Shown here one piece after another: positions 1 to 64,000 of a DNA stretch of 64,000 nucleotides. Numbering within the stretch: position 1 is the stretch's first letter; each line of letters begins with the position of its first letter. The notes below the pieces were generated by a model, which did not search any database, had not been told where the DNA came from, and saw only the letters and a list, made by a program, of their open reading frames with translations. The stretch is from Candidatus Nealsonbacteria bacterium DGGOD1a. Its GTDB lineage: Bacteria > Patescibacteriota > Minisyncoccia > Minisyncoccales > UBA5738. Location of the stretch: assembly GCA_022530585.1 (NCBI GenBank), contig CP092821.1, positions 905,128 through 969,127 on the forward strand, written 5' to 3'. A program made the position numbers and the translations under genes.

Positions 1-699
1 TTTCGAGGAATCCGCCGCGAACGAACGCGTGCGCTGTTCAAAATTGCTTCCCGCGAACGGATTGTCATACCCCAAAATGGTTGACGCGTAATCGGCGCGC
101 GCTTCATTGAGCCAAACATCATCCGCCGCGCCGCGCAAACGATCCTTCTGGTTAAAAGTTATCAAATGGGTGAATTCGTGGGCCAGATATGATTTTGCCA
201 GCGGCGAATCGGCGAACCGGGTGTTAAAATAGATCATCTCGCGCTCGTTCGATAAAGGCGCCTGATATTTTGAATATCCGTCGCCGGTGTTGATATATCC
301 CCCGGCATCTTTCACCATGGGATGGAACAGCACCGTGATCTTGCCGTCGCGATTGACCGACGGATTGACATCGCTGCCGAAAACCGAAGTGAGTTTGGGA
401 TAAATATTTTTTGAAAATTCCGCGTCCAAGTTTTTGAAATTCGCGCTATATTCAAGCTTGCCGGCGGAATCCAATCCGTTCCACCATTGTTCGTCGACAT
501 AAAAATATATCTTGTCCCCCACCCAAACCAAATCCGACAATATCTTCGTCCGCGCCGCGGAATCATAGGTTTTATCGATATTGAAAGTGTTTCTGTCGCC
601 ATAACTGTCGGCCCGAACAAAAACCGGCGCCAGCGCAAACGCCAGACCCACAACCGCCGCGAACAATAGATTCTTTCCGCCTTGCGATATCAATTTCAT
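1..699 (-). CDS. Secreted HExxH zinc-metallopeptidase-like protein (3' end cut by window edge)
   Basis: Absent from the ORF track because it runs off the window. ATG at 699 (CAT 697-699), open in frame to base 1 (233 codons). My translation: MKLISQGGKNLLFAAVVGLAFALAPVFVRA... SYLAHEFTHLITFNQKD... WLNEARADY. It has a signal-like N-terminus and an HEFTH (HExxH) motif. Track ORF 312..653 is a different, Arg/Trp-rich frame. Confidence 0.6.
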   Translation of the reverse strand, partial: MKLISQGGKNLLFAAVVGLAFALAPVFVRADSYGDRNTFNIDKTYDSAARTKILSDLVWVGDKIYFYVDEQWWNGLDSAGKLEYSANFKNLDAEFSKNIYPKLTSVFGSDVNPSVNRDGKITVLFHPMVKDAGGYINTGDGYSKYQAPLSNEREMIYFNTRFADSPLAKSYLAHEFTHLITFNQKDRLRGAADDVWLNEARADYASTILGYDNPFAGSNFEQRTRSFAADSSK

Positions 700-890
700 T
701 TATACGCAAAATTTAATCAAAAAAACAATCGCCTCATAATCCAAGGCTATAATCAATTATATAATACAAAACCCCAAAAAACAAAAGAGCGGGCTCACCC
801 TCTCTCTTTGCAAAAAACTTGGTAAAAACATCATTCACTTTTTGTTTTCGGCATAAAAACCAACAACCCCAACCAAAACAAATTTATTTC

Positions 891-1406
891 CTACCGCACC
901 GGCTTGGGGTCGCTCACGCCATTGGGATCGCAACTGTAGACCACGATATCGCCGCCCGCGCTTGACCAAAGCCAATATCTCCCCGCCGGCAACTCAAATT
1001 CAGCATATTTTGTTTCGGAAAGACTGATTGTTTTTACCGTATTGGTAGTAATGTCTCTTTGCGAATCATATTCAGGCAAGGCGGAACTATCACCCATAAA
1101 AATAGCTGTAGAACCAGGCGATGATCCCGAAAACCCGCTATGAGGGAATCTCCTTGCGGTAATGTATAATCCCTCTCCATTGGTAGTAAATTCAGCAACT
1201 TGACCATTCATTTGATATGGCGAACCAAGCTCAACTTGGCTCTTTGGCTCGCAAGGCAAGGTCTCTAATCCTAGTGGTGCTAAAGGCGTAATTACTCCCT
1301 GTTTTAACTGATTAAACATCGCCAACAACACAATCATCGCGACAACCGTCACCACCGCAATTACTATCAGAATAATGCGCAAAACCACCTTTAATTTTTT
1401 GTTCAT
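891..1406 (-). CDS. Hypothetical membrane-anchored exported protein
   Basis: ATG start confirmed. N-terminal TM segment (VVLRIILIVIAVVTVVAMIVLLAM). Sits 5 nt downstream of the 1060-aa gene. No recognisable motif. Confidence 0.5.
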   Translation of the reverse strand: MNKKLKVVLRIILIVIAVVTVVAMIVLLAMFNQLKQGVITPLAPLGLETLPCEPKSQVELGSPYQMNGQVAEFTTNGEGLYITARRFPHSGFSGSSPGSTAIFMGDSSALPEYDSQRDITTNTVKTISLSETKYAEFELPAGRYWLWSSAGGDIVVYSCDPNGVSDPKPVR

Positions 1407-1411
1407 ATTTT

Positions 1412-4400
1412 TTATTTATAGAAACTTTCCAAGTTTTGCGGCCAAAAACTCAACGGCCAAGCGGAATTGTAAAATCTTTGATTGCCGATTTTTTTCATCG
1501 GCAATTTTTGCCTGCCGGCCAAGTCGGCGATCCTTGCCGGCAGGACAATCTCAATTTCCATCTCGCCGGTTTTATCAATTTCCAAGCCGAGATTTTCCAG
1601 CTCGCCTTGCAGATAGAACCAATTTTTGTTTTTGAGCGCGGCGGCGCAAATTTTGCTGTTGCCGCAGAACTTTTTCTCCGGCGACCAATAGACAATCGCG
1701 CGGCTGATTTTCAGATTTTGCGCGGCGGCCAATTTTTCATATTTCCAAAAGATATTGTTTTCTTTGAAACTTAAACTGGCAACGGCAGTTTTACCGCCGG
1801 AAAAAATCAATTTTAACTCTATGTTTTTCGCCAAATTGTCTTTTGAAAAATCTCGCGGCAATTCAAATTGCCCGGCAATGGCAAATTCTTGATTTTTATT
1901 TTTCGCTTTTTGCCATTTGATGAAAGCGGTTTTGACGGCAAGCGACCGCAAGGATTGGCGCGGCTTTTCAACTTCGGCGCTTGTTTGCAAAACTTCTCCC
2001 GTGGTTTGATTTTTTGCCATTGCTTGAAACAGCTCTTGGCCTTCAAAGACCGGCAATTCCACGAAGACCCCGCCGTCTTCGTCGGAAGTCAAATTGCCAA
2101 AATTCGCGCCGCCGTAGATAATGTTAATTTTTTCTCCTTCATCAATAGCGATATTGTCAAAATAAACGCCATAACTCTCTCCCGCGCGCGGCAATCCCGG
2201 ATAATTCACTCGAAATTGCTTGGCGATGCCCACCCCCGCGTCATTCTGGCTTTCCAAAATAATCGTGTGCACGCCGGGGTTCATTTCGGGTAAAAGAATT
2301 TCCGTATCAATAATTCCGTTTTCATCGACAATCGCTTCCCCGATTTTTTTCGGCTCGGAAAGAATCATTATCGGAACGATTGCGCCCGGAGCAAAACCGC
2401 CCAAGTAGAGACTTATCGTTTGCCCGGGCAAAATACCAATCGGGATATTGTTGATCAAAACTCCATTAACCGCGTCCATTACCGCTTGCCCCGCGGACGG
2501 CAAACAATCTTCCGCACCGGTTTTGTTGTGCGCGGCCAGAATATTGCAAGCGATAACATCATAACCTTTGGCATTGGGATGGAATAATCCTTTTGAGCGA
2601 TCATAGCGTATATTCAAATTTCCATTTGAATAATCAACCAAGTTGGCTAAAATTATTCTCATCTGATCCGTGTTGCTTAAGTAATTTAACAATGAGGTTG
2701 ATAAATTTTTTACTTGATTAAACGCTGTATTAACATCGCAATCCGCGCCACCGTCAAATACATTCAAGTGAACACCCAAGCATTGCTTCCAAGAATTATA
2801 CGCCGCCAACAAGTTATCAATCAGCGCGCGGGACTGCGCGTCGCCGTTGCCGTCAAGATTGAGCAGTCGCCTGATTTCGGCGTTAAGGTTGGCTTCTTTG
2901 ACGCCATTTGCCAACGCGGTTGCGGCATTGGCCGGACAAAGAGCGTTGCCGCCCAAAGAACTTTGCAAACTTGCCAGCTCCAGCCGCGGATTGCTTTGCG
3001 CAACCGCAAGCTTTGCTTGATTGATTTTTTCATTGATGGCATTCACTTTCCCGCGGGCATAGCCGATGTCTTCTTTGCGCAAACCCCCGCAATAGGAAAG
3101 CGATTTGGTGTTTCGGGGAAGAATGTCGGGATAATCCGCTTGAATCACGCGGGCCTTGGCAAAAGTTTGCAAAATTTTATTTTGCGCCCAAACTTCTTTG
3201 GCATAAAGCGCGTTGATCGCGGCATTGCTGTCAAATAAATTATCGTCAATATTCTTGCACGAAGCAAACATATCCACCAAAGTTTTGATCTCCGCCGGAG
3301 GATTGGGATATTCCTGTAACGCTTTGCGCAAGATATTGGGCAAAAGACAAGCTTGGATAATTTCTACGAATCCGGCACCGTTACCGCCCATGCCAACGGT
3401 AACCAAGTCCACATCAGCAGGAGTTAACCCGGCGTCATTCAGTTTGTTCAATGCTTGTTGAAGCTGTGAATCGGGCGCAATTTGATCGGCGGCCATATCG
3501 CCGATCACCGGCGGCTGGCTTCCATTTTCAATCTTTGCGCCGCTGCAGGTTAAATCGATCAAAACAATATCTTCGTCGTTCAATTCGGGATGGAATTTGT
3601 TTTTGTTGATTTTGGCATAGTTTTGCAGAGCGCGATGGCAAGAATTGTCGCCGGCAATCAATGTGTCGGTATAGGTGCCTTGCTCGTACCCGCGGGCAAG
3701 ATATTCTTCGGCGCCCTCAATGGAATTCCCCGCGCCTTCGCCGGATTGGTAGGAATCGCCCAAAGCGACATAGACGAATTTGTCTTTGCCGCCGGCAATC
3801 TCGTAATTTTCAAACGGTTGGACCAGCGGGAAACTGTCGGTGTAGCCGCCGATCGGGCAAGCGGCATTGCCAATGCCGTCGCCGTCCGGATCTTCCGTTT
3901 GGCATTGGGGCTGGTAATTGCCCGGTTTGCCGCGATAAATTTTGTTTTGATATTTATAGCCAAGCTCTTCTTGCGAATTCCAGTAATTGACATAGTCTTG
4001 GTAGGGATACAGCGTGCCGTAGAAATCATTCAGATAGATAATGTTGCCGGCGCTTTGAGTACTCACTCCAGCCGACGAGTTATATTCCGCCGGCAGATTG
4101 ATGTCATATCCGGTATTGTCGCGGAAGATATTGCGGGTGATTTCGGAATTGCCGGAACCATAGTTCACGATATATATTCCATCCAGATTGGATTCGATGA
4201 TGTTGTTGCTAATCTTGGCTTCCCAAGCGCCGTAATTCAAGCGGATGCCGGCGCTGTTGGTTGCGCCGCGGATGGTAAAGCCGTTGATTTCAGCCGGACC
4301 CGCCGCCGTGATCGCCGACACGGCGGGATCAACGGCTTCGATAACCGTGGCGCCCGGCGCGGCATTTTCAGCTTTTAAAATAATCCTGCCCCCGAAAGCC

Positions 4401-4594
4401 ACATTCTCGCGGTAAACTCCGGGCGCAACCAAAATCGTATCGCCATTACTCGCCGCGATGATCGCGGATTGGATGGTTTGGTATTCGCTATCCGGCGCAA
4501 CGGTGAATGTTGCGGCAAAAACCGAATCCGAAAACGAAAGAGACAAAACGCTAACTATAAAAACCAATACACGCTTTTTTAAATTAAGCATCAT
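1412..4594 (-). CDS. Large secreted protein: right-handed beta-helix (NosD/pectate-lyase-like) plus SGNH/GDSL hydrolase domain
   Basis: 1060 aa, ATG confirmed, signal/anchor VLVFIVSVLSLSF. Beta-helix-type repeats (IRGATNSAGIRLNY, NNIIESNLDGIYIVN, ITRNIFRDN). SGNH block I motif FVYVALGDSYQSGEGAG. Confidence 0.75.
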   Translation of the reverse strand: MMLNLKKRVLVFIVSVLSLSFSDSVFAATFTVAPDSEYQTIQSAIIAASNGDTILVAPGVYRENVAFGGRIILKAENAAPGATVIEAVDPAVSAITAAGPAEINGFTIRGATNSAGIRLNYGAWEAKISNNIIESNLDGIYIVNYGSGNSEITRNIFRDNTGYDINLPAEYNSSAGVSTQSAGNIIYLNDFYGTLYPYQDYVNYWNSQEELGYKYQNKIYRGKPGNYQPQCQTEDPDGDGIGNAACPIGGYTDSFPLVQPFENYEIAGGKDKFVYVALGDSYQSGEGAGNSIEGAEEYLARGYEQGTYTDTLIAGDNSCHRALQNYAKINKNKFHPELNDEDIVLIDLTCSGAKIENGSQPPVIGDMAADQIAPDSQLQQALNKLNDAGLTPADVDLVTVGMGGNGAGFVEIIQACLLPNILRKALQEYPNPPAEIKTLVDMFASCKNIDDNLFDSNAAINALYAKEVWAQNKILQTFAKARVIQADYPDILPRNTKSLSYCGGLRKEDIGYARGKVNAINEKINQAKLAVAQSNPRLELASLQSSLGGNALCPANAATALANGVKEANLNAEIRRLLNLDGNGDAQSRALIDNLLAAYNSWKQCLGVHLNVFDGGADCDVNTAFNQVKNLSTSLLNYLSNTDQMRIILANLVDYSNGNLNIRYDRSKGLFHPNAKGYDVIACNILAAHNKTGAEDCLPSAGQAVMDAVNGVLINNIPIGILPGQTISLYLGGFAPGAIVPIMILSEPKKIGEAIVDENGIIDTEILLPEMNPGVHTIILESQNDAGVGIAKQFRVNYPGLPRAGESYGVYFDNIAIDEGEKINIIYGGANFGNLTSDEDGGVFVELPVFEGQELFQAMAKNQTTGEVLQTSAEVEKPRQSLRSLAVKTAFIKWQKAKNKNQEFAIAGQFELPRDFSKDNLAKNIELKLIFSGGKTAVASLSFKENNIFWKYEKLAAAQNLKISRAIVYWSPEKKFCGNSKICAAALKNKNWFYLQGELENLGLEIDKTGEMEIEIVLPARIADLAGRQKLPMKKIGNQRFYNSAWPLSFWPQNLESFYK

Positions 4595-4694
4595 ATTAAA
4601 TGATTATAATTATGATTTTATTGATGCGCATATTACAAATTACCAACAAAATTATTTCATTTTATCAACCTCGACAAAAAATTCAAGTTTAAGT

Positions 4695-4742
4695 TTGCGC
4701 AAGGTCGCACCTTGCAAGCTTGCAAGGTGCGACCTTGCGCAA
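4695..4742. repeat. REPIN-like perfect palindrome (family 1, core CAAGGTCGCACCTTGCA), 48 bp
   Basis: TTGCGCAAGGTCGCACCTTGCAAG followed by its exact reverse complement. Lies 15 nt beyond the stop of the Y1 transposase gene. Confidence 0.9.
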
Positions 4743-4756
4743 CTATTCCCTTGGGA

Positions 4757-5494
4757 TTACCGCGGTAATGACCCCTTGTTCTTGATCCAGCTCTCGGTAA
4801 ATTCCTTAACCGTTCTCATTCCTTTTCCAATATCATCGGATTTGGCAAAAACTTTCAATAGAAAATCTCTTGCCGTAACCGATGGAAAATTTTTAATTCC
4901 GATACTGTCCAAATAACTCGACCATTTGTAATTATTTAAAAATTCAATCGCGGCCTTCAAGTCCTTAACTCCCTCCGTCTTCCAATCCGCGTCGACAAGT
5001 TCAACCGGATTTGAAAATACATATTCCGCCAAATGAATGAATTGATTGTTGTCGCCGGCATGGACCGCTTTGAACCTGCCTTGGAACAACGCACCCATCC
5101 CTTTTCTTTCGTATCTGTCATTAAAATAACCCGTATAACTGTTGCTTAACTTTTTCATAAAAAGAGACACTCCATCGTTGACAAGCGGCCGTAAAATCAA
5201 ATGATAATGATTCGGCATCAAAACAAACGCAATAATGTCAACCAGCAGTTCCCTTTTATGGTTTGACAAGGTCGCACCTTGCAAGCTTGCAAGGTGCGAC
5301 CTTGTCAAACTTTTTTTCCGGCGATCTTGAATCCTTTGGGCCATTCTCACAAAATTGCGGTCATTGCATTCATAAAGAGAAAAAATAAAACGGTAATAAT
5401 CGGAGTCATCCATAAAAACAATTCTTTTCTCTACGCCGCGGTTAAAGGTATGGTAAACTTCGCCGACAATAAATTCCCGTTTTGAATTTGGCAT
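4757..5494 (-). CDS. REP-associated tyrosine transposase (RAYT) / IS200-like Y1 HUH transposase
   Basis: 245 aa, ATG confirmed. N-terminal GEVYHTFNRGVEKRIVF, HUH motif MPNHYHLILRP, Tyr motif AEYVFSNPVE. No tnpB partner. Bracketed by family-1 palindromes. Confidence 0.8.
   Translation of the reverse strand: MPNSKREFIVGEVYHTFNRGVEKRIVFMDDSDYYRFIFSLYECNDRNFVRMAQRIQDRRKKSLTRSHLASLQGATLSNHKRELLVDIIAFVLMPNHYHLILRPLVNDGVSLFMKKLSNSYTGYFNDRYERKGMGALFQGRFKAVHAGDNNQFIHLAEYVFSNPVELVDADWKTEGVKDLKAAIEFLNNYKWSSYLDSIGIKNFPSVTARDFLLKVFAKSDDIGKGMRTVKEFTESWIKNKGSLPR
5261..5310. repeat. Family-1 perfect palindrome (50 bp) located inside the RAYT coding sequence, in frame
   Basis: GTTTGACAAGGTCGCACCTTGCAAG plus its exact reverse complement. 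It encodes ...SLTRSHLASLQGATLSNHK... just upstream of the HUH motif. Confidence 0.9.
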
Positions 5495-5528
5495 AAATTT
5501 ATAATAACTAAATTATATCTAAGCCGAA

Positions 5529-5584
5529 AAAGTTGCGCAAGGTCGCACCTTGCAAGCTTGCAAGGTGCGACCTTGCGCAACTTT
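5529..5584. repeat. Family-1 perfect palindrome, 56 bp
   Basis: AAAGTTGCGCAAGGTCGCACCTTGCAAG plus its exact reverse complement, 35 nt upstream of the RAYT start codon. Confidence 0.9.
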
Positions 5585-5725
5585 GTTTTGCTGGACGGCG
5601 TTGACAATATGGATTAGGGAAAACAAAAAGCCTCTTCGATTAGGAAGAGGCTTTTTGCTACGCCCGCCGCCGCGCAAGGCTTTGGCAAGGCACGCCCGTC
5701 CACAAGAAAGGCGATTTGGAAACTG

Positions 5726-7909
5726 CTATTGAAGGTACACCGCCGGGCTGATCCAAGTGGATTCTCCGTTCATGTAAGACGAGGAAGCACTAACAGGAGC
5801 AGCTGAAGTGTGGCCCCACGCAATACCCTTAATCCTTATGTCGTATGTACCCGGACCGCCACGAGTAACAGATGAGTTGGTGGTATTGGCAGTCACCGCA
5901 AAGTTTGCCGACGTTCCCGCCGCAATCTTATAGGTTGTGCCCACGGCAACAGTGCCGGACGGTTGGACAAAATTAACATCAGTCAGACGATAATGAGTAC
6001 CACTCATAACAGTCTCAACGATGAAAGGATCAGTGGTGCTGGCAGTAATATACACATCACCCGTTACGGCCGCAACCTGGATATTGAAGGTCGCAGTCAG
6101 AGTTGAGCTGGCACCCGAGTACGAACCCTGCGTGTTGTCTGTGGTGATGCTGGCCAAAGTAAACACCGGGCCCTCGCCATAGACATACGCCGCATTGCTC
6201 GTCGCGGTACCAGTGCCGGTAAAGGCGGCACCGTTCGTTTTGGAACCAGAGATACTGGTACCGGTCACGGTAACAATATATGTGTATCCATCTTCAGTCG
6301 CGGTCGGAGATGTAACCGTCAACTGATCGTCAACTTTGATCGACAAAGTTTTGGTGGTATCTTTGGGAACCGTGTAGTTCAAATCAGAGAAAGTGGCGTT
6401 TCCACTCGTGGAACCAGGAGTTGCCGTTCCAATAACGGTACCGCTGTCATCAACCAAGTAAACCGTATCAGGAATCTGATTTGTTCCGGTTGTGCTCGCG
6501 AACATGATGTCGGTAACCGTTTCAATCAACATATCATCCTTGGTCGCTTTCACATCGAATGACATCAATTGCGCGCCAACGATATCTCCGTTGGAATCAG
6601 CAACGACATTGCGTTTTTTCGGCGAATTGGCGTTCAAGCTCACGGTCAGCGTGGCGCTTCCGGTTTGCGAAGCATTGACGCTGAAAGTCCGGTAATTGCC
6701 TGTCGTCCAAGCCGCCGCGTTGGCTAAACCGCCGTATTGATTCAAACCGGCCTGGTCAACCGCGCGCACGCTCGTCGCCGAAGGAGTGCCGATAATAATG
6801 TTCTGCTTGCTTCCCGCGGTCGTTACAAACAAACCGCTCGAAATGCCAGGCAAAACATCAACTTTGACGGTCAACACTTTGCTGGTATTCACCGGCACAA
6901 CCACTTTGCTGGTAAATCCGGCAAGAGTGATCTGATAGTCGCTGGCCGACACTTTGGAAACCGTGGTGGAATTCAAAGCGCTGGTCGCAATTTCGGTGTC
7001 CCCATCATACAAATACACATTGGTAAAGTATGAATAAGGTTGAGAATTGAATCTCAAGGTAACGCGCTGGACATCAACATCCGAACCGGTAGCCTTGACT
7101 TTCAAACCCATCACCGCGACTTTGCTGTCGCCTTCATACGCCTTCACGCCATCGGCCGGGCTCGGATTGAGCGAAACCGTGATCGCGCCTTCCGTGCCGG
7201 TCTGGGTCACGCCAGAACCAGTGCTTGATCCTGTCGCGCAAGATTCGCCGGTCGTGGGGCTATAACCGGTGGTCGAAGTGCAACCAGCCGGCAAATTGCT
7301 GACGGTCGCGCAAGATTCGCCGGTGGTCACGCTGTAACCGGTGGTCGAAGTGCAACCAGCCGGCAAGCCACCGGTTGTTCCGGTTGTTCCGGTTGTTCCT
7401 CCGGTTGTTCCGACGGTACCCGCCAACATCGCGTTCAATTTCGCGCGAGTCGACGCACCGACGAATCCGGTTCCCGCGGTCAAACCGACCGGGGTCAAAA
7501 CTTCCGCGGCATATTTGTTCTGGAACGCAACCACCGCGGTTTTGGTCAAACCGCCAAAATAAGTGGTTTCAAATCCCGCCGAACCAACACCTGTCGCCGC
7601 GACTCTGGTGTTAGTATCGGAATTCAACAAGGCTTGCAAACATTTGACATCGTTCCCGGTGGAACCAAGAGTCAAATTATTCGAAAAAGTGATACCCGTG
7701 CAAGCGGCGACATTCGTGTTCACTACGCCGCTGGCAGTCGTTCCTGACGAGGTGCCGCCCAATTGGCCCATCAAACCCGACAATTGGGATTGAAGAGCGG
7801 CAATCTGGGCCGCCAATTCTTCCGCGGTGGCCGCCTGCGCGTTGGACGCGACAGTCGTTCCCGCGATCGCCAAGGCAATCATGCCCGCGATTAATTTCTT
7901 GCTATTCAT
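5726..7909 (-). CDS. Cell-surface protein with peptidoglycan-binding-like domain and Cys-containing tandem repeats
   Basis: 727 aa, ATG confirmed, N-terminal anchor/signal, coiled AEELAAQIAALQSQL. PG_binding_1-like segment (GNDVKCLQALLN...TKTAVVAFQNKY). Two LPAGCTSTTGYSxTTGESCAT repeats. The rest is Thr/Ser/Gly-rich. Confidence 0.7.
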   Translation of the reverse strand: MNSKKLIAGMIALAIAGTTVASNAQAATAEELAAQIAALQSQLSGLMGQLGGTSSGTTASGVVNTNVAACTGITFSNNLTLGSTGNDVKCLQALLNSDTNTRVAATGVGSAGFETTYFGGLTKTAVVAFQNKYAAEVLTPVGLTAGTGFVGASTRAKLNAMLAGTVGTTGGTTGTTGTTGGLPAGCTSTTGYSVTTGESCATVSNLPAGCTSTTGYSPTTGESCATGSSTGSGVTQTGTEGAITVSLNPSPADGVKAYEGDSKVAVMGLKVKATGSDVDVQRVTLRFNSQPYSYFTNVYLYDGDTEIATSALNSTTVSKVSASDYQITLAGFTSKVVVPVNTSKVLTVKVDVLPGISSGLFVTTAGSKQNIIIGTPSATSVRAVDQAGLNQYGGLANAAAWTTGNYRTFSVNASQTGSATLTVSLNANSPKKRNVVADSNGDIVGAQLMSFDVKATKDDMLIETVTDIMFASTTGTNQIPDTVYLVDDSGTVIGTATPGSTSGNATFSDLNYTVPKDTTKTLSIKVDDQLTVTSPTATEDGYTYIVTVTGTSISGSKTNGAAFTGTGTATSNAAYVYGEGPVFTLASITTDNTQGSYSGASSTLTATFNIQVAAVTGDVYITASTTDPFIVETVMSGTHYRLTDVNFVQPSGTVAVGTTYKIAAGTSANFAVTANTTNSSVTRGGPGTYDIRIKGIAWGHTSAAPVSASSSYMNGESTWISPAVYLQ
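7233..7409. repeat. Intragenic tandem repeats: 72-bp unit x ~1.9, followed by CCGGTTGTT 9-mer x3(+1)
   Basis: GTCGCGCAAGATTCGCCGGT... recurs with period 72 (7233 and 7305). CCGGTTGTT is repeated at 7371-7397 and again at 7401-7409, encoding a (GTT)n tract. Confidence 0.85.
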
Positions 7910-8050
7910 TGTTTATTTATTGTTTTTTACTAAGGTTTTTTAAACCTTTTTTAACTTCGGTCGCGTCAACCTTTGAATCCTCCCAGCCAAAGCTTTAAAG
8001 CTGTGAGCATCGCGACTGCTTAATCCTTTGTCCCTCCTTTCGTCGGGACG

Positions 8051-8096
8051 CGGGAGGGGTTTGAAAATCTTGATCAAGATTTTCAAACCCCTCCCG
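8051..8096. terminator. 46-bp perfect palindrome, possible non-canonical terminator
   Basis: CGGGAGGGGTTTGAAAATCTTGA|TCAAGATTTTCAAACCCCTCCCG, 15 nt after the stop at 8111. The T-run (GAAGCTTTTTTG) is on the plus-strand side only, so it is not a classical terminator for the minus-strand gene. Confidence 0.4.
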
Positions 8097-8110
8097 AAGC
8101 TTTTTTGTTA

Positions 8111-8872
8111 TTACTTATTCAACGAACTGTTAAGATAGTAGTCAATTGCCTGGCCGTAATTGCTTTCGTCATAAAGTTTCTTAACTTGCGCCAGATCATT
8201 GGCCTGTTCTTCGGACAACACCGTGCCTTTCCTGAAATAATCAATCAGCGAGCCAACAATCTCCTGATCGGACGCGGCCTCGGAAACATCGCCGGTACTG
8301 GTGGAATTCTGTTCCAATCCCAGCACCCCGTAAACCTGTCTCTCTTTTTCGTCAATATCTTTCATCGCCAAACCGGCTTCTTTCACGATCGCGCCCGCGT
8401 TGGCCGGATTTTGCTTGACCATTGACGCCACTTCTTTCTTTGCCGCGGCCTTGGCGGTTTTGTATTCATAGAACGCCGCCGGCAAATTCTTTAATAAATT
8501 CTTTTGCGAGATCACATCAATCTCCTCAAGCCGTTTGGCCGCGAGCAACAAATTGGCCGCCGGATTTTTGTCCTGGCCGGTGGCAATCGCCATTCCCTTT
8601 TCGGTGGCCTTTTTTAACGCGTACAGCGGCTGGCCCGGCAACGCGCTTTGCGATGCCGCCACGGTTCCGCCCGCCAATCCCGCGATCAATAACCCGGCAA
8701 ACGCCGCGCGATATTGAAAAACGAAATTTGACGCCAATGAAAGAAGCGACTGTTTATGTCCTATCGCTTCCTGTCCTAGAATCCGCGCCTTGCTCAAAAC
8801 CGCCCAGTCCGCATCGGGTTTGATCTCCCTTAAAGTTCTTATTTGATTGATCAATTCTTTTTCGCCGTTCAT
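8111..8872 (-). CDS. Putative anti-sigma / DUF5667-like membrane protein
   Basis: Directly downstream of the ECF sigma gene. One TM segment (AAFAGLLIAGLAGGTVAA). Start moved to ATG 8872 (MNGEKELINQ...) because the first 31 track codons (MQSCKVRPCKT...) are encoded by palindrome 8932-8993. Confidence 0.5.
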   Translation of the reverse strand: MNGEKELINQIRTLREIKPDADWAVLSKARILGQEAIGHKQSLLSLASNFVFQYRAAFAGLLIAGLAGGTVAASQSALPGQPLYALKKATEKGMAIATGQDKNPAANLLLAAKRLEEIDVISQKNLLKNLPAAFYEYKTAKAAAKKEVASMVKQNPANAGAIVKEAGLAMKDIDEKERQVYGVLGLEQNSTSTGDVSEAASDQEIVGSLIDYFRKGTVLSEEQANDLAQVKKLYDESNYGQAIDYYLNSSLNK

Positions 8873-8931
8873 AGGTTTTTTGAGCCTGATAAAGTTATGA
8901 CGCAAAACCTTAAAAAATGTTACAGTGGGAC

Positions 8932-8993
8932 AAGTTTTACAAGGTCGCACCTTGCACGATTGCAATCGTGCAAGGTGCGACCTTGTAAAACTT
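8932..8993. repeat. Family-1 palindrome variant, 62 bp perfect
   Basis: AAGTTTTACAAGGTCGCACCTTGCACGATTG plus its exact reverse complement. Same AAGGTCGCACCTTGCA core, different centre. Lies between the sigma and anti-sigma genes. Confidence 0.9.
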
Positions 8994-8994
8994 C

Positions 8995-9498
8995 TTAAGA
9001 CAATTTAGTTCGCAGTTCTTTCATTGCCCGATGGAGCAAAACCCGGGTGGCTTCTTCAGAGCGATCCAGAAGGTGGGACACCTCCTTGATCGGCATATCT
9101 TCAAGGTAACGCCAGATGATGGCGTTTTGGTAATCTTCGTTCAAATCCACCATGGCTTTGCGCACGGTTTCCATATCCGAAGCCAGAACCGCTCGCTGTT
9201 CCAGATCAACCTTGGTATCAGCCAGCTGGCTCTCGACCAGCTCCGGCGAAACCGTTTGAATCTTGGCTTTGGCGCGGTAATGGTCGATCACCAAATTTTT
9301 GGCGATTTTGTACAGAAAAGCCCGCGGGTTTTTAATTTCATTCGGATTTGTTTTATAACTCTCCCATCCTTTGGCGAAAGTTTCCGAAGTCAAATCCTGC
9401 GCGATTTCCTTTGAATTCACGCGCAAAAAGACAAACCGGTAGATTTTTTCCACATGGTCGTCATATATCCGGCTGAATTTTCCCTGAATTTTATCCAT
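8995..9498 (-). CDS. RNA polymerase ECF-type sigma-70 factor
   Basis: Region 2 (IYRFVFLRV..AQDLTSETFAKGW) and region 4 (IIWRYLEDMPIKEVSHLLDRSEEATRVLLHRAMKEL) signatures. Track start 9507 is TTG; first ATG is 9498. Confidence 0.85.
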   Translation of the reverse strand: MDKIQGKFSRIYDDHVEKIYRFVFLRVNSKEIAQDLTSETFAKGWESYKTNPNEIKNPRAFLYKIAKNLVIDHYRAKAKIQTVSPELVESQLADTKVDLEQRAVLASDMETVRKAMVDLNEDYQNAIIWRYLEDMPIKEVSHLLDRSEEATRVLLHRAMKELRTKLS

Positions 9499-9631
9499 AA
9501 TTATCAAACAGCATAATTACCGCTTGTTTTATAAAGCGGCTTAATCAATCGTGTCCTATCAAATATATCACAATTCCCGACAAAAAACAAGCTAAAAGCT
9601 ATTGACAAATCGGCGACACACTGATCTAATT

Positions 9632-10480
9632 TTATGAAATGTTGATCTTTAATTTATAGGCCGTAGTGTTGCGTTCGCCTGTTCTTTCGATCAACCCCTG
9701 TTTTAACATTGAACGGAAATCGCGGCGGATGGTTCTCTTGCTGATGGCCGGGAAAATTTTGAGAATTTCCCAAACCTGCGCGCTGCCGTTTTCCTTCAAA
9801 AATTCGGCAATCCGATTCTGGCGCGCGATCTGGCCGCTGGTTAATCCGCCCCTGTCGTCTTCATCGTCATCGTCATCGCTCTCGTTTTCTTCCTCGGACG
9901 GACTTTTGATTCCCCTTGCCGCCTTTGAAACCGAAACGACTTCAACCGTTTCCCCTTTTGCCGTAACGCCGGTTTGCGGTTCGTTTGCGGGATTATCCGT
10001 TGCCGACAAAACCGATTCGGGTACAATCATCGGCGCCGCCGACTGCCGAAGCTCCACGCTCTTCGGCAAAGGACAAATTATTCGGGCGTCCATTCTTCCC
10101 GCGGCCACCGACTCGAAATCCGCGGCCGCGGCTTTTGATTCGCCGTTTTGCGATTTTTCTCCTCCCAAGACATTTCTCGCTTCTTGACGCGACATTTCAA
10201 TTTCATCCAAGGCCGGAACGATTCGCGCGTAATCGTTTTTCAGCTCGTTAATCTTTGCCGGCGAAACCCAATCCTGCGAAACCGCAATCTGGAAATAATC
10301 GTCCATCACCTCCAAAAGCCGCTTCAAATCATCCAAATAACCGTTATTTTCCATAACAAATTTGGCGATGATATCATCGGCGATCTCCCGCATCTTATAG
10401 CGCAGCGGCTCGCGCGCGGGAAAAAGAACGGTCAACCGGTAAACATCTTTGGCAAGTGTCGTAAGAGTATTTTTGTCCAT
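9632..10480 (-). CDS. Winged-helix (DeoR-type HTH) protein with acidic linker
   Basis: C-terminal IAEFLKENGSAQVWEILKIFPAISKRTIRRDFRSMLKQGLIERTGE and a D/E run (EEENESDDDDDEDD). Start moved to ATG 10480, which has GGGGGA 8 nt upstream. The upstream track codons lie in repeat 10515-10641. Confidence 0.6.
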   Translation of the reverse strand: MDKNTLTTLAKDVYRLTVLFPAREPLRYKMREIADDIIAKFVMENNGYLDDLKRLLEVMDDYFQIAVSQDWVSPAKINELKNDYARIVPALDEIEMSRQEARNVLGGEKSQNGESKAAAADFESVAAGRMDARIICPLPKSVELRQSAAPMIVPESVLSATDNPANEPQTGVTAKGETVEVVSVSKAARGIKSPSEEENESDDDDDEDDRGGLTSGQIARQNRIAEFLKENGSAQVWEILKIFPAISKRTIRRDFRSMLKQGLIERTGERNTTAYKLKINIS

Positions 10481-10514
10481 AGAAATATTCCCCCCGTACA
10501 TATTGTTATCTTGG

Positions 10515-10641
10515 ATTGCGAAACCATTAAATTCAAATACCGTTGAAGGTCTAACCCTTGCGATTACGCAAGGGACAGACCCCAAAAGCCAAGCGCGACG
10601 CAATGCTCAAAGCATTGCAGTAGCAATGCTTTGAGCATTGC
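10515..10641 (+). repeat. Family-2 nested-stem element (copy A), followed by a 42-bp palindrome
   Basis: ATTGCGAAACCATTAAATTCAAATAC..GGTCTAACCCTTGCG-ATTA-CGCAAGGGACAGACC (core 10548-10581)..CCCAAAAGCCAAGCG. Then GCAATGCTCAAAGCATTGC-AGTA-GCAATGCTTTGAGCATTGC (10600-10641). Confidence 0.85.
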
Positions 10642-10718
10642 AAAAATATCCAACCGCGCAAACCGAGTATATTATTACTTTTACACTGTTTTTAAAATTT
10701 GTCCAAAACGGAAATCAA

Positions 10719-11435
10719 TCAGTTTTCAACTCCGGGAGTTCCGCCCGGAACCGCGCTCGTTTTCCAGAATAAACTCGGCAGGCGCGCCATGGTTTTTTTG
10801 ACCGCGTTATCCCCCGCCGGCCATTTGGCTGCGGCAAGAACCGAATCGCGCAACCGGCAATCCGCGTCAAAAAGATACAGCGCTTCATTCGAGTTCCCCA
10901 GACCGCCGGAATAGATTTTATCCGCGGTAATTCCAACAACCGATTCGTCATCGGTTCTTTCCAATAAATACAAACCTCCGACCGGTAAAATTTCACCTTC
11001 GCCGAACGAAATTTTTATTTTCCGGTTTTTATTCTGCAATTGCCAGCCGGAAATATCCAAATCCCGGCCGGAAACATTTTTCAATTCCATCCATTCGTCG
11101 CTGTAACTTTGCGCGGTTCCCATCCACGCCACTTCATTGATGATAATCTCTTTTTCCGGCGCCGGTTTTCCGGAAACTTCGCACCATTGAATCACCGGCT
11201 TTGCCGCCTTAACGGTCTTGGTTTTATCCGATCCCGTTTCCAATGTACCGGTTGAATTCGCGATCCGCGGCTTAATTTCGACCCATTGGCCGCCCGCGCC
11301 GAAAACCCGGCTCATATCCGCTCCCAGCGCCGCAAAACCAATCCCCTGCCGCGCCCAAATCAAGCCGCCCGCCAATAATCCGGCGGCCAATAATCCGACA
11401 ATAACAATATATTTCTTCTCAACATAAAAAATCAT
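10719..11435 (-). CDS. Lamin-tail-domain (LTD) protein, membrane anchored
   Basis: ATG confirmed, N-terminal TM. LTD signature IIINEVAWMGTAQSYSDEWMELKNVSGRDLDISGWQLQN. Confidence 0.7.
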   Translation of the reverse strand: MIFYVEKKYIVIVGLLAAGLLAGGLIWARQGIGFAALGADMSRVFGAGGQWVEIKPRIANSTGTLETGSDKTKTVKAAKPVIQWCEVSGKPAPEKEIIINEVAWMGTAQSYSDEWMELKNVSGRDLDISGWQLQNKNRKIKISFGEGEILPVGGLYLLERTDDESVVGITADKIYSGGLGNSNEALYLFDADCRLRDSVLAAAKWPAGDNAVKKTMARLPSLFWKTSAVPGGTPGVEN

Positions 11436-11508
11436 TATTCCATTATACCAACCTCATTGATTTTAACAAAAAAACCGCAACCGCGGCCTTTTTCTCCAAC
11501 CACAAAAA

Positions 11509-11620
11509 GAATCATCGCGCCCGCCGTTTTTCGGAACCCTGCGAGCGCGACGGCGCGAACACGAGGAATCCCGCCGCGGCGGGATATCCATGTTCCGAAA
11601 AACGGCGGGCGCGATGATTC
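11509..11620. other. 112-nt structured element: 29-bp perfect outer stem enclosing two GC hairpins
   Basis: GAATCATCGCGCCCGCCGTTTTTCGGAAC (11509-11537) pairs perfectly with 11592-11620. The interior holds CGCGACGGCGCG and the palindrome CCCGCCGCGGCGGG. Confidence 0.8.
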
Positions 11621-11627
11621 GCCGCCT

Positions 11628-12341
11628 CTATAACCCGCTCAATTCCCTGATCTTGGAAATCGGGATCACCGACACCTTGCCGGATTTATCGATATCGCAA
11701 ATGCCCATAATGTTGCCTTCGATATCAAACGCGGGCGCGCCCAGCGCCTCGGCTTTTTCATAGATATTGGTGTTTATCGCGTCGGGCGTAAAATCGCGGA
11801 CCAATCCTTCATTGACAAAATTATCTCCCGATGCCAACATCCCGGCCAAAAAGACCCTTTCTCCCGGGTCGAGATCGTCCACCCGGTAGAACCCGGCCGT
11901 GGACCAATTGGCATTTTCCAATTTCAAAATCACCAAGTTGAGCGCCTTGTCCCTTTTTAACACCTCGAATGACGCGGTTTTTCCGGCCGCGGTTATTTTC
12001 GCGGTCGCGCCCGCGGGAAACAAATCGTTGGGCAAAACCGCCAAACCGTCCGAGGTCAAAATCACGCCGGAACCATAGCTTGCCGCGCCCTTGGCGCCGG
12101 TGACTTTAACGCCGATCACCGCCCCGAAAACCTTGGCCGCCGCGTCTTTGAGCGCTTTGTTTTCCTGAATGGTCGTGATTTTGTTTTCGGTAACGCGCAC
12201 CGGCGGCAAGTTCTCCCCGTTATCCCGGTTGAAAGGCAACAGTCCCGCGCAATACGAAAACGCCAGCAAACCGCCCAGCGCCCCGCTCATCACCACCGCC
12301 GCCACCGCGGCCACTATCGTCGTCAATCGTTTGATTATCAT
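11628..12341 (-). CDS. Membrane-anchored trypsin-fold (HtrA-like) protein, apparently catalytically degenerate
   Basis: ATG confirmed, N-terminal TM. SYGSGVILTSDGLAVLPNDL resembles the GSGFI..DG.I.TN.HV block of HtrA, but the His is absent. No GNSGGP serine motif (EALGAPAFDIEGNIMGI instead). Confidence 0.5.
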   Translation of the reverse strand: MIIKRLTTIVAAVAAVVMSGALGGLLAFSYCAGLLPFNRDNGENLPPVRVTENKITTIQENKALKDAAAKVFGAVIGVKVTGAKGAASYGSGVILTSDGLAVLPNDLFPAGATAKITAAGKTASFEVLKRDKALNLVILKLENANWSTAGFYRVDDLDPGERVFLAGMLASGDNFVNEGLVRDFTPDAINTNIYEKAEALGAPAFDIEGNIMGICDIDKSGKVSVIPISKIRELSGL

Positions 12342-12374
12342 AATATTTTTTCCTTTTTTACCTCAAAAAACAGA

Positions 12375-12558
12375 ATCGCGCAATCGTTGTTTGTCGCAGC
12401 ATATGCGCGATGTCTCCCCATTTTGCGAATTTACGCAATAAAGAACGCGCATCGGAAAAAATCAGACTTGGGCGTGCCAAAAAGAGAAACCTCGCAGATT
12501 CGCAAATATGGGAGGACATCGCGCATGAGCCCGCTGCAACAAACAACGATTGCGCGAT
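12375..12558. repeat. 184-bp imperfect inverted repeat (arms ~56-61 bp)
   Basis: Left arm ATCGCGCAATCGTTGTTTGTCGCAGC..ATGCGCGATGTCTCCCCATTTTGCGAAT. Reverse complement of right arm ATCGCGCAATCGTTGTTTGTTGCAGCGGGCTCATGCGCGATGTCCTCCCATATTTGCGAAT. Confidence 0.85.
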
Positions 12559-12566
12559 CCGTACCG

Positions 12567-15275
12567 CTACGCCTCCACTTTCGCCGCCTTGCGCGTTTTG
12601 ATGTTCCTGACCGGCGAGTTTACGACAATCTCGTTGTTTTGGGCGTCCACCAAAACATTATCGCCGTCTTTAACCGTTCCGGAAACGATTTTCAACGCCA
12701 GCGCGTCCAAAACCAGCTTCTGAATCACGCGGCGCAACGGCCGGGCGCCCAAATTGGAATCAAACCCGCGCTGGGCCAGCATTTCTTTGGCCGCGGCGGT
12801 TATTGTCATACGGATGTTCTTTGAATGCAAGCGCTTGTCGACTTTTTGCAATTCCAAATCAACGATTTTGGTTATTTCCTCTTTGCCAAGATAATTGAAA
12901 ATCACGATCTCATCGACCCGATTTAAAAATTCCGGGCGGAAAGCCTCCTTTAAAACCGCCATCACCTTATCGTGAGTTTTTTCCTTGGTGATGTCTTCGG
13001 CGGATTGCATCGAAAATCCCAGCGACGCTTCCCGGGCGATGATATCCGACCCGATATTGGAGGTCATAATCAGAATCGCGTTTTTGAATGACGCCGTGCG
13101 GCCCTTGGCATCGGTCAAGCGGCCGTCTTCCAATATCTGCAACAAGATATTGAACACTTCCGGATGAGCTTTTTCGATTTCATCCAAAAGAACCACCGAA
13201 TAAGGCCGGCGCCGGATCTTTTCGGTCAACTGTCCGCCTTCTTCGTAACCGACATAGCCCGGCGGCGAACCGACAATCCGGGAAACCGTGTGCTTTTCCA
13301 TGTACTCGGACATATCCATCCGAATCAAAGCATTCTCGTCGTTGAACAGAAATTCGGCCAAAGCCTTGGCGGTTTCGGTCTTGCCCACGCCCGTCGGCCC
13401 CAAAAACATAAACGAACCCAACGGCCGGTTTTCTTCCGAAATTCCGGCGCGCGCCCGGCGAATGGCATTGGAAATCGCCGTAATCGCGGCCTCCTGGCCG
13501 ATCACCCGGCGTTTTAAAATATCCTCCAAATTTTGCAATTTGCGCGCTTCTTCCTCCATCAAGCGCATCACCGGAATCCCGGTCCAGCGGGAAACCACCT
13601 TGGCCACATCTTCCTCGGTCACCTTTTCTTTGAGAATCGGCCGATCTTTCTGAAACCGCGCCAATTTTTTTTCGGCGCCTTTCAATTCCTTTATCAACTG
13701 GGGAATCTGGCCGTATTTCAACTCCGCCACGCGCTGCAAATTGGCGTGAGACTCCTCCCGCTCGATTTCAAACCGATAATCTTCCAATTGTTTTTTCAAA
13801 ACTTTGATTTTGCTGATGGTTTCCTTTTCCGAATGCCACTTGGCTTCCAATGATTTTGACTTCTCGTCAAGATCGGCCAATTCGCGGTTAATCGCTTTCA
13901 ATCGCCGAAAAGTATTTTCATCGCGATCGTTTTTAATCGCTTCGTATTCCACCCGCAAATGCTGGAGTTCTTTGCGCATTTTTTCCACTTCCGTGGGTTC
14001 GGATTCAATATCCAAACGCAGAGAGCTCATCGCTTCGTCCATCAGATCGACCGCCTTGTCCGGCAAAAACCGGTCGGAAATGTAACGCGCGGCCAAATCG
14101 ACGCACGCTTCCAGGCCTTTTTCGTCGATCTTCACGCCGTGGTGCAATTCGTATTTTTCCTTCAAGCCAAGCAGAATCAATTTGGCATCCTCGACCGACG
14201 GCTCGGCCACGAACACCGGCTGGAACCGGCGTTCCAAAGCCGGATCTTTTTCGATATATTTTTGAAATTCTTTCAAAGTCGTGGCGCCAATGGCTTTCAA
14301 TTCCCCGCGCGCCAGCGCCGGCTTCAACAAATTCGACGCGTCAATCGTGCCATCGGCCGCGCCCGCGCCCACCAGCGTGTGCAATTCATCAATAAAGAAA
14401 ATATAGCGGCCCGCGGCGCGATCCATTTCGCGCAACAGCGCCTTGACGCGGTCTTCAAACTCCCCGCGGTATTTCGTGCCCGCAATCAACGCGCCCAAAT
14501 CAAGCGAAATGATTTCTTTGTCGCGCAGGCTTTCGGGCGCCGCGCCCGAAACGATGCGCTGGGCCAAACCCTCGATAATGGCCGTTTTGCCAACGCCCGC
14601 TTCGCCGATGAGCACCGGATTGTTTTTGGTGCGGCGGCTCAACACTTGCATCAAGCGCCGAATCTCGTTTTCGCGGCCGATCACCGGGTCCAGCTTGCCC
14701 TGCCGCGCCAATGTGGTTAAATTGCGCGTGTATTTTTCAATAACCTGATATTTCGATTCCGGTTCCGGATCGGTAATGCGCTGGCCGCCGCGAACCTTCA
14801 TCAATTCTTTAAGAACAGCCTCATAATCCAATTCGCCGGTTTCCGGCGTCGCGAAACCCCCGTCGGAATGAATGAATTCGGCTTTGTCCAGAATTTCCTT
14901 GGCCTTGGTTTGCGTGCTCAAAAGCGCCAGAAAAAGATGCTCCACCGAAATGAATTCATCGCCCATTTTGTTGGCCTCCTCGCGGGCTTTGTCCAAAACT
15001 TTGGCCATATCCTGCGTCAGATAAAACTGGCCGAACGCCTGCGGGCTGGCGATTACGGGCAATTTGACCAAACCCGAAACCGCCCGGCGCTTCATATTCT
15101 CGGCGTCGACCGCCAAACGCTCCAATAAATTGAGAATCAAACTTTTGTCCTGCGACAACAGAGACACCAGCAAATGCAAAGCATCGATCTGCTGCTGGTT
15201 TTTTTCGCGCGCCAAATCCTGCGCGTATAGGATCGCCTCTTGAGCCTTGTGGGTAAAATTAGCCGCTGAATTCAT
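12567..15275 (-). CDS. clpB: ATP-dependent chaperone ClpB
   Basis: Two AAA+ modules ([24 protein letters not shown]), a long coiled-coil middle domain and a Clp_N start ([17 protein letters not shown]). Track start 15296 is TTG; ATG at 15275. Confidence 0.95.
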
Positions 15276-15289
15276 ACCTTTAAAAACAA

Positions 15290-15352
15290 TTTTCAATTTT
15301 CAATTTCCAATTTTCATTGAATTTTCAATGAAACAATTTCCAATTTTCAAAC
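15290..15352. repeat. Family-6 AT-rich repeat (TTTTCAATTTTCAA / CCAATTTTCA type), copy 1
   Basis: TTTTCAATTTTCAATTTCCAATTTTCATTGAATTTTCAATGAAACAATTTCCAATTTTCAAAC, between the clpB start and the htrA stop. Confidence 0.8.
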
Positions 15353-15420
15353 AGATAAAAATTTGTTCAAAAATCAGATATTGGAAATTTAACAGAAATT
15401 TAAAATTAGAAATTCTTGGC

Positions 15421-16752
15421 TCACTGGTTTTCGCTCCGGTCGCCCAATACAACATCCGTGTTTATCTGGTCGGCGCCCCGTTGAACCTTCAAAGTCACTT
15501 TATCACCCGGATTATATTTTGCAATGATTTGAGCGAGCGGATTGGTCTGGGCGATCTTCTCGTTGTTTATTTCAAGAATTATATCCTGGTCTTTCAACCC
15601 GGCTTTCTGCGCGGGCGATCCGGCGACCACCGAAGCGATTTTGCTTTTGCCATCGGAATCGCCGGTCGTAATCCAGGCGCCGTAATCCACCGGCAGCTTA
15701 TTCTCTTCTTGAATCCGGCTATCGACGGCTGTGTAGTAAATCCCAAGATACGGATATGTGATCTTGCCCGTATTTTTCACCTGGTCGATATCGCGCTTGG
15801 CCACATTCACGGGAAGAACAAATCCGATGTTCTGGGCGCCGCTGGCCGTGGCCGTGTTAACGCCGATAACTTCACCTTTCAAATTCAATAACGGGCCGCC
15901 GGAATTGCCTTCGTTGATCGCCGCGTCGGTCTGAATCAAGTTATCCAAAGTTTCGCTGGTTCCGCCGCCGCCCGCGGTAATGGATCGTTGCAACCCCGAA
16001 ATCACTCCCACCGAAACCGTGTTGTTGAATTCTCCCAGCGCGTTGCCGATGGCGATCACGCTTTGTCCGATCTGCAAATTAGACGAATCGCCCAATTTTA
16101 CCGCGGGAAATTTTTGGCCTTCGGCACCGGTTATTTTAACCACCGCCACATCCTGGGTCGGATCAAGCGCCAAAACCTTGGCCGGATATTTTTTGCCGTC
16201 GGTGGTAATCGCGGTGTATTCGGCGCTCGAATCGTTCACCACATGTTTATTGGTTATGGCCATCCCGTCTTCGCTCACGATAAATCCCGAGCCCGCGCCC
16301 ACCTCCCGGCTTTGAGTGCCTTTCTGGCGCATCTGCGGCACTTGGAAATTGCCCCAAAATCCGAACGGATCAAAATCGTTTGACGGCGCCGAATAATATT
16401 GTTCGTAAACCGGCACATCCTTGGTAATTATGATCGATACCACCGCCGGCGAATAATCTTTAACCACTTTAATCACCGCGTCCTCCTGGGTCGTCTGCGG
16501 CTCGTATATAATCTTATTCCCGCCATCGGACGGCAAAGCGGTTCTTTGTTCCGATTCCGGCAATGAAAATCTTTTTATCAAATCTTCTATTTGGCCGTGA
16601 TAAAACGCGCCCAAGCCAAAACCGACAGCCAGCGCGAGGATCACGATAATCGCGATGATTAAGCTTCTTTTCTTTCCCTCCGGCTTGTTTTCAACCGCCT
16701 GCGTCGGCTCCATTGTTTTATTCTCGGTTGAATTAAGATCATACATTGACAT
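15421..16752 (-). CDS. htrA: HtrA/DegP-family serine protease with PDZ domain
   Basis: GSGFIVSEDGMAITNKHVV (His), GNSGGPLLNLKGEVIGVN (Ser), C-terminal PDZ (VVAGSPAQKAGLKDQDIILEINN), N-terminal TM. Track start 16770 is TTG; ATGs at 16752 and 16746. Confidence 0.9.
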   Translation of the reverse strand: MSMYDLNSTENKTMEPTQAVENKPEGKKRSLIIAIIVILALAVGFGLGAFYHGQIEDLIKRFSLPESEQRTALPSDGGNKIIYEPQTTQEDAVIKVVKDYSPAVVSIIITKDVPVYEQYYSAPSNDFDPFGFWGNFQVPQMRQKGTQSREVGAGSGFIVSEDGMAITNKHVVNDSSAEYTAITTDGKKYPAKVLALDPTQDVAVVKITGAEGQKFPAVKLGDSSNLQIGQSVIAIGNALGEFNNTVSVGVISGLQRSITAGGGGTSETLDNLIQTDAAINEGNSGGPLLNLKGEVIGVNTATASGAQNIGFVLPVNVAKRDIDQVKNTGKITYPYLGIYYTAVDSRIQEENKLPVDYGAWITTGDSDGKSKIASVVAGSPAQKAGLKDQDIILEINNEKIAQTNPLAQIIAKYNPGDKVTLKVQRGADQINTDVVLGDRSENQ

Positions 16753-16762
16753 AATCTTAATA

Positions 16763-16835
16763 ATTTTCAATTTTCAAACTCCAATTTTTGCGCCTCGGGC
16801 GCAAAAATTCATTGAAAATTGATAATTGAAAATTG
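16763..16835. repeat. Family-6 repeat, copy 2, with central GCGCC-TCG-GGCGC hairpin
   Basis: TTTTCAATTTTCAAACTCCAATTTTTGCGCCTCGGGCGCAAAAATTCATTGAAAATTGATAATTGAAAATT. The GC hairpin is 16790-16802, flanked by A/T runs on both sides (bidirectional-terminator-like). Confidence 0.8.
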
Positions 16836-16850
16836 TTTTGTTACATAGCT

Positions 16851-17864
16851 CTATTCCCAAAGTTTCTTCGCTTCTTCCCAAAATTGCGGTTGATCGCGCT
16901 TTTCCTTCATCCAATACCACCACTCCGACCCCCATAAATAGAATGTGTCAAAGCCGGTGTTTTTGGCGAATTCGATATTGTTTTTGAATTGTTTGATGTC
17001 CATGGTCTTGGCATCGCTGTCGCCGCCATCGTAAAGCTGATTGGCCGCCCACGGTTCGGCCTGCAATTCGCCGCAAATAACTCGCTTTTTAAAAACCAAA
17101 CCGATAATTTTGGATTTCACCCAATAAAACGCCGGCGGGATCGGATAGGTAATATAGGTTTTTATTTCATGAAAATACACCCGGCGGTACATGGTTACCG
17201 CAACGGTATCACCGATCATGGCGGCGTTGAACCACCACGAACCCTCCCCGCTATCCGATATTACAACACGACGCTTTTGCTCGTCAAGAGACCGCGCCAG
17301 CGCCGCTTCTTTTTTTAAAAAATCTTTGTCGATCCACGGACAATCGCCGAATTGAAACAGCGGTTCGTTTTCAACCTGCCAAGAATCCACCGCGGAATTA
17401 CCGCGATAATGCAACACCAGCGCTTCCAGCATCGCCAATATCTTTTCCTGTTGCCGTTCCTTGCCGATGTTCTTGGCCCATTCGGGCACATGGCATTCGG
17501 GCCAGCGCGGCGTTTTCATGCCGATGGCCAGCATAACTTTGGCGTTATGGAGCTTTGCCTGTTCCATCTGCCAATCAAGATCGGAAAAATCATAAACGCC
17601 ATCCTGCGGCTCGATCAAATCCCAGTGCGCCGCGATCTTTAAATTCTTGACTTTCAAATCATCCAACAGCGCCAAATAGGCCTCTTCCCAGTCCAACCCC
17701 ATATCCTTGGCATGTTTTTGCGAAAACGCCGCCCCCCAAGTAATGTTTTTTGCCATAGCCGCTTTATACATATACAAAAACCCGATCGCCAAGGCTAATG
17801 AAATTATTACCAGCCATAAAACAATTTTCTTTCGCATTAGTATATTATACCAAATTTTTCCCAT
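16851..17864 (-). CDS. Clan GH-A TIM-barrel glycoside hydrolase-like protein (GH5/GH42-like), anchored
   Basis: WQVENEPL (NEP acid/base-type motif), ...AAHWDLIEPQDGVYDF..., N-terminal TM. Track start 17879 is TTG; first ATG 17864 (alternative 17837). Confidence 0.55.
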   Translation of the reverse strand: MGKIWYNILMRKKIVLWLVIISLALAIGFLYMYKAAMAKNITWGAAFSQKHAKDMGLDWEEAYLALLDDLKVKNLKIAAHWDLIEPQDGVYDFSDLDWQMEQAKLHNAKVMLAIGMKTPRWPECHVPEWAKNIGKERQQEKILAMLEALVLHYRGNSAVDSWQVENEPLFQFGDCPWIDKDFLKKEAALARSLDEQKRRVVISDSGEGSWWFNAAMIGDTVAVTMYRRVYFHEIKTYITYPIPPAFYWVKSKIIGLVFKKRVICGELQAEPWAANQLYDGGDSDAKTMDIKQFKNNIEFAKNTGFDTFYLWGSEWWYWMKEKRDQPQFWEEAKKLWE

Positions 17865-17969
17865 AAAAAAATTTGGCAATTAAAGAAAATGTCCATACAT
17901 CGGATGTCTGGACATTTTAAACCGCGCCGAATTTAGGCGCGGGTTTAGTCTTTTCCCAAAAGATAAACG

Positions 17970-18185
17970 CTAAACATTATTCCAATCGTCGTAACTGATT
18001 TCGGCTTGTTTAAGAATTTCTTTAAGTAACGGCACGCCGATAGCATCGCTTCCGTGCGGCGACGGAATACTGACTTTCAAAGTTCCTTTTTTCATAAAGC
18101 GATGCTTTCCTCCGCTTAGCGGGCCTTCAAATCCCAATTTCTTGAACTTTTTTATCAAAATTCGGCCAGAAACGGGATTAAGCAT
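17970..18185 (-). CDS. hicA: Type II toxin HicA
   Basis: 71 aa, ATG confirmed. KKFKKLGFEGPLSGGKHRFMKKG...IPSPHG...VPLLKEILKQAEISYDDW matches the HicA/YcfA pattern. Overlaps hicB by 8 nt. Confidence 0.85.
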   Translation of the reverse strand: MLNPVSGRILIKKFKKLGFEGPLSGGKHRFMKKGTLKVSIPSPHGSDAIGVPLLKEILKQAEISYDDWNNV

Positions 18186-18429
18186 ATTGTTTTGTCAGAA
18201 CTCGCTTTGTTTTAACTGACGGCGTTAATCCGGGGATTGAATCGCCATCGGTCAATTTCAACAATATCCATTCTTCCAGCACTTCTTGCAATCCCTGCCG
18301 GCAAATTTCCAATGTTTTTCCATCCGCCCAAACTCCTTTAAGGCCAGGAATTTCGCCAAAATAAGTTCCATCTTCCAAAATCTTATAGGAAGCTTTTTTA
18401 AATTGTGATTCTATGTATTGGGTAATCAT
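18178..18429 (-). CDS. hicB: Type II antitoxin HicB-like (UPF0150)
   Basis: ...YFGEIPGLKGVWADGKTLEICRQGLQEVLEEWILL... is the typical HicB N-domain. Track start 18441 is TTG; ATG at 18429. Confidence 0.8.
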   Translation of the reverse strand: MITQYIESQFKKASYKILEDGTYFGEIPGLKGVWADGKTLEICRQGLQEVLEEWILLKLTDGDSIPGLTPSVKTKRVLTKQYA

Positions 18430-18476
18430 ATTGTTTATCAAATTGTTTTTTGATTATACAATTGGCCGGCGAATAG

Positions 18477-19385
18477 TCAATTCAACGCGAAAATGGCCAG
18501 GCCGAGCATTATCAAGGCGATGGCGGCGGCTTTTTGGACAACGGCGCCGGAATCGACTTTTTCCTTGAGAACGCCGGGAAGAAAAATCGAGATTATCGTT
18601 GAAAGAACGAACAGTGAAATATATTGTATCCCGGCCATGGCGTTGATCACCGGCACGCTGGCTTGAGGAGCAAGCGACACCGCCAGACTTTGAAGCAAAA
18701 ACGCGGCGCCTCCCGCGATCTGCCCGATGAAAAACAGAAAATTGGGCCGGGCGGCTTTTTTGACGCTGTGGCGGCCAAACACGGTTTTGCGCACATCGCC
18801 GGACAAAAGGAAAGTCAGCGCCGCGGCCACGGATCCAAAAGCCACCAGCAAAAACCCGCCCAAAAAAGCCAACCGCAGATAAACCAATTTTGACAACACC
18901 ACCGATGACGCAAAAAGCAATGATGCCATGCCGATCCACAAAAAACCGCTCCTTTTGAAAGAAATTCCCTTGGCCATGATCAGCCAACTGCCGGCGATCA
19001 GCAAAAAAAATCCCGCCATTTCTTTCAACTCCAGCACCGCCTTCCCTCCCGAAACCAGCGCGGTCAAAAAAAATCCGAAAATCGGCACCAAACTGCCGAT
19101 GATCGGCACCACGCGCGACGCTTCAAACCGCCTTAGCGCGGAAAGATAAAAATAAGAACCGTATATCTGCGCCGCGCCCGCGGCAACGCCAATCAAAAAA
19201 AGCGCCGGCGCGGGACCGGCCCACGCCCCGAACGGCAAAAGCAAAAACGCGATCGCGCTCAAAATGCCGATATAGAACGCGTAAAGCTTGGGATTGGAGA
19301 TCGACCCGCCCAATAAAATTTTGTCGATCAGCGCCGTCGCCGCAAGCAATATGTAACTCCCGATGGCAATGTATAACCAGAGCAT
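18477..19385 (-). CDS. DMT/EamA-like multi-pass membrane transporter
   Basis: 302 aa, ATG confirmed, about 10 hydrophobic segments in two similar halves. The overlapping track ORF 18454..18987 (Arg-rich) is rejected. Confidence 0.6.
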   Translation of the reverse strand: MLWLYIAIGSYILLAATALIDKILLGGSISNPKLYAFYIGILSAIAFLLLPFGAWAGPAPALFLIGVAAGAAQIYGSYFYLSALRRFEASRVVPIIGSLVPIFGFFLTALVSGGKAVLELKEMAGFFLLIAGSWLIMAKGISFKRSGFLWIGMASLLFASSVVLSKLVYLRLAFLGGFLLVAFGSVAAALTFLLSGDVRKTVFGRHSVKKAARPNFLFFIGQIAGGAAFLLQSLAVSLAPQASVPVINAMAGIQYISLFVLSTIISIFLPGVLKEKVDSGAVVQKAAAIALIMLGLAIFALN

Positions 19386-19398
19386 GAGTTCACTTCGT

Positions 19399-19560
19399 AA
19401 TTTTCAATTTTCAAATTCCAATTTTCAATAAATGTTCCAATTATCCAATGAACAAACAAAAATACCGCGTATTCGTTTGAAAATTGATTCATTGTCCGCC
19501 GGAGGCGGATGCGCCTCGGGCGCAAAAATTCATTGTAAATTGAAAATTGATAATTGAAAA
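19399..19560. repeat. Family-6 repeat, copy 3 (expanded), with GCGCCTCGGGCGC hairpin
   Basis: TTTTCAATTTTCAAATTCCAATTTTCAATAAA ... CCGCCGGAGGCGG ATGCGCCTCGGGCGCAAAAATTCATTGTAAATTGAAAATTGATAATTGAAAATT. GC hairpin at 19511-19523. Confidence 0.8.
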
Positions 19561-20883
19561 TTAATTCAGTTTTCCTTTGTTGGCCACCAGCCTTTCAATA
19601 TGATAGGTTCCCAGCTTTTCGCCTTCGATAAATCCTTCCATCGCCGCCTCGGCCAGATAGCCTTGGAAAAGCCAGTCATCCAGCCACTGGCCGATACAGT
19701 TCATATCTCCCTGCTCGATGCCAAAACCGGAACGCAACAACCAGCTCTTGTTAAAATCCTCTTGCGAACCGATGGGCGGCGCGACGATGATCGGCACCCC
19801 CAAGGCCGAATAAAAAGAAAGTTCGCTGGGTTTGGTCCACAAAATATCGACTTTGCGCAATGTCTTGTTGAAACGGTTGAAATAATTTCCGATTTTTTCT
19901 TCAAATAAAATTTCCAGATTCGGATTCTTTTCCAGCCTCAAACCACGGGCCGCGTTTTGGAACAATTTTTTCAATTTTTTATTCGTTCCCGCCGAAAGAA
20001 CCAGTTTCATTTTTCCTTCCCTTATCCGCGGGGCCAGCTGGCGCGCGATTTCCAAACCGATCTCGCTTTGCGCGCCCGCGCCGCCGGCGGAAAACATAAT
20101 CGCCGGCAAACGGCCCGCGCTTCTGGGCAAATCTCCCAAAGTTTTTTTCGCCAAATCGCCGTATTTTGAAAGATAAATTCCGGCCGGATCAAGATTCGCC
20201 AGCCGGCGGCCGAGATCAGCCTTGGCAACATCCATTCCCCCGATAACATCCTTGCCCGAAAAGATATTGCCTTCAGGCAACGGATAACCGGTCAAAAATA
20301 TCCGGCGCTTGGGCACGCCGTAAAGTTTGAGCCGGGCCGCCACGCGGGCGTTCGGCGCGCAATAATTAATGCGGCTGGACATCGGATCCAGCGCGGCCCA
20401 CTGGCGGCTGACATCCGCATCGCAAACGACCAAATAAATATCTCCCGGATAATCGAATTCTTCGGCCATAAACGCCGCGATAAAAAATGTGGTTACCAGA
20501 GGCATGGGATTTTTGGCCAGTTTGGCGATAAAATGCCTTCCCCATCCTTTTTTTATCAAACCATAGGTACTTTTGGCCAAAATCGGCGGGCGCGATAAAT
20601 CCTTATTGGGATAAAATTCGATTATCTTCTGGAACAAACCGTCGTATAAAGAAAACGCCGGGCCGCCGACTAACGGAATGCGTTTAAAGCGCGAAATCGC
20701 TTCATAAAAACGCCGGCTGTCCTCCCAAATTTTTTTATCGCTTTTGGGGATTCCCTGATAATCATTGGCGTTAATAATCTGTCCCCTGTGCGCCAAACCC
20801 TTGAGCGGATGCGCGGTGCGCTGGTGCCCGTAACCCATATTCACGCAAACCACCCATGCTTTGTTTGAAATTTTATTTTCCAT
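19561..20883 (-). CDS. Putative GT-B glycosyltransferase (MGDG-synthase/UgtP-like N-domain)
   Basis: 440 aa, ATG confirmed. N-terminal VVCVNMGYGHQRTAHPL resembles the G-x-G-H motif of GT28-type lipid glycosyltransferases. The assignment is weak. Confidence 0.45.
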   Translation of the reverse strand: MENKISNKAWVVCVNMGYGHQRTAHPLKGLAHRGQIINANDYQGIPKSDKKIWEDSRRFYEAISRFKRIPLVGGPAFSLYDGLFQKIIEFYPNKDLSRPPILAKSTYGLIKKGWGRHFIAKLAKNPMPLVTTFFIAAFMAEEFDYPGDIYLVVCDADVSRQWAALDPMSSRINYCAPNARVAARLKLYGVPKRRIFLTGYPLPEGNIFSGKDVIGGMDVAKADLGRRLANLDPAGIYLSKYGDLAKKTLGDLPRSAGRLPAIMFSAGGAGAQSEIGLEIARQLAPRIREGKMKLVLSAGTNKKLKKLFQNAARGLRLEKNPNLEILFEEKIGNYFNRFNKTLRKVDILWTKPSELSFYSALGVPIIVAPPIGSQEDFNKSWLLRSGFGIEQGDMNCIGQWLDDWLFQGYLAEAAMEGFIEGEKLGTYHIERLVANKGKLN

Positions 20884-20896
20884 TTTCCGCGTTGTT

Positions 20897-20976
20897 TTGA
20901 ATCGCGAAATCGGGCGCGGTTAATCTTTTTCGCGGCGGCGCGGCAAAAGTTAACGGAGAACGGTTTCGCGATTCAA
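20897..20976. other. 80-nt stem-enclosed GC-rich element
   Basis: TTGAATCGCGAAA (20897-20909) pairs with TTTCGCGATTCAA (20964-20976), enclosing CGCGGCGGCGCGGC-rich sequence. Lies between the comEC stop and the glycosyltransferase start. Confidence 0.6.
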
Positions 20977-21055
20977 AGCCATTATTTAATCATATCAAAA
21001 AATCTTCGGCGCGCCAAAAAAGCGGAACCGCCCGATTAACAACGGGCGCGAAGAA

Positions 21056-22549
21056 TTATTTTAAAAAATCCTGTTTTTCGTTTTCTTTGGCGCGCCAAGC
21101 GACAACCGCCAAAAAAACATAGGAAACGGCCAGCCAAATAAAATCGATTTGAAAATTTATCGCCGCGTACGGCAAAGCGCTGAAAAATTCGGCGACACCC
21201 AACAAATACGACAGCGCCAACCATATCGGGAAAAACAACAACCACCCCAGCGCGGAATTGATCGCGGCCGCGATTGCCATGACAAACCCATAAACAGTAA
21301 TAAAGAAAACCATCGGCTCAACCAATAAATTGGTTATCGGAGCGTAGAACGGAACATAGCCGAAATTGTAAATCAAAAGCGGTAAAGTGAAAATTTCGGC
21401 CGCCAAAGTTGTCGCCAGCGGCTGGCGCGCCCATTTGGAAATAAAATCGACGCGCCGTTCTATCGGTTTGGCGAAATACGCCATTCCCAGCACCGCCAAA
21501 AACGATAATTGGAAGCCGATGTCAAAACGCAAGACCGGTGGATTTTGCATGACCATAAACGCGGCGGCAATAACGATAATCCGCAATGTATCGCCGGGCC
21601 GGCCAATGATTTGCGCGGCAATTATTAAGCTGCCCATGATCCCGGCTCGCACCGCCGAGGCCGGAAAACCGATCATCGCGATAAACAGCCAAACAAAAAC
21701 CAAAGTGGCCCGAAGCGCTTTCTGACGCCACCACCCCAACGCAATCAACAACGGCGCGATAATTCCAGCCATTATCGTAATATGGGTTCCGGAAACTGCG
21801 GCCAAGTGCCGCAATCCCGCGATATTCAACTTCTCTTTCAACTTGGCGCAATCAGGATCCGCCTCAAGCTCTTTTGTCGAGCAACCGGCCAAACCGCTTT
21901 GATCACCCAGCAGAATCGCGATTAAAAGCGAGTTATGCGGAGACGGCAATGCCTGGCCAATCCCCTCTTTCAGCTTGTGCTTAATCCAAAACAATCCCGA
22001 ATAAATCAAATTGCCGTTGCCTTCGGAAATCAATTCTATTTTCGGATAGCGCGCCATGGAATAGACTCCGTCCTTGGCTAAATAATTTCTATAATCAAAA
22101 TCGGAAAAATTTTGCGGTTCTTGGAGCGCGGCAATAAATTTGATCCGGTCGCCGTAGCGATATTCCGGGTAGCGGTTGGCGATCACCAAGATTTTTCCGT
22201 TAATACCGCCCGGCTTCAGAACGATCTGTTGGCTCGCCGGACTCAAAATCGGATCGCCGGCAATGATGCCTTCGATCTCCGTGGTTTTGCCGTTAAACTC
22301 TGTCAGTTGGTTATTCTGCGCGGATTGCCAAACGCTTTCAAACCGCCAAAAACCAAAAACGAAACCCGTGATCATTATTCCGACAACGGCGGTTTTATGG
22401 TTGTGAGCCGCCAGCCCGGCCAAAAACAAAACCGCGGCGATCGCCGCGGCCAACCAAAACAAAAAAGGAGAAACCTCAACCAGCGACGCCGTTCCCACCC
22501 CGGCCAGCATCGCCAAACACCCATAAAGAAAAATTTGGGCGACAACCAT
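21056..22549 (-). CDS. comEC: ComEC/Rec2-family DNA internalisation channel (no C-terminal metallo-beta-lactamase domain)
   Basis: 497 aa, ATG confirmed, polytopic. Competence-domain signature IAGLRHLAAVSGTHITIMAGI and an OB-like N-region (DUF4131-type). Confidence 0.85.
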   Translation of the reverse strand: MVVAQIFLYGCLAMLAGVGTASLVEVSPFLFWLAAAIAAVLFLAGLAAHNHKTAVVGIMITGFVFGFWRFESVWQSAQNNQLTEFNGKTTEIEGIIAGDPILSPASQQIVLKPGGINGKILVIANRYPEYRYGDRIKFIAALQEPQNFSDFDYRNYLAKDGVYSMARYPKIELISEGNGNLIYSGLFWIKHKLKEGIGQALPSPHNSLLIAILLGDQSGLAGCSTKELEADPDCAKLKEKLNIAGLRHLAAVSGTHITIMAGIIAPLLIALGWWRQKALRATLVFVWLFIAMIGFPASAVRAGIMGSLIIAAQIIGRPGDTLRIIVIAAAFMVMQNPPVLRFDIGFQLSFLAVLGMAYFAKPIERRVDFISKWARQPLATTLAAEIFTLPLLIYNFGYVPFYAPITNLLVEPMVFFITVYGFVMAIAAAINSALGWLLFFPIWLALSYLLGVAEFFSALPYAAINFQIDFIWLAVSYVFLAVVAWRAKENEKQDFLK

Positions 22550-22691
22550 ATGTAATCAATACAAACGAAGTTGGATTTTCGCGATTTATTTTGCGATAGT
22601 CTGCGCACGCGACGGCGGAGCAAAAGCAAATTTTCAGCAGAAAATTATGCGCTATCGCAAAATAAATCGCGAAAATCCAATTCCCCGCCCA

Positions 22692-23402
22692 TTATCGCAC
22701 CCGGCAATCCGGCACAAACGGCTTTATCAATTCCAGCGCCTCATTGAAAAATTCCGGCGGCAACGGCCGCAGACTCTCGAATTTCGGATCGATCGTGCGC
22801 TCAGGCCGGAAATTCTGCAAAAAATACTTGGGTTTCCGGCCGGAAACTTTTTGGCCGATCCATTCGGCCATTTGCGCCAGATCATCGGTCGTGTGAATGC
22901 CCGGCGCGCAAGTGGTGCGGAATTCAAAATCAATGTCCGAGTTTTTCAATATGAAAATGCTTTGCTCGATAACCTCCGGCGACATTGGCGCGCCAAAAAC
23001 CAGCGAATAGCGGTTTTTCGGCAATTTGATATCCATTGCCACATAGTCGATCAGCTTATTTTCGATTAATTCCTTCAACATTTTCGGATTCGATCCGTTG
23101 GTATCAAGTTTAACCTTAAAGCCCAAATCCTTTATCTTTTTAATCAAATCCGGCAAATCGGGATTCAAAGTCGGTTCGCCGCCGCACAACACCACGCCCT
23201 CCAGCAACCCCTTCTTGCCGTTTAAAAAAACGAACAATTCCTCCTGCGTAATTTCCGACTGCTTTGCGATCAATTCCGGTAGCACCAGTTCCCTGGAATA
23301 GCACCACGGACACCGGAAATTACATCCGGCCAAAAACACCGTGGCCGCCACCTTCCCTGGATAATCGATCAATGTTGTTTTCTGCAAAGCGCAAATTTTC
23401 AT
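22692..23402 (-). CDS. nrdG: Anaerobic ribonucleoside-triphosphate reductase activating protein (radical SAM)
   Basis: GCNFRCPWCYS (CxxxCxxC), ...VVLCGGEPTL..., DTNGSNP. The ATG at 23402 overlaps the TGA of the upstream gene (ATGA). Confidence 0.85.
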   Translation of the reverse strand: MKICALQKTTLIDYPGKVAATVFLAGCNFRCPWCYSRELVLPELIAKQSEITQEELFVFLNGKKGLLEGVVLCGGEPTLNPDLPDLIKKIKDLGFKVKLDTNGSNPKMLKELIENKLIDYVAMDIKLPKNRYSLVFGAPMSPEVIEQSIFILKNSDIDFEFRTTCAPGIHTTDDLAQMAEWIGQKVSGRKPKYFLQNFRPERTIDPKFESLRPLPPEFFNEALELIKPFVPDCRVR

Positions 23403-24103
23403 ATTTTTCCTTCGTTAGCCATTAACTTCAAATAAAAAATAACATCTTTCAACAAATTTGACCGAACCCAATCTTTTTGCTTATTGTTCAACAACTCGCC
23501 CAAACCATCCAAAATATTTTTATTATTAAATTTTTCCAACTTCGCAATGGATTTTTCCAGCAAATCGCCATAAGTCATTTTTGACTTTTTCTCCACAATT
23601 TCTTTATTTATCGGCCACATATTTTTTTTGAAAAACCAAACATCAAAAATATCACGATTGGTTCTCCCCAGGCGATCGTACATCGCGACCAATTTGCAAG
23701 CGAACATATCTTCCTGGATTGCCACTTTCATCGGAATCCCCATATATGATTTCACTTCGTAGCGGGAATCAAAACAGCGATGATTGATTTCAATTTTAAC
23801 ATTTTGCGCGCTTTTTTGCTTGTCGCGGTATGAAAGCAAAAAAAACAAATTAAATCTTTTAATTCTGGAATCTTTAACGACTCCGTATTTTTGTATTATT
23901 TCTTTTATGCGGCCAAAAACATATTCTTTTTCCCCAACATCAAGCAAATCGAAATCCAAATCCACGGAAAAACGATCCAGCCCGTAAAATAAATATGCCG
24001 CCGTACCGCCTTTGAAACCCAAAAACGGGCCGACTGTTTCATCGGAATAAATATCGCGCAAAACTTGGAGCAAAACATCTTTGTGCGCCGCGATATTAAG
24101 CAT
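23399..24103 (-). CDS. abiEii: AbiEii/AbiGii-family nucleotidyltransferase toxin (type IV TA)
   Basis: FLGFKGGTAAYLFYGLDRFSVDLDFDLL is the family hallmark. Start moved to ATG 24103, 1 nt after the abiEi stop (24105-24107). Confidence 0.85.
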   Translation of the reverse strand: MLNIAAHKDVLLQVLRDIYSDETVGPFLGFKGGTAAYLFYGLDRFSVDLDFDLLDVGEKEYVFGRIKEIIQKYGVVKDSRIKRFNLFFLLSYRDKQKSAQNVKIEINHRCFDSRYEVKSYMGIPMKVAIQEDMFACKLVAMYDRLGRTNRDIFDVWFFKKNMWPINKEIVEKKSKMTYGDLLEKSIAKLEKFNNKNILDGLGELLNNKQKDWVRSNLLKDVIFYLKLMANEGKI

Positions 24104-24104
24104 A

Positions 24105-24701
24105 TTATTGTTCGGATTTGAACCCTTTATAATATTGATCAACCTTTTTGTTCATTTTTTTGTTTTCGTAAATCGGCAAAATATCAAAAACTTTTTCCCA
24201 ATTCAACGGCCCCATATTGTCAAAATGATAATCCTTGCTCCGATAAATTACATCCAAAAATGCCCGCTCCGACGTCGCAATGGAATATTCCCCCTCCTGA
24301 TCAACGCCCGCGGGATTGGTCAAAACTCCTCTTTTAATCCTTGAAAAAACATACGCGGTATCGTCGCAAACAACTTCCCTCTTCGCATATGAAGCGACAA
24401 AAATCTGGGAATAATATTGAAAATTTATTCCCGCCTTGACCAACACTGTTTCAAAACTGATATACGAAGGCCTCAAAATATGGGTCGCCAATTCATATTT
24501 GTCGTAATTTTTATCCTTGGCGTAAATCCCGCGGCGCAAATGGATGAGCTTATTATTTTTAAGATACGAATGCAATCTCACCTGAATCGCCCCGATATTG
24601 GAGTCGCCCCAAAGCAAAACCACATCTTGCACGGAAAAAACGGTCTTCTTTGACCTTAACAAAATATCCAAAAAATCACCTTTCTGCGCTTTTTCTTGCA
24701 T
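24105..24701 (-). CDS. abiEi: AbiEi-family antitoxin / transcriptional regulator
   Basis: 198 aa, ATG confirmed. N-terminal wHTH-like VFSVQDVVLLWG...LHSYLKNNKLIHLRRGIYA. Immediately upstream of abiEii. Confidence 0.8.
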   Translation of the reverse strand: MQEKAQKGDFLDILLRSKKTVFSVQDVVLLWGDSNIGAIQVRLHSYLKNNKLIHLRRGIYAKDKNYDKYELATHILRPSYISFETVLVKAGINFQYYSQIFVASYAKREVVCDDTAYVFSRIKRGVLTNPAGVDQEGEYSIATSERAFLDVIYRSKDYHFDNMGPLNWEKVFDILPIYENKKMNKKVDQYYKGFKSEQ

Positions 24702-24791
24702 ATATTTGAACCCAAGATTAGCTTTAAGCTAATGTGCAGTTTAATTATAGCAAAACAAAAAAATCCCGCAATCCGCGGAATTATCAGTTTG

Positions 24792-24828
24792 TGAAACCGA
24801 AGTAAGAATTTTTCTTACTTCGGTTTCA
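24792..24828. terminator. Strong hairpin (17-bp perfect stem, 3-nt loop) after gene 24853-25284
   Basis: TGAAACCGAAGTAAGAA-TTT-TTCTTACTTCGGTTTCA, 25 nt beyond the stop at 24853. No clear U-run on the minus strand. Confidence 0.5.
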
Positions 24829-24852
24829 AATCATTGAGATTATACTTAAAAA

Positions 24853-25284
24853 CTATTTCTTGGGATTTAAAAATTCTTGACACGCCCGCACCGTTTCTTC
24901 CCCCTCATTGTAAATTATTTCCCGCACATTGGCGGCAATTTTTAATCTTTCTCCCAGCAAATCAACTTCTTTCCTTATCTCTTCCGCTTGGTCGATGATT
25001 TCATTATCGGGTTTATTCATTTTTACTAAACACAAATCAATATAAAGCTTGGACATTCCCAGATAAAGAGCCCCGGCATTATTGGAAAAACCTTCAATAT
25101 CCATATCCTCTATTTTTTCTGCGGCCTGCGCGATCGGCATTTTTCTTAATTCCTGCATTTGCCTCGCCATTTCTTCCATTTCAACAATTTCTCTGTTTAA
25201 ATCTTCCACCGCCTCCTTTGCTTCATCCAAAACCTCTGTTTCATCTTTTTCTTTCTCAATTTCATCTCCAATCTCTTTTGGCAT
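24853..25284 (-). CDS. Hypothetical acidic coiled-coil protein
   Basis: 143 aa, ATG confirmed. The N-terminal half is extremely acidic (EIGDEIEKEKDETEVLDEAKEAVEDLNREIVEMEEM). No recognisable motif. Confidence 0.5.
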   Translation of the reverse strand: MPKEIGDEIEKEKDETEVLDEAKEAVEDLNREIVEMEEMARQMQELRKMPIAQAAEKIEDMDIEGFSNNAGALYLGMSKLYIDLCLVKMNKPDNEIIDQAEEIRKEVDLLGERLKIAANVREIIYNEGEETVRACQEFLNPKK

Positions 25285-25415
25285 ATTTTTTGTTATTATT
25301 TTTCTTTATAATACCCCCCCCCCGATTGCCAAAAGTCAAATTAAAAATAAAAAATCCTACCCAATTATTAATTTCCTATTATGTATTTTCAGCGATAGCA
25401 AAATTTACATAATGG

Positions 25416-26552
25416 TTATTTGATTTCGTAAAAACCGGTCGGGTCGGTTTGGCCGGCATACATCCGCAGAGTGCAGGGCAGATAGCCGCTGTTTTTGTTT
25501 CTGCCGCATTTGTTGCAGGTTTCGATTGCGCACTGGTTGCGTCCGCATAGGTTGCAGTTTATCATTTTGAATTCGTGTGCGCATTGTTGTCTTGTTTGCT
25601 GGCGAACGGCTTGCGTTTCCTCTTTTTTCTTTTTGCTTTCCAAATAGCGGTCAACCACTTCTTCAATGGTAAAATCGGCGAGAGAAAAATCCGCGCCCGC
25701 ATCGGCAAATATCCGCTCCTGCTGGCGGATATACATTTCCGGATCCATCATATCGGTGAATCCCAAATCATAAAGCGCCACCATCGCTTTTTTTTGCAAC
25801 AGCGGCTTATCGCCAAAATAATTTTTCATCAGCACCAGCGAATAGAACCCCAGCGGCGCGTTGGCCGGCATTTCTCCCGCCGCCAACTTTTTTTGATAAT
25901 TTTCAAAATAAAGTTTCAATTGCCATTTGGGCAAATATATCTTGTTTCCCTTGCCGGAAACCAGCAATTTTATCAATCTTATCATTTGAAAAGCGGACGG
26001 AAAAGCGCGGCCGGTATTAAGCCAAAAATGCCCGGATTGCAAATTGGAAACGCCAAGGCCTTCAACCAATGCCCGATAGCATTGCGGCGTGTAATAAAAA
26101 TACCATTTTCTGTCTTTTGGCATCATCGCCACTTCATTTATCGTCATATCAATATTACCGACAATTCTGGCGATTGCCGCTTCCCTTGCCGGCGCCGCGA
26201 TAATATCAATATCTTCGGCTTCCAGAGGAATATTGTTCATCGCCAACTTGGCTTCAACACGATTAAATTTTTCCACAACCTCCCTTTTTAAATCCGCAGG
26301 CAATTCCTTATAAATAAAGACTAAATCGAAATCGTTGATTTTTCTTTCCGCATCCCATCGTTTTCGATCGCGGCATTTATTTTGTAAAATTAACGATGTC
26401 AGAATAACAAATTTGACCACTCCGCCTTTTATCGCCACATCTTCTTCGCCAACCATCGCTCGCAAATAATTCTTGACATTTTCCGGCAAAAGCTCAAAAA
26501 TCTTGCCGGTTAGCGGGGCTGAATAAATTTGCCGTTTTTGAATATTCTCCAT
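25416..26552 (-). CDS. Class-II nucleotidyltransferase-like protein (CCA/poly(A)-polymerase-type head) with C-terminal double CxxCGRN zinc ribbon
   Basis: 378 aa, ATG confirmed. IKGGVVKF...INDFDLVF (G-G...DxD), DIDIIA, and IDMTINEVAM (resembles the RRDFTINA motif). C-terminus is CNLCGRNQCAIETCNKCGRNKNSGYLPC. Recognised by eye only. Confidence 0.45.
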   Translation of the reverse strand: MENIQKRQIYSAPLTGKIFELLPENVKNYLRAMVGEEDVAIKGGVVKFVILTSLILQNKCRDRKRWDAERKINDFDLVFIYKELPADLKREVVEKFNRVEAKLAMNNIPLEAEDIDIIAAPAREAAIARIVGNIDMTINEVAMMPKDRKWYFYYTPQCYRALVEGLGVSNLQSGHFWLNTGRAFPSAFQMIRLIKLLVSGKGNKIYLPKWQLKLYFENYQKKLAAGEMPANAPLGFYSLVLMKNYFGDKPLLQKKAMVALYDLGFTDMMDPEMYIRQQERIFADAGADFSLADFTIEEVVDRYLESKKKKEETQAVRQQTRQQCAHEFKMINCNLCGRNQCAIETCNKCGRNKNSGYLPCTLRMYAGQTDPTGFYEIK

Positions 26553-26651
26553 ATTTTTTGATTATAGCAAAAATTTAAAATTTGAAGTTATTAAAAATTT
26601 TGGCTGGACATCTCAAACGAGAGCCAGCCCCTATTCATATTTTGGCACACC

Positions 26652-27326
26652 TTAGCGGCGCGCCGGTCCATTCCTAAGAAACAGCTTGCCGTTCCTTAGG
26701 AACATATGGCACCCGCCGATAGTATCTCGGCGAGTATGCCGGCGATCAAAGGTTATTGCCACCGAAGTTGCGTTTTCTTCGACTCCGCCACTTCGCTTCA
26801 TCGGATTGAGGTGCACGGTAACATTCCACCGCTGGCTGGCGGCAAACATTACCCCATCAAGTAAATCAAGAACATTTTTCTTGAGATTCTTGAATTCCAC
26901 TGCCTTCGGTTCTTCGTAATATTCCTTTGCCACGAAGCCGACCCATATTTTTCTTATCTCTATTTCCTTGCCGCCTCTTTTGATCTTGACCAGGTCGGTC
27001 TCGGCGCTGACCACATAAAGTTCTGCGTCCAGCAACGACTGGACGAACTTTGAGAGATCAACTTCCTCTGTCCACGGGAGCATCATCTCGCCGGGCATAG
27101 GAACCCATGCCGGTTGACTATCCCTAAGCCCCCTCTCCTGCATAATCCTTTGATATTCTCGCCTGTTAATAAGCCAAGCGGGAACCATCGTATCCCGCGG
27201 AAGATTTAATGTTAAATAAACCATCCGCGTATCCGCCTCAAGAGGGATAATGATGCTCTGTCTATTCGCAACTGGCTCAACCTTTGCCTTTCCGCGGGGA
27301 ACATCCCGCAATACTACTGCTGCCAT
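26652..27326 (-). CDS. Hypothetical protein
   Basis: Track start 27335 is TTG; ATG at 27326 has AAAGAGG about 10 nt upstream. No motif recognised. The C-terminus FLRNGKLFLRNG is encoded by a short inverted repeat (TCCTAAG...CTTAGGA). Confidence 0.45.
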   Translation of the reverse strand: MAAVVLRDVPRGKAKVEPVANRQSIIIPLEADTRMVYLTLNLPRDTMVPAWLINRREYQRIMQERGLRDSQPAWVPMPGEMMLPWTEEVDLSKFVQSLLDAELYVVSAETDLVKIKRGGKEIEIRKIWVGFVAKEYYEEPKAVEFKNLKKNVLDLLDGVMFAASQRWNVTVHLNPMKRSGGVEENATSVAITFDRRHTRRDTIGGCHMFLRNGKLFLRNGPARR

Positions 27327-27458
27327 TTCAATCAATCCTCTTTAAATTTTCAATGGTATTATTATACACGAAATATATAATTTGTCAAGGGTAGCGGAAA
27401 AACAAAACCCGGCGGGCGCCGGGATTGGGATAGACAAAAATACAAAATGCGGTTTGGC

Positions 27459-27520
27459 GAGGTTAGACCTCGGCGAGTATCCCTCGCTTCGCTCGGGACA
27501 AGCTACCGAGGACTAACCTC
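27459..27520. terminator. Hairpin element downstream of nrdD (15-bp stem, 1 mismatch)
   Basis: GAGGTTAGACCTCGG...CCGAGGACTAACCTC. The loop shares CTTGTCCCGAG..CGAGGG with the loop insertion of family-2 copy D. On the minus strand it is followed by ...CATTTTGTATTTTTG. Confidence 0.45.
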
Positions 27521-27544
27521 AAATACAAATACAAAATTCGAGGT

Positions 27545-29662
27545 TTAGGCAATCGATTCTTTTTTCACTTTATATTCTTTGCGGTCTTTGTATTCTTGCT
27601 GTTTGCCCAAATTGAACTGGCCCACCGGGCGGAGATAACCCACCACCCTGGTATAGACTTCGCAGGGCTGTTCAATCGTGCACTTGGGACAAGTGAAATG
27701 TTCGCCTTCGATATATCCGTGGGTCGGGCAAATCGAAAATGTCGGCGTCAGCGTAATATAGGGCAAACGAAATTTCGTGAAAATCTTTTTCACCAATGAT
27801 TTGACGCTCTGGATGTCGCTCAACCGTTCGCCCAAAAACAAATGCTGAACCGTACCGCCGTTATAGCGGCATTGGATGTCATCCTGCAACTTCAACGCTT
27901 CGAACACATCATCGGTAAAGTTTACCGGCAATTGGCTTGAATTGGTGTAATACGGGCTTTTCTTGGTGCCGGCCGCGGCAATGTCGGGATACTTGGCCTT
28001 GTCTTTCAAGCACAAGCGGTAAGCCGTTGATTCGCCCGGGGTGGCTTCCAGATTGTAAATGTTATTGGTTTCCTTTTGATATTCCACCATGCGCGCGCGC
28101 ATAAAATCCATCACTTCCAAGGCAAACGCCCGGCCTTTGTGCGACGCGATGTTTTCGCCCAAAAAGTTCACCAGCATTTCATTCATCCCGACCAAGCCGA
28201 TGGTTGAAAAATGGTTGCCGTAATAAGCTCCGCGCGACTTTTTGATATTGGAAAGATAGTGGCGCGAATAAGGATATAATCCTTTTTCAATGTAATTTTC
28301 AATCACCTTGCGCTTGAGTTCCAAGCTTTCCTTGGCCAGATCCATCAGATGTCCCAAGCGTTCAAAAAACTCTTTCTTGGTTTTGGAAAGATAGCCGATG
28401 CGCGGCATATTGATCGTCACCACGCCGATAGAACCCGTCAGCGCGCCCGAGCCGAACAATCCGCCACCGCCGCGATTGTGCAATTCGGTCAAATCAAGCC
28501 GCAACCGGCAGCACATACTGCGCACATCCTCGGGACTCATATCGGAATTGATATAGTTGGTAAAATAATTTATTCCGTATTTGGCCGTGGCTTCCCACAT
28601 CGGCTCCAGCGCGGGATTATCCCAATCAAAATTCTTGGTAATGCTCACGGTTGGAATCGGAAATGTAAAAACGCGCTGATTTTTATCGCCATCCAGCATC
28701 ACTTCGTAAAACGCGCGATTGAGCATATTCATCTCTTCCTGGAATTCGCCATAGGTTTTATCTTGCGGCACGCCGCCGATAATCACCGGCTGTTTGGCAA
28801 ACGACGGCGCCGGAGTCAGATCAAGAGTAATATTGGAAAACGGACACTGAAAACCCACGCGCGTCGGCGTGGCCATATTGAACAAAAATTCCTGCATCGC
28901 CTGCTTGACCTGCAAATAAGTTAAATTGTCATAACGGATAAAAGGCGCCACCAAAGTATCGAAATTGGAAAACGAAACCGCGCCGGCAACCTCGCCCGCC
29001 AAAGTATAAATGAAATTGACGATTTGCCCCAAGACCGTGCGCAAATGCTTGGGCGGGACGGATTCCAGTTTTCCCGGCGTACCGCCAAACCCGCGGCGCA
29101 AAAAGTCATACAAGTCCCACCCGGAACAATAAGGCGCCAAAGTGTCCAAATTGTGCAAATGGAAATCACCCGATTCGTTGGCTTCGCGGATTTCTTTGGG
29201 ATAAATTTTATTCAGCCAGTATTTCTTGACGGTGTAAGAAACCGCGTAATGGTTCAATCCCTGCAAAGAAAAAGCCATATTGGCGTTTTCCTGCACTTCC
29301 CAATCCATCTTTTCCAGATATTGGTCCACGCGCTCCATCGCTTCATCGCTGGCCACGGCCGCGTCGCGGATACGGCGGCGCTGTTCGCGGTAAAGAATGT
29401 AGGATTTGGCCGTGTCCACCAAGCCGTCCATAATCAAAACCTCCTCGATGATATCCTGTATTTGTTCAACCGAAGGAATGCCGTCGTTCTTGAACCGGCG
29501 GTTGAAAATTTTCAAAACTTCATCGGCAATCTTTTTGGCCTTGGCTTCGTCTCCTTGGCCGGTAGCCGTGACCGCTTTGAATATTGCGTTGATTATCCGG
29601 TCAAAATCAAAATCCACGATTCGCCCATCCCGCTTCTGCACTTTGGTGATTTTATTTTCCAT
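27545..29662 (-). CDS. nrdD: Anaerobic (class III) ribonucleoside-triphosphate reductase
   Basis: 705 aa, ATG confirmed. ATP-cone (VQKRDGRIVDFDFDRIINAI), C-terminal Zn site CPTHGYIEGEHFTCPKC, and glycyl-radical motif TRVVGYLRPV. Confidence 0.95.
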   Translation of the reverse strand: MENKITKVQKRDGRIVDFDFDRIINAIFKAVTATGQGDEAKAKKIADEVLKIFNRRFKNDGIPSVEQIQDIIEEVLIMDGLVDTAKSYILYREQRRRIRDAAVASDEAMERVDQYLEKMDWEVQENANMAFSLQGLNHYAVSYTVKKYWLNKIYPKEIREANESGDFHLHNLDTLAPYCSGWDLYDFLRRGFGGTPGKLESVPPKHLRTVLGQIVNFIYTLAGEVAGAVSFSNFDTLVAPFIRYDNLTYLQVKQAMQEFLFNMATPTRVGFQCPFSNITLDLTPAPSFAKQPVIIGGVPQDKTYGEFQEEMNMLNRAFYEVMLDGDKNQRVFTFPIPTVSITKNFDWDNPALEPMWEATAKYGINYFTNYINSDMSPEDVRSMCCRLRLDLTELHNRGGGGLFGSGALTGSIGVVTINMPRIGYLSKTKKEFFERLGHLMDLAKESLELKRKVIENYIEKGLYPYSRHYLSNIKKSRGAYYGNHFSTIGLVGMNEMLVNFLGENIASHKGRAFALEVMDFMRARMVEYQKETNNIYNLEATPGESTAYRLCLKDKAKYPDIAAAGTKKSPYYTNSSQLPVNFTDDVFEALKLQDDIQCRYNGGTVQHLFLGERLSDIQSVKSLVKKIFTKFRLPYITLTPTFSICPTHGYIEGEHFTCPKCTIEQPCEVYTRVVGYLRPVGQFNLGKQQEYKDRKEYKVKKESIA

Positions 29663-30119
29663 AATGAACCTTTTGTTAAATTAAAAACGACTTAAAATCC
29701 GATCTATGGTTTGCATAAATCGGCAAACGGAGTTTTTCTATAAGAATATTTTCTATTTTACCCCACCCAAAATTCCCGTCAACCGCCAGTATTGTACAAT
29801 GCAACCGCTCACCGGAGGCAAAAACACGCTGCCTCAGCAAGGGATTGCTATTTTGTAAAATTCCAATTTTTCTTTAGGATACCCGCCTTCGATAGCTTCG
29901 ATATACCTTAATCGCCGATGTCGCGCAAACAAAAAGTCCGTTAATGTTTGGCCTCAACGGGCTTCAACCGCCAAGCATCAACCAGCTACTCATTCAAGCA
30001 ACGCTTTGTTTGAATTTTTTGACCCGACAAACTCCGCCAAATTGATTTTCATAATTTCAAGATTGATAATATCTCCATTTTGATCGTAATTAATCACAAC
30101 ATTGTCTCTGCCGCATTTG

Positions 30120-32600
30120 TTATAATTCATATCCCACCGCACCTTTTGATGTGATAAGCATTACAAGCTTGAGGCCAGGGAATGTTCTTTTATCGACCTG
30201 TTTGCTGTTTTGAAGCACGACGATATTTGTTTTGTTAAGGAGTTTAACATAAGTCGCGTTTATCATGAAGGTTTTACTTGCGACTACGGTTTGGTTGGTA
30301 AGAACTGCCTGCGGATTGATCGGTATCCAGACATAAACGAAAGTCGATTGCGGAAGAGTCACAAGCGGCGCGGAGTCATACTGTATGCCGGTAAGCTGAG
30401 CGTATGCGAGCATTTTGTTGCTAAAAGACTTTTTTAACACAAGCTTGGTGGTGTGTCCCGCCTCATCTTTAATCATATACCCAGAAGCAGTCTTTGTCAC
30501 AGTGACGCTTCCAAGATTGTCTTTACCTGCCACGAACAAGTCTTTTAATGCGATGTCTGCCATAATTTTTGCTTCCGGGGCGGTAAGGTCAATGTACAAT
30601 TCCGCAGTCTTTGTTTCTTCAGTATTTCCCGCATTATCGGTCGAGCGATACTGCACGACATGTTTTCCCTCGCCTGCCAAGGTAAAAGGCATTGTGTATT
30701 TTTGCCATGTTGTATCATTGTCAAGTGAGTACTCTGTCTTTACAACGCCGGTTCCTTCCGCATCATCCTTTGCGGCAAAAACTATAGCAATGTCGGAGCG
30801 GAACCATATGGGGCCACCGGCACCGGAAGCAACGAGGGCAGTGGTGGGAGGTACAGTATCTGTATTCAGAGATTCGAGATGTACAATAAGCTGATTAAGC
30901 AGGTCAACATCTATTTGCGAAAAAAACCCGTCACCGTTAAGGTCCCCGCTACTAAATAGACCTTCATAATATGTATTGAGATCTTCCTGAAGTGCCGTAA
31001 TGTCAAGTCCATTTATCTGGCCATCGCCATTGACATCGCCTAGCCCACCTTTTGCAATTTCCACGCGATATTTTATCACCCGTTCTTCTCCGGCAGGGAT
31101 TGTCTCATCAAATTCTATTGTTGAGCTTGCGCCTCCCATGGCACCCATCACCCCCGCACCAAGGCCATAGAACCGTACCGAATACTCGCCGGGGAGCGGA
31201 TTGGTAAGAAGGAATTGTTCAATCTTTCCATTGCCGCTATAGAAAGAACCCGGGATATCATTCAGTTCTCCCGTAGCAGAAGTATAGCCCATTTGCCGAC
31301 CCAGCGGATCAGTGATAATAAAATCAACCGGATCAAACATGCCATGGAACCAATTCTTTATATTCGCAAATGTATTTTCTGTCTTGAGCGCATGCAGAAG
31401 CAATTCAGGAGAAAGCAAGGGAATCAAGTACTTCTTTCCGCCAAATGTAGCCTCCATTGACTCTAAATCATTCGGTATAAAACCTGCGCCATTTCGATAA
31501 CCAACAGTTTCCGCCGCCCATTCCACCAACCCGACGCAGGTAAACGAATTATCACGGCCTTTTTGTGCCTCGGGAGAAAGCGTGTCGGATATTCCTTCGG
31601 GAAAGCTAAAATCTATAAAGCGAAAAGTGTCCCCCGTGCGAGTTTTAATAGCCGCCTCCATTGCCTCTGCAAGTTCTTCCGAAATTGGTATGTCTTCGGT
31701 GGCAACAACAGCAGTCGGCTCTCCGACAAACGCATCGTGCAAAAATGTTCCCTTGGAGTGTTGCGCTTGTACACCGTTTATGGACTGTACGCCTGCCCTT
31801 TCAAATCCGTCGCTTGATTCATATGTCCCTGTAAGATACCCGGGATGCGATTCATACACCAGGTTATTTATCTGAAATGCAGAATGGTCATAACCGGGTA
31901 TTTGATCCTTTTGTAGGCCCCATGTGCCATCTTTCATATCATCATTTTTTTCGCGGAACAGTATTGATGGGCCAACCGACACAAATGAAACATTGTCTAT
32001 GGCGTATCCCGCTGGTTCATCAGCTACGGTTTCAATTCTCCACCGTGCGATATTTCCTCCGGTTATAACAAAGTGTTCAATGCCGAATTGAGAGTTAATG
32101 CGCTGTCCAAGCACTTCACCCTTAGAATCAAACCACCGGATGCGTACCGAACCTATGTTATCGAAATAACCAGCGTCGAGAGAGAAGGAATGGACTACAA
32201 TCGGCGTTACGCCGTCTTTTTTATCAACAAACCGGCCCTCTATCGCTCCCTGGAAAAGAGGAGAACCGGAAAGAACGGGGCTTGTCGGGTTTGAACCATC
32301 TTGGGTAATAAAAGGACTGGAACCACCAAAGATAATACCTTTGCCTTTGTATTCATCCGTGATAGCCGTCTCTACGGAAAATTCACTAAAAGTGATAATG
32401 TCGCTCACGATGGCATCCATTGCTTTAATTGAAATGCCTTGCCCTTTAGTACTCGGCGGCATATTTTGTTCTATTGCCTGCGCCGAACGCGCGGATGGAG
32501 AAGAACTTGGTATGGTAGCCCCGTATACCGATGGAACAAAACTTATTACAAACAACACGGGAACGACAAAAAATAACTTGGCCATATTTTTTCTATCCAT
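30120..32600 (-). CDS. Secreted multidomain protein: papain-like Cys-peptidase-like core, dockerin-type repeats, Ig/chitobiase-C-like domain
   Basis: Signal peptide (LFFVVPVLFVISFVPSVYG). NSFTCVGLVEWAAETVGY (Cys nucleophile-like). GDVNGDGQINGLDITALQEDL and GDLNGDGFFSQIDVDLLNQLI (dockerin/EF-hand-like pair). YSLDNDTTWQKY...VQYRSTDNAGNTE. Track start 32630 is TTG; ATG at 32600. Confidence 0.7.
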   Translation of the reverse strand: MDRKNMAKLFFVVPVLFVISFVPSVYGATIPSSSPSARSAQAIEQNMPPSTKGQGISIKAMDAIVSDIITFSEFSVETAITDEYKGKGIIFGGSSPFITQDGSNPTSPVLSGSPLFQGAIEGRFVDKKDGVTPIVVHSFSLDAGYFDNIGSVRIRWFDSKGEVLGQRINSQFGIEHFVITGGNIARWRIETVADEPAGYAIDNVSFVSVGPSILFREKNDDMKDGTWGLQKDQIPGYDHSAFQINNLVYESHPGYLTGTYESSDGFERAGVQSINGVQAQHSKGTFLHDAFVGEPTAVVATEDIPISEELAEAMEAAIKTRTGDTFRFIDFSFPEGISDTLSPEAQKGRDNSFTCVGLVEWAAETVGYRNGAGFIPNDLESMEATFGGKKYLIPLLSPELLLHALKTENTFANIKNWFHGMFDPVDFIITDPLGRQMGYTSATGELNDIPGSFYSGNGKIEQFLLTNPLPGEYSVRFYGLGAGVMGAMGGASSTIEFDETIPAGEERVIKYRVEIAKGGLGDVNGDGQINGLDITALQEDLNTYYEGLFSSGDLNGDGFFSQIDVDLLNQLIVHLESLNTDTVPPTTALVASGAGGPIWFRSDIAIVFAAKDDAEGTGVVKTEYSLDNDTTWQKYTMPFTLAGEGKHVVQYRSTDNAGNTEETKTAELYIDLTAPEAKIMADIALKDLFVAGKDNLGSVTVTKTASGYMIKDEAGHTTKLVLKKSFSNKMLAYAQLTGIQYDSAPLVTLPQSTFVYVWIPINPQAVLTNQTVVASKTFMINATYVKLLNKTNIVVLQNSKQVDKRTFPGLKLVMLITSKGAVGYEL

Positions 32601-32710
32601 TTTTTTTGTTTTTTTTATTTTTTTATTCAAATTAAGAAATCAATCGCAGGTAATCATTTTCCCGTTACTCAAGAGCGCGGCGGTACGAAGCGATGATATC
32701 GGTTAAAGTA

Positions 32711-33118
32711 TTATTTGTTATACGAGCATCGCTTTACATATTCTACATCTCCACTGCGGACAACGGTGAGTTCGCAAGAATAACTGGGCAATATCTTCCC
32801 TTGGGACTCGATATCCACAAACCACACGCCTTCTTCCTTCCGAAAAGTGGTTATCCGCCATCCCGGGTATTTAGCCTCTTCTTCCGCACGCACAAGCTCG
32901 GCGCGAACCTCTGCAAACCCTATGGCAAAACGACCCGCATCAACAGCGGTGTGTATAGGGAATGCTATTGGAACATACGATTCCATTCCTTTCAGAGAGG
33001 AAATGGTTTCAGTGTAAGAACGCGAAGAATCGCGCTTCGCCACATACCAATACCCAAACACCACTACAAACAAGAACAATATTCCCCCAACAACTGAAAG
33101 AACAAGTCTGTTATTCAT
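32711..33118 (-). CDS. Hypothetical membrane-anchored protein
   Basis: N-terminal TM (LVLSVVGGILFLFVVVFGYWY). Track start is TTG; ATG at 33118. Confidence 0.45.
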   Translation of the reverse strand: MNNRLVLSVVGGILFLFVVVFGYWYVAKRDSSRSYTETISSLKGMESYVPIAFPIHTAVDAGRFAIGFAEVRAELVRAEEEAKYPGWRITTFRKEEGVWFVDIESQGKILPSYSCELTVVRSGDVEYVKRCSYNK

Positions 33119-33326
33119 AGTAGTTAACAATTAAAGAAATACAGTTAAATGTCAAAGACAAATTGTTTGAATCCATCCAAAAAACTAACCGCATACCTGC
33201 TAGCGCCCTACCGGTTTTCGCTTCCGCACCGGAAACAATTTCGTGCTCATTCCTTGATTAAAAAATACTTCGCCCACAAAATGGCAAATCCGGATTTCGA
33301 GATTCGCGCTTCGGATTTATGATTTT

Positions 33327-34256
33327 TCAGAAGCCCGTGGCCACGACCGTGATCTTGATTTCGCCTTTGGGCAAAGTTTGGTCGTGAACCGCACCGAAAA
33401 TCACCCGCGCCTGCGGATTGATTTCCGAAGTTATGATTTTTGCCGATTCTTCAATTTCGGAAAGACTGATGTCGGCGCCGCCGGAAACATTGAATAACAC
33501 GCCCTTGGCGCCGCGCGCCGGAACATCAAACAGCGGCGATTCAATCGCCGCCCGGGCCGCCGCTTCGGCCCGCTTTTCGCCTTTGGCCCGACCGATGCCG
33601 AAAACCGCGCGGCCGGAATCTTTAAGAATCGATCTCACATCCGCAAAATCGACATTGATTATGCCCGGCGATAAAACCAAATCCGAAATGCTTTGCACCG
33701 CCTGGCGCAAAATTTCGTCGCAAATCCAAAACGCGTTGGTCAAAGTCGTGTTGGGATTAAGCGTTGCCAGCAATTTGTCGTTGGAAATCGAAATCAGCGA
33801 ATCAACCTTGCCCTTGATTGAATCAATGCTTTCCTGGGCGACGCGCTGGCGGTATGAACCTTCAAACGAAAACGGCCGGGTTACCACCGCCACGGTTAAC
33901 GCTCCCGAATTTTTGGCGATTTCGGCAACCACCGGCGCCGCGCCCGAACCCGTACCGCCGCCCAAGCCGCAAGCGACAAAAACCATTCCCGCGCCTTCAA
34001 TCGCTTTTTTTATTTCTTCGCGCTGTTCTTCGGCGGCTTTGCGGCCCATTTCCGGATTCATGCCGGTTCCCAATCCCTGCGTCAGTTTGCGGCCAATCTG
34101 GATTTTGGCGTCGGCTTTGACCTTTTTCAAATCTTGATAATCGGAATTCAGCGCGACCAATTCCACGCCGCGGATACGATCCTTTTCCATCCTTCCGATC
34201 GCGTTGCACCCCGATCCCCCCACCCCCAGCACTTTTATGTTGATTGGATTAAACAT
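33327..34256 (-). CDS. ftsZ: Cell division protein FtsZ (core only, no C-terminal linker or tail)
   Basis: GVGGSGCNAIGRM and the tubulin signature GLGGGTGSGAAPVVAE. The ORF ends at ...KITVVATGF*, the usual end of the globular core. Confidence 0.9.
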   Translation of the reverse strand: MFNPINIKVLGVGGSGCNAIGRMEKDRIRGVELVALNSDYQDLKKVKADAKIQIGRKLTQGLGTGMNPEMGRKAAEEQREEIKKAIEGAGMVFVACGLGGGTGSGAAPVVAEIAKNSGALTVAVVTRPFSFEGSYRQRVAQESIDSIKGKVDSLISISNDKLLATLNPNTTLTNAFWICDEILRQAVQSISDLVLSPGIINVDFADVRSILKDSGRAVFGIGRAKGEKRAEAAARAAIESPLFDVPARGAKGVLFNVSGGADISLSEIEESAKIITSEINPQARVIFGAVHDQTLPKGEIKITVVATGF

Positions 34257-34269
34257 ACCCTGCAGAAAT

Positions 34270-34386
34270 TTAAAGTTAAAAAATCAAAATAAAAAATGAC
34301 AATTTAAAATTAAAAGTTCAAAATGCGCGGACATTTTACATTTTGCATTGTCATTTTGATTTTTGATTTTTACATTTTAAATTTTC
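34270..34386. repeat. Family-5 AT-rich inverted-repeat cassette, copy 1
   Basis: AAAAATCAAAATAAAAAATGACAATTTAAAATT ... ATTTTACATTTTGCATTGTCATTTTGATTTTTGATTTTTACATTTTAAATTTT, between the ftsZ start and the ftsA stop. Confidence 0.85.
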
Positions 34387-34420
34387 GTTACCACCCTCCC
34401 GGAAAACCCCGCGACCGCTC

Positions 34421-35734
34421 CTACGGTATGAATATCTTGAAAAACTTTTTTATTTTGTCCCAGCCATTGCCGTTCATCGAGAAACGCGGCGAAACGCCTC
34501 CGCTCTCATCCTCCTGCTCTTTCCACCCCGCCGCGGCCAATCCGCAGGCCGCCGCCAACGCCGGATCCTGATCGATATTGTCAAACCCGCGCGGCACGCC
34601 CACGCTCACGGTCAATTGAAATGTTTTCCTTGCCAGTTCCTCGATACGCGGCAATTTCACTCCGCCGCCGGTGAGCACAATGCCCGCCGGCAATTTTTTA
34701 TCGCGGCTGATTTTTTTCAATTCCTTATTCGCCAATTCAAAAATCTCGGCCACTCTTTCCTGAATTATTTTTGAAATCAACCTTTGCGAAAAAATCGCGG
34801 CTCCGCCGTCCCGTCCCCGGCTTGACCCGCCCAAGTTTCGCGAAAACGACGGCTGTCCGGCATTGGAAGAGTGTTCCTTCGCCTCTTCCCCTCCTTGTTC
34901 CGCGCTCAGATAAATCTTTTTGTCGCCGCCCTTGAAAACGCAAATTCCTTTTTCTATTTTCAAACGCTCGGCGGTTTCAATATCAGTCTTGGCGCCGATG
35001 GCAATATCGTTGGTAATATTCGACGATCCGACCGGCAAAACGGCCATATGCAGAAGATCGCCTTCTTCATAAACCGCAAGACTTGATGTGCCGGCGCCGA
35101 TATCCAATATCGCCACGCCCAATTCTTTTTGCTGATCGGACAGCGCCGCGGCCGCGGCCGCGATCACCGACGGCGCGCGATTCAATATCTCCAAACCGCC
35201 TTTTAGAACCGTTTGATCGGAATTTCTCAAATAAGGAGTGAACCCCGCCACGATCAAAACCTCCGCTTCCAACCTCACTCCGCGCATACCGATCGCGTCC
35301 TTCACTCCGCTTTCGCCGTCGACCGCGAATTCGCGCGGATAAACATCGACGATTTCCTTGTTCGATGACAACGAAATCGTGCGCGCCGCCTGCAAAACCC
35401 GATCGACATCTTCGGCGGAGATATTGCCATCGGCCCGGGAAACCGATACCAACCCGTGGGAAGGCGTGCAAAATATATGGCTGCCGCCCACGCTGATATA
35501 CGCCCCGGGCAACTTGCGGCCCACCGCCAGCTCGGCGTCTTTGACAACTTCTTGCACGCATCGCGCCGCGGCTTCGACATCGACCACCACTCCGCGCCTC
35601 ACTCCCCGCGACGGACGCTGTCCCGCGTAGATAGTGTCCAACCCCTCTCCGGCCGCCTTTTTCTGGGCCACCACGATCTTTATAGAACTGGTACCGATAT
35701 CCAAACCGGTAATTAGTATTGGAAATTTTGCCAT
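34421..35734 (-). CDS. ftsA: Cell division protein FtsA
   Basis: Actin-like ATPase (LDIGTSSIKIVVAQ, ILDIGAGTSSLAVY, VLTGGGVKLPRIEELA). Start moved to ATG 35734 because the track N-terminus MIFTFYNFSF lies in cassette copy 2. Contains a Gly/Ser/Arg-rich insert. Confidence 0.9.
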   Translation of the reverse strand: MAKFPILITGLDIGTSSIKIVVAQKKAAGEGLDTIYAGQRPSRGVRRGVVVDVEAAARCVQEVVKDAELAVGRKLPGAYISVGGSHIFCTPSHGLVSVSRADGNISAEDVDRVLQAARTISLSSNKEIVDVYPREFAVDGESGVKDAIGMRGVRLEAEVLIVAGFTPYLRNSDQTVLKGGLEILNRAPSVIAAAAAALSDQQKELGVAILDIGAGTSSLAVYEEGDLLHMAVLPVGSSNITNDIAIGAKTDIETAERLKIEKGICVFKGGDKKIYLSAEQGGEEAKEHSSNAGQPSFSRNLGGSSRGRDGGAAIFSQRLISKIIQERVAEIFELANKELKKISRDKKLPAGIVLTGGGVKLPRIEELARKTFQLTVSVGVPRGFDNIDQDPALAAACGLAAAGWKEQEDESGGVSPRFSMNGNGWDKIKKFFKIFIP

Positions 35735-35739
35735 GAAAC

Positions 35740-35895
35740 TAAAATTGTAAAATGTAAAAATCAAAAATCAAAATGACAATGTAAAATCATAAAATGTTTT
35801 TATCGCGGCATTTTAACATTTTCCCCGCCAAAGGACGGGTGCGCCTATGGCGCAAATTGTCATTTTTCATTTTGATTTTTTAACTTTAAATTTAA
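35740..35895. repeat. Family-5 cassette, copy 2 (centre has a GCGCC-TAT-GGCGC hairpin); overlaps the ybeY 3' end
   Basis: AAAATGTAAAAATCAAAAATCAAAATGACAATGTAAAAT ... AATTGTCATTTTTCATTTTGATTTTTTAACTTTAAATTT. The right arm encodes the ybeY C-terminus ...FKFKVKKSK and its stop codon. Confidence 0.85.
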
Positions 35896-36352
35896 AAACA
35901 TCTTTGAATTGCGACAAATAAAATTGTTCCTTTCGTCTCATTTCAATCGCCGCCGCCTTATTTTTTTCGTGGTCATAGCCGAACAGGTGCAGCATTCCGT
36001 GAACCACAGCCCACGCCAATTCGTATTCCGCCGAAACTCCGGTTTCCCGGGCGTCGTCTTTTACCTGTTTGGCGCAGATGACCAATTCCCCCAATACCCG
36101 GGGGTGTCCGCAGTCTTGGTCCGCATCTTCTTCGACAAACGATAGGACATCGGTTACCTGGTCTCTTTTGCGGTATTTTTTGTTGATCTCGCGAATTTTT
36201 TTCGGACCCGCGATCACAATCGAAACTTCAACATTGCGGGCATCGGACACATCTTTTGCCTCCCCGCCGATAACGGCAACGGCGGTTTTTTTTACCAGCT
36301 TCTGATTTACCGCCGCTTTAACCAAGCTATTTATTTCAACATTAGTTTTCAT
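35867..36352 (-). CDS. ybeY: rRNA maturation endoribonuclease YbeY
   Basis: HGMLHLFGYDHE zinc-binding motif. Start moved to ATG 36352. Confidence 0.85.
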   Translation of the reverse strand: MKTNVEINSLVKAAVNQKLVKKTAVAVIGGEAKDVSDARNVEVSIVIAGPKKIREINKKYRKRDQVTDVLSFVEEDADQDCGHPRVLGELVICAKQVKDDARETGVSAEYELAWAVVHGMLHLFGYDHEKNKAAAIEMRRKEQFYLSQFKDVFKFKVKKSK

Positions 36353-36439
36353 TAAAAATCTCCCCGCGCTAATCAATTATTTTAACAAACAAAAAAGGCG
36401 AACGCAATCGCCCCGGCCATGCGTCCCCGGGCATGCGCC

Positions 36440-37072
36440 TTAATTCGTGAATTTCAAAGTGGAAATCACCGATTGATAAACCCGGTCCTCGTAATCGTCA
36501 ATGCCGCCGCACTCAGTCGATGATTCGTTGGCCAAAAACCCGAATTCGTAGAATTTTTCGCCGTTTTCAAGAAAAACCGCGCTGCCGCTAAATCCCATCC
36601 CTGCCGTTTCATAATCAATTTTCTTGGCCGGTTTGCCCGCCACGGAAATATCCGCCCGGCCGTCAACCGTCATTCCCATAAGTTGGCCATCGACAAAATC
36701 AGCCAGCGAGCCGCGGGCGGCGCTTTCCAAGAAATAGAATATTCCCAGCGAAAATCCGCCATCGGTCTTTTCCAATTTCGGGCATCCTTGATCGCCGGCC
36801 GCGAAAACCGGATATTGGAATTCAATCCCAAGCCGCGCGTCGCGCCAAGTTTCGTTTTTAAACCCATTCTCCAAAACCGGCGCGGCGGCTTCAGGGGTTG
36901 TCGCGGATTTTTCGCTCGGCGCCGTTGTTGTCGCGACCTGTTCGACCGCAACCTCTTTTTGCGGATGGCGATAAACATTGAAATAAAAATCCGCGGCGAA
37001 CCAAACGCCCGCCGCCAACCCCAAAACAATCAATATGAAATTGTAATTAACCCCCTTTTTCCTCCTCGCCAT
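36440..37072 (-). CDS. Hypothetical membrane-anchored exported protein
   Basis: ATG confirmed, N-terminal TM (FILIVLGLAAGVWFAADFYF). No motif recognised. Confidence 0.5.
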   Translation of the reverse strand: MARRKKGVNYNFILIVLGLAAGVWFAADFYFNVYRHPQKEVAVEQVATTTAPSEKSATTPEAAAPVLENGFKNETWRDARLGIEFQYPVFAAGDQGCPKLEKTDGGFSLGIFYFLESAARGSLADFVDGQLMGMTVDGRADISVAGKPAKKIDYETAGMGFSGSAVFLENGEKFYEFGFLANESSTECGGIDDYEDRVYQSVISTLKFTN

Positions 37073-37221
37073 AGATTTAAGTTAGTAATCCCATTGTACC
37101 ACCATCGCCCAAAAAGTAATACCCGATCGCGGCGATATTTCCATTCATAAGGAATTGGCAACCGCGCAAACAATCACAAAACTATGGCGCGCAAAGGGTT
37201 AGCATTTTGCTTGATTTTAAC

Positions 37222-37665
37222 TTATTGATTTATTTGCGGTACTTGAGTATCCGGTTGCGCCAAAGAAAACGACTCAACATTTTCAATGTAGCCGATCGGT
37301 ATGCAGCTGCACGGCTCGCTAAAACTCTGACCGAAAACATGACCTCTGATTTCCACTTTTTTGCCAACATATTGCTTCACTTCGTCGCATCTGTTTTTAA
37401 ATTCCGGAATATCGAGAAATTCGGCAAAATTAGATTCACCATCCCCTCCATCATAATCCAGTTGGAAATTACAAGCGCCATCCTCCATTAAATCACCGCT
37501 CACTGTCATATTTCCTTGATCGGTATAATGACTTTGATCGGTATCATAACTTTTAACATTATTTCTGTTTACGAAATAAAAATACGCACCAACAACAATC
37601 GCCGCCAGCGACAGCACGATTAAAACACCGACAAACATCGCAAACCCGTTTTGATTTGATTTCAT
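37222..37665 (-). CDS. Hypothetical membrane-anchored exported protein
   Basis: ATG confirmed, N-terminal TM (FAMFVGVLIVLSLAAIVVGAYFYF). Confidence 0.5.
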   Translation of the reverse strand: MKSNQNGFAMFVGVLIVLSLAAIVVGAYFYFVNRNNVKSYDTDQSHYTDQGNMTVSGDLMEDGACNFQLDYDGGDGESNFAEFLDIPEFKNRCDEVKQYVGKKVEIRGHVFGQSFSEPCSCIPIGYIENVESFSLAQPDTQVPQINQ

Positions 37666-37727
37666 AGTTTTTTGGATAATTGGGCAATTGGCAAAATTAA
37701 TCGCAATTTCGCCATATTTTACAAAAA

Positions 37728-38528
37728 TTACAAAGACAAGATTCGGTTTTTATCCGAGCATGCCGGATATTTGCCATCGGTTGTTGCGTCTTCGGCGCAA
37801 AATCCCAGAAGATCGGCATAAACTTGAGAATTTCGCAGATCGATTTCATAGCTGATCACGGCGCGATAACCCGTGCCGCAAGCGCGGCAACCGGTCGTAA
37901 TGTCAAAAGTAAAAACAAGCCCGCCGGTTTTATCCAATCCGATCCGTTCACCGTTGGAAAATGAAACTTCCCGGCCGGGCGGAAATTCTTCCGCCAAACG
38001 GCCGTTATCGGAAATTTTTGAAAAATCGGTCGCCATCAAGTACCAGATATTTTCACCAACATCATACAAAGCGAACTGATGATTGCTGTTGGCCGCCAGC
38101 GGATTCAAAACATCAAGGACGGCATAATATCCGTTTTGATAATCGCCATAGCCGATATAATTTGCCATCAACCCCCAATCCGATTCGCGCCAAAATTCAA
38201 TCGCGTCTTCGCCGGCGCCAAGTTTTTTTAACGCCGCAATCTGACAGTCGGCCACGCCGCCGGAACATCCCTGAATCTCGGCAAGCTGGCCGGCGTCCCA
38301 AGCAATATTGAAAATCGCGCCGGAACTGAAAACGCGCGAAAGCTTTTTCGGGACAATTGCCGCTTCCCGCCTTCCCGCCGCCAAATCATTTCTTTCGGGC
38401 GGCGGGGTTTCGGTTTCGGATTGGCTTTGTTCCGGCACGGTTTGCGTTTGATAAATCCAAATTCCGACGCCGGCCGATGCGGCCGCCAAAACAACCAATC
38501 CCGCCAACAATATTACATTTTGTTTCAT
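37728..38528 (-). CDS. Hypothetical secreted protein
   Basis: ATG confirmed, signal/anchor (VILLAGLVVLAAASAGVGIWIY). Confidence 0.5.
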   Translation of the reverse strand: MKQNVILLAGLVVLAAASAGVGIWIYQTQTVPEQSQSETETPPPERNDLAAGRREAAIVPKKLSRVFSSGAIFNIAWDAGQLAEIQGCSGGVADCQIAALKKLGAGEDAIEFWRESDWGLMANYIGYGDYQNGYYAVLDVLNPLAANSNHQFALYDVGENIWYLMATDFSKISDNGRLAEEFPPGREVSFSNGERIGLDKTGGLVFTFDITTGCRACGTGYRAVISYEIDLRNSQVYADLLGFCAEDATTDGKYPACSDKNRILSL

Positions 38529-38626
38529 GAATTGATTTTTATTCGTTTTAATTTTATTTTACCAGACATAAACAGCAAAAAACAGGACCAAGTCCTGTTT
38601 TAAAATCTTTCGCGGATTAAGAGCGG

Positions 38627-39292
38627 TTATCCGCCGCCGATGATTTTGATGGAATCGATGATCTTGCGCGTTTCATCATCAACCGAAAGGGCGTTGGCGC
38701 CGTAGCCGGCGAAAACATAAACAAAATAACCGGAATCGGTTTCAAAAGTATAGAACGGACCGGCGCAAGCGCCGGTTAACGCCAAAGTCGGCTGATCGCT
38801 GGCTACTTTGAAAACCTTTTTGGAATTGAAATCAAGCGTGCTTATCAGCGATGCGGTCGAAAAATCGCGCACCATCATAAAATCTTCGTACAATTGGGTA
38901 AACAATCCCTGGGATTCTCCGCCCCCGGGTTTTTTGCCCGCGATAATCCGGATATCGGCGCAATCATTATCGCATTTTTTATAGCTAAAACCGCATTTTT
39001 TATTGTTCAATTCCGCGCTCATCAACCCTTTGGCATAGCGGTCATAATCAACATCAAGCGACCAGTTCGCCGGATAATCCATTGAAAATCCATAAATATC
39101 TTCGGCGAAATTTTTCCATTCCCGATCATCCGCCCGCGCCTCATATAGATTTAAAAAATTAAAAAAACGAATTCCAACCAACGCGAAAACCGCCAGCGCC
39201 AGCGCAATCAAGACCATCCTGTGTTTTGACATCAAAGCCATAACTTCTTTTACGGCCGCGCCCATATTTTTATTTCCTTTCTCATCCGGCAT
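38627..39292 (-). CDS. Hypothetical membrane-anchored exported protein
   Basis: ATG confirmed, TM (MVLIALALAVFALVGIRFF). Confidence 0.5.
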   Translation of the reverse strand: MPDEKGNKNMGAAVKEVMALMSKHRMVLIALALAVFALVGIRFFNFLNLYEARADDREWKNFAEDIYGFSMDYPANWSLDVDYDRYAKGLMSAELNNKKCGFSYKKCDNDCADIRIIAGKKPGGGESQGLFTQLYEDFMMVRDFSTASLISTLDFNSKKVFKVASDQPTLALTGACAGPFYTFETDSGYFVYVFAGYGANALSVDDETRKIIDSIKIIGGG

Positions 39293-39419
39293 ATGAATTA
39301 TACTGGCCGATCAACAACCAAAGCGCGGACGCGGCCAAAATAACAAAAAACGCGACCATTAGCGCGATTCCCTTGCGGCAACCGCACGGCTTTCCGAATT
39401 TTGAAAATTGCTTTTCCAT
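39282..39419 (-). CDS. Possible 45-aa single-TM micro-protein (below the ORF-track cutoff)
   Basis: My translation: MEKQFSKFGKPCGCRKGIALMVAFFVILAASALWLLIGQYNSYAG*. Its TGA overlaps the start region of the downstream gene by 11 nt. Confidence 0.3.
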   Translation of the reverse strand: MEKQFSKFGKPCGCRKGIALMVAFFVILAASALWLLIGQYNSYAG

Positions 39420-39510
39420 AACGATGATTTTAACATAACATCAAATTTTATTGCAACAAAAAACAGGATTTCCCTGTTTTTTCCCGATTTTATTTTTTTA
39501 TAATCTTATT

Positions 39511-39626
39511 TTGAATTGCGAAACGCTTTGCATTTTGGGGTCTATCCCTTGCGCTTGTCCCGAGGCTTTTGCGAGGGGTAATCGCAAGGGTCAGACCCCT
39601 TTAGAGTATTTGAATTTAATGGTTTC
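39511..39626 (-). repeat. Family-2 nested-stem element (copy D, inverted orientation, extra insert in the loop)
   Basis: TTGAATTGCGAAACGCTTTGCATTTTGGGGTCTATCCCTTGCG[CTTGTCCCGAGGCTTTTGCGAGGGGTA]ATCGCAAGGGTCAGACCCCTTTAGAGTATTTGAATTTAATGGTTTC. Confidence 0.85.
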
Positions 39627-39649
39627 TTAATTCAAAAAATCTTATGTTT

Positions 39650-40126
39650 TTATGACAGCGCTTCCTTGACCAGCTTGCTTACCAGTCCGGTATCCGCCTT
39701 ACCCTTCATTTTGGGCATCAAAATTCCCATCACCTTGCCCATATCTTTGACAGCGGCCGCGCCGCTCTGCGCCACGGCTTCGGATACCAATTTTTTGATT
39801 TCGTCCTCGCTCAATTGTTCCGGTAAATAGCGCATCAAAATCGCAATCTCGGCCTTGGCGCCTTCGGCCAGATCGACGCGGCCGCCCCGGTCGAACAATG
39901 CCAGCGAATCTCTTAATTTTTTGATTTCCGCCGAAACCACATCGACAATCTCTTCGTCGCCAAGCGTTGCCTGGGCGATATCTTTGCCTTGCTTGTTGAA
40001 CAAGAATTCCTTATCTTTGGTTTTGTTCAAAATCGCGGCCTTGAGCATTTTCAGAACCGAAACAACCGCTTCATCTTTGGCTTTGAAAGCGGCTTTGAAA
40101 TCGTCGTCGATTTTATTCTTGAGCAT
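39650..40126 (-). CDS. GatB/YqeY-domain protein
   Basis: 158 aa, ATG confirmed. ...AFKAKDEAVVSVLKMLKAAILN...EIAILMRYLPEQLSEDEIKKLV... is typical YqeY. Confidence 0.85.
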   Translation of the reverse strand: MLKNKIDDDFKAAFKAKDEAVVSVLKMLKAAILNKTKDKEFLFNKQGKDIAQATLGDEEIVDVVSAEIKKLRDSLALFDRGGRVDLAEGAKAEIAILMRYLPEQLSEDEIKKLVSEAVAQSGAAAVKDMGKVMGILMPKMKGKADTGLVSKLVKEALS

Positions 40127-40142
40127 AGTATTTAAATCGCAA

Positions 40143-40166
40143 GGGCGAATTATTATTCGCCCCTAC
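40143..40166 (+). repeat. Family-4 GTAG-tailed REP-like hairpin
   Basis: GGGCGAATTATTATTCGCCCCTAC (stem GGGCGAA/TTCGCCC, then the CTAC tail). Confidence 0.85.
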
Positions 40167-40213
40167 CGTGATTTTAAATTCGTATTCCGGTTAAAAAAGT
40201 CGATGATGACCGT

Positions 40214-40429
40214 TTAAGATTTCTTCATCTTCTTGATCAGGTCGTATTTTTTCTTGGTTTCCACTTTGCGCAACGCGGATTTTTTCTGCATATTGTCGGA
40301 TTTCACGCGCTTGACAAATTGCCGCTTGCGCGTTTCCAATAAAATACCGCTCTGTTGCACCGCCTTTTGAAAACGCCTCATCATCGCCTGCACATTCTCC
40401 CGCTGTTTTCTTTTGATTTCTAAAGCCAT
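40214..40429 (-). CDS. rpsU: 30S ribosomal protein bS21
   Basis: 71 aa, basic. ...ENVQAMMRRFQKAVQQSGILLETRKRQFVKRVKSD... follows the S21 pattern. Confidence 0.9.
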   Translation of the reverse strand: MALEIKRKQRENVQAMMRRFQKAVQQSGILLETRKRQFVKRVKSDNMQKKSALRKVETKKKYDLIKKMKKS

Positions 40430-40472
40430 TGTATTTATTTTATGATTAAATGTTTAAATTATTCTATGATTT

Positions 40473-40847
40473 CTAGCCGACGGCAAACGGCAATTCTTGG
40501 CCGCCCACCAAATGGATGTGCAAATGACCAACGCTTTGGCCGGAGTCTTTGCCGCAATTGACAATCAAGCGGTAACCGCTTTTGTCCACCCCCTTGATCT
40601 TGGCAATTTCGGGAATCGCCAGCATCATTTCGGCCAGACATTCCCGATCATCCGCGCTTGCCTCTTGAATATTGGCAATATGTTTTTTGGGAATTATCAA
40701 AGTATGCACCGGGTACACCGGCTTGATATTCTCGAACGCCAGCGCGAAATCGTTTTCAAACACAATTTTGGCCGGTATTTCCCCTTTGATGATTTTGCAA
40801 AAGACACAATCCATAGTATTGCTTAAATTTGGCAGGATGTCAACCAT
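40473..40847 (-). CDS. HIT-family (histidine triad) nucleotide hydrolase
   Basis: CVFCKII...; histidine triad HLHIHLVGG. Confidence 0.9.
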   Translation of the reverse strand: MVDILPNLSNTMDCVFCKIIKGEIPAKIVFENDFALAFENIKPVYPVHTLIIPKKHIANIQEASADDRECLAEMMLAIPEIAKIKGVDKSGYRLIVNCGKDSGQSVGHLHIHLVGGQELPFAVG

Positions 40848-40849
40848 TT

Positions 40850-42127
40850 TTACTTCTTAAATCTCTTTTTGATCTCGCCCACCACCGTGCCCAGCTTCAG
40901 GCTTTCCTGCTTGCCGGTTTCCATATCGCGCAGAATAATCGACCCTTCAAGCGCTTCTTTCTGCCCCAAGAGCAAGGTGAATCTGGCGCCGTATTTATCG
41001 GCGATTTTCAATTGCGATTTGAGCGAATCGCGATCAAACGATTCTCCGGCCGAAATGCCGGCTTGGCGCAATTCCTCGAACAGCTTCAAACTTTTCTTCT
41101 TGCCCAAAACTCCCAATTGCGCCAAAAATACTTTGGCTTTTTTCTCCTCGCCCACTTTGATATCGGCGGCCTTCATCGCCAGAACGATCCGATCGACCCC
41201 CAAAGCGCCGCCCATGGCCGGCGTTTCCTTGCCTCCCAGAACTTTCACCAATCCGTCGTAACGGCCGCCGCCGCCCATGGCCATCTGCCCGCGGCTATCC
41301 TGCCCGCCTTGGTAAATTTCGAAAACCGTGCGCGTGTAATAATCCAAACCGCGCACCAAATAGGGATTGAGCCGGTAAGGCAAGCCGATTTCTTCCAAGT
41401 ATTCCAAAACTTCTTTAAAATGACTTTTGCATTCTTCGCAAAGATGATCCACGATCTGCGGCGCCTGCGCGCGGACGGCTTGGCATTTGTTCTCTTTGCA
41501 ATCCAGCACCCGCAAAGGATTTTCTTTGACCCGGCGCTTGCAATCCGCGCACAAAGCCGATTCGCGGCCGCGCAAATAACCGGCCAAAGTTTTGCGGTAA
41601 TACGGCCGGCACAACGCGTCGCCGATGCTGTTGATTTCAATGGCGATATTCCCCAGCCCGAGTTCCTTTAGAATATTATAATAAATTTGAATGATCTGCG
41701 CGTCGATGATCGCGCCCGTTTGGCCAAAGACTTCAAACCCCAACTGCCAAAACTGCCGGTAACGGCCCGCTTGCGGCTTTTCGCTGCGGAAAAACGGCCC
41801 GTAATACCAAAGCCTGACCGGCTGGGGCCAGTTGGCCATTCCGTTTTCCAAATAAGAACGAACGATTGACGGCGTCCCCTCGGGCCGCAGAGTCAAATTA
41901 TCTCCGCCCCGGGTCTTGAGCGAATACATTTGTTTTTGCACGATATCGGTCGTGGCGCCCGTGCTTTTCACAAAAAGATCGCTGTCTTCCAAAATCGGCG
42001 TTTCAATGCGGTTAAAATTATAAAACTCCGCGATCTCCTTGGCGGTTTCATAGACTTTTTCGTAATATTTCTGATCATCCGGAAGAATGTCGTGCATACC
42101 GGTAACCGATTGGAATTTTGGTTTCAT
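40850..42127 (-). CDS. hisS: Histidine--tRNA ligase
   Basis: Class II aaRS motifs (LRPEGT, YYGPFFRSEKPQAGRYRQFWQ, GGGGRYDGLV) and a C-terminal anticodon-binding domain. Confidence 0.95.
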   Translation of the reverse strand: MKPKFQSVTGMHDILPDDQKYYEKVYETAKEIAEFYNFNRIETPILEDSDLFVKSTGATTDIVQKQMYSLKTRGGDNLTLRPEGTPSIVRSYLENGMANWPQPVRLWYYGPFFRSEKPQAGRYRQFWQLGFEVFGQTGAIIDAQIIQIYYNILKELGLGNIAIEINSIGDALCRPYYRKTLAGYLRGRESALCADCKRRVKENPLRVLDCKENKCQAVRAQAPQIVDHLCEECKSHFKEVLEYLEEIGLPYRLNPYLVRGLDYYTRTVFEIYQGGQDSRGQMAMGGGGRYDGLVKVLGGKETPAMGGALGVDRIVLAMKAADIKVGEEKKAKVFLAQLGVLGKKKSLKLFEELRQAGISAGESFDRDSLKSQLKIADKYGARFTLLLGQKEALEGSIILRDMETGKQESLKLGTVVGEIKKRFKK

Positions 42128-42139
42128 CGAACAAAGTTA

Positions 42140-42258
42140 AAAGATAAAAATCAAAATGAAAAATGACAATGTAAAATTAAAAATTATCAAATTTTAAAAT
42201 TGTTTCATTTTAAATTTTGAACTGTCATTTTTCATTTTGATTTTTACATTTTTAATTT
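42140..42258. repeat. Family-5 cassette, copy 3
   Basis: AAAAATCAAAATGAAAAATGACAATGTAAAATT ... ACTGTCATTTTTCATTTTGATTTTTACATTTTTAATTTT, between the hisS start and the lepB stop. Confidence 0.85.
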
Positions 42259-42816
42259 TTAGTACTTCGGTGTTTCAAACAAGGATATCTGGTCCAGCGG
42301 CCACAAGCGCACTTCCACCCGACCGATGATATCTTTTTTGGGCAGCTCCCCCCAATCTTGAGAGTCGGAAGAGTACGGCCGGTTGTCCCCCAAAACAAAA
42401 TACTGGCCGTCGCCCAGCTTGTACGAACTCATATCCGGCGCTTTAAGATTCGACGGAATGTACGGTTCGCTCAATGTCATGGTTGTACCGTCAACCGCGG
42501 TAACAACAACATTGCCGCTTTTGATCTCCACGGTTTCGCCCGGAAGGCCGATCACCCGCTTGATAAAGCGTTTGGAGGTGTCTAAAGGATATTTGAAAAC
42601 CACCACCTCTCCCCGCTCCGGCGCCCGGAACCGATAGGACAGTTCGTCAACGATCAAATAATCCGCCTCGTGGAAATTCGGCTCCATCGATGATCCTTGG
42701 ATCACGAACGGCTGAAACAGAAAATAACGCACCGGAATCACGATGGCAAACGCCAAAACCACGATCTTGGCCACTTCCCAAACAAATCCGCCCGCGCTTT
42801 TGATTGCCGATGACAT
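42259..42816 (-). CDS. lepB: Signal peptidase I
   Basis: GSSMEPNF (Ser), ...RVIGLPGE..., GDNRPYSSDSQDWG. Start moved to ATG 42816. Confidence 0.85.
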   Translation of the reverse strand: MSSAIKSAGGFVWEVAKIVVLAFAIVIPVRYFLFQPFVIQGSSMEPNFHEADYLIVDELSYRFRAPERGEVVVFKYPLDTSKRFIKRVIGLPGETVEIKSGNVVVTAVDGTTMTLSEPYIPSNLKAPDMSSYKLGDGQYFVLGDNRPYSSDSQDWGELPKKDIIGRVEVRLWPLDQISLFETPKY

Positions 42817-42903
42817 AATGAAAATTTGATTAAAATATGCTTTTATCATAACAAAAGAAAACAACTTCCGCAAGTCGTCCGATTCTGCTATAATTACTCA
42901 ATT

Positions 42904-43500
42904 ATGGAGCAAAAAACTATCTTAATCGTCGGGTTGGGCAATCCCGGGCAGGATTATCGCCGCACCCGGCACAATATGGGTTTTATGGCCGCGGACGCGT
43001 TTGCCAAAAAACACAATTTTGGCGATTTTGCGATGGTCGAAGATAACGCGATGGTTTCGGCGGGCGAATTCGGCGGCAAGACCGTTATTCTAGCCAAGCC
43101 GCAAACATTTATGAATAAATCCGGGATCGCGGCCAAGCGGTTGGCCAAGCGCTATTCCCTGTTTAAAAACAAAAAGTTTGACAATCTCTGGGTTATCAAC
43201 GACGATTTGGACATCCCTCTTGGAAAAATAAAAATTTCCCAAAACCGCAACGCCGCCGGCCACAAAGGCGCGCAATCGATTATTGACCAAATGAAAACCA
43301 AAAATTTTGTCCGCTTCCGCGTCGGCATCGCGCCCCATACCGCGACCCTGAAAAAAATCCCCGGCGACAAATTGGTTCTAAAAAAAATCTCCCCCAAGGA
43401 GCAAATAGAATTCGACAAAGCTGTTGATTTGACCGTCTCGGCCATAGAAACCGCGCTGGCTGAAGGAATCGAAAAATCAATGACCGAATTCAACCAATAA
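42904..43500 (+). CDS. pth: Peptidyl-tRNA hydrolase
   Basis: LIVGLGNPGQDYRRTRHNMGF... Start moved to ATG 42904. Confidence 0.9.
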   Translation: MEQKTILIVGLGNPGQDYRRTRHNMGFMAADAFAKKHNFGDFAMVEDNAMVSAGEFGGKTVILAKPQTFMNKSGIAAKRLAKRYSLFKNKKFDNLWVINDDLDIPLGKIKISQNRNAAGHKGAQSIIDQMKTKNFVRFRVGIAPHTATLKKIPGDKLVLKKISPKEQIEFDKAVDLTVSAIETALAEGIEKSMTEFNQ

Positions 43501-43511
43501 TTTAGCATTTT

Positions 43512-43551
43512 CAAGGTCGCACCTTGCCATAATCGGCAAGGTGCGACCTTG
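43512..43551. repeat. Family-1 hairpin variant (17-bp perfect stem)
   Basis: CAAGGTCGCACCTTGCC-ATAATC-GGCAAGGTGCGACCTTG, 12 nt after the pth stop. Confidence 0.9.
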
Positions 43552-43707
43552 CACAAACTGCATTTTGGAAACAAAAAAAGACCAGCCCTTCCAAAAAATT
43601 AAAAATTTCTTGATAGTGTCAATGGTCTCTATTTTTTAACCTCCGACAACCCCTCCTTATTACTCATTTTTCATCTCCTCCTTATAAAATTTTTTGCAAG
43701 TTTAAAA

Positions 43708-44595
43708 ATGGTGTATAGTAAAAAAGTGATGGATTACAACATCAAACATATCACTGAAGCCGATATTGAATTCCCCAATTGCTTGCGCACCATCCCCTCA
43801 CGGCCCAAAGAATTATATTTGCGCGGTATTTTGGATCCGGTTAAACCGTGCGTGGCCGTGGTTGGTTCGCGTATCCCGTCCACCTATGGCAAGCAAGCCG
43901 TCCACGATATTGTGAGCGGATTGTCCCGCGCCGGCGTTTGCGTTATCTCCGGTATGGCGCCGGGTATTGATACCTTGGCTCATCAAACCGCCTTGGAATG
44001 CAACGGCTTGACCGTTGGCGTAATCGGCACCGGATTGGACGAAAAATCGTTTTTCCCCAAACAAAACCTTGACTTGGCGACAAAAGTGGTTAATACTGGC
44101 GGTTGTTTGGTCAGCGAATACCCGGCAAGCTTTAAAGCCACCAACTACTCTTTCCCCCAGCGCAACCGCATCATCGCCGGCCTGTCGCTGGCAGTTCTGG
44201 TCATCGAAGCCAAGGAAAAATCCGGTTCGCTCATCACCGCCGAATGGGGTCGCAAACAGCACAAACCGGTGTTCGCGGTTCCCGGATCGATCTACTCGAC
44301 AAACTCCAAGGGCTGTAATTGGCTGTTAAAGAAAGGCGGGCTGGCCTGCGACTCCGCCTTGGATATTCTAAACGCCTTGGGTATCGCGCCAATATCGCCG
44401 AAAATCGCGGCAACGGCGGGTACCCCCGAAGAGCAAAAAATTCTCGACGCGTTAAAAAACGGAGCGTTGGATATCAATCAAATAATTCTGGCCGCCAAAC
44501 TCCCCGCCCCAACCGTGATCGGCCTGATCCCGGTTATGGAAATCAACAATATCATCCGCGATTTGGGCAACGGGGAATACTGCCTGAACAATTAA
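43708..44595 (+). CDS. dprA: DNA-processing protein DprA (Smf)
   Basis: ATG confirmed. VAVVGSRIPSTYG..., ISGMAPGIDTLAHQ, ...FPQRNRIIAGLS..., C-terminal wHTH-like tail. Confidence 0.85.
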   Translation: MVYSKKVMDYNIKHITEADIEFPNCLRTIPSRPKELYLRGILDPVKPCVAVVGSRIPSTYGKQAVHDIVSGLSRAGVCVISGMAPGIDTLAHQTALECNGLTVGVIGTGLDEKSFFPKQNLDLATKVVNTGGCLVSEYPASFKATNYSFPQRNRIIAGLSLAVLVIEAKEKSGSLITAEWGRKQHKPVFAVPGSIYSTNSKGCNWLLKKGGLACDSALDILNALGIAPISPKIAATAGTPEEQKILDALKNGALDINQIILAAKLPAPTVIGLIPVMEINNIIRDLGNGEYCLNN

Positions 44596-44596
44596 T

Positions 44597-44710
44597 TTAA
44601 AATCGAAAAATCAAAATGGAAAATGACAGTGTAAAATTTAAAATTATTGGATTCAAATTTTTTACATTTTAAATTGTCATTTTGATTTTTGATATTTACA
44701 TTTTTAATTT
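44597..44710. repeat. Family-5 cassette, copy 4
   Basis: AAAATCGAAAAATCAAAATGGAAAATGACAGTGTAAAATTT ... AAATTGTCATTTTGATTTTTGATATTTACATTTTTAATTTTT. Ends 2 nt before the topA ATG. Confidence 0.85.
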
Positions 44711-44712
44711 TT

Positions 44713-46833
44713 ATGGATCTCATCATTGTCGAATCGCCCACAAAAGCCCGGACTTTGCAAAAATTTTTAGGTTCGAACTATAAAATTCTGTCATCGTACG
44801 GCCATGTGCGCGATCTGCCCAAGGGCTCTTTTGGCGTTGATCTTGAAAATAATTTCACGCCGAAATACACCCTCACCGCCAAAGGCAAAACCACGATTAA
44901 AGAACTCAAAGCCGAAGTTAAAAAAGCCGACAAGATATTTTTAAGCACTGATCCGGACCGCGAAGGCGAAGCCATCGCGTGGCATTTGATCGAAGCCCTG
45001 AAACTGGACAAACCGGCCACCAAAAAAATTGAAGGCCCGGCTTATCGGCGCATTGAATTCCACGAAATCACCAAACGCGCCATTGATGAAGCCCTGCGAA
45101 ACCCCCGGGAACTTGATTTTAACTTGGTCAACGCCCAGCAAGCGCGCCGCGTTTTGGATCGCATCGTCGGCTATCAACTTTCCCCTTTCCTTTGGAAAAA
45201 AATCGCCAAAGGCCTGTCGGCCGGCCGCGTCCAGTCCGTGGCCGTACGGCTCATTGCCGAGCGCGAACGCGAAATTGAAGCCTTCAAGCCCGAAGAATAC
45301 TGGGAAGTTTTAGCGACCCTCAAAAACACCAAAAAACAACCGCTCAAAGAATTTGCCGCCAAGCTGGTGAAAATCAACGAAAAAGTTTTGGACAAGCTGG
45401 AAATCACCGATGAAGCCAAAGCGATTGATATTCAAAATGGCCTTGAAAACGCGCGCTATTCCATCGTCGCGATTGATAAAAAAGAAACCCGCAAGAATCC
45501 AAACCCGCCGTTCACCACTTCCACTCTCCAGCAAGCCGCGTGGCAAAAATTCCACCTCACGGCCAAAGCCGCAATGATGACCGCCCAACAATTGTACGAA
45601 ATGGGATTGATCACCTACCACCGCACCGACTCGCTCAATTTGTCGGAGCAGTCGCTGGCGGCGGCAAAACAATTCATCATTCAAACTTACGGAGAACAAT
45701 ACCATCCCGGCGGGTACAACACCTACAAAACCAAAGCCAAGGGCGCCCAAGAAGCCCACGAAGCCATCCGGCCGGCCTACCCGGAGCAAACCCCGGAAAT
45801 GGCTCAAACCGACAAAAATCTCACCCGGCCGCAATATAAATTATACGAGCTGATCTGGCAAAGATTTATCGCCTGCCAAATGACACCCGCGATTTTTGAC
45901 GGCATGAGCGTTGATATTGACGCGATTGGAGTTTCAAACACGAATTATGGCTTCAAGGCCAACGGCCAAACCTTGAAATTCGACGGTTATTTGAAAGTCT
46001 ATCCCTCAAAATTCGAACCGGTTGACTTGCCGGCGATGGAAACCGCCGAAGATTTGGAATTTATCAAACTTGATCCGACCCAGCATTTCACCAAGCCGCC
46101 GGCGCGCTTCAATGAAGCCAGCCTGATCAAAGCTCTGGAAGAATTCGGCATCGGGCGGCCGTCAACCTACGCGCCGATCATCACTACGATTCAAACCCGC
46201 AACTATATTGAAAAAGACGATAAAAAATCTTTCAAACCCACGGAAATGGGTCTGATGGTCAATGACATTCTGGTGGCGCACTTTCCGCGGATCGTGGATA
46301 TCGGTTTTACCGCCAAAATGGAAGAAGAATTCGATGAAATCGCCCAAGGGTCGATGGATTGGGTAAAGATGATGCGCGATTTCTACGCGCCGTTCAAGGA
46401 AAACTTGGATGCCAAATATAAAGAAGTGGAAAGCAAAAAAACCCAAGTGGTCGCCACCGATAAAATTTGCCCCAAGTGCGGCGCGAATCTGGTGATTAAA
46501 ATGGGACGCTTCGGAAAATTCTACGCCTGCCCCAAATTTCCGGAATGCAAGCACACCGAAAATATGGAACCGGCCAAGCCCGCGTTTGATGTGGAAATCC
46601 CCTGCCCCAAATGCGGGACCGGCCACATCGTGGAAAAGAAAACGAAAAAACGAAAAATTTTCTACGGCTGTTCGGCCTACCCCGATTGCGACTTCGCCCT
46701 CTGGGACAAACCCACCGGCGCCAAGTGCGAAAAATGCGGCAGCATAATGATCGAAACCAAACGCAAGCAAGTGAAATGCTCCAACAAAGAATGTTCAGCA
46801 AATGCAAAATTGAAAAATCAAAATGAAAAATGA
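44713..46833 (+). CDS. topA: DNA topoisomerase I
   Basis: Toprim LIIVESPTKA, DPDREGEAIAWH, active-site region GLITYHRTDS, four C-terminal CxxC...CxxC zinc ribbons. Start moved to ATG 44713. Confidence 0.95.
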   Translation: MDLIIVESPTKARTLQKFLGSNYKILSSYGHVRDLPKGSFGVDLENNFTPKYTLTAKGKTTIKELKAEVKKADKIFLSTDPDREGEAIAWHLIEALKLDKPATKKIEGPAYRRIEFHEITKRAIDEALRNPRELDFNLVNAQQARRVLDRIVGYQLSPFLWKKIAKGLSAGRVQSVAVRLIAEREREIEAFKPEEYWEVLATLKNTKKQPLKEFAAKLVKINEKVLDKLEITDEAKAIDIQNGLENARYSIVAIDKKETRKNPNPPFTTSTLQQAAWQKFHLTAKAAMMTAQQLYEMGLITYHRTDSLNLSEQSLAAAKQFIIQTYGEQYHPGGYNTYKTKAKGAQEAHEAIRPAYPEQTPEMAQTDKNLTRPQYKLYELIWQRFIACQMTPAIFDGMSVDIDAIGVSNTNYGFKANGQTLKFDGYLKVYPSKFEPVDLPAMETAEDLEFIKLDPTQHFTKPPARFNEASLIKALEEFGIGRPSTYAPIITTIQTRNYIEKDDKKSFKPTEMGLMVNDILVAHFPRIVDIGFTAKMEEEFDEIAQGSMDWVKMMRDFYAPFKENLDAKYKEVESKKTQVVATDKICPKCGANLVIKMGRFGKFYACPKFPECKHTENMEPAKPAFDVEIPCPKCGTGHIVEKKTKKRKIFYGCSAYPDCDFALWDKPTGAKCEKCGSIMIETKRKQVKCSNKECSANAKLKNQNEK

Positions 46834-46920
46834 CAATTAAAAATGTAAAATTTATAATTCAATAATTTTAAATTTTACATTGTCATTTTGATTTTTGATT
46901 TTTACATTTTAAATTTTTAT
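46808..46920. repeat. Family-5 cassette, copy 5; overlaps the topA 3' end
   Basis: AAATTGAAAAATCAAAATGAAAAATGACAATTAAAAATGTAAAATTT ... ATTTTACATTGTCATTTTGATTTTTGATTTTTACATTTTAAATTTTT. The left arm encodes topA ...KLKNQNEK and its stop codon. Confidence 0.85.
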
Positions 46921-47020
46921 TTTTCTCTTGATTTTTCCCCAATTTCGCGCTACCCTACAATCATCAATTTGAAGATTGGCGGTGCATTATGTCATTGTTA
47001 TCTTTAGTTCCTAACTTTTT

Positions 47021-47104
47021 GCCGAAGTGGTGAAACTGGCATACACGCAGCACTCAAAATGCTGTGAGGGCAACCTCGTGTGGGTTCAACTCCCACCTTC
47101 GGCA
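47021..47104 (+). tRNA. tRNA-Leu (anticodon CAA), class II, no encoded CCA
   Basis: Manual fold: acceptor GCCGAAG/CTTCGGC with discriminator A; D-stem GTG/CAC; anticodon stem CAGCA/TGCTG with loop CTCAAAA; 13-nt variable arm (GAGG-GCAA-CCTC); T-arm GTGGG-TTCAACT-CCCAC. Confidence 0.85.
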
Positions 47105-47105
47105 C

Positions 47106-47135
47106 AAAAAATCCGCTCCATACAGGGCGGATTTT
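47106..47135. terminator. Bidirectional terminator-like hairpin between tRNA-Leu and the DUF134 gene
   Basis: AAAAAATCCGC-(loop)-GCGGATTTT, with A-run and T-run flanks. Confidence 0.55.
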
Positions 47136-47151
47136 CGTTAAAGATTAAGGA

Positions 47152-47427
47152 TTATTTTTCTATCTTAATCGCTTTGCCGTTAATCAGGGCGTCGGCGATT
47201 TTTTGGTGGGCGGATGCCAGAATGCGCGCGAAGGTGCTTTGCGAGGTGTTCATTTTTTGCGCGGCTTGAATTTGCTCCAATCCTTTCAAATTTTTCAAAC
47301 GCAACGCTTCCATTTCTTCCAGCGACATTTCAACCACTTCCAAACAGCGCACGGGTATCCCCTGCGGTTTAAAATAATTGACTTCCGGATTAAATTTTAT
47401 TCTGCGGCACAATCTGGGCCTGACCAT
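47152..47427 (-). CDS. DUF134/UPF0251-family putative DNA-binding protein
   Basis: 91 aa, ATG confirmed. RPRLCRRIKFNPEVNYFKPQGIP...LEEMEALRLKNLKGLEQIQAAQKMNTSQSTFARILASAHQKIADALINGKAI is the family pattern. Confidence 0.8.
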   Translation of the reverse strand: MVRPRLCRRIKFNPEVNYFKPQGIPVRCLEVVEMSLEEMEALRLKNLKGLEQIQAAQKMNTSQSTFARILASAHQKIADALINGKAIKIEK

Positions 47428-47443
47428 AATTTTATAAAATTTT

Positions 47444-47487
47444 TCAAAAGGGTCCGACCCTTTTTAAAAAGGGTCGGACCCTTTTGA
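47444..47487. repeat. Family-3 perfect palindrome (44 bp), core AAAAGGGTC(C/G)GACCCTTTT
   Basis: TCAAAAGGGTCCGACCCTTTTT plus its exact reverse complement, 17 nt upstream of the DUF134 start. Confidence 0.9.
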
Positions 47488-47553
47488 GATTAGCAACCGA
47501 TTTACGGCTTTAAGCGTTGTTTTTCCGTTCCAATTTCCGCATTGTTAAAAAAT

Positions 47554-48294
47554 TTATTCGCCGATCGATTTGACTAAATACATCATCAATATTCCGGCGA
47601 TAAACACCGAAAAAGAAATCATTGATTTTTTAAAATTCATTTCTTTGCGAATTTCGGGCATCAAATCCGACGCGGCGATATAAACAAATCCGCCGGCGGC
47701 AAACGGCAAAAGATACGGCAAAGCGCTTTGCAAATGCGAAAAGAAAAAATAGCCCGCGATACCGCCGATCACCACGGTCATCGCCACCGCGTAATTGATC
47801 AAAAGCGCGGTTTTCTTTTTAAATCCCGAATAGACCAGCACGCCGAAATCGCCGATTTCTTGCGGAATTTCGTGAATCGCCACCGCCAGCGTCGTGGATA
47901 TGCCCAGCGCGGGATTCACCATAAATGTGCTGGCAATCGTCAGTCCGTCAATAAAATTATGCACCGCGTCGCCCGCGAGATTCATATATCCGAAAGAATG
48001 TATTTCGCAGTCGGCTTTGTGGCAATGCCGCCAATGAATAATCTTTTCCAGCAAAAAGAAAAAAACGAACGACGCCAGAAACACGCCGAACAACAATTCC
48101 GATTCCAGCTCTTCGGCCGCTTCGGGCAAAAGATGCAAAAACGCGCCGCCCATCAAAGCTCCCGCCGACAGCGACACCAAAAACATTAAGATTTTTTCCA
48201 GAATTTCTTTTTTAAACATCAAAAACAACACTGCCGCCCAAACGCACAGAGTAATCGCAAAACTCGCCAAAATAATCATTAGTAAAATTGCCAT
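47554..48294 (-). CDS. ZIP-family divalent metal (zinc) transporter
   Basis: 246 aa, ATG confirmed, about 8 TM. HNFIDGLTIA and HEIPQEIGDF motifs. Confidence 0.85.
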   Translation of the reverse strand: MAILLMIILASFAITLCVWAAVLFLMFKKEILEKILMFLVSLSAGALMGGAFLHLLPEAAEELESELLFGVFLASFVFFFLLEKIIHWRHCHKADCEIHSFGYMNLAGDAVHNFIDGLTIASTFMVNPALGISTTLAVAIHEIPQEIGDFGVLVYSGFKKKTALLINYAVAMTVVIGGIAGYFFFSHLQSALPYLLPFAAGGFVYIAASDLMPEIRKEMNFKKSMISFSVFIAGILMMYLVKSIGE

Positions 48295-48399
48295 TGATGT
48301 TTTTTTATTCCGATTCCAGAATACCGCGAAAAATCTTTTTTTTCAAACGGCAAGGTGCCGCAAGATTCCGCCTTGCGACACCGCAACCGGCCATTTTGA

Positions 48400-48651
48400 T
48401 CATTTTTCTTTTTTCAGCGCGGCGATTTCCTCTTTTATCGCTTTCAATTCTTCTTCCAGCATCACCGCTTCTTCCTCCAGCGCCGCCGCCTCATTCTTGG
48501 GAGAAATAAATCTCCGGCGGCCAAATCCCATTCCCATTCCGCGGCCCCAGCCGCAACCGCCTCCCCAGCCCATTCCGCCGCCGCAAGGACCCATTCCCCT
48601 GCCGGTGCGCGGGCCTTGGCCCATCGGACCGGTTTGATCAAATCTCGGCAT
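48400..48651 (-). CDS. DUF5320-family protein
   Basis: MPRFDQTGPMGQGPRTGRGMGPCGGG... Gly/Met-rich N-terminus plus a C-terminal coiled coil (LEEELKAIKEEIAALKK). Confidence 0.7.
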   Translation of the reverse strand: MPRFDQTGPMGQGPRTGRGMGPCGGGMGWGGGCGWGRGMGMGFGRRRFISPKNEAAALEEEAVMLEEELKAIKEEIAALKKEK

Positions 48652-48839
48652 AATTTTTATTTGAAATCCTTATTAAGAATTCCAAATCGATTAAAATTTT
48701 TATTCTTTTTATACCCCGTCAGCTTGCCGCGGGGAACAAAAAGAATGAGGATTCCAAAGGAAACATCCTTTGGTTGATGGCGGGGTTAATACCCCGACAT
48801 CAATGTATTTTTTATCCCGACCTTTTAAGACGCCTTAAA

Positions 48840-48859
48840 TTATGAATATATATTCATAA
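48840..48859. promoter_or_regulatory. 20-bp perfect AT-rich palindrome, candidate operator upstream of the DUF5320-ZIP-DUF134 cluster
   Basis: TTATGAATAT|ATATTCATAA, about 190 nt upstream of the DUF5320 start and 30 nt from the IS left end. Confidence 0.4.
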
Positions 48860-48889
48860 CAATGTTTTGTCAAGCCAAAAGGGCGATTA

Positions 48890-50357
48890 TGTCATTTAAA
48901 AGTAGTAATGTCATACTTGCGTCCAAGTAGAAATGTCATACCTGGTATGATTGGTGGATAAAACATAACCCACCAATATGGAAAAAGAATTATTCAAGAT
49001 GACGCAAAAAGAGCTGGACAGGTATGAAGTAATAAGAAAATTGATCGCCAAAGAAATCACTCCGGGCGATGCGGCCAAGCAGCTGGGGCGGTCGGTAAGG
49101 CAGGTAAAGCGATTGCGCAACAAAGTGCGGGAGAAAGGCGCCAATGGGATCATTCACGGCTTGCGAGGCAAGCAAAGCAACAATAAGACCGATCTTAAAA
49201 TCTGGGAAAAATCCGGACAAATAATTTCAGAAAAGTATCCTGATTTCGGCCCGACCTTGGCGCATGAAAAACTGGTTGAGGTTGAAGGAATAAAAATTGG
49301 CAAGCAGACCACGCGCAATTTAATGATCGCAAAAAAGATTTGGATGCCCAAACCAAGAAAACAAAACCAGGAATTCCGCTGCCAAAGAGAACGCAAAGAA
49401 TCGCCGGGCGAGCTGGAACAATTCGACGGCTGTTACCACTTCTGGTTTGAGAAACGCGGCGATGAATCTTGTTTGTTGGCCTCCGTCGACGATGCCACCG
49501 GCCGGATCACCCGGGCGGAATTCACGGATAGCGAAAGCGTCATCAATGTGTTTCAATTCTGGAAAGGCTACCTCCAAGAATCAGGCAAACCGATAGCCAT
49601 CTACCTGGATAAATTCAGTACATATAAGATCAATCACAAAAATGCAAAAGACAACAGCGAAATGATCACCCAGTTTCAGAGAGCCGCCCGGGAACTGGAT
49701 ATAACCCTGATCACCGCCAACAGCCCGCAAGCCAAAGGCCGAATCGAACGGCTCTTTGACACTTTGCAGGACCGGCTGGTCAAGGAATTGCGATTGCGCG
49801 GCATCAGCGATATCGCCGCGGCCAGCAAATTCTTAAAAGAAGAATTCATTCCGGATTTCAATCAAAGATTTTCGGTGATTCCCAAAAAGAAAAACGATCT
49901 GCACCGGCAGCTGCCCGATTTTCAAAGTTCAAATCTTGACGCGATATTTTCCGTCCAATCGCAAAGGCGGGTACAGAATGATTTCACGATAAGGTTCAAA
50001 AACCAATGGATACAGATCGCCAAAGAGCAGATCGCCACCGTGCGCCGCAAGGATGAAATTTTGATGGAAGAGCGGCTCGACGGATCGCTGGCGATCCGTC
50101 TGCGGGATAAATATTTAAACTTCAAAATCCTGCCGGCCAAGCCGTTGAAAGCCAAAGAATTGATTGCCGCCATACCGGCAAAAAGAATCATCTCCAAGCC
50201 ACCGGCGGATCATCCTTGGCGCAAACAAATCGCCGCTGAAATCGCAAAAATCAATTGTTAAAATATTTTTCCGGAAATAACAATACTAATTCTACAAAAG
50301 TCAAGTATGACATTTCTACTTAAATTCCGGGTATGACATTTCTACTTGTATTTGACA
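48890..50357 (+). mobile_element. Intact insertion sequence (1468 bp), IS1202/ISNCY-like, with a 16-bp target-site duplication
   Basis: Ends TGTCATTTAAAAGTAGTAATGTCATAC (left) and GTATGACATTTCTACTTGTATTTGACA (right) form imperfect IRs. Each end carries two AAGTAG(A/T)AATGTCATAC motifs. Flanked by the direct repeat GCCAAAAGGGCGATTA (48874-48889 and 50358-50373). Confidence 0.85.
48978..50261 (+). CDS. DDE transposase (rve/integrase core) with N-terminal HTH
   Basis: 427 aa, ATG confirmed. N-terminal TQKELDRYEVIRKLIAKEITPGDAAKQLGRSVRQVKRLRNKVREKGANGIIHGLRGKQSN. DDE candidates VDDATG, YLDKFSTY, QAKGRIERLF. Confidence 0.85.
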   Translation: MEKELFKMTQKELDRYEVIRKLIAKEITPGDAAKQLGRSVRQVKRLRNKVREKGANGIIHGLRGKQSNNKTDLKIWEKSGQIISEKYPDFGPTLAHEKLVEVEGIKIGKQTTRNLMIAKKIWMPKPRKQNQEFRCQRERKESPGELEQFDGCYHFWFEKRGDESCLLASVDDATGRITRAEFTDSESVINVFQFWKGYLQESGKPIAIYLDKFSTYKINHKNAKDNSEMITQFQRAARELDITLITANSPQAKGRIERLFDTLQDRLVKELRLRGISDIAAASKFLKEEFIPDFNQRFSVIPKKKNDLHRQLPDFQSSNLDAIFSVQSQRRVQNDFTIRFKNQWIQIAKEQIATVRRKDEILMEERLDGSLAIRLRDKYLNFKILPAKPLKAKELIAAIPAKRIISKPPADHPWRKQIAAEIAKINC

Positions 50358-50364
50358 GCCAAAA

Positions 50365-50390
50365 GGGCGATTACATGGAATCGCCCCTAC
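50365..50390 (+). repeat. Family-4 GTAG-tailed hairpin (target of the IS insertion)
   Basis: GGGCGATTACATGGAATCGCCCCTAC. Its left arm is part of the IS target-site duplication. Confidence 0.85.
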
Positions 50391-50399
50391 AAATCCAAT

Positions 50400-51536
50400 T
50401 CATATTCCCAAATTCGGTTCGGATGTCAAATCATCAGGGCTGGCAACCGCCTCCCCCCTTTTAAAAGCAAAGTAGCCCGCGACTCCGGCCATGGCCGCGT
50501 TATCCATTGATAAATCCGCGCCGGGCGCGAGAAATTTCATATTCAGTTCATCAGCCGCTTTTTGCATTGCCTCGCGCAAAGCCGCATTGGCGCTCACGCC
50601 GCCGCCGATAATGATTGATTTGGCGGCAAATTCTTTGGCCGCCCGCGCCGTTTTTGAAACCAGCACATCAACGATCGCCTGTTGAATCTCAAAACTCATC
50701 ATTCGCGGATATTCCGGCGATTTTCGCGTTTCTTCGTTCTGCTTTTGATGCGCGTACAGCACCGCGGTTTTCAATCCCGAAAAACTGAAATTGTAATTTT
50801 TTTGGGCAATCATCGGCCGCGGCAATTTGACTTTGGTTTCCGAAGGAGCATCTAAAAGGGTCGGACCCTTTTTATTCAAAAAGGGTCCGACCCTTTTAGA
50901 ATATTTTTGGGCATATTTTGCAATCTCCGGGCCGCCGGGATAGCCCAAGCCCAAAATGCGCGCGGCTTTGTCAAAACACTCGCCCGCCGCGTCATCTTGG
51001 GTTTGTCCCAGCAATTTGTAATCGCCGATGCCGCTAGCCAAGAACAACAGCGTGTGTCCGCCCGAAACCACCAAACAAACCGCCGGCAAATAGTTTTTGG
51101 CAAATTTTTCTTCGCCGATTTTCAAAGTTATCAAATTCGCCAAAAAATGCGCCTCCAAATGATTGGCTCCCGCCAACGGCAAGTTGTATTTCTTCGCCAA
51201 ATCTTGCGCGAAATTTATTCCCGTCCATAGGCACGGATCCAAGCCCGGCCCTTGCGTTACGACGATAAATTTTAATTTTGATAAATCAAATTTTTTTGTC
51301 GCGTCTTCAAAAACGAAAGGCAGATTTTTCTGATGCTCGCGTTTTGCCAAAAACGGATACACTCCGCCGTATCCGGCGTGCAATTCGGTTTGCGAAGAAA
51401 CAACATTGGACAGCGCCTCAATCTTCTCCAATTTCCCCTTATCCTCCTTTGCCCGCAAAACGCTGATTGAAGTGTCGTCGCAAGAAGTCTCAATCGCCAA
51501 AAAATACAGTTCTCCGCCTTTTTTTGCAAATTGCAT
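50400..51536 (-). CDS. tsaD: tRNA N6-adenosine threonylcarbamoyltransferase TsaD, carrying a ~17-aa palindrome-encoded insertion
   Basis: ATG confirmed. IETSCDDTSISV, ANHLEAH, GLGYPGGPEI, NFSFSGLKT, IIGGGVSAN. See repeat 50851-50900. Confidence 0.9.
   Translation of the reverse strand: MQFAKKGGELYFLAIETSCDDTSISVLRAKEDKGKLEKIEALSNVVSSQTELHAGYGGVYPFLAKREHQKNLPFVFEDATKKFDLSKLKFIVVTQGPGLDPCLWTGINFAQDLAKKYNLPLAGANHLEAHFLANLITLKIGEEKFAKNYLPAVCLVVSGGHTLLFLASGIGDYKLLGQTQDDAAGECFDKAARILGLGYPGGPEIAKYAQKYSKRVGPFLNKKGPTLLDAPSETKVKLPRPMIAQKNYNFSFSGLKTAVLYAHQKQNEETRKSPEYPRMMSFEIQQAIVDVLVSKTARAAKEFAAKSIIIGGGVSANAALREAMQKAADELNMKFLAPGADLSMDNAAMAGVAGYFAFKRGEAVASPDDLTSEPNLGI
50851..50900. repeat. Family-3 palindrome (23-bp perfect arms, 4-nt centre) inside tsaD, in frame
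   Basis: TCTAAAAGGGTCGGACCCTTTTT-ATTC-AAAAAGGGTCCGACCCTTTTAGA. It encodes SKRVGPFLNKKGPTLL. Confidence 0.9.
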
Positions 51537-51549
51537 AATTGCTTTAAAT

Positions 51550-51643
51550 TACGAAACCATTGAATGCGAATGCTTTAAAGCGGTCTAACCCTTGCGATTA
51601 CGCAAGGGATAGACCCCAAATGCAAAGCGGTTCGCAATTCAAG
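51550..51643 (+). repeat. Family-2 nested-stem element (copy B)
   Basis: TACGAAACCATTGAATGCGAATGCTTTAAAGCGGTCTAACCCTTGCGATTACGCAAGGGATAGACCCCAAATGCAAAGCGGTTCGCAATTCAAG, immediately upstream of the tsaD start. Confidence 0.85.
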
Positions 51644-51665
51644 ATAATTGATAATTCATTGAAAA

Positions 51666-52613
51666 TTATTTTATATTTTCCAAAGCCAGCTTCACCGCCC
51701 CGATGACCGGATCGCCAACAACCACAAAATCAAACTTTTTGGGATAATAGCGTTCAATCTCATTCATCGCGGTATCAGCCACCCAGCGCGATTTATAAAC
51801 CCCGCCCGCCAGCACCAACGGCACTTGCTCAAAAAAACTAAGCTTGGCAGCGGCCACGCGCACCGACAGTGCGATTTCTCTTCCTGCAGCCAGCAAAATC
51901 GCTCGCGCCACTTTGTCGCCGCCGATTGCCGCTTCATCGCATAACACCGCCAATTTCGGCAAATCTGATTTGGAATCTTGATACACAAATTTCAGCAACT
52001 TATCAATGTTGTTAAATTTATATTTTTTAAACACAGAATCAACCAAACTTGTTTTTTCGCCCCGGCCATCTACCGACTCGGCAACCGCTTGCATAACCTG
52101 GCTACCAATCCATTCCGCCGCACCCTTGCTTACCCATCCTTGATTATTAACCAAAACCTCTTTACCATTATTCCAACCATGCGTCGCACTGCCAGTACCC
52201 GCAATCGCAACAATTCCATCTTTTCCGCTAGCGCCGGAACAAAACGCAATAAACTGGTCAGAGCCGATACTCACTTTGCCCTTAAAAATTTTCGCTATTT
52301 TTTTATTCTTTTTAAGTTCCTTGATAATCGCAACTTTTTCGTTTTTATATTCTTCTTCCATCGCCGGCAAACCGATAAAAACGGCAACAATCTTGGCGTT
52401 CTTTCTTCTTTTTATGAGATCATAAATTCCTTGGGCAACATTCTCCATCGCCAATTTTGCCCCCGCGTTGCGCACGCTTGACCCGCCCGCCGCCGACCGC
52501 GCGACAATTTTCCCGTCCAAATCCGCCAGCGCGCACGCGGTCTTCGTCCCTCCCCCGTCCACCCCGATGACAAATTCATTCTTTGTTTTTTTGCCAATTT
52601 TCCTGTTTATCAT
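51666..52613 (-). CDS. BadF/BadG/BcrA/BcrD-type ATPase (N-acetylglucosamine-kinase-like)
   Basis: ATG confirmed. VIGVDGGGTKTACALADLDGKIV...; AIAGTGSATHG; LAGGVYKS. Confidence 0.75.
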   Translation of the reverse strand: MINRKIGKKTKNEFVIGVDGGGTKTACALADLDGKIVARSAAGGSSVRNAGAKLAMENVAQGIYDLIKRRKNAKIVAVFIGLPAMEEEYKNEKVAIIKELKKNKKIAKIFKGKVSIGSDQFIAFCSGASGKDGIVAIAGTGSATHGWNNGKEVLVNNQGWVSKGAAEWIGSQVMQAVAESVDGRGEKTSLVDSVFKKYKFNNIDKLLKFVYQDSKSDLPKLAVLCDEAAIGGDKVARAILLAAGREIALSVRVAAAKLSFFEQVPLVLAGGVYKSRWVADTAMNEIERYYPKKFDFVVVGDPVIGAVKLALENIK

Positions 52614-52727
52614 TTATTATTTATCAATTGATAATTGAATTTACTATCATTCTACCACACCACACCTCCATATAAAAAAAGGAAGCCAATACGCAATTAT
52701 CGCAATTGGCCATGGAGCATTAAATAC

Positions 52728-52844
52728 TTAAATTTCAATTATTAAATGCAATTCCTTGCTTCCAATAATTTCGAAAGATATTTTTTGCTCATTTAAAATC
52801 TTTTCTAAACTTTCTAACTGCTCCGATGTCATTCTTATTGTCAT
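52728..52844 (-). CDS. Possible 38-aa small protein in an otherwise empty 330-bp gap
   Basis: My translation: MTIRMTSEQLESLEKILNEQKISFEIIGSKELHLIIEI*. GGAGAG lies 7 nt upstream of ATG 52844. Support is ORF plus RBS only. Confidence 0.3.
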   Translation of the reverse strand: MTIRMTSEQLESLEKILNEQKISFEIIGSKELHLIIEI

Positions 52845-52945
52845 TTTATTTCTCTCCATCGCAAAAACAAAACACAACACACGGATTATCTCCGTGGTCT
52901 ATATTTTGCTTGATATTTTTTACTTATCACGCCTTGCCGAAAAAG

Positions 52946-54241
52946 TCAAATTTTACCGTCGTCGTCCATATTGCGCGAAACAATGGAGCCGGCGTTGATT
53001 TGGCAATTTTTGCCGATAAAGCGGGCGGGCAAAATGGTCGCGCGCGCCCCGATTTTGGAATTTTCGCCGATGATCGTGCCCAGGGATTTTAGCCCCGTGT
53101 CAACTTTGGCCAATACTTTCACACCGTCTCTCTCCTTTTTCACCCGCGCGGATATCGGCTCCCGATCCAGCCGCACATTGGCGGTGATCGCACCCGCGCC
53201 AACCCTCACTCCCCGATCAAAAATCGAATCGCCGAAATATCCCGAATGAACATGGACATCGGGCTGAAAAATCACGCGCCCCGCTTCGCAAAGCGCGCCC
53301 ACCATCGCGCCATTTTCCAAATCGCAATAATCGCGCACGATTGAATTGTTGCCGACAATGGAATTTTCGCCGATGTAACACGGCCCTTTTATCACCGCGC
53401 CTTCGTAAATTTTTACATTTTCACCGATAAAAACATTGCCTTCAATTGTCGCGTTTTTAGCGACCCAAGCGGATCTGGCAACCGTTTTTTTGGTCAGAAA
53501 ATTATCAAAAAGATATTTCCGAACCTTAAACAAATGCCACGGGTATTTAAGCGATATGCCCTCATAATCTCTATCCAATTCCACGATACGGGAATCGTTT
53601 TCCTTGGCATAGGCCAAAACCGCGGCTTCAAACTCTTTATTAAAATGAACCGTGCCGATAACTTTTTCCAAATAATCAAAATACCGATTGTCCAGCAAAT
53701 AAATACCGTTAATCTTGATGTTCGACGGCTCTTTGCCCTGTTCCGGCTTTTCAATCACTTCCAACAGCTTGTCTCCCTCCAAGCGGGCAACGCCGTAAAG
53801 CCACGGATCTTTGGTTTCCTGCCCGACCAGCACGGTTCTGGCGCCGGTCCGGCGGCTTTTCTCCAACATCTTTTCGGCCGCGCCTTGGCAATCAACGCTG
53901 TGCGCGAATACCACGAAAAATTGCCCTTTGATACGGCTTTTCGCCGCGATCATCGCCCCGCTCATTCCGTTCGCTTCCGGCTGGATCGCGTAGCTGATAT
54001 TTTTAATTTCGGGAAAATTTTTCAGTTCTTCTTCGATATCGCGTTTCAATCCTTGCACGATAACAATATCTTCAACGCCGATTTTCCGCAAACCGTCAAT
54101 CGTATACCAAATCAGCGGCTTGCCCATAATCCGCAACAAGCTTTTGTGCCTTGGATTCAGCGGCCAAAATCGCAACGACTCCCCCCCGGCCAAAATCACC
54201 GCCTGCAACGATTGATTGTTTTCTTTATTATTGTCTGCCAT
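52946..54241 (-). CDS. GlmU-like bifunctional sugar-1-phosphate nucleotidylyltransferase with left-handed beta-helix acyltransferase domain
   Basis: ATG confirmed. AVILAGGESLRFWPLN..KSLLRIMGKPLI (NTP-transferase fold). The C-terminal half consists of hexapeptide repeats. Confidence 0.75.
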   Translation of the reverse strand: MADNNKENNQSLQAVILAGGESLRFWPLNPRHKSLLRIMGKPLIWYTIDGLRKIGVEDIVIVQGLKRDIEEELKNFPEIKNISYAIQPEANGMSGAMIAAKSRIKGQFFVVFAHSVDCQGAAEKMLEKSRRTGARTVLVGQETKDPWLYGVARLEGDKLLEVIEKPEQGKEPSNIKINGIYLLDNRYFDYLEKVIGTVHFNKEFEAAVLAYAKENDSRIVELDRDYEGISLKYPWHLFKVRKYLFDNFLTKKTVARSAWVAKNATIEGNVFIGENVKIYEGAVIKGPCYIGENSIVGNNSIVRDYCDLENGAMVGALCEAGRVIFQPDVHVHSGYFGDSIFDRGVRVGAGAITANVRLDREPISARVKKERDGVKVLAKVDTGLKSLGTIIGENSKIGARATILPARFIGKNCQINAGSIVSRNMDDDGKI

Positions 54242-54267
54242 TTATTATTTATAATTTTCTTGAATTA

Positions 54268-54360
54268 AGAAATCATTAAATACGAATGCTATTACAGGGG
54301 TCTAACCCTTGCGATTACACAAGGGATAGACCCCAAATGCAAAGCGTTTCGCAACTCAAA
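54268..54360 (+). repeat. Family-2 nested-stem element (copy C)
   Basis: AGAAATCATTAAATACGAATGCTATTACAGGGGTCTAACCCTTGCGATTACACAAGGGATAGACCCCAAATGCAAAGCGTTTCGCAACTCAAA, upstream of the GlmU-like start. Confidence 0.85.
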
Positions 54361-54478
54361 GTAATTTATAGCTCGTGAGTTTGAAAATTTCCCGGATAAT
54401 TTTTAAAATGTTGAAATCAAATGTTGAAATCAAATATCAACAGCTTAAAAACTTTGTTGATATTTGATTTCAACAGCG

Positions 54479-55483
54479 TTACAGTTTTAATAATTTAAAA
54501 ATATTGGCAATAACTTTTTTTGAATCATAGGCAAACTTATTTTTTTTGTAAATATCCCGACCGATAAATTTATTTTTTGGCAAATCATCGTCAATTGACA
54601 GCAATTCGCCAATCTCGGGATTTTCTTTGCGATACGAGTTCAAAATATCATCATCAATAATTCCATTATGATACAAAACGAAATCCAATTCGCTACCCAT
54701 ATATTTTTCCACTTCGGCAGCGAATTTCGCAATCGTGAACCCATGCGTTTCCCCGATACGCGCCACCGTGTTGCTCACCAAAATCTTTTTACCTTTGGAT
54801 TTTTTAAAAATCGCCGGTGCATCTTTTGGCAAAAAACACGGCGCAATACTGGAATAAAGATCGCCCGGACCAAGTATGATCAAATCGGCTTCCAGTATCG
54901 CTTTTTTTGATTCGGGAAACATTTTTGATTCCGGTTTTTGAAAAATTTTCCCGATTTTCAAATTTGCGTCATGATTTTCCGACAACTCAATCTCCCGCTC
55001 GCCCTCAAGAATATCGCCGTTTTCCATTTCGGCAAAAATATGGGTCTTATCAATAATCATCGGCAACGCGCGGTTATCTCCAAGTTCCATAAATTCCGAA
55101 ACGATTGCCATCGCTTTGCGATGACTTTTTAAATTCAATTCCAAACAAGCGATAAACGCATTGGACAAAACATGTCCCGTATGCCCGACGCCAAATGACT
55201 CATTGCCAAAACGAAACGACCAAAGCTGTTTTTTCCACTTAGGCGCATTGGACAACGCTAAAACATGGCGACGAATATCTCCGGGCGGCAAAACCCCGAA
55301 TCGTTCCCTGAACTGGCCGGCCGCTCCGCCGCTATCCACCATTGAAGTAATCCCCGTCAATTGTACCGGATATTTTTTCAGCGGTTCCAAAATCACTTTA
55401 GGCATTAAATTACCGCCGCCAATGCAAACAATTTTTAATTTTTTATCAATCGCCGCTTTTTTTTGTTTTTTTTGCGCCATCAT
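54479..55483 (-). CDS. YvcK/CofD-family (UPF0052) protein
   Basis: IVCIGGGNLMPKVI..., TSMVDSGGAAGQFRERFGVLPPGDIRRHVLALS. Track start 55489 is TTG; ATG at 55483. Confidence 0.8.
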   Translation of the reverse strand: MMAQKKQKKAAIDKKLKIVCIGGGNLMPKVILEPLKKYPVQLTGITSMVDSGGAAGQFRERFGVLPPGDIRRHVLALSNAPKWKKQLWSFRFGNESFGVGHTGHVLSNAFIACLELNLKSHRKAMAIVSEFMELGDNRALPMIIDKTHIFAEMENGDILEGEREIELSENHDANLKIGKIFQKPESKMFPESKKAILEADLIILGPGDLYSSIAPCFLPKDAPAIFKKSKGKKILVSNTVARIGETHGFTIAKFAAEVEKYMGSELDFVLYHNGIIDDDILNSYRKENPEIGELLSIDDDLPKNKFIGRDIYKKNKFAYDSKKVIANIFKLLKL

Positions 55484-55546
55484 AGACAAAATCTAATTTA
55501 TTCCTTAGAATGTATGATAATCCAAAAATACCTAAAATTCAATCTC

Positions 55547-56812
55547 ATGAGCCAAAAATTTTTAGTCAAAGGCGGCAATCCGCTCAAAGGCCAGGTAACA
55601 ATTTCCGGCTATAAAAACAGCGCCGGGCCGGTTTTGGCGGCAACGCTTTTGTCCGAAGAACCCTCCATCATTTCCAACTTGCCGCTGGTCACCGATGTGC
55701 TCAACCAGATTGAAATAATGAACCAGATCGGTTGCGAAATTGAATGGATCGACGACCACACCGCGAGGATCAACGCCAAGAATCTGGATCCGCAAAAAAT
55801 TCCGTTCGGAGTATTTCAAAAAATGCGGGTTTCCGTACTGCTCATCGGCCCGCTTTTGGCGCGCTTCCGGTCGTTCCGCGTTCCCCATCCGGGCGGCGAC
55901 AAAATCGGGTTGCGGTCGATTTCCACGCATCTGGACGCGTTTGAACAATTCGGCATCAAAGTCTGGCGGGAAAACGATTCCTATTGCTTTGAAGCTCCCA
56001 AAGAGCTGAAACCCGCGCACATTGTTTTAAAAGAATTTTCCGTCACCGCCACGGAAAACGCGATGATGCTGGCCGCCGGCATTGAAGGCACATCAACCAT
56101 CCAGATCGCCGCGGCCGAACCGCAAGTGCAAGACTTGATAATGATGCTGGAAAATATGGGCGCCAAAATCCGCTGGAGCCACCCTCATACTTTGGAAATC
56201 CAAGGTTCGTCGAAATTAACCGGCGCCAGCCACGCGATTTGCCCGGATCCGCTGGAAACCGGCACCTTTATGATCGCGATGGCGGTCACCGGCGGCCAAG
56301 GAAAAATAACCAACACCAACCCCAAAGCCCTTACCTTCTTTTTGGAAAAAATGAAAGAGATCGGAGTGAATTTCACCGCCGCCGACAATTCAATCACCGT
56401 CAATCCGTCAAGCAATTTCAAAGCCGCGCGCGTGCAGGTGATGATCTATCCGGGATTTCCCACCGACCTGCAACCGCAAATATCGGTCCTGCTCACGCAA
56501 GCGACCGGCAAAGCCGTTATCAACGAACCGCTCTATGAAAACCGCCTGCGCCATTTTGAAGAACTGCGCAAAATGGGCGCGGACATTGAAATCACCGATC
56601 CGCACCGCGCGCTCGTCTTCGGCAAAACCAATCTTTTGGGTACCACCGTCGACGCTTCCGATATCCGCTCCGGCACCGCGCTCACCCTGGCCGCGCTGAT
56701 CGCCCAAGGCCAAACCGTTGTGGAAAATATCGCCAACCTTGAACGCGGTTCGGAAAAATTCGATGAAAAACTGCGCTCCCTGGGCGCGGACATTGAAAAG
56801 ATAGGAGAATAA
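55547..56812 (+). CDS. murA: UDP-N-acetylglucosamine 1-carboxyvinyltransferase
   Basis: FLVKGGNPLKGQVTISGYKNSAGPVLAATLL..., ...DIRSGTALTLAALIAQG... Start moved to ATG 55547. Confidence 0.95.
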   Translation: MSQKFLVKGGNPLKGQVTISGYKNSAGPVLAATLLSEEPSIISNLPLVTDVLNQIEIMNQIGCEIEWIDDHTARINAKNLDPQKIPFGVFQKMRVSVLLIGPLLARFRSFRVPHPGGDKIGLRSISTHLDAFEQFGIKVWRENDSYCFEAPKELKPAHIVLKEFSVTATENAMMLAAGIEGTSTIQIAAAEPQVQDLIMMLENMGAKIRWSHPHTLEIQGSSKLTGASHAICPDPLETGTFMIAMAVTGGQGKITNTNPKALTFFLEKMKEIGVNFTAADNSITVNPSSNFKAARVQVMIYPGFPTDLQPQISVLLTQATGKAVINEPLYENRLRHFEELRKMGADIEITDPHRALVFGKTNLLGTTVDASDIRSGTALTLAALIAQGQTVVENIANLERGSEKFDEKLRSLGADIEKIGE

Positions 56813-56834
56813 AAACATTCAATCATTTAATCAT

Positions 56835-56861
56835 AAAAAATCCGGCTCATGCCGGATTTTT
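56835..56861 (+). terminator. Rho-independent terminator after murA
   Basis: AAAAAATCCGGC-TCAT-GCCGGATTTTT, 23 nt after the murA stop. Confidence 0.75.
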
Positions 56862-56875
56862 GCATCTTGCATTCC

Positions 56876-56901
56876 GTAGGGGCGAAACCATGTTTTCGCC
56901 C
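56876..56901 (-). repeat. Family-4 GTAG-tailed hairpin
   Basis: GTAGGGGCGAAACCATGTTTTCGCCC, identical to the copy at 58075-58100. Confidence 0.85.
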
Positions 56902-56922
56902 GCATTCAAAATTCCAATGCCT

Positions 56923-57549
56923 TTATTCCCCCGCCATTTTCTTCGCTAATTCAAAAGTTTTAATATTCAATTCCAAATGTCGGGGCGCCACCGACGATTT
57001 GATCGCGGCCAACATCGCGTCCGGCGCCAGCGGAATCAAATTTTTGAACGCCGCCAAACACAACAAATAAACTCCCGATACCGCGGCGCTTCCCAGTTCC
57101 TTTTGGCAAATAGCGTTGGCATCGACCACTTCGATTTTTTTGGTGAACTTTTTCAAATTACCAATGATTTCATCTTCGGCCAACAACGGCTTTCCCGGAA
57201 TCATCACTTCGGTTTTATTGATCAAATACTGCGTCTGCGGTCCGGCAAAATAGGCGGCTTTCAAACATTCCTGCATCTCCAATCCCACGATCAAATCCGC
57301 CTTCTTGGCTTCCACCAAAGGCGACCAAACTTTTTTGCCGAATTTGATGTGCACCTCCACCGACCCGCCCCGCTGTGACAATCCGTGTAATTCGCTGGTT
57401 TTGGCATCCAGCCCGCTTTCAACCGCCGCCTCGGCCAAAATTTCCAAAAGCGTAATTAGCCCCTGCCCGCCCGTGCCCACGATCACGCAATTGAATGTTT
57501 TCGATTCGGTTTCTTTTTTAATCGGTTTAATATTTTTTTTAGTCGCCAT
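56923..57549 (-). CDS. iorB: Indolepyruvate/2-oxoacid:ferredoxin oxidoreductase subunit beta (gamma-type domain)
   Basis: ATG confirmed. FNCVIVGTGGQGLITLLEILAEAAVESGLDAKTSELHGLSQRGGSV. Confidence 0.8.
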   Translation of the reverse strand: MATKKNIKPIKKETESKTFNCVIVGTGGQGLITLLEILAEAAVESGLDAKTSELHGLSQRGGSVEVHIKFGKKVWSPLVEAKKADLIVGLEMQECLKAAYFAGPQTQYLINKTEVMIPGKPLLAEDEIIGNLKKFTKKIEVVDANAICQKELGSAAVSGVYLLCLAAFKNLIPLAPDAMLAAIKSSVAPRHLELNIKTFELAKKMAGE

Positions 57550-57650
57550 AGTATTAATTTATAAAGGTAAGCTTTATGTCCGCTCACATCAATAACCTTA
57601 TTCTATTAAAATTTAAATCGTTTTACAAATTAAAAAAGAGCATTGAAAAA

Positions 57651-57902
57651 TCAATGCAAATGGTCTTCTTTAATTGGATATTCTATTAATTCAATACCCC
57701 TTGGCTCAACTCCAGTCATCAATTCTCGCGGCAAGTCATATCTCTTTAACACACCGCTTTTCCCTTCCCCCCTTAATATAGGGGTAATTTTAAGCTGGCA
57801 GCTTGGGCATTTTTTTAGTATTTCGCCGTTCTTTTTTATCTTGTATCCGCAATGGGGACAACTCAACACCATTCTGTTTCTATCTTTATCTTCCATTCTC
57901 AT
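57651..57902 (-). CDS. Small zinc-ribbon protein inserted between iorA and iorB
   Basis: SCPHCGYKIKKNGEILKKCPSCQ (CxxC-x13-CxxC). Track start is GTG; ATGs at 57902 and 57896. The region is AT-rich and differs from its flanks. Confidence 0.4.
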   Translation of the reverse strand: MRMEDKDRNRMVLSCPHCGYKIKKNGEILKKCPSCQLKITPILRGEGKSGVLKRYDLPRELMTGVEPRGIELIEYPIKEDHLH

Positions 57903-58074
57903 CCAATCCCTCACAAGCCGTTTTAAATTCGACCTCTCACATTTTCATCTCTCTCACGCCGAATTATAAACGAGCTATGATTTTTGAATACCACTTTTTT
58001 AAAAAATGTAAAGGAGGCAGGGATGTATGTATTTAAATACATATTTAAATATGTACGCGCATTGCATTCGTATT

Positions 58075-58219
58075 GTAGGGGCGAAACCATGTTTTCGCCC
58101 GAATTTTTAATCCCGAATCCCAAATTTCGGGAAAAACCAAAACGGGCGATTACACGGAATCGCCCCTACGGATACGAATACCAAATTCAAAATACGGGCG
58201 AATAATCATTCGCCCCTAC
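58075..58219. repeat. Cluster of three family-4 GTAG-tailed hairpins
   Basis: 58075-58100 GTAGGGGCGAAACCATGTTTTCGCCC; 58144-58169 GGGCGATTACACGGAATCGCCCCTAC; 58196-58219 GGGCGAATAATCATTCGCCCCTAC. The last one provides the iorA stop codon (CTA at 58216-58218). Confidence 0.85.
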
Positions 58220-59880
58220 TTTGGCGCCACGAATTTGCACGGGCGGCGGGCGATAATTACCGAAACTTCGGGTTTTTCCGTGAATTCTTTCACGGTCGCG
58301 ATGAATTCTTCGGATTGGCCTTGATCGATGATTTTCATATTTTCCGGTTTGACCCCGCAAGCCAGCACCATATTTTCGATCGGGATCGGACGGGGGGCAT
58401 CCGCCGAATCCAGATGCGGCTGATGGCCGGTCATCGCGGTGATATCGTTGTTCATAATGATAATCAAGGGATTTGAGCCATTGTAGACCGCGTTTAGCAG
58501 TCCTTCAATGCCGGAATGGAAAAATGTGGCGTCACCGATGAACGCGATCACTTTTTGATCCGTGGATTTTTTTATCCCGTGGGCGATGCCGATCCCCGAC
58601 CCCATGCAAAACATATAGTCATAGAGCTCATGCGGCGGCAACGCGCCGATCATATAACAGCCGATATCGCCGCCGAAAATAACCTTGCTTTCGTCCACCG
58701 CCTTTTTCACCGCCGCGAACACCAGCCAATACGGGCATCCGGGGCACAACTGCGGCGGCCGCGCCGGCAACTCAAATTTCGGCGCGAATTTGGACATCGC
58801 GTATTTTTTGCCCGTGAATTTGGCGATCATATTCGCCGCGATCTCCGGCTTCATTTCGCCGATCTGCGTGCGCAAATCAACGCCGTGGATTTGCAATTTG
58901 CAATTTGTATCCTTGGCCAGCATCTGCACCCGGCGCTCCAGATACGGCTCCATCTCTTCGACCACCAAAACTTTCTTCAATCCTTTGATGAAATCCTTGA
59001 TTTTCTTTTCCGGCAAAGGGTGAAATGTCCCCAGTTTCAAAACCGGCAAACTGACGCCCAGCTCTTGCATCGCCTCTTGCATATGCAAATAGGCCACGCT
59101 TGAAGTGATTATCCCCAATGGCTGTTTCTTGCCCTTAACAATCCCTTCAACGCGGTTGAGCTTGCTCTTCTCGAAATATTGCTCCAATTTTTCTTCCCGT
59201 TCCAGCATCTCTTTTTTCATTTCGTGCAGGCGCGGCATCATGGTCACATATTTGCGCTTGTTCTTCGCGAATTCGCCCTTCAAATTGATTTTTCGATTCG
59301 GATCAAGTTCGCCCAGTTCAACCAGCGCCCGCTGATGCGCCACGCGCGTGGTAATGCGAATGATCACCGCGGTGCCGAATTTTTCCGAAATATCAAACGC
59401 TTCCATCGTAAAATCCTTGCATTCCTGCGCGTCGGCCGGTTCGAGCATCGGCAAATGGCTCAACACCGAAAACGGCCGCGTGTTTTCTTCGCTTTGCGCC
59501 GAACTATGGCAACTCGGATCGTCGGCCAAAAAGATCACCATCGGCGCCCGCGTGCCGGTATAAGCCAAGGGCAAAAGCGGCTCCAAGGCGACATTCAAAC
59601 CGAAATTTTTCATCGCCACCAACGATTTGAGGCCGGAAAAATTCGCGCCGATCGCCGCTTCCATCGCGGTTTTTTCGTTGCTCGAAAATTCAAACAAAAA
59701 TTTGGGATCGTCCTTTAATTCTTTTTGCAGCGCGAAAAAATTATTGCCGATCTCCGACGCCGGCGTCCCGGGATAAGTGGAAACAAACTGCACCCCGCTT
59801 TCCAGCGCGCCGCGGATGATCGCCTCATTCCCCAGCAACATCGCCTTTTTGCCTTTTTGGTTTTCCAATAATTTGTTCAT
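58216..59880 (-). CDS. iorA: Indolepyruvate:ferredoxin oxidoreductase subunit alpha (TPP-binding), apparently lacking the C-terminal ferredoxin-like domain
   Basis: AMLLGNEAIIRGALESGVQFVSTYPGTPASEI, CPGCPYW, GDATFFHSGI. Start moved to ATG 59880. Ends ...IIARRPCKFVAPK* with no CxxCxxCxxxCP motifs. Confidence 0.85.
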   Translation of the reverse strand: MNKLLENQKGKKAMLLGNEAIIRGALESGVQFVSTYPGTPASEIGNNFFALQKELKDDPKFLFEFSSNEKTAMEAAIGANFSGLKSLVAMKNFGLNVALEPLLPLAYTGTRAPMVIFLADDPSCHSSAQSEENTRPFSVLSHLPMLEPADAQECKDFTMEAFDISEKFGTAVIIRITTRVAHQRALVELGELDPNRKINLKGEFAKNKRKYVTMMPRLHEMKKEMLEREEKLEQYFEKSKLNRVEGIVKGKKQPLGIITSSVAYLHMQEAMQELGVSLPVLKLGTFHPLPEKKIKDFIKGLKKVLVVEEMEPYLERRVQMLAKDTNCKLQIHGVDLRTQIGEMKPEIAANMIAKFTGKKYAMSKFAPKFELPARPPQLCPGCPYWLVFAAVKKAVDESKVIFGGDIGCYMIGALPPHELYDYMFCMGSGIGIAHGIKKSTDQKVIAFIGDATFFHSGIEGLLNAVYNGSNPLIIIMNNDITAMTGHQPHLDSADAPRPIPIENMVLACGVKPENMKIIDQGQSEEFIATVKEFTEKPEVSVIIARRPCKFVAPK

Positions 59881-59890
59881 ATAATTTTTG

Positions 59891-61198
59891 TTAACTTGCA
59901 ATTTCCGGCAAATTGAAAAAATTCTTGATTTCAACAACGCCGTTTTCCGTATTTATTTTATCCTCGCCTTGCAAAGTAATCAACTCCGATTCTTTCAATT
60001 TGAATTTTTTCATGGATTCATCCAGTCCTTCAATTTCCCGAATTTTATTTTCCTCGTTCAAATCCCAACAAACATTGATCAATCTTTTGACCGCGCGCCC
60101 TTCCCGCACCACAAAATCGGTCTCCCGCTTATTTTGCCAATAAAAAATTTCATTGCCGCCTCTCTTCAAAGCCAAAAACACCGCGTTTTCAAAAACCCGG
60201 CCGATATTCTCGGAAAACTTAAAAGACACCGCGTTATAAATTCCAGTGTCGATACTGTAAAATTTTTTCGGTCTTTTTTGCTGTTGCGACAAGGAATAAG
60301 AAAAATAACTCACCGGCAGCATCAAAAAAACTTCTTCCAAATACGACAAAAATTTGTTGGCGGTGGGTTGCGGAATACCTTGCTTTTTCTCGGCCAAATA
60401 GCCCGACAACGGCAAGCCGTTTTGCGTCATTGCCAAAAGACAAAATTCTTTCAAGCGGCCGGCATCGCGGACTTTATAGCGGCCGGCGATATCTTTTTCG
60501 ATAATGGCCGAATAATATTCTTTCAATAATTGTTTTTTTGTTTCGGCGTCGCCGCTAAGCGTTATTTGCGGAAAACCGCCGAATTCCAGATATTTTTGAA
60601 AAGCGTGGCGCAATTCCGCTGAATTTATGTTTATGCCGGCAACATCCGTTAATTTATCCTGGCCCTTGAACAATAAATACTCCCGAAAACTCAACGGATA
60701 AATTACATTGGAATAAATCCGGCCGGTGAGAGTATACCCGTATTCTTTTGACAAAAGGTGCGATGAAGAATCGGTGATATAAAACTTCACCTCGTCACCG
60801 CGGTCATAAACGCCGCGCACGAATTTTTCCCATTGCGGCACCATATGCACTTCGTCCAAAGCCACATAAATTTTACCTTGAGGCGAAAATTTTTCCCGGT
60901 AGGCCTGATAAATTTGCAGCAAAAACTTCAAATCAAGGTCGGACGCGAACGCCGGCTCTTCAAAATTGATGTACAAAATGTTTTGAACCGATGCGCCGTT
61001 TTCTATGATCTCCTTCAAGGTTTGCAAAAGCGCGGTTGATTTTCCCGACCGCCGCACCCCCGTGATCACGGATACTTCCTTTTGATCTCTTTGATTGAAC
61101 AGCTTTTGAACATATTTGGGCCGCGCCAAACCGGTTTTGACCTCTTTTTGCCAAAAATTCCACTGGCTCAATATGCCGATTATTTCCTGGTTATTCAT
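59891..61198 (-). CDS. AAA_14/DUF4143-family ATPase
   Basis: ATG confirmed. Walker A ITGVRRSGKST, Walker B IYVALDEV, DUF4143-like C-terminal half. Confidence 0.8.
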   Translation of the reverse strand: MNNQEIIGILSQWNFWQKEVKTGLARPKYVQKLFNQRDQKEVSVITGVRRSGKSTALLQTLKEIIENGASVQNILYINFEEPAFASDLDLKFLLQIYQAYREKFSPQGKIYVALDEVHMVPQWEKFVRGVYDRGDEVKFYITDSSSHLLSKEYGYTLTGRIYSNVIYPLSFREYLLFKGQDKLTDVAGININSAELRHAFQKYLEFGGFPQITLSGDAETKKQLLKEYYSAIIEKDIAGRYKVRDAGRLKEFCLLAMTQNGLPLSGYLAEKKQGIPQPTANKFLSYLEEVFLMLPVSYFSYSLSQQQKRPKKFYSIDTGIYNAVSFKFSENIGRVFENAVFLALKRGGNEIFYWQNKRETDFVVREGRAVKRLINVCWDLNEENKIREIEGLDESMKKFKLKESELITLQGEDKINTENGVVEIKNFFNLPEIAS

Positions 61199-61206
61199 AA
61201 ATATAA

Positions 61207-61256
61207 AAGTATACTTTAGTATTCCATATCTAAATACTAAAGTATACTTTAGTATT
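61207..61256. promoter_or_regulatory. Direct and inverted 17-bp repeats upstream of the AAA ATPase gene
   Basis: AAGTATACTTTAGTATT at 61207-61223 and 61240-61256. AATACTAAAGTATAC (61233-61247) is the reverse complement of 61209-61223. Confidence 0.4.
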
Positions 61257-61471
61257 TGTCAAATCCCAACCCGGTAACTGCTCGCCGGGGTAATTGATGT
61301 ATCGTGGTTTTTGACCGCGAATTTCACAACAATTCGCCTTGCCGAATAAGCTAACATTGCCAAAAAACCTAAACCGCCTACAATTTGGTTCCAGATAGCT
61401 CACCGGCAGTACGCTAAAATAAAAAATCTGTTATCCAATTTTTAGTTTTATTCAGTTCTAATTATTTTAAC

Positions 61472-62686
61472 TTATTTTGCCGCACCGTTACCCCGATAGC
61501 ATCTTGCTTTCAAAGAAATGTCTGTGATTTTGTCGCAGATGGAAATATCTTGTTTCGCAATACCAACCCCCGAATAGCACTTTTCTTTGTTGCTTTGGTC
61601 GGCGATTTCACCACATATTTCCAAGTTTTGTTCGACAGCCGCAATCCTCATAAAACATTCGTCTTTCTGGTATTTTGAGTTGCCATCATATACCATGATC
61701 ATGTCGCATATCGCTGTATCTTTTCTGGCGACACCGATTTCTTTATAACACCAAACTTTTTCGGGTTCATATTTGATTTGATCGCAAATTGAAAGATCGT
61801 TTTTGGCAACGCCAACGCCCTCATAACAAAAATCTTTTTCCTTATTGTAATTAACCTCTATCATGTCGCAGATCGACAAATCTTGTTTGGCGATACCGAT
61901 CTTTTCATAACAATAGTCTCTATCGTGTGACCGATTTGTCGCTTTTTTACAAATTGTCAAATCTTGTTTGGCGATACTAAGTTCTCGGTAACAAAGGTTC
62001 TTATTGTCTTGGTTCATGATCAACGGGCAAAGGCTTATTGAAAAGACCGCATTTAAAAAACCAAGTTGCACGAATGTGAACATTATTGCTCCAAACGCAA
62101 TAACACCCGTCAGCAAGGAAAATGGAATAACTGATTTTATTAATTTTGGCAGCGTTTTTTCATTCAATGTAACAATCTGAGCAGACTCATTTTTGAATAT
62201 TTTGCTTAAAAAAATAATGAGACCTGCAATATATGTGAATATCGAAATAATACTAATAACGAAAAGGAGCAATTCAATTGGGCCGCCGATTTGCGTATTC
62301 AGCAGGCGAGAAATTAAAAAGTTGGGATTATATTTGCAATACGAATCGCCACAATCATTATAGGTATTAAAAAAGACGAATAAAACTTGCGGTATCAAAA
62401 CTAAAACTGTAAAAAATACCGGATAAAAAATCACTGATTTTTTTTGGTTCCAATTGAAAATTATCTTTAACGGCACCACAATACCCATGAGAAGGTAAAA
62501 CAAAAAAGAAAGCGGAATTGTGATCAATCCGCTCCAACCATTAAAAGTTAATAAAGAAAACTGAAAACTCGCGTAGCAGTATATTATCCATAGCAACAAA
62601 AAAAGGATTGCATTGATCTTAAGCGACGGCTTTAACAACGGTTCGAAGATACTATTAAATTTATTTTTTTCCATGCTGTTCAGCAT
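61472..62686 (-). CDS. Polytopic membrane protein with 6-7 C-terminal Cys-pair tandem repeats
   Basis: ATG confirmed. About 6 TM segments, then repeats of CYxxxG(I/V)AKxD(L/I)SICDxI every 26-31 aa (CYEKIGIAKQDLSICDMI, CYEGVGVAKNDLSICDQI, CYKEIGVARKDTAICDMI, CYSGVGIAKQDISICDKI...). Confidence 0.6.
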   Translation of the reverse strand: MLNSMEKNKFNSIFEPLLKPSLKINAILFLLLWIIYCYASFQFSLLTFNGWSGLITIPLSFLFYLLMGIVVPLKIIFNWNQKKSVIFYPVFFTVLVLIPQVLFVFFNTYNDCGDSYCKYNPNFLISRLLNTQIGGPIELLLFVISIISIFTYIAGLIIFLSKIFKNESAQIVTLNEKTLPKLIKSVIPFSLLTGVIAFGAIMFTFVQLGFLNAVFSISLCPLIMNQDNKNLCYRELSIAKQDLTICKKATNRSHDRDYCYEKIGIAKQDLSICDMIEVNYNKEKDFCYEGVGVAKNDLSICDQIKYEPEKVWCYKEIGVARKDTAICDMIMVYDGNSKYQKDECFMRIAAVEQNLEICGEIADQSNKEKCYSGVGIAKQDISICDKITDISLKARCYRGNGAAK

Positions 62687-62812
62687 TTATTTTATTGCGA
62701 AACCTTGCAAATTTATTACTTCGGTGAGAATTTGCATAGCCTTCCCCCGTAAACTAAAATGGCATTTCAATTTTAGCATTTTGAATTGCCATTTTCCAAT
62801 TCTTTTTATGGA

Positions 62813-63040
62813 TTAAAGATATTTTACGAATTCGTCAACTGTCAAATCAAGCTGCCTGACAATTGCACGCAAAGTGCCTTTGGCCAAATCTTTATTATGC
62901 AATGGAACCACCGGCTGGTGTATAACATCGCCATCGCGCACCATAATCAAATGGCTGCCTTTTTAATGATGTTTTTTGAACCCCAATTTTTCCAAGGCCG
63001 CCACAACCTCTTTTGGTTTTAAAACCGGAAGTTGCGTCAT
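62813..63040 (-). pseudogene. hicA: hicA toxin pseudogene (single in-frame TAA)
   Basis: My translation: MTQLPVLKPKEVVAALEKLGFKKHH*KGSHLIMVRDGDVIHQPVVPLHNKDLAKGTLRAIVRQLDLTVDEFVKYL*. The stop is at 62963-62965, where HicA normally has Q/R before GSH. Starts 4 nt after the hicB stop. Confidence 0.75.
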
Positions 63041-63044
63041 AAAT

Positions 63045-63317
63045 TTATGCCGGACAATAATTAATTTCCACGCTCACCTTGCTTTTTAAAAAATTAGGGT
63101 CAACATCTTCCGGAAAAGCGATTTTTCTATCAGCCAAGGTTTCCAAATACAATTCGATTGCTTCGCGTACATTTTTTTTCGCCTCGGCCAAATTCTTGCC
63201 CTGAGTGACGCAACCCGGCAAAGCTGGAACCTCAACCACAAAATAACCGGATTTTTCATCGGGAGTAAATAAAACAGTATATTCAAATATTTTTTTCTTT
63301 TTCAATAAGTTTGGCAT
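63045..63317 (-). CDS. hicB: HicB-family antitoxin (UPF0150)
   Basis: 90 aa, ATG confirmed. YTVLFTPDEKSGYFVVEVPALPGCVTQGKNLAEAKKNVREAIELYLE. Confidence 0.8.
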   Translation of the reverse strand: MPNLLKKKKIFEYTVLFTPDEKSGYFVVEVPALPGCVTQGKNLAEAKKNVREAIELYLETLADRKIAFPEDVDPNFLKSKVSVEINYCPA

Positions 63318-63399
63318 ATTTTTATGGTACTTTCAATCTCCGATTTGTCAACCAATTTTAGCTACTCCACCGTCACCGATTTCGCCAAATTGCGCTTTA

Positions 63400-64000
63400 T
63401 TAAATCGTCAAAGGAACCAAAAACTTTTGTTTTCCAATATTGACATTCTTTTGATTCCTCTCTTTTTGAAAATTAAGCGCCACCGCTTCCGCCAACGCCT
63501 TTGATAAAACCGTCGGCACCGCATTGCCTATCTGCAAATTTCTGTCGCTTCTTGAACCGTAAAATTGATAAGAATCGGGAAAACACTGAAGTCGCGCGCC
63601 TTCGCGCGTGGTAAGGGGTCGCGACGCTTTTGGATGGATGCAACGAGAAGATGACGGCGTGCTTAAATTACGGGTTATCGTTGTCGCCGGACGATTCCAC
63701 CAAAGACGGCAATAAGTATTTTTATACCCGGAAGCCGGTCTCAAATTCGCGGGCAAATCGCGAGGCGTTCCCCCATCGGGCAATAATTCCATTAACTTAA
63801 CCAATTTTGGATTATTCATCGGAGCGTTATGATCCATTAACCTTTCGGGCGCGTTCATCCTTGCCGTTTTTTGAAAATCGTTTTGCGGTTGTGTCGCATA
63901 TCCAAAACTTTCTTCTCCGGACTTTATAAAAGGCAAATCGCCAATTGCCTCTCCAAGCGTTAAATATGGTTTTAAATTATTTCCAAACAAATTTTTACTG
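63400..64000 (-). CDS. dcm: DNA (cytosine-5)-methyltransferase, C-terminal part (5' end beyond the window)
   Basis: The frame stays open upstream of the track M (codons at 63991-63999 are N, K, S). Motifs LTTREGARLQCFPDSYQF (IX) and QIGNAVP (X). Confidence 0.85.
   Translation of the reverse strand, partial: SKNLFGNNLKPYLTLGEAIGDLPFIKSGEESFGYATQPQNDFQKTARMNAPERLMDHNAPMNNPKLVKLMELLPDGGTPRDLPANLRPASGYKNTYCRLWWNRPATTITRNLSTPSSSRCIHPKASRPLTTREGARLQCFPDSYQFYGSRSDRNLQIGNAVPTVLSKALAEAVALNFQKERNQKNVNIGKQKFLVPLTI

Follow-up and report, generated by a model that had tools for sequence, protein, structure and literature searches.

A probable RAYT/TIRYT-type Y1 gene of Patescibacteria with matching hairpins beside it and in frame inside it

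The Y1 gene described here has palindromes of one and the same core before its start codon, just past its stop codon and, in frame, within its own ORF. It lies in a 64-kb stretch of DNA from an ultra-small CPR bacterium, a member of Candidatus Nealsonbacteria (the window, i.e., the whole stretch that was analyzed), and the three-site layout recurs in ~85% of 71 homologues, with a hairpin sequence that is specific to the lineage. We consider it probable that the locus is a vertically inherited RAYT/TIRYT-type Y1 (HUH) ssDNA endonuclease-transposase with its cognate hairpin module, in Patescibacteria (CPR).

For domesticated transposases that coexist with their repeats, RAYT/REP systems serve as the standard example; descriptions of them come mainly from Proteobacteria, Cyanobacteria and Bacteroidetes. 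Our literature search for RAYT/REP systems in CPR/Patescibacteria found no paper describing one, and the three-copy Y1/hairpin layout is apparently undescribed in CPR.

The Y1 gene and the palindromes of the window

According to our in silico analysis, the 245-aa protein has the features of the Y1 HUH superfamily, namely the HUH motif (N95-H96-Y97-H98), a tyrosine on the following helix and a TnpA-like fold. Pfam PF01797 (Y1_Tnp), proposed as a check in an earlier sequence-only reading of the locus, matches it with 36.4 bits against a gathering cutoff of 23, which places it in the superfamily. NHYH, Y158, N162 and P163 are invariant in alignment A1, and the last three residues also in alignment A4. 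The AlphaFold2 model of the protein (pLDDT 80) has E. coli TnpAREP as its top PDB match in Foldseek (4er8_A, E=7.7e-6), followed by the ISDra2, IS608 and IS200 TnpA proteins.

The Y1 gene has as neighbours a gene for a 727-aa protein and one for a beta-helix/GDSL protein of 1060 aa, and no tnpB-like gene was found next to it. The window contains one Y1 gene, and a protein of identical sequence is present on 10 public contigs. The gene looks like a domesticated transposase gene of the putatively hairpin-cutting Y1/HUH type. When the gene strand upstream of the ATG was scanned for sigma-70-type promoters, no candidate passed. A TATAAT at 5517-5512, with the TTGCGC of the palindrome 17 nt upstream, can be read as a weak promoter only.

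Table 1. Position of the Y1 gene, its motifs and the related palindromes within the window
Feature	Position	Strand	Remarks
Y1/HUH tyrosine transposase-like gene, class 2, TIRYT/RAYT-like, CPR-specific family	4757..5494	-	245 aa
HUH motif codons	5201..5209	-	H96-Y97-H98 of LMPNHYHLIL; from sequence; columns invariant in alignment A1
Putative catalytic Tyr158 codon	5021..5023	-	EYVFSNP, class-2 signature Y...NP; from sequence
5'-flanking perfect palindrome, 56 nt	5529..5584	.	inverted doublet of REP-like hairpin; ends 34 nt before ATG
Internal perfect palindrome, 50 nt	5261..5310	.	in frame in Y1 ORF; residues ~62-78 (SLTRSHLASLQGATLSN)
3'-flanking perfect palindrome, 48 nt	4695..4742	.	starts 14 nt after stop codon
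Dispersed perfect palindrome, 62 nt, same core	8932..8993	.	1 nt past sigma-70 gene stop (8995-9507, strand -); upstream of DUF5667 gene
Dispersed palindrome, 40 nt, same core	43512..43551	.	11 nt past peptidyl-tRNA hydrolase gene stop; upstream of dprA

The palindromes on both sides of the gene and at the two intergenic sites have CAAGGTCGCACCTTG as their core. Each repeat unit consists of two mini-hairpins, CAAGGT-CGC-ACCTTG, in inverted orientation: the window contains the core AAGGTCGCACCTTGC 10 times, as 5 inverted doublets, with 0.08 occurrences expected in the shuffled window and none of 100 shuffles reaching 10. As ssDNA, all five units fold into one long hairpin each (-24 to -36 kcal/mol, z = -10 to -12). 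The values are -36.5 kcal/mol (z = -10.8) for the 5' copy, -29.9 kcal/mol (z = -10.9) for the internal copy and -31.1 kcal/mol (z = -10.6) for the 3' copy. The feet of the hairpins read GTTGCG/GTTTGA/GTTTTA-CAAGGT..., and GTAG or GTGG is absent from the foot of all five units. No Rfam family accounts for the palindromes in either gathering or E-value mode, where generic hairpin matches stay far below threshold. A AAAAGGGTCCGACCCTTTT hairpin is non-cognate to the Y1 gene of the window.

The 5' palindrome looks terminator-like because a T-run follows it on both strands, and it scores as such on both of them. The 3' palindrome is kept in every strain contig examined. The internal palindrome has no T-run on its sense strand, and the peptide that it encodes is a predicted disordered loop in the AlphaFold2 model (pLDDT <50).

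The sequence-only reading had described the ORF with its HUH and Tyr motifs and without a tnpB partner, the perfect palindromes on both sides and their REPIN-like build from REP doublets, all of which we recovered. It had also listed three further copies of the core. Two of them are dispersed, while the third is the internal palindrome and thus not dispersed. Its in-frame position, which had passed unnoticed, is the most informative feature of the locus and holds across the family.

Three copies across the CPR family

Our homologue set consisted of 71 CPR genes, 69 of which entered the flank comparisons (67 for 5' against 3'). Loop DNA and a 150-nt flank of the same gene were taken to share cognate sequence if they had 12 nt or more in exact agreement. 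The loop DNA of 57/69 genes matched the 5' flank in this way, and that of 51/69 genes the 3' flank. In the controls, the rest of the same gene did so in 1/69 (5') and 0/69 (3') cases, and loops taken from other genes in 3% and 2% of the comparisons. The 5' and 3' flanks of the same gene have at least 12 nt in common in 55/67 genes, which are thus flanked by cognate palindromes.

In the loop region, the best perfect stem per gene is 10 bp long in the median; 39/71 genes have one of 10 bp or more, compared with 1/181 control windows of the same genes. The internal copy starts at codon 50-73. Two codon phases are seen for the centre of the hairpin, with 17 genes each, and they track the hairpin/peptide type among the genes listed. 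Median distances to the gene are 20 nt between the end of the 5' copy and the ATG, and 3.5 nt between the stop and the start of the 3' copy. Most relatives carry the unit as one hairpin instead of a doublet. Where the loops are asymmetric, no fixed orientation rule was found among the three copies, since all-same and flank-inverted arrangements both occur; in one clade (L037, L042), both flank copies are on the same strand.

Relatives were found at 499 places among 185,579 species-representative genomes, and 2026 protein clusters match at E<=1e-5. The related loci all come from metagenome assemblies, in which palindromes may give rise to errors; that 10 independent contigs have the identical layout speaks against such an artefact.

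Orthologues (L007, L008, L009, L011, L012) have parts of the context sigma / DUF5667 / 727-aa gene / Y1 / 1060-aa gene in common. The hairpin at this syntenic locus is CAAGGTCGCACCTTG, CATAGGTGCGACCTATG, GCAAGGTTTCACCTTGC or TCGAGGTTTCACCTAGA, depending on the genome, and in each genome the hairpin in the gene is also that of at least one flank. Since the hairpin differs between genomes, the three copies change in concert. The internal copy is conserved as DNA beyond coding need: no other stretch that is identical between orthologues is as long (38-39 nt, followed by runs of 17 and 14 nt), in genes with 68-72% nucleotide identity and 46-55% third-position identity. An identical internal doublet is found in L001, L007 and L008, with flank copies that vary, being a doublet, a singlet or decayed.

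In the explanation that we prefer, the module would extrude as one long hairpin once the DNA is single-stranded. Its fixed sites are ~20-35 nt before the ATG, just past the stop and in frame inside the gene, the last one within an insertion that is specific to CPR and lies between helix A and the HUH strand. By analogy with TnpAREP and IS608 TnpA, the enzyme would bind the apex (GTNNNAC) and the foot of the hairpin on ssDNA, and cleave and rejoin there. The module would occasionally be copied to new sites, mostly just past stops and sometimes in frame within genes. The internal copy may originally have been an in-frame insertion into a surface loop of the family ancestor, and its match with the flanks would since have been maintained by copying between these three neighbouring sites together with a constraint at the DNA level. 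The copies could also be homogenised by ordinary gene conversion without the enzyme. The internal copy as a best-preserved "master" was rejected, as its stem is longer than both flank stems in 7/48 genes and shorter than both in 18/48.

A tentative alternative is that the internal palindrome is a selected cis-acting site and not a passenger. The enzyme would then bind or nick the hairpins of its own gene and promoter region, which would limit its expression or keep it in cis, and the three-site unit would co-evolve. The role of the internal copy is the sole difference from the explanation above. In line with such a role, this copy is at the same place in 60/71 homologues, down to 41% protein identity. 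Its perfect run exceeds that of the HUH-coding DNA, in genes whose synonymous sites elsewhere are near saturation, and the doublet stays identical despite differing flank forms. Selection on the protein is an unlikely cause, given the predicted disorder of the encoded peptide. However, 11/71 homologues have lost the internal copy and still have an intact gene with matching flank hairpins, and the copy is therefore dispensable in at least some lineages. Moreover, stems inside the gene show no systematic excess in length over those in the flanks, and a doublet of a second family lies in frame inside tsaD of the window genome, where such a role is inconceivable; tolerated insertion therefore occurs in this genome. 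A selected role of the internal site, e.g., autoregulation or keeping the enzyme in cis, seems possible to us, if somewhat less likely than not.

It is rather doubtful that the in-frame hairpin is an obligatory cis element phylum-wide in CPR. The recognition site of the enzyme would then be part of the sequence that encodes it, and the gene and its promoter-proximal and terminator-proximal copies would form a self-referential unit that sets the specificity of the hairpin population, templates the renewal of flank and dispersed copies and feeds back on enzyme expression. If true, this would give a concrete mechanism for the co-diversification of RAYT-like enzymes and repeats.

Inheritance and mobility

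The proteins encoded next to the Y1 gene in the syntenic species are only 37-78% identical. Paralogues within one genome are 39-76% identical, each with its own hairpin, and no near-identical copies of the Y1 gene were found in the loci examined. This kept neighbourhood, with paralogues at most 76% identical, points to vertical inheritance of the family and not to IS-like spread.

The gene and its flanking hairpins could also be seen as an autonomous IS200-like insertion sequence, in which the palindromes are the LE/RE ends and the solo ones remnants or MITE derivatives. Like the TnpA of IS200/IS605 elements (IS608, ISDra2), the protein has a Y1_Tnp domain with the HUH/Y1 fold; matching hairpins lie right outside both gene ends, as the subterminal hairpins of these elements do and at IS200-like distances, and the clade with both flank copies on one strand would fit as well. 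We nevertheless consider this very unlikely. The tyrosine motif is Y...NP (class 2) and not the Y...Q given for IS200 in the consulted text of PMC6006769, the NCBIfam IS200 model has no match at E<=0.1, and the best structural match is TnpAREP. The protein is ~100 aa longer than IS200/IS605 TnpA and has no TnpB-like neighbour, the locus is syntenic across species as divergent as those above, and no identical paralogues were found in the loci examined. The window holds one copy in its 64 kb, and no relatives were found in the phage collection. IS200/IS605 membership was therefore rejected.

Even less credible is a reading in which the enzyme has no connection with the palindromes, which would be common host hairpins, used as bidirectional terminators or mRNA stabilisers, that happen to be close to a Y1 gene: the T-runs and terminator scores of the 5' copy, the position of the dispersed copies 1-11 nt past stop codons and the use of REPs as terminators and stabilisers elsewhere in bacteria (PMC3733652) would agree with it, but one copy is in frame in a CDS without a T-run on the sense strand, ordinary terminators of the window (e.g., 5624-5657) are unrelated in sequence, and the hairpin is specific to the Y1 gene and changes with it in ~60 genomes, with non-cognate matches in 2-3% of comparisons, a family-wide co-variation that makes this reading unlikely.

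Extra copies are gained and lost at orthologous intergenic sites. The site orthologous to 8932-8993 is empty in L011 and holds a different, decayed doublet in L012. In strains L002 and L004, most of the 5' palindrome is deleted. A clean REPIN excision was rejected in this case, as the 137-nt deletion also takes an unrelated terminator and has an 8-nt direct repeat (CCTTGCGC) at its borders; the deletion could be due to slippage or be enzyme-mediated.

Dispersed cognate copies amount to 2 doublets in the 64-kb window and, in relatives, to 7 per 409 kb of far flanks (5/66 related loci). A metagenome scan for the 15-mer core gave, among the matches listed, mostly single chance matches, and few related contigs were informative. 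The same core was found at other loci of these related contigs, again among the matches listed. As dispersed copies are scarce, active mobilisation may be rare or past. Within the window, no second Y1 gene was found for the palindrome family of tsaD, and the neighbouring ORF is a ZIP transporter.

The sequence-only reading had named two outcomes that would count against it, and neither was found. The protein is not an ordinary IS200/IS605 TnpA in a canonical IS (no IS200 HMM match, no near-identical copies, synteny kept), and the palindrome also occurs outside the window, at other loci of related metagenome contigs. Its assignment of the gene to the RAYT type stands in part. The protein is of class 2 (Y...NP), is not an IS200 TnpA and is bracketed by cognate doublets that are also intergenic, but it is not a canonical RAYT, given its score of 45.6 against 80 bits, the lack of a GT[AG]G foot and the few dispersed copies.

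Relation to known systems

Class 2 (RAYT-like) TnpA-Y1 proteins carry Y---NP and class 1 proteins Y---Q, according to the consulted text of PMC6006769, and the window protein, with E-Y-V-F-S-N-P, belongs to class 2. TIRYT/TIRtron systems (Di Nocera et al. 2013, PMC3733652) correspond to TnpA-Y1 subclass 2.1 (Quentin et al. 2018, PMC6006769) and to Bertels group 1. In the consulted parts of these papers, they are characterized by NH[YF]H, FQ/W[EQ] and Y[IV]xLNP, ~238 aa with a C-terminal extension, and flanking inverted repeats, many with GGGGWSAS; subclass 2.1 is reported there as having no REP-like structures (PMC6006769). Judged from motifs and flank geometry, the CPR family appears closest to this subclass. 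Both have ~230-245 aa, NH[YF]H, (F/W)Q and Y[IV]xxNP, a C-terminal extension with Y-WSSY, matching inverted repeats ~20-40 nt before the ATG and a few nt past the stop, and repeat families of low copy number. The R. rubrum TIR GGGGTCAGACCCC is a GGTNNNACC hairpin like those of CPR, an apex found in 24/44 CPR hairpins. L206 and L207 have a matching flank geometry, and the proteobacterial relatives, which lack the CPR insertion, have TIRs with GGGGWSAS at the same flank distances. However, identity between the two groups is only ~25%, and the CPR proteins have two extra insertions (~38 aa before the HUH strand and ~14 aa after NPV). CPR repeats are fully self-complementary hairpins or doublets, without GGGG in the window hairpin, and a third copy is in frame within the gene.

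REPs in frame inside tnpAREP are already known, at another position, from subclass 2.4 (Bertels group 4; Cyanobacteria/Bacteroidetes; PMC6006769). As in CPR, the cognate REP flanks the transposase gene and sits inside it, in a peripheral variable region with the frame intact. The consulted text gives this subclass ~194 aa, NH[IFV]H / WQ / YIxNNP and GT[AG]G-footed or "double foot" REPs; the window protein has 245 aa and NHYH / FQ / YVFSNP, and its hairpins lack GTAG. The CPR copy precedes the HUH motif (window residues 62-78 against 96-98), a position that differs from that in subclass 2.4, to which the family therefore does not belong. For CPR, we give figures on how far site and register are conserved and on the co-variation within the family; such figures are not reported for subclass 2.4 in that part of the paper.

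NCBIfam NF047646 (REP_Tyr_transpos, equivalog) scores the window protein below its cutoff, CPR relatives at 36 bits and proteobacterial subclass-2.1-like relatives at 75-77 bits. In canonical RAYT/REPIN systems, the cognate repeat is dispersed in tens to hundreds of copies per genome. REPINs, reportedly described by Bertels and Rainey in 2011, are said to be two inverted REP hairpins that can fold into one long hairpin and show signs of mobility. The five inverted doublets of the window, with orthologous intergenic sites filled or empty among species, correspond to REPINs in this sense, and copies are mostly just downstream of genes as in REPtrons. The best structural match, E. coli TnpAREP, is itself a RAYT (subclass 2.2, REP/BIME). 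As in canonical REPtrons and Pseudomonas RAYT-REPIN systems, each paralogue has its own hairpin family, and in the loci examined the genes are low-copy, vertically inherited and without recent duplicates. Unlike them, the CPR family has no GTAG guide, very short doublet spacers (2-14 nt), few dispersed copies per 60 kb instead of hundreds per genome, and the in-frame internal copy.

Rickettsia palindromic elements (RPE) and intragenic REPs (PMC3733652) also add in-frame palindromic units of 16-30 residues to surface loops, as seen in the Y1 gene and, for the second family, in tsaD of the window genome. A dedicated transposase is not known for RPE, whereas the host of one of the CPR insertions is the gene of the presumed transposase itself, and this insertion is conserved in a phylum-level family. 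Palindromic modules are thus tolerated in streamlined ~1-Mb genomes, even within essential genes such as tsaD.

The CPR family offers an unusually clean natural experiment on enzyme-substrate co-evolution, with dozens of lineage-specific hairpins, three fixed copies of each beside and inside the presumed reader gene, and often several orthogonal gene/hairpin pairs per genome. The determinants of specificity are directly minable from it, and the role of the intragenic substrate site is testable. The family may also be a source of orthogonal enzymes for sequence-specific nicking and joining of ssDNA.

A Y1 gene with a palindrome on either side and one inside

From sequence alone, the Y1 gene had been read as a RAYT-type gene bracketed by REPIN-like palindromes, with dispersed copies elsewhere. 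Both motifs cited for the ORF, NHYHLIL (HUH, within LMPNHYHLIL) and EYVFSNP (tyrosine), were indeed found, and the spacings of the flanking palindromes were essentially right. The palindrome at 5261-5310 is a real copy of the core, as that reading listed, but its in-frame position inside the Y1 ORF had been overlooked. The core AAGGTCGCACCTTGC matches 10 times in the window, compared to 0.08 in dinucleotide-preserving shuffles. As single-stranded DNA, each of the five units carrying it is predicted to fold into one long hairpin (-24 to -36 kcal/mol, z around -10 to -12).

Features of the Y1 locus, of the rest of the window and of the plasmid relatives
Feature	Position (strand)	Remark
Y1 ORF, 245 residues	4757-5494 (-)	motifs read from sequence
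Perfect palindrome, 48 nt	4695-4742	14 nt from Y1 stop; core AAGGTCGCACCTTGC in both orientations
Perfect palindrome, 50 nt	5261-5310	in frame within Y1 ORF; core AAGGTCGCACCTTGC in both orientations; encodes SLTRSHLASLQGATLSN, residues ~62-78
Perfect palindrome, 56 nt	5529-5584	34 nt from Y1 ATG; core AAGGTCGCACCTTGC in both orientations
Perfect palindrome, 62 nt	8932-8993	1 nt past sigma-70 stop; core AAGGTCGCACCTTGC in both orientations
Palindrome, 40 nt	43512-43551	core AAGGTCGCACCTTGC in both orientations
Second REPIN-like doublet family AAAAGGGTCSGACCCTTTT, intergenic copy	47444-47487	GGTNNNACC apex type
AAAAGGGTCSGACCCTTTT family, in-frame copy in tsaD (50400-51536, -)	50851-50900	
Third nested-hairpin doublet GCAATGCTCAAAGCATTGC-AGTA-GCAATGCTTTGAGCATTGC	10600-10641	intergenic, once in window
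AT-rich imperfect inverted repeats, ~110-140 nt (AAATTTAAAATCGAAAAATCAAAATGAAAAATGACA...)	34266-34384, 44594-44709, 46800-46936, perhaps 42133-42258	intergenic
Element of ~190 nt	~7910-8100	holds perfect 46-nt palindrome (8051-8096); between DUF5667 gene and 727-aa surface-protein gene
TIRs of L206 (P. aeruginosa), 38 nt	439-552 / 1284-1321	published GGGGWSAS motif
TIRs of L207 (R. rubrum), 19 nt	546-564 / 1312-1330	published GGGGWSAS motif

The Y1 protein matches Pfam Y1_Tnp above threshold (36.4 bits). In the NCBIfam profile search its sole match was the RAYT model (45.6 bits, below its 80-bit cutoff), and the IS200 model gave none. Its AlphaFold2 model, built with 26 homologues (pLDDT 80, pTM 0.79), has as top solved-structure match the E. 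coli TnpAREP with bound REP hairpin (4er8_A, E=7.7e-6); the ISDra2, IS608 and IS200 transposases match more weakly. The tyrosine context is Y...NP, the class-2 (RAYT-like) signature (Quentin et al., PMC6006769). Residues 64-77, encoded by the palindrome, lie between helix 51-63 and the strand leading into the HUH motif and are modeled at pLDDT <50.

Three hairpin copies across the homologues

We analyzed a non-redundant set of 71 homologous genes taken from GTDB species representatives, comparing the loop DNA (the ~150-nt stretch from the NRG motif to LMPNHYH) with each gene's own 150-nt flanks. Exact matches of at least 12 nt were found with the 5' flank in 57/69 genes (median 21 nt) and with the 3' flank in 51/69. 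The remainder of the same genes, about three times longer, gave such matches in 1/69 and 0/69, and loops of other genes in 3% and 2%, respectively. The shared sequence is the hairpin: the best perfect stem of the loop region is a median 10 bp long, and 39/71 genes have one of at least 10 bp, compared to 1/181 control windows of the same genes. The placement is conserved: the internal copy begins between codons 50 and 73; the median distance is 20 nt from the end of the 5' copy to the ATG and 3.5 nt from the stop to the start of the 3' copy. That the palindromes are unrelated host terminators is poorly supported, as this family-wide three-copy layout weighs against it.

The hairpin sequence varies by genome (e.g., ATACACAGGTGACACCTGTGTAT, AATGAGAGACGTCGGACGTCTCTCATT, TTTAGCGAAGTCCGACTTCGCTAAA), and among the genes listed its center falls in two codon phases, 17 genes each, which track the hairpin/peptide type. 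Since most hairpins keep the apex GTNNNAC (31/44), often as GGTNNNACC (24/44), Gly73 is invariant and Thr75 near-invariant in the protein alignment. In 11 of the 71 homologues the internal copy is gone but matching flank hairpins remain, so the internal site can be dispensed with.

The hairpin at the syntenic locus varies between species: the window-type locus L001 and its orthologues L007 and L008 have a CAAGGTCGCACCTTG doublet, L009 has a TCGAGGTTTCACCTAGA doublet, L011 has GCAAGGTTTCACCTTGC and L012 has CATAGGTGCGACCTATG. Within every genome, the copy inside the gene agrees with at least one flank copy; the sequence was therefore copied among sites, and independent mutation is not plausible. 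L001 and L007/L008 share 68-72% nucleotide identity (46-55% at third positions), and their internal palindrome forms a 38-39-nt run of perfect identity, more than twice the next longest in the gene. A disordered peptide is predicted for this stretch, so the constraint falls on the DNA (or RNA), or on constant renewal of the copy from a conserved family of repeats. One tentative reading, to which we give slightly less than even weight, is that the internal copy is a cis element under selection; otherwise it would be a passenger that is tolerated and stays matched to the flanks.

Inheritance of the gene and evidence for mobility of the hairpins

Ten public contigs, drawn from several samples, encode the identical Y1 protein, and its close homologues are all from MAGs of Patescibacteria/CPR. 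The orthologues in L007, L008, L009, L011 and L012 (61-71% identical) keep parts of the order sigma-70 / DUF5667 / 727-aa protein / Y1 / 1060-aa protein, all five genes at no single locus, and the neighboring proteins are only 37-78% identical. Paralogues inside one genome are 39-76% identical, each with a different hairpin. The window contains one Y1 gene and no TnpB, a phage collection search found no Y1 relatives, and plasmid relatives are only distant (at most 33% identity). Taken with the synteny and the diverged paralogues, these results show that the Y1 gene behaves as domesticated and vertically inherited, not as an insertion sequence. An IS200-type element is thus poorly supported, the locus, inheritance and paralogue evidence weighing against it.

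Downstream of the Y1 locus, strains differ in their genes: the window has the 1060-aa beta-helix/GDSL protein (1412-4594) where strain L002 has 115-aa and 866-aa proteins (3351-6323), the divergence beginning ~170 nt past the Y1 stop. This is apparently a region of surface proteins that varies between strains. The ~190-nt element, without Rfam match, is kept in L007, L011 and L012 (...GTCGCG..CACAGCTTTAAAGCTTTGGCTGGGAG..GGTCGGCGCGAC...); it is possibly a leader or a regulatory RNA. The L011 orthologue (5001-5663 and downstream) appears frameshifted or truncated, its C-terminal coding sequence going on in another frame; the 3' hairpin copy is still there, 115 nt past the premature stop.

The site orthologous to 8932-8993 is empty in L011 (...CTTAAG/AGGGGTGTAACATTTTT) and holds a different, decayed doublet in L012. 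Doublets lie 3' of the DUF5667 gene in L007 and L012, with none there in the window or L011. Related contigs (77-82% DNA identity) carry the same core at sites empty in the window, and one unit identical to 5529-5584 has a different context. Dispersed copies are sparse, with 2 per 64 kb in the window and 7 per 409 kb in far flanks, in 5/66 related loci. In L002 (~2347-2442) and L004, strains with an identical Y1 protein, 137 nt are missing 5' of the gene (window 5538-5674). The lost stretch takes in the 727-aa gene's terminator as well as most of the 5' palindrome. Its junction, CCTTG/CGC, is at the hairpin foot inside an 8-nt direct repeat (CCTTGCGC), and the loss fits either slippage or enzyme-mediated excision.

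The AAAAGGGTCSGACCCTTTT family has no cognate Y1 gene in the window; its copy in tsaD adds ~19 residues (...SKRVGPFLNKKGPTLL...) that T. maritima TsaD lacks. The AT-rich inverted repeats are unrelated to the Y1 hairpins.

Relation to known Y1 systems

Among the 12 TnpA-Y1 subclasses of Quentin et al. (PMC6006769), subclass 2.1 equals the TIRYT group (Di Nocera et al., PMC3733652), in which inverted repeats, many of them with GGGGWSAS, lie on both sides of the gene. The CPR protein resembles it in its NHYH / FQ / Y[IV]xxNP motifs, its length (~240 aa) and its Y-WSSY C-terminal extension. Two proteobacterial plasmid relatives (L206 and L207) appear to confirm the link. Their TIRs carry GGGGACAG or GGGGTCAGACCCC at the same distances as the CPR hairpins; GGGGTCAGACCCC is itself a GGTNNNACC hairpin, and the self-complementary TIR of R. 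rubrum (AAAAGGGGTCAGACCCC) looks similar to the CPR hairpins. Both relatives lack the internal copy, as well as the ~38-aa insertion in which the CPR hairpin lies. In-frame REPs inside the tnpAREP gene are already recorded for subclass 2.4 (PMC6006769), whereas the CPR internal copy precedes the HUH motif. Palindromic in-frame insertions in other genes include Rickettsia RPEs and various REPs (PMC3733652). In our literature search, no paper turned up that described REP/RAYT/TIRYT systems in CPR.

On the best-supported reading, the Y1 locus encodes an enzyme of TIRYT/RAYT type that has been inherited vertically; its cognate hairpin module accompanies it as in a REPtron/TIRtron, and the third, in-frame copy dates to the ancestor of the CPR family. 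By analogy with TnpAREP/IS608 biochemistry, the enzyme would bind and cleave its cognate hairpins and could drive their copying, and the internal and promoter-proximal copies may have a regulatory role. The observation holds up and is of more interest than the sequence-only reading suggested, though its parts have precedents; what sets it apart is a CPR-specific branch of class-2 Y1 enzymes whose TIRs are hairpins and whose genes have an in-frame copy conserved ahead of the HUH motif.

Follow-up and report, generated by a model that had tools for sequence, protein, structure and literature searches.

A hairpin within the coding sequence of RAYT-like transposase genes of Patescibacteria/CPR, matched to the gene's own flanks

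What lies at this locus?

The stretch analysed here, which we call the window, comprises 64,000 nucleotides of contig CP092821.1 from Candidatus Nealsonbacteria bacterium DGGOD1a, an ultra-small bacterium of the CPR type, and near its start lies a gene for a RAYT-like transposase that is bracketed by palindromic repeats and carries a further copy of the same repeat within its own coding sequence (Table 1). That the 245-aa product belongs to the HUH/Y1 transposase superfamily is clear from the family profile (Pfam Y1_Tnp, PF01797; E 6.3e-9, 36.4 bits against a cutoff of 23), the HUH motif, the single tyrosine and the fold, and N95, H96, H98, Y158 and N162 are invariant in an alignment of 36 relatives that we refer to as A1. 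A comparison of the family profile with PDB sequences gave no match and a fold search was used instead; the top PDB fold found by Foldseek for the AF2 model of the protein (pLDDT 83) was 4er8_A, which is TnpA_REP bound to a REP hairpin, with the ISDra2 and IS608 transposases (2xm3 and 2a6m) following it. The curated RAYT sequence model, NCBIfam NF047646 (REP_Tyr_transpos), scored 45.6 bits, under its cutoff of 80, and the protein is RAYT-like, in a distinct subfamily whose nearest fold is TnpA_REP. The 64-kb window holds no other RAYT copy, and the remaining tblastn matches within it are translated palindromes only.

Table 1. Positions in the window of the transposase gene, its motifs and the associated repeats
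Feature	Position	Strand	Basis or remark
RAYT-like HUH/Y1 transposase ORF, 245 aa	4757..5494	(-)	ORF list, Pfam Y1_Tnp, fold match
HUH motif H96-Y97-H98	5201-5209	(-)	in ORF 4757..5494
Catalytic-type Tyr158 (EYVFSNP)	5021-5023	(-)	in ORF 4757..5494
Intragenic perfect palindrome, 50 bp, REPIN-like doublet, translated as S62-N78	5261..5310	(.)	sequence, repeat search, folding
T7 run adjoining the palindrome on the antisense strand (A7 before it on the coding strand)	5311..5317	(+)	
Upstream cognate palindrome, perfect, 56 bp, ending 34 nt before the ATG	5529..5584	(.)	terminator-like, both strands
Downstream cognate palindrome, perfect, 48 bp, starting 14 nt past the stop codon	4695..4742	(.)	
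TATAAT hexamer between upstream palindrome and ATG, candidate -10 box	5512..5517	(-)	read from sequence
Dispersed family member, 62-bp perfect palindrome, same mini-hairpins, different spacer	8932..8993	(.)	
Dispersed family member, same mini-hairpins, spacer CCATAATCGG	43512..43551	(.)	just past the stop of ORF 42826..43500 (+)

The intragenic palindrome consists of GTTTGACAAGGTCGCACCTTGCAAG followed directly by its exact reverse complement, so that a repeat search returns two 25-nt arms that are 100% complementary with 0 nt between them. It occupies nucleotides 185-234 of the gene, from the second base of codon 62 to codon 78, leaves the frame open and is read as the peptide (K)SLTRSHLASLQGATLSN, with the HUH motif beginning 17 residues beyond the encoded segment. 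Within the palindrome sit two inverted 15-nt mini-hairpins, CAAGGT-CGC-ACCTTG and CAAGGT-GCG-ACCTTG, around the centre CAAGCTTG, and the resulting order CAAGGTCGCACCTTG - CAAGCTTG - CAAGGTGCGACCTTG is the layout of a REPIN; the homologues described below mostly carry single hairpins rather than doublets. A 38-bp core, CAAGGTCGCACCTTGCAAGCTTGCAAGGTGCGACCTTG, is found exactly three times in the window, at 4700-4737, 5267-5304 and 5538-5575, that is, once in each flanking palindrome and once inside the gene, and 0 times in 100 shuffles, whereas six stem pairs (GTTTGA/TCAAAC) are private to the internal copy and absent from the flanking ones. An earlier note on this DNA had reported a 50-bp perfect palindrome lying in frame in the linker just before the HUH motif, and had called it the gene's own; sequence, peptide, placement and kinship with the flanks all stand.

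Both RNA and DNA folding turn the palindrome into a single long hairpin (-51.8 kcal/mol for a 131-nt RNA segment, z = -5.6 against shuffled sequences; -29.9 kcal/mol for a 71-nt DNA segment, z = -10.3). Residues 64-78 form a loop joining a helix to the HUH strand in the AF2 model, at a low confidence (pLDDT <50). The T7 run makes of this place an antisense terminator-like site and, read on the coding strand, a slippery A-run, after which the -1 frame stops right past the palindrome and the +1 frame stops immediately. An Rfam scan of 4500-5800 gave generic hairpin matches only, far under the gathering scores.

Altogether the palindrome family has five copies in 64 kb, three of them at the RAYT-like gene (one of these inside it) and two distal ones in the other 63 kb. 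The copy at 8932-8993 starts 2 nt past the stop of an ORF at 8995..9507 (-), upstream of the next (-) gene, and also falls within a putative upstream stop-free extension (from 9004) of the ORF at 8111..8965 (-). A different doublet family is translated in frame within tsaD in the same window (50851-50900), where it adds approximately 19 residues relative to 6n9a_D and can be called an insertion. Separately, AAAGGGTCGGACCCTTT is a non-cognate hairpin.

How widespread is the internal hairpin?

A protein search returned 2069 relatives, nearly all of them unnamed or annotated simply as 'transposase' and from Patescibacteria/CPR; the query protein itself is absent from the protein database, the best relatives are 71-72% identical, and their lengths range over 240-278 aa compared with 245 aa for the query. 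DNA was taken for 160 homologous loci, of which 135 are non-redundant and complete (38-72% amino acid identity, again mostly Patescibacteria/CPR), and for each we listed, blind to structure, the words of the gene that are found again in the same locus beyond the gene. Most loci have one long shared word only, a hairpin that precedes the HUH codons by 55-110 nt; its partners outside the gene are found 0-70 nt ahead of the start codon and 0-30 nt beyond the stop codon. In 109 of the 135 loci (~80%) a word of at least 11 nt is common to the linker preceding the HUH motif and to its own proximal flanks, the match being with both flanks in 86 and with one in 23. The 26 loci that match neither flank include 20 in which the flanks still match each other and the internal copy has been lost or has decayed, sometimes leaving remnants; since these 20 of 135 loci keep matching flanks without an intact internal copy, the internal hairpin is not indispensable.

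The likeness is, moreover, a likeness of each gene to its own surroundings. Scored with 12-mers, the linker matches its own flanks in 63 of 76 loci, compared with 156 of 5700 cross-locus pairs, and the remaining gene, about 4.5 times longer than the linker, has a flank match in just 8 of 76. By the same measure the upstream flank matches the downstream one in 62 of these 76 loci, so the internal copy is retained about as well as the flanking pair. When the longest perfect hairpin anywhere in a gene was located, it fell inside this 100-nt linker stretch for 50 of 79 genes. The sequence of the hairpin varies from locus to locus. Paralogues of a single genome (for example, in CAYIJU01, JAHCSD01 and JACPGX01) each have a different hairpin, and the internal hairpin occurs in all five deep sequence clusters of the family (40/53, 36/39, 22/27, 10/15 and 1/1). 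Cognate copies are scarce far from the gene, with three in 227 kb of distal homologue flank, and two loci, L051 and L059, have an extra cognate hairpin at a second intragenic position. As a negative control, E. coli rayT has REPs on both sides whose flanks share words of at least 14 nt mutually, and no word of 10 nt or more is shared between its interior and those flanks. No conserved 5' 'head' tetranucleotide was evident by eye in the hairpin listings.

This distribution bears directly on the suggestion of the earlier note that the element had inserted into its own mobilising gene and been tolerated. As an event in this genome the suggestion fails, since relatives at 66-72% identity share both palindrome and peptide and the trait recurs in 109 of 135 loci; likewise, alignment with orthologues, which might have exposed the segment of about 17 residues as an insertion, finds it present and conserved in them rather than sporadic. 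The note had also named an outcome that would count against its reading, namely a homologous peptide in orthologues lacking any REP-like repeats. The homologous peptide is present, but the orthologues that have it also carry REP-like repeats, so the test is inapplicable as it was worded. At most, it seems, an insertion could have been ancient, or repeatedly renewed, into a permissive loop. The alternative offered in the same note, a putative role for the hairpin, possibly autoregulatory, is consistent with its conservation, with its co-evolution locus by locus and with covariation in the stem.

Does the constraint act on DNA, RNA or protein?

Taken at face value, the protein alignment might suggest a conserved peptide. 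The nearest relatives in A1 share SHLASLQGATL, and G73 and T75 are conserved at 90% or more. However, the residues beside this G-x-T co-vary as reverse-complement codons (Q..L, K..F, I..Y, T..R and R..S), which argues for a DNA stem of the form NNNGGT-NNN-ACCNNN and not for a protein motif. In a second alignment, A2, anchored on the G-x-T codons alone and scored over a 10-bp stem, 90% of cells pair, compared with 24-46% when the partners are slid; all seven of the seven free (non-anchor) stem pairs have double-sided changes, and the covariation score is 0.545 against controls of at most 0.166. G·U accounts for just 6 of 46 non-Watson-Crick cells in A2, with no enrichment, and hence there is no sign of the wobble tolerance that an RNA would have. 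In distant clades the hairpin is found in all three codon phases and encodes unrelated peptides, and asymmetric loops are turned at random with respect to the flanks (27 vs 31, 29 vs 23 and 24 vs 24).

Together, the varying phase, the unenriched G·U, the random loop orientation and the low confidence of the loop peptide place the constraint on a symmetric DNA palindrome or hairpin, not on the protein or the RNA, and the peptide is tolerated filler. A caution is in order here, which is that perfect palindromes can stay perfect by templated correction from one arm to the other without any selection, so that 'compensatory' changes are in themselves no proof of selection.

How has the internal copy evolved?

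In the nearest homologues, at 66-72% amino acid identity, the window's peptide and DNA palindrome are both found again, at an unchanged site and in an unchanged phase. The 38-bp internal core is identical at 38 of 38 positions, spacer included, between the window and loci L001 and L002, against 67-71% nucleotide identity over the remainder of the gene, and the internal doublet, with its shared site, phase and internal spacer, is orthologous throughout the window's clade. Other loci in this clade are equally instructive. In L081 the long stem is kept intact by a private A>G / T>C pair, which its own flanks lack; in L083 the loop has gone from CGC to TTC at all three sites (upstream, internal and downstream) and in all six mini-hairpins, which points to conversion rather than independent point mutation; and L001 has a doublet inside the gene and single hairpins outside. 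More generally, 17 of 68 internal copies have at least three private, perfectly paired stem positions, compared with ~2% expected (the window has six), and indels gather at the edges of the palindrome, as in the duplicated foot of L083. The clade patterns of L001, L002, L081 and L083, together with the private stem pairs, show that the internal copy has been inherited and kept paired, and has also been updated to the current repeat type.

Is there a promoter or a terminator?

In 64 of 114 loci the interval from the upstream hairpin to the ATG contains a -10-like hexamer, compared with 18 of 91 for control intervals. The hexamer often comes with a TG extension, and its usual place is 5-12 nt past the hairpin and 6-9 nt before the ATG. 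Such placement suggests a near-leaderless transcript with the upstream hairpin in the -35 region. In the window the TATAAT of Table 1 may, as a weak inference, be this -10 box; a simple sigma-70 scan of the window did not list it, with no -35 match passing.

At the internal hairpin, sense U-runs on the 3' side are depleted (3% vs 11% in controls), an A-rich 5' flank is present in 42% of loci (control 16%), and A-runs just 5' of the hairpin are enriched about 3-fold, with A6 or longer in 14% of loci. Several familiar roles were considered and set aside. A sense intrinsic terminator or attenuator is rejected, as the window has no U-run past the hairpin and the loci taken together have fewer of them than the controls. 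An antisense terminator would suit the T7 of the window, but as a general explanation it falls short, the A-rich 5' flank being found in only 42% of loci. A programmed frameshift or slippage cassette, made of the A-run and the hairpin, would concern the mere 14% of loci with A6 or longer and is kept as a minor possibility. Finally, a fixed strand orientation of the three hairpins, as at the ends of IS608 or in the inverted REPs of Nunvar, is rejected because their orientation is random.

What might the internal hairpin do?

Our preferred explanation, to which we would give an even chance and no better, is that the internal hairpin is the ancestral third cognate hairpin of a REPtron-like cassette, matched to the flanks, recognised by the encoded enzyme and serving in self-control. 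The comparisons across loci show that the site is ancestral to this CPR-centred gene family, that it is constrained as DNA and that it has been kept matched to the two flanking sites; it looks like an old built-in control or recognition site rather than an accident. The cassette has a conserved set of three sites, with one hairpin beside the promoter, one in the codons of a disordered linker before the HUH strand and one past the stop codon. The enzyme would recognise the internal hairpin, as extruded or single-stranded DNA, just as it would the flanking ones, and if it does, the gene carries its own recognition site, so that enzyme and site would be genetically linked. Acting on or occupying its own gene in cis, the enzyme could most simply exert negative feedback together with the promoter-adjacent copy, and the linker peptide would be whatever the hairpin happens to encode. 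Some observations do sit awkwardly with this explanation: IS608 and E. coli TnpA_REP are known to recognise their sites strand-specifically, which the random orientation of the loops does not match; the promoter candidate in the window is weak; and the in-frame REPIN-like doublet in the unrelated tsaD means that residence inside a gene implies, by itself, no function.

A bolder version, which we consider unlikely, would make the intragenic hairpin the primary cis site of the enzyme, a chromosomal counterpart of the replication origin that lies inside an initiator gene, with the enzyme binding or nicking its own coding DNA. If this were true, the enzyme would limit its own expression, the hairpins at the flanks and those dispersed elsewhere would be renewed from a protected master copy in the gene, and it would explain how the specificities of enzyme and site have diversified together into many private pairs per small genome.

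The chief competitor to the preferred explanation is that the internal copy is a self-perpetuating passenger, descended from an old in-frame insertion of a REP into a permissive disordered loop and having no function of its own. Its persistence would be due to a process that homogenises REPs (enzyme-mediated strand exchange, short-patch conversion or re-insertion beside hairpins) and keeps overwriting it, while templated correction of the hairpin keeps the palindrome perfect and a preference for acting in cis makes the enzyme's own gene the most exposed target. We take this possibility seriously, in all three of its parts, while doubting it. A loop peptide modelled at low confidence is what one would expect of a passenger, as are indels right beside the palindrome (the duplicated foot of L083 included), the loss of the internal copy from 20 of 135 loci with intact flanks and its decayed remnants in some of them, the extra cognate hairpins at a second intragenic position in L051 and L059, the tsaD doublet in the same window and the loop change that swept all six mini-hairpins of L083. 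Yet the internal copy is retained as well as the flanking pair (63 vs 62 of 76) and in all deep clusters; its own spacer has been conserved by descent at 38 of 38 nucleotides while the gene diverged by ~30%; L081 has a private compensatory pair that its flanks do not share; private stem pairs are far in excess of expectation (17 of 68 copies vs ~2%); and sense U-runs have been purged. Even on the passenger view, moreover, the internal site must be acted on, whether by the enzyme or by another process.

The three other explanations that we weighed fare worse. An element working purely at the level of RNA, through ribosome pausing, RNase III cleavage or stability, or frameshifting or transcriptional slippage aided by the A7, with the transposase uninvolved, would account for the very stable fold (-51.8 kcal/mol, z = -5.6), for the ~3-fold enrichment of A-runs just upstream and for the stops that follow in the shifted frames of the window. 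But an RNA structure needs neither identity to flanking DNA sites nor tracking of them locus by locus, G·U is unenriched (6 of 46 cells), A6 or longer is seen in only 14% of loci and no Rfam family comes near threshold, and we judge it very unlikely. Still further from credibility is a recent one-off insertion of a flanking REPIN into the RAYT gene of this genome, with the frame kept by chance; the identity of the 38-bp core to both flanks and the intact ORF are what it would predict, and against it are the homologues at 66-72% with the same palindrome, peptide, site and phase, a query that at 245 aa is no longer than its relatives (240-278 aa) and the presence of the trait in 109 of 135 loci. 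Nor can we see much merit in conservation at the protein level, according to which the enzyme needs the peptide, such as the near-invariant G73-x-T75, and the palindrome is a by-product. The conservation of G73 and T75 at 90% or more in A1 speaks for it, but the neighbours of G-x-T co-vary as reverse-complement codons, which only a constraint on nucleic acid explains, distant clades use other reading phases and unrelated peptides, the region is modelled with pLDDT <50 and the hairpin is missing from 20 loci; this last explanation is almost certainly wrong.

How does it compare with known systems?

The closest relatives in kind are the REPtrons, in which a RAYT (TnpA_REP) gene is flanked by REP/BIME repeats, as for E. 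coli rayT (yafM) (Nunvar 2010, PMC2817692; Messing 2012, PMC3479197; Corneloup 2021, PMC8266576). Here too the gene of an HUH/Y1 enzyme is bracketed by cognate palindromic repeats, on both sides in the window (5529-5584 and 4695-4742) and in 62 of 76 homologue loci, each paralogue has its own repeat type with a single gene copy per type, and the fold of the window's protein is nearest to 4er8. The differences are nonetheless considerable. Classical REPs are strictly extragenic, whereas a third copy lies inside the ORF in ~80% of the loci studied here; the hairpins are perfect, have no obvious GTAG/CGTC head, show random loop orientation and have few dispersed copies (two in 63 kb of the window and three in 227 kb of homologue flanks, which is partial genome coverage); and the protein is ~80 aa longer, with a connection before the HUH motif that is ~40 aa longer, and scores below the NCBIfam RAYT cutoff. 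The unit in the window also recalls the REPIN of REPIN-RAYT systems (Bertels & Rainey 2011, PMC3116915; Bertels 2017, PMC5581495), being a doublet of inverted REP mini-hairpins that folds into one long hairpin whose stem is preserved by compensatory changes, as in L081. REPINs, however, are described as extragenic populations of tens to hundreds of copies, and here there are five copies in 64 kb, one of them intragenic.

With the Y1 elements of the IS200/IS605 family (IS608, ISDra2) our locus shares the HUH/Y1 fold, a promoter (here a candidate one) close to an end and a gene bordered by hairpins, which the IS enzyme uses as single-stranded DNA. The ends of these IS are imperfect, differ between left and right and lie on one strand, in contrast to the perfect, near-identical and randomly oriented hairpins seen here (24 same, 24 opposite). 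Such IS also occur in multiple identical copies, whereas the window has one gene copy with no identical copies seen, paralogues in one genome have diverged and differ in their hairpins, and there is the extra internal site.

Replication initiators offer another precedent. The origin of phiX174 lies within gene A. In plasmids, the dso of the pT181 family lies within repC and the ori of pSK41 within rep, and the encoded peptide is dispensable or a linker (PMC5703833), RepC of pT181 being a Rep_trans protein and not an HUH one (PMC5714925). The common feature in all three is that the cis site of a nicking or initiator protein is embedded in its own coding sequence, as would putatively be the case here, and in pT181 and pSK41 the specificities of site and protein co-vary between relatives, as they would in our family. 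These are plasmid or phage replicons with one origin, whereas ours is a transposase-like cassette on the chromosome, with the site in three copies. As for repeats that are translated, Rickettsia palindromic elements (RPEs) are reportedly inserted in frame in protein-coding genes, where the palindromic repeat becomes an extra surface segment and the protein stays functional. The direct parallel to RPEs in the window is the tsaD doublet at 50851-50900. RPEs differ from the hairpin inside the RAYT-like gene in being scattered through many unrelated genes without a known cognate enzyme, while that hairpin has a fixed position within the very gene that would mobilise it, and is conserved and co-evolves across the family.

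We found no prior description of a REP or REPIN inside a rayt gene in the openly accessible RAYT, REPIN and HUH literature, and no mention of CPR RAYTs in the surveys of these fields, which give REPs as flanking or extragenic only.

What does it mean for the field?

Among domesticated single-strand transposases that have a repeat population of their own, RAYT/REP is the principal example, and an internal cognate hairpin furnishes a testable handle both on the control of the enzyme and on what keeps it matched to its repeat. There are practical lessons as well, in that translation of repeats creates mis-called N-termini in databases, and a seemingly conserved peptide motif, such as G-x-T with its neighbours, can in fact be the imprint of a DNA structure. 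CPR genomes evidently tolerate palindromic repeats in frame within genes, the housekeeping tsaD included, and in the RAYT-like family the internal copy may be a built-in operator, a self-target or a protected master copy.

Surroundings of the cassette and other palindromes

The two large ORFs on either side of the RAYT-like cassette (the HUH/Y1 transposase gene with its cognate hairpins) both have hydrophobic N-terminal segments and Thr/Gly-rich repeats and, judged from sequence, their products look like secreted or surface proteins. The separate hairpin with its T-run appears to be the terminator of the upstream large ORF (727 aa). Elsewhere in the window lie further palindromes, among them a perfect doublet whose inverted mini-hairpins read GCAATGCT-CAA-AGCATTGC and GCAATGCT-TTG-AGCATTGC. 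The AT-rich palindrome adjoins the start of ORF 40850..42127 (-), on its upstream side, the next long plus-strand ORF beyond it being 42826..43500 (+), and may represent an origin-like region or a shared promoter.

Features of the window, with positions in nucleotides
Feature	Position	Strand	Remarks
Large ORF, 1060 aa	1412..4594	-	One side of cassette, co-directional
Large ORF, 727 aa	5726..7909	-	Other side of cassette, co-directional
Separate hairpin with T-run	5624-5657		
Perfect palindrome, 23-nt arms	8051-8096		Single copy in window; directly past stop of ORF 8111..8965 (-)
Perfect palindrome, doublet of inverted mini-hairpins	10600-10641		Single copy in window
AT-rich imperfect palindrome, ~126 bp	42133-42258		Overlapping 67-nt arms, 82% complementary
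Second-family doublet, intergenic	47444-47487		~70 nt past stop of ZIP-transporter ORF
Second-family doublet, intragenic	50851-50900		In frame within tsaD, ORF 50400..51536 (-)

Gene starts and the A-run before the internal hairpin

Four database homologues (P0004, P0005, P0011 and P0038) carry N-terminal extensions (such as VQGETLQQ... and MQGATLQK...; columns 1-56 of protein alignment A1) that are the upstream REP hairpin in translation, each repeating the internal-hairpin peptide, and their start codons have therefore been mis-called. In the homologous loci L001-L160, the -10-like box located 3' of the upstream hairpin ends mostly 6-9 nt ahead of the ATG, a position which suggests that the mRNAs are leaderless or nearly so.

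Directly 5' of the internal palindrome, the coding strand holds an A7 run (5311-5317; gene nt 178-184). A -1 shift here opens a frame that translates to KFDKVAPCKLARCDLVKP and stops just beyond the palindrome; a +1 shift meets an immediate stop. Such A-runs before internal hairpins are ~3-fold enriched across the RAYT-like family, with A6 or longer in only 14%.

Repeats hosted within proteins

In two homologous loci the cognate hairpin occupies a second intragenic site, downstream of the catalytic-Tyr helix: at gene nt 507-529 in L051 and at gene nt 468-496 in L059, the latter without the linker copy. More than one protein loop is therefore able to host the repeat.

A second family of REPIN-like doublets in the window, for which no cognate RAYT was found there, has the sequence AAAAGGGTC[C/G]GACCCTTTT. 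Its intragenic copy lies in a gene identified as tsaD (Pfam TsaD, 1.5e-72), where it encodes the peptide SKRVGPFLNKKGPTLLD and lengthens the protein by ~19 residues relative to T. maritima TsaD (6n9a_D). Like the Rickettsia palindromic element (RPE), it is a palindromic repeat inserted in frame in a gene, an RPE-like insertion in a housekeeping gene.

Follow-up and report, generated by a model that had tools for sequence, protein, structure and literature searches.

Bacterial MITEs such as Correia/NEMIS of Neisseria, RUP of Streptococcus pneumoniae and ERIC/IRU of enterobacteria are noncoding elements of ~100 bp with terminal inverted repeats, which fold over their whole length into a long hairpin, are bounded by short target-site duplications (TSDs), occupy intergenic DNA near gene starts, vary in presence or absence between close relatives, and are often co-transcribed with their neighbours. 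Rickettsia palindromic elements (RPEs) are palindromes that lie in frame in coding genes and are translated as short peptide inserts. REP elements reportedly belong with RAYT transposases, a connection said to have been described by Nunvar in 2010; Y1 transposition of the IS200/IS605 type is not known to leave a TSD. In the classical REP/RAYT arrangement (PMC3116915, PMC5581495), a single Y1/HUH transposase gene at a conserved position carries a related palindrome doublet on both sides and is accompanied by dispersed copies. The doublet, or REPIN, is an inverted pair of ~17-nt imperfect palindromes with two alternative forms, one long hairpin or two small hairpins (Bertels and Rainey 2011, PMC3116915). 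A GTAG or CGTC tag is conserved at one end of the REP palindrome (Di Nocera 2013, PMC3733652), and the E. coli transposase TnpA-REP is represented by the structure 4ER8 (PMC3479197).

The sequence examined here consists of a 64-kb window (the whole stretch of DNA that was analysed) and fragments of related genomes (~470 kb); homologs of the window proteins carry the names Candidatus Paceibacterota or Patescibacteria, and these organisms are present in samples from anaerobic digesters and landfills. The first-pass annotation had listed four ~100-nt nested-stem copies, three in the same orientation and one inverted, as a candidate ncRNA, cis-regulator or MITE. All four copies are present where it placed them, and they are likely to be a composite MITE with a REPIN-like core. 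The MITE part of that proposal stands on terminal inverted repeats, TSDs, presence/absence and solo ends, whereas the leader-RNA or cis-regulator part is not supported. Copy A, previously given as 10515-10641, is indeed there, but its extent is revised: the copy proper ends at 10612, and 10613-10641 belongs to a perfect 19-bp hairpin. The elements with MITE ends in the window, together with this hairpin, are as follows.

10509-10612, plus strand: MITE copy A (nhmmer 89 bits), with the 5′ terminal repeat TCTTGGATTGCGAAAC and the 3′ end GCAATGCTCAAAG.
10546-10583: core hairpin of copy A.
10597-10641, no strand assigned: separate perfect hairpin of 19 bp, GCAATGCTCAAAGCATTGC-AGTA-GCAATGCTTTGAGCATTGC, overlapping the 3′ terminal repeat of copy A.
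20894-20979, no strand assigned: fifth element with MITE ends, terminal repeats TTTGAATCGCGAAAT / GTTTCGCGATTCAAAG, interior unrelated to copies A-D.
39510-39637, minus strand: MITE copy D, its apical loop enlarged by 25 inserted nt, with an 8-bp TSD, ATAAGATT, at 39638-39645 and 39502-39509.
51542-51643, plus strand: MITE copy B, with a 7-bp TSD, ATAATTG, at 51535-51541 and 51644-51650.
54258-54361, plus strand: MITE copy C, with a 6-bp TSD, TAATTT, at 54252-54257 and 54362-54367.

The element is ~103 nt long (102-128 bp across copies A-D) and contains no ORF. Every full-length copy carries terminal inverted repeats of 14-16 nt, YYTTGAATTRCGAAAC / GTTTCGYAATTCAARR; the outer helix proposed earlier is real and longer than first described, and corresponds to the 14-16 nt terminal inverted repeat TTGAATTRCGAAAC / GTTTCGYAATTCAA. 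Outside the repeats, and at a fixed distance from their cores, lie direct repeats of 6-8 bp that are AT-rich and differ from copy to copy: ATAATTG (copy B, also L036), (A)TAAGATT (copy D), GAATTTA (L026), TAATTT (copy C), AAATTA (L005) and G(A)TTTTA (L020). With the geometry held fixed, the two flanks match at 7/7 positions in three of the ten insertions (B, D and L026) and at 6/7 or better in six (C, L005 and L020 being 6/7), the remaining four having poor duplications (4-5 of 7). In controls that pair mismatched left and right flanks, a 7/7 match occurs in 0/90 and a 6/7 match in 10%. The observed mean is reached by none of 50,000 permutations (p<2e-5), and a looser form of the test gives p~0.0005; copy-specific TSDs of 6-8 bp, the sign by which the first-pass annotation proposed to recognize a MITE, are thus found.

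The copies show the features that define a MITE, namely short length and noncoding sequence, terminal inverted repeats, a TSD of fixed length and variable sequence, and dispersed copies with presence/absence. The resemblance to the described bacterial MITEs extends to size, the long-hairpin fold of the whole element and the intergenic position near gene starts. There is, however, no sequence similarity to Correia/NEMIS, RUP or ERIC/IRU; the TSD is 7 bp and AT-rich, not TA; the best-conserved part is the interior, which also exists as an independent repeat; and the host is a Patescibacteria genome. The same ends enclose unrelated interiors in the window (20894-20979) and in L033 (8149-8323), and solo MITE ends occur in L020, L021, L026 and L036.

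Three copies lie just upstream of minus-strand gene starts, as had been noticed before: copy A is 28 nt from the start codon (10480) of an HTH_DeoR gene, copy B is 5 nt from that of tsaD (51536), and copy C is 16 nt from that of a GlmU-like gene (54241). The fifth element, 20894-20979, lies 10 nt upstream of another minus-strand start codon. Copy D begins 12 nt 3′ of the yqeY stop codon, with gene and copy in the same orientation, and the canonical terminator that follows is separate from the copy. Since the first TSD duplicate of copy B (51535-51541) overlaps the tsaD start codon (CAATTAT-G), the element has cut this essential gene off from its original upstream region. The genes beside the copies, which encode an HTH_DeoR protein, TsaD, a GlmU-like transferase and YqeY, are functionally unrelated.

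At orthologous sites of related genomes the copies are present in some and absent from others. The BadF-TsaD gap of L036 contains copy B at the same position and with the same flanking 7-mer, so that copy B is retained in two lineages (the window and L036), and it is absent from the more distant L039, L041 and L042. Relatives keep the gene order around the GlmU-like gene, and the CofD-GlmU gap of L036/L037 is 63 nt long and free of copy C, with a GlmU-like protein 92% identical. Sequence identical to copy A is present in L030 and L043, and the LTD-HTH gap that corresponds to the site of copy A is occupied in L044 and in L045 by two other, mutually distinct palindromic doublets and is free of them in L046. 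A pairing of the 1060-aa window protein with a 1062-aa protein of L020 as a further empty-site pair was dropped, as the two are not orthologous.

Further copies beyond the window, which the first-pass annotation had thought worth seeking, were found in UBA5738, LQYC01 and Ga0394088 contigs. A genome-collection scan with the 5′ arm and loop of the core hairpin as query found the hairpin in the Patescibacteria MAGs L001, L003, L004, L005, L008 and L013 and in a bin labelled Pacearchaeota (L011); the remaining eight matches fall by chance within coding regions of bacteria that are not related. With variation permitted at stem positions and in loop length, a metagenome scan added 19 more stretches. 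Full-length elements with terminal repeats occur in the window, L005, L018, L020, L026 and L036, and hairpin-only copies, devoid of MITE ends, occur in L001, L003, L004, L008, L011, L013, L016/L029 and L033. Among the latter, the L011 hairpin is present in many near-identical copies upstream of uvrB, and the L013 copy lies upstream of a dnaB-like start. In addition, L017/L025 and L022 carry perfect-palindrome variants, and in the variant of L021/L032 the outer helix is rich in GC. Neither a blastn search of phage and plasmid collections nor a pattern scan of viral contigs returned a match to the element. The 25-nt insertion reported in the apical loop of copy D is present, and the same insert variant recurs in L005 (UBA5738), which indicates that variants propagate.

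Within the terminal repeats lies the core hairpin, which is near-invariant and better conserved than the repeats themselves. It spans 17 bp and is built of two inverted units, CAAGGG-TCTAA-CCCTTG and CAAGGG-ATAGA-CCCTT(G), with a 6-nt spacer. The 15-bp inner stem with an internal mismatch, as first described, is correct (one A.A), and the flanking GG/CC bring it to 17 bp; the loop ATTA separates the arms of the 15-bp stem, and the A.A mismatch is a one-base loop difference between the two units. The shared core halves that had been pointed out, GGTCTRACCCTTGYGATTA and CAAGGGAYAGACCCCAAA, have 4-5 matches each and occur at exactly the four places claimed, where shuffled sequences lead one to expect 0.03-0.05. 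We note that an interior better conserved than the ends is atypical of a plain MITE and might reflect selection at the host or RNA level.

The core belongs to a superfamily of hairpins, of which one diverged member lies in the window.

27450-27522, plus strand: diverged superfamily hairpin, GAGG-TTAG-A-CCTCGG / CCGAGG-A-CTAA-CCTC, sharing a loop module with copy D.

This hairpin has an A.A mismatch at the same stem position as the copies. The module that the insert of copy D had been said to share with a hairpin near 27459-27520, (C/T)CCCTCG..CTCGGGACAAGC, does recur, both at 27450-27522 and at L013 2519-2629. A profile of the full-length copies also finds L001 7646-7713, L041 21066-21146, L041 16884-16942 and L013 2519-2629, and the orthologous site in L042 is without the L041 21066 copy. 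The diverged hairpins retain the core geometry, including the mismatch at the same stem position, and the same site upstream of uvrB keeps hairpin-only copies in diverged species although its flanks have diverged (L008 versus L011).

Close counterparts of the core in the window are palindrome doublets around and beyond a transposase gene that lies 5 kb from copy A; the first-pass annotation had missed that the inner hairpin is of the REP-doublet type and related to the palindromes beside this gene. The features are as follows.

4757-5494, minus strand: RAYT-like Y1 (HUH) transposase gene, 245 aa (Pfam PF01797, E 6e-9).
5527-5580, no strand assigned: REP doublet adjoining the RAYT-like gene upstream, GTTGCGCAAGG-TCGCA-CCTTGC-AAGCTT-GCAAGG-TGCGA-CCTTGCGCAAC.
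4695-4747, no strand assigned: TCGCA-type REP doublet adjoining the RAYT-like gene downstream.
5258-5315, no strand assigned: TCGCA-type REP doublet in frame within the RAYT-like ORF.
8935-8996, no strand assigned: dispersed TCGCA-type REP doublet.
43505-43555, no strand assigned: dispersed TCGCA-type REP doublet.
47443-47487, no strand assigned: REP doublet AAGGG-TCCGA-CCCTT / AAGGG-TCGGA-CCCTT, with a three-G stem as in the MITE core unit.

The ORF 4757-5494 is annotated as Y1_Tnp, and the HYH motif and the catalytic Tyr are invariant in the alignment. Homologs of the RAYT number more than 2000. The best NCBIfam model is NF047646, 'REP-associated tyrosine transposase', at 45.6 bits, below the cut-off of 80. 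The only specific PDB match is E. coli TnpA-REP 4ER8 (E 0.07), in which the HUH motif and the Tyr-containing helix are aligned. The order LTD, HTH_DeoR, sigma-70, DUF5667, a ~700-aa protein and the RAYT-like gene is common to four genomes (L043-L046), with RAYT-like orthologs of 67-72% identity at the same syntenic position. The orthologs carry the TCGCA-type unit on both sides, with doublets in L044 and L045 and one hairpin per side in L046. A distant RAYT paralog in L026 has another doublet, rich in AT, on its flanks, and this AT-rich doublet also adjoins copy C in the window.

The arrangement of the 4757-5494 gene and its flanking palindromes is that of a classical REP/RAYT system: a Y1/HUH gene at a conserved position, a related doublet on both sides, and dispersed copies. 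The units themselves are alike as well. The RAYT-flanking unit, GCAAGG-TCGCA-CCTTGC, and the MITE core unit, GCAAGGG-TCTAA-CCCTTGC, both have a 6-nt spacer; the core unit has one G:C pair more, and two bases of the loop are different. Like a REPIN, the core is an imperfect palindrome of ~17 nt in inverted duplicate, able to form one long or two small hairpins. In contrast to the described systems, the RAYT-like protein scores below its family cut-off and is only distantly similar to 4ER8, a GTAG or CGTC tag at the palindrome end is absent (the flanks read (G/A)TTGCAAGG), and the unit with a TCTAA loop and three-G stem is not seen next to a RAYT. A tblastn and profile search for other RAYT genes near canonical hairpins returned only the window gene, its orthologs and the single L026 paralog, and among the related loci searched no RAYT is flanked by the exact TCTAA-type unit. 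Because no such RAYT was found, the derivation of the core from a REPIN is inferred from architecture and sequence similarity.

The whole ~103-nt element could itself be a large REPIN, for whose movement as single-stranded DNA the RAYT-like Y1 transposase would suffice and a DDE transposase would play no part; the ends would then be outer REP parts. This would agree with the presence of the RAYT-like gene and its flanking REP doublets in the same window, with the sequence (TT)GAATTGTGCAAGG that flanks the REP doublets by the RAYT orthologs of L044 and L045 and is like the MITE end TTGAATTGCGAAAC, with the long single hairpin into which either strand of the whole element folds (z -3.4 to -7.9), and with the match of long and two-small-hairpin forms to REPINs (Bertels and Rainey, PMC3116915). 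Transposition by Y1 enzymes leaves no TSD, however, yet copy-specific TSDs of 6-8 bp are significant here; moreover, MITE ends also enclose interiors that contain no REP unit, and hairpin-only copies exist that have no MITE ends. We therefore regard movement of the whole element as a REPIN as unlikely. REPINs are not known to make TSDs, and intergenic REP doublets such as that at 47443-47487 have none. In the window the TCTAA-type core is found nowhere but within the TSD-making MITE, so that transposition of the MITE best accounts for the spread of the core in this genome.

The stem of the core hairpin covaries strongly across subfamilies. In an alignment of 22 distinct members, 92.9% of the cells are paired, compared with 28-55% when the partner is slid, and 9 of the 16 stem pairs show both-sided changes; a compensatory change is evident in GGGG-TCTA-A-CCCTTGCG / CGCAAGGG-A-TAGA-CCCC versus GAGG-TTAG-A-CCTCGG / CCGAGG-A-CTAA-CCTC. 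The compensatory changes looked for in the first-pass annotation are thus clear, but they are not strand-specific: departures of the G.U and A.C types are about equally frequent, so neither RNA strand is favoured. Both strands fold to long hairpins (z -3.4 to -7.9, -27 to -53 kcal/mol), as follows from a palindrome; the antisense fold is somewhat better for copies A-C and worse for the fifth element, and that of copy D conflicts with the direction of transcription. These mixed fold results, with departures of both types present, amount to no strand preference. To judge from the aligned sequences, the covariation pattern fits a DNA palindrome whose hairpin form would matter.

It is on this point that a structured cis-acting RNA has to be weighed, that is, a 5′ leader, an RNase III or stability hairpin, or a translational operator selected for its effect on the downstream gene, with mobility secondary. 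Strong stem covariation with a fixed A.A position and very stable folds (-27 to -53 kcal/mol) speak for such an RNA. The location of the copies adds to this: six of the ten elements with MITE ends lie 5-28 nt upstream of a start codon, copy B stands directly against the tsaD start and is kept in two lineages, and hairpin-only copies better conserved than their flanks precede the starts of dnaB, uvrB and other genes by 3-12 nt. But among the full-length copies adjacent to start codons both orientations are represented (antisense in A, B, C and L005, sense in L020), copy D is sense to its gene but downstream of the stop codon, and the genes beside the copies are functionally unrelated. The intergenic gaps are, besides, so short that any intergenic insertion falls near a start or stop codon. 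Departures of the A.C type, about as numerous as those of the G.U type, again favour neither strand as RNA. The Rfam check of the RNA reading gave no match at the elements even at E<=10; in the window Rfam finds tRNA-Leu only and in seven related loci nothing, and a permissive scan returned chance miRNA/UTR models far below their cut-offs. Sigma-70 promoter and intrinsic-terminator scans around all copies likewise gave nothing consistent inside the elements or at their ends. Taken together, a cis-acting RNA selected for its effect on the neighbouring gene seems quite improbable. Separately, -35/-10 boxes or a sigma-54 site picked by eye in the hairpin were rejected for wrong spacing.

Chance repetition of bidirectional intrinsic transcription terminators is a second way to account for hairpins at gene boundaries, and hairpin-only copies are in fact often framed by A-runs and T-runs (AAAAGGGTC...GACCCTTTT), with copy D and several others lying just past stop codons. 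The full-length copies, however, have no T-tract after the stem, and the terminator scan called none of them; several copies stand 3-28 nt before the starts of essential genes, too close for a new promoter to fit, and the terminator after copy D is both canonical and separate. Terminators repeated by coincidence are accordingly very improbable.

The fixed mismatch also brings to mind attC sites, in which R′′/L′′...L′/R′ boxes extend over 55-140 nt with extrahelical bases and which are arrayed by intI; the consensus is RYYYAAC for R′′ and GTTRRRY for R′. As an attC-like, structure-specific site for an integron-type or Xer-type tyrosine recombinase, the core would offer an imperfect palindrome with a fixed mismatch, in which GTCTAAC fits R′′ and, in the perfect-palindrome variants, GTTAGAC fits R′. 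Apart from these 7-mers, which fit only in some variants, no attC feature is matched. Yet the core hairpin, at 34-40 nt, is shorter than known attC sites, the copies are single and dispersed beside housekeeping genes and not in cassette arrays, the TCGCA and TTAGA/ACTAA subfamilies fall outside the attC consensus, and chance alone would yield a degenerate 7-mer match within a 34-nt motif at a level of several percent. An unsystematic look near the copies showed no integrase. On grounds of length, context and subfamily inconsistency the attC comparison was rejected, and we give it almost no credence.

For the preferred explanation, a composite MITE with a REPIN-like core, the following course of events may be envisaged. 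The MITE chassis, defined by its 14-16 bp terminal inverted repeats (YYTTGAATTRCGAAAC), would take AT-rich intergenic DNA as its insertion target, and insertion by a staggered cut would give rise to the 7-bp (6-8 bp) TSD. Movement would presumably be in trans, by a transposase of the DDE type. The cargo would be the near-invariant palindrome of two inverted small hairpin units, which has REPIN (REP doublet) architecture and, resembling closely, in both sequence and layout, the REP doublets on either side of the 4757-5494 gene, may have been derived from a REPIN. The hairpin-only copies in other Patescibacteria probably represent REP/REPIN spread, with the single-stranded hairpin recognized by a RAYT. 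Effects on neighbouring genes are possible, as three start codons are preceded at 5-28 nt by a very stable hairpin; such effects, including those of a long hairpin within the 5′ untranslated regions of genes such as tsaD, would be by-products and not a function. In the ~470 kb of related sequence, no autonomous element or IS with the MITE terminal repeats was found, only small elements and solo ends. An IS-like insertion at 48.87-50.37 kb of the window was ruled out as the parent, its ends being unrelated to the MITE ends.

As MITEs and REP/RAYT systems are both well described, the novelty is modest and resides in a REPIN-like core carried by a TSD-making MITE. The literature searched contains no paper that links palindromic repeats, MITEs, RAYT or REPIN with Patescibacteria. 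More broadly, and only tentatively, Paceibacteria may maintain a vertically inherited RAYT together with diversified REPIN-type palindromes despite streamlined genomes of roughly 1 Mb, the palindromes (i) covarying in their stems by genome, (ii) being captured as cargo of a cut-and-duplicate MITE and so spreading independently of RAYT, and (iii) being tolerated in frame in tsaD and in the RAYT gene. If true, no REPIN-RAYT system would have been described before in the Candidate Phyla Radiation (CPR), nor any REPIN that hitch-hikes in a MITE. Already from the window, ultra-small, streamlined CPR genomes are seen to retain active-looking selfish DNA of two kinds, MITE and REP/RAYT, with some insertions abutting start codons of essential genes and sister palindromes translated inside proteins. 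In annotation of Patescibacteria, such nested hairpins would best be masked as mobile repeats and not taken for riboswitch-like leaders or small RNAs. Should the RAYT link hold, the locus would offer a compact natural system for the persistence of REPINs and domesticated transposases, and for the influence of palindromic insertions on the untranslated regions and protein loops of minimal genomes.

The likeness to RPEs concerns the sister palindromes in tsaD and the RAYT-like gene, not copies A-D, and does not extend to sequence similarity. Both sister palindromes are in frame, and are translated as short peptide inserts that lie in a variable loop.

The RAYT-like gene, an ORF for a Y1 (HUH) transposase with REP doublets on both sides, also carries a doublet of its own flanking type in frame.

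Repeats and associated features (window coordinates unless a contig is named)
5258-5315, in-frame REP doublet within the RAYT-like ORF 4757-5494 (minus strand)
10597-10641, perfect 19-bp hairpin GCAATGCTCAAAGCATTGC / GCAATGCTTTGAGCATTGC
34266-34401, AT-rich ~120-nt palindromic repeat, copy 1
35736-35811, AT-rich ~120-nt palindromic repeat, copy 2
42133-42275, AT-rich ~120-nt palindromic repeat, copy 3
44593-44727, AT-rich ~120-nt palindromic repeat, copy 4
46800-46933, AT-rich ~120-nt palindromic repeat, copy 5
47443-47487, intergenic twin of the tsaD doublet
~48870-50375, IS-like insertion with a 427-aa ORF, 48978-50261 (plus strand)
50852-50897, palindromic doublet AAAAGGGTCGGACCCTTTTTGAATAAAAAGGGTCCGACCCTTTT, in frame in tsaD, 50400-51536 (minus strand)
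~54400-54470, doublet TGTTGAAATCAAATATCAACA...TGTTGATATTTGATTTCAACA adjoining copy C
61536-62007, five tandem diverged ~80-nt repeats within ORF 61472-62686 (minus strand)
L041 14303-14392 and L042 6226-6341, AT-rich palindrome of GATTTAAG / CTTAAATC repeats, BadF-TsaD gap

In the RAYT-like protein, the internal doublet lies immediately N-terminal to the HUH motif and yields the peptide SHLAS(L)QGATL, which is kept in the orthologs P0121, P0123, P0126, P0127 and P0140 and is missing from the more distant P0178. This distribution marks the doublet as an old insertion that has been retained.

The doublet in tsaD is translated as SKRVGPFLNKKGPTLL. The TsaD loop that carries this peptide holds other palindromes at the equivalent place in two relatives, L036 (~4340) and L041 (15056-15094), and is 13 aa shorter in a third, L039. 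In-frame palindromes that differ among relatives within one protein loop resemble the Rickettsia palindromic elements. Different palindromic elements also colonise the same intergenic sites repeatedly; in relatives without copy B, the MITE copy of the BadF-TsaD gap, this gap holds a different, AT-rich palindrome.

The doublet beside copy C, the MITE copy upstream of the GlmU-like gene, occurs again on contig L026 (487-541 and 1284-1338), where copies of it border a distantly related RAYT paralog (31% identity). This shared doublet shows that at least two REP/RAYT pairs circulate in these genomes.

A second palindromic family in the window is AT-rich, with five copies of ~120 nt in intergenic gaps, and comprises …AAAAATCAAAATGAAAAATGACAATGTAAAAT… and its complement. 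The 3' terminal repeat of MITE copy A forms the basis of the 19-bp hairpin, which may be what is left of a second element end in inverted orientation.

The IS-like insertion is absent from the relatives L036 and L041. Its ORF product has HTH_23/HTH_29 domains. A pair of inverted 18-bp repeats (AAGTAGAAATGTCATACC) lies at each end of the insertion, and GCCAAAAGGGCGATTA forms a direct repeat at both borders, apparently inside a hairpin.

Among other contigs, L011 (DAOSDI010000001.1, labelled Candidatus Pacearchaeota) has the MITE core hairpin before a bacterial uvrB-like gene. It is near-identical to metagenome contigs of Paceibacteria (L019, L028 and others), and its assignment to the archaea is probably a mistake of binning or naming. 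At 1343-1480 of L034 (Ga0209450_10142835, 69% GC), repeated palindromes are based on GGTCTGACCCTTG, a word that also forms the MITE core arm; these could reflect either a REP relative carried by an unrelated organism or convergent evolution. The ORF with the tandem ~80-nt repeats probably encodes a repeat protein.
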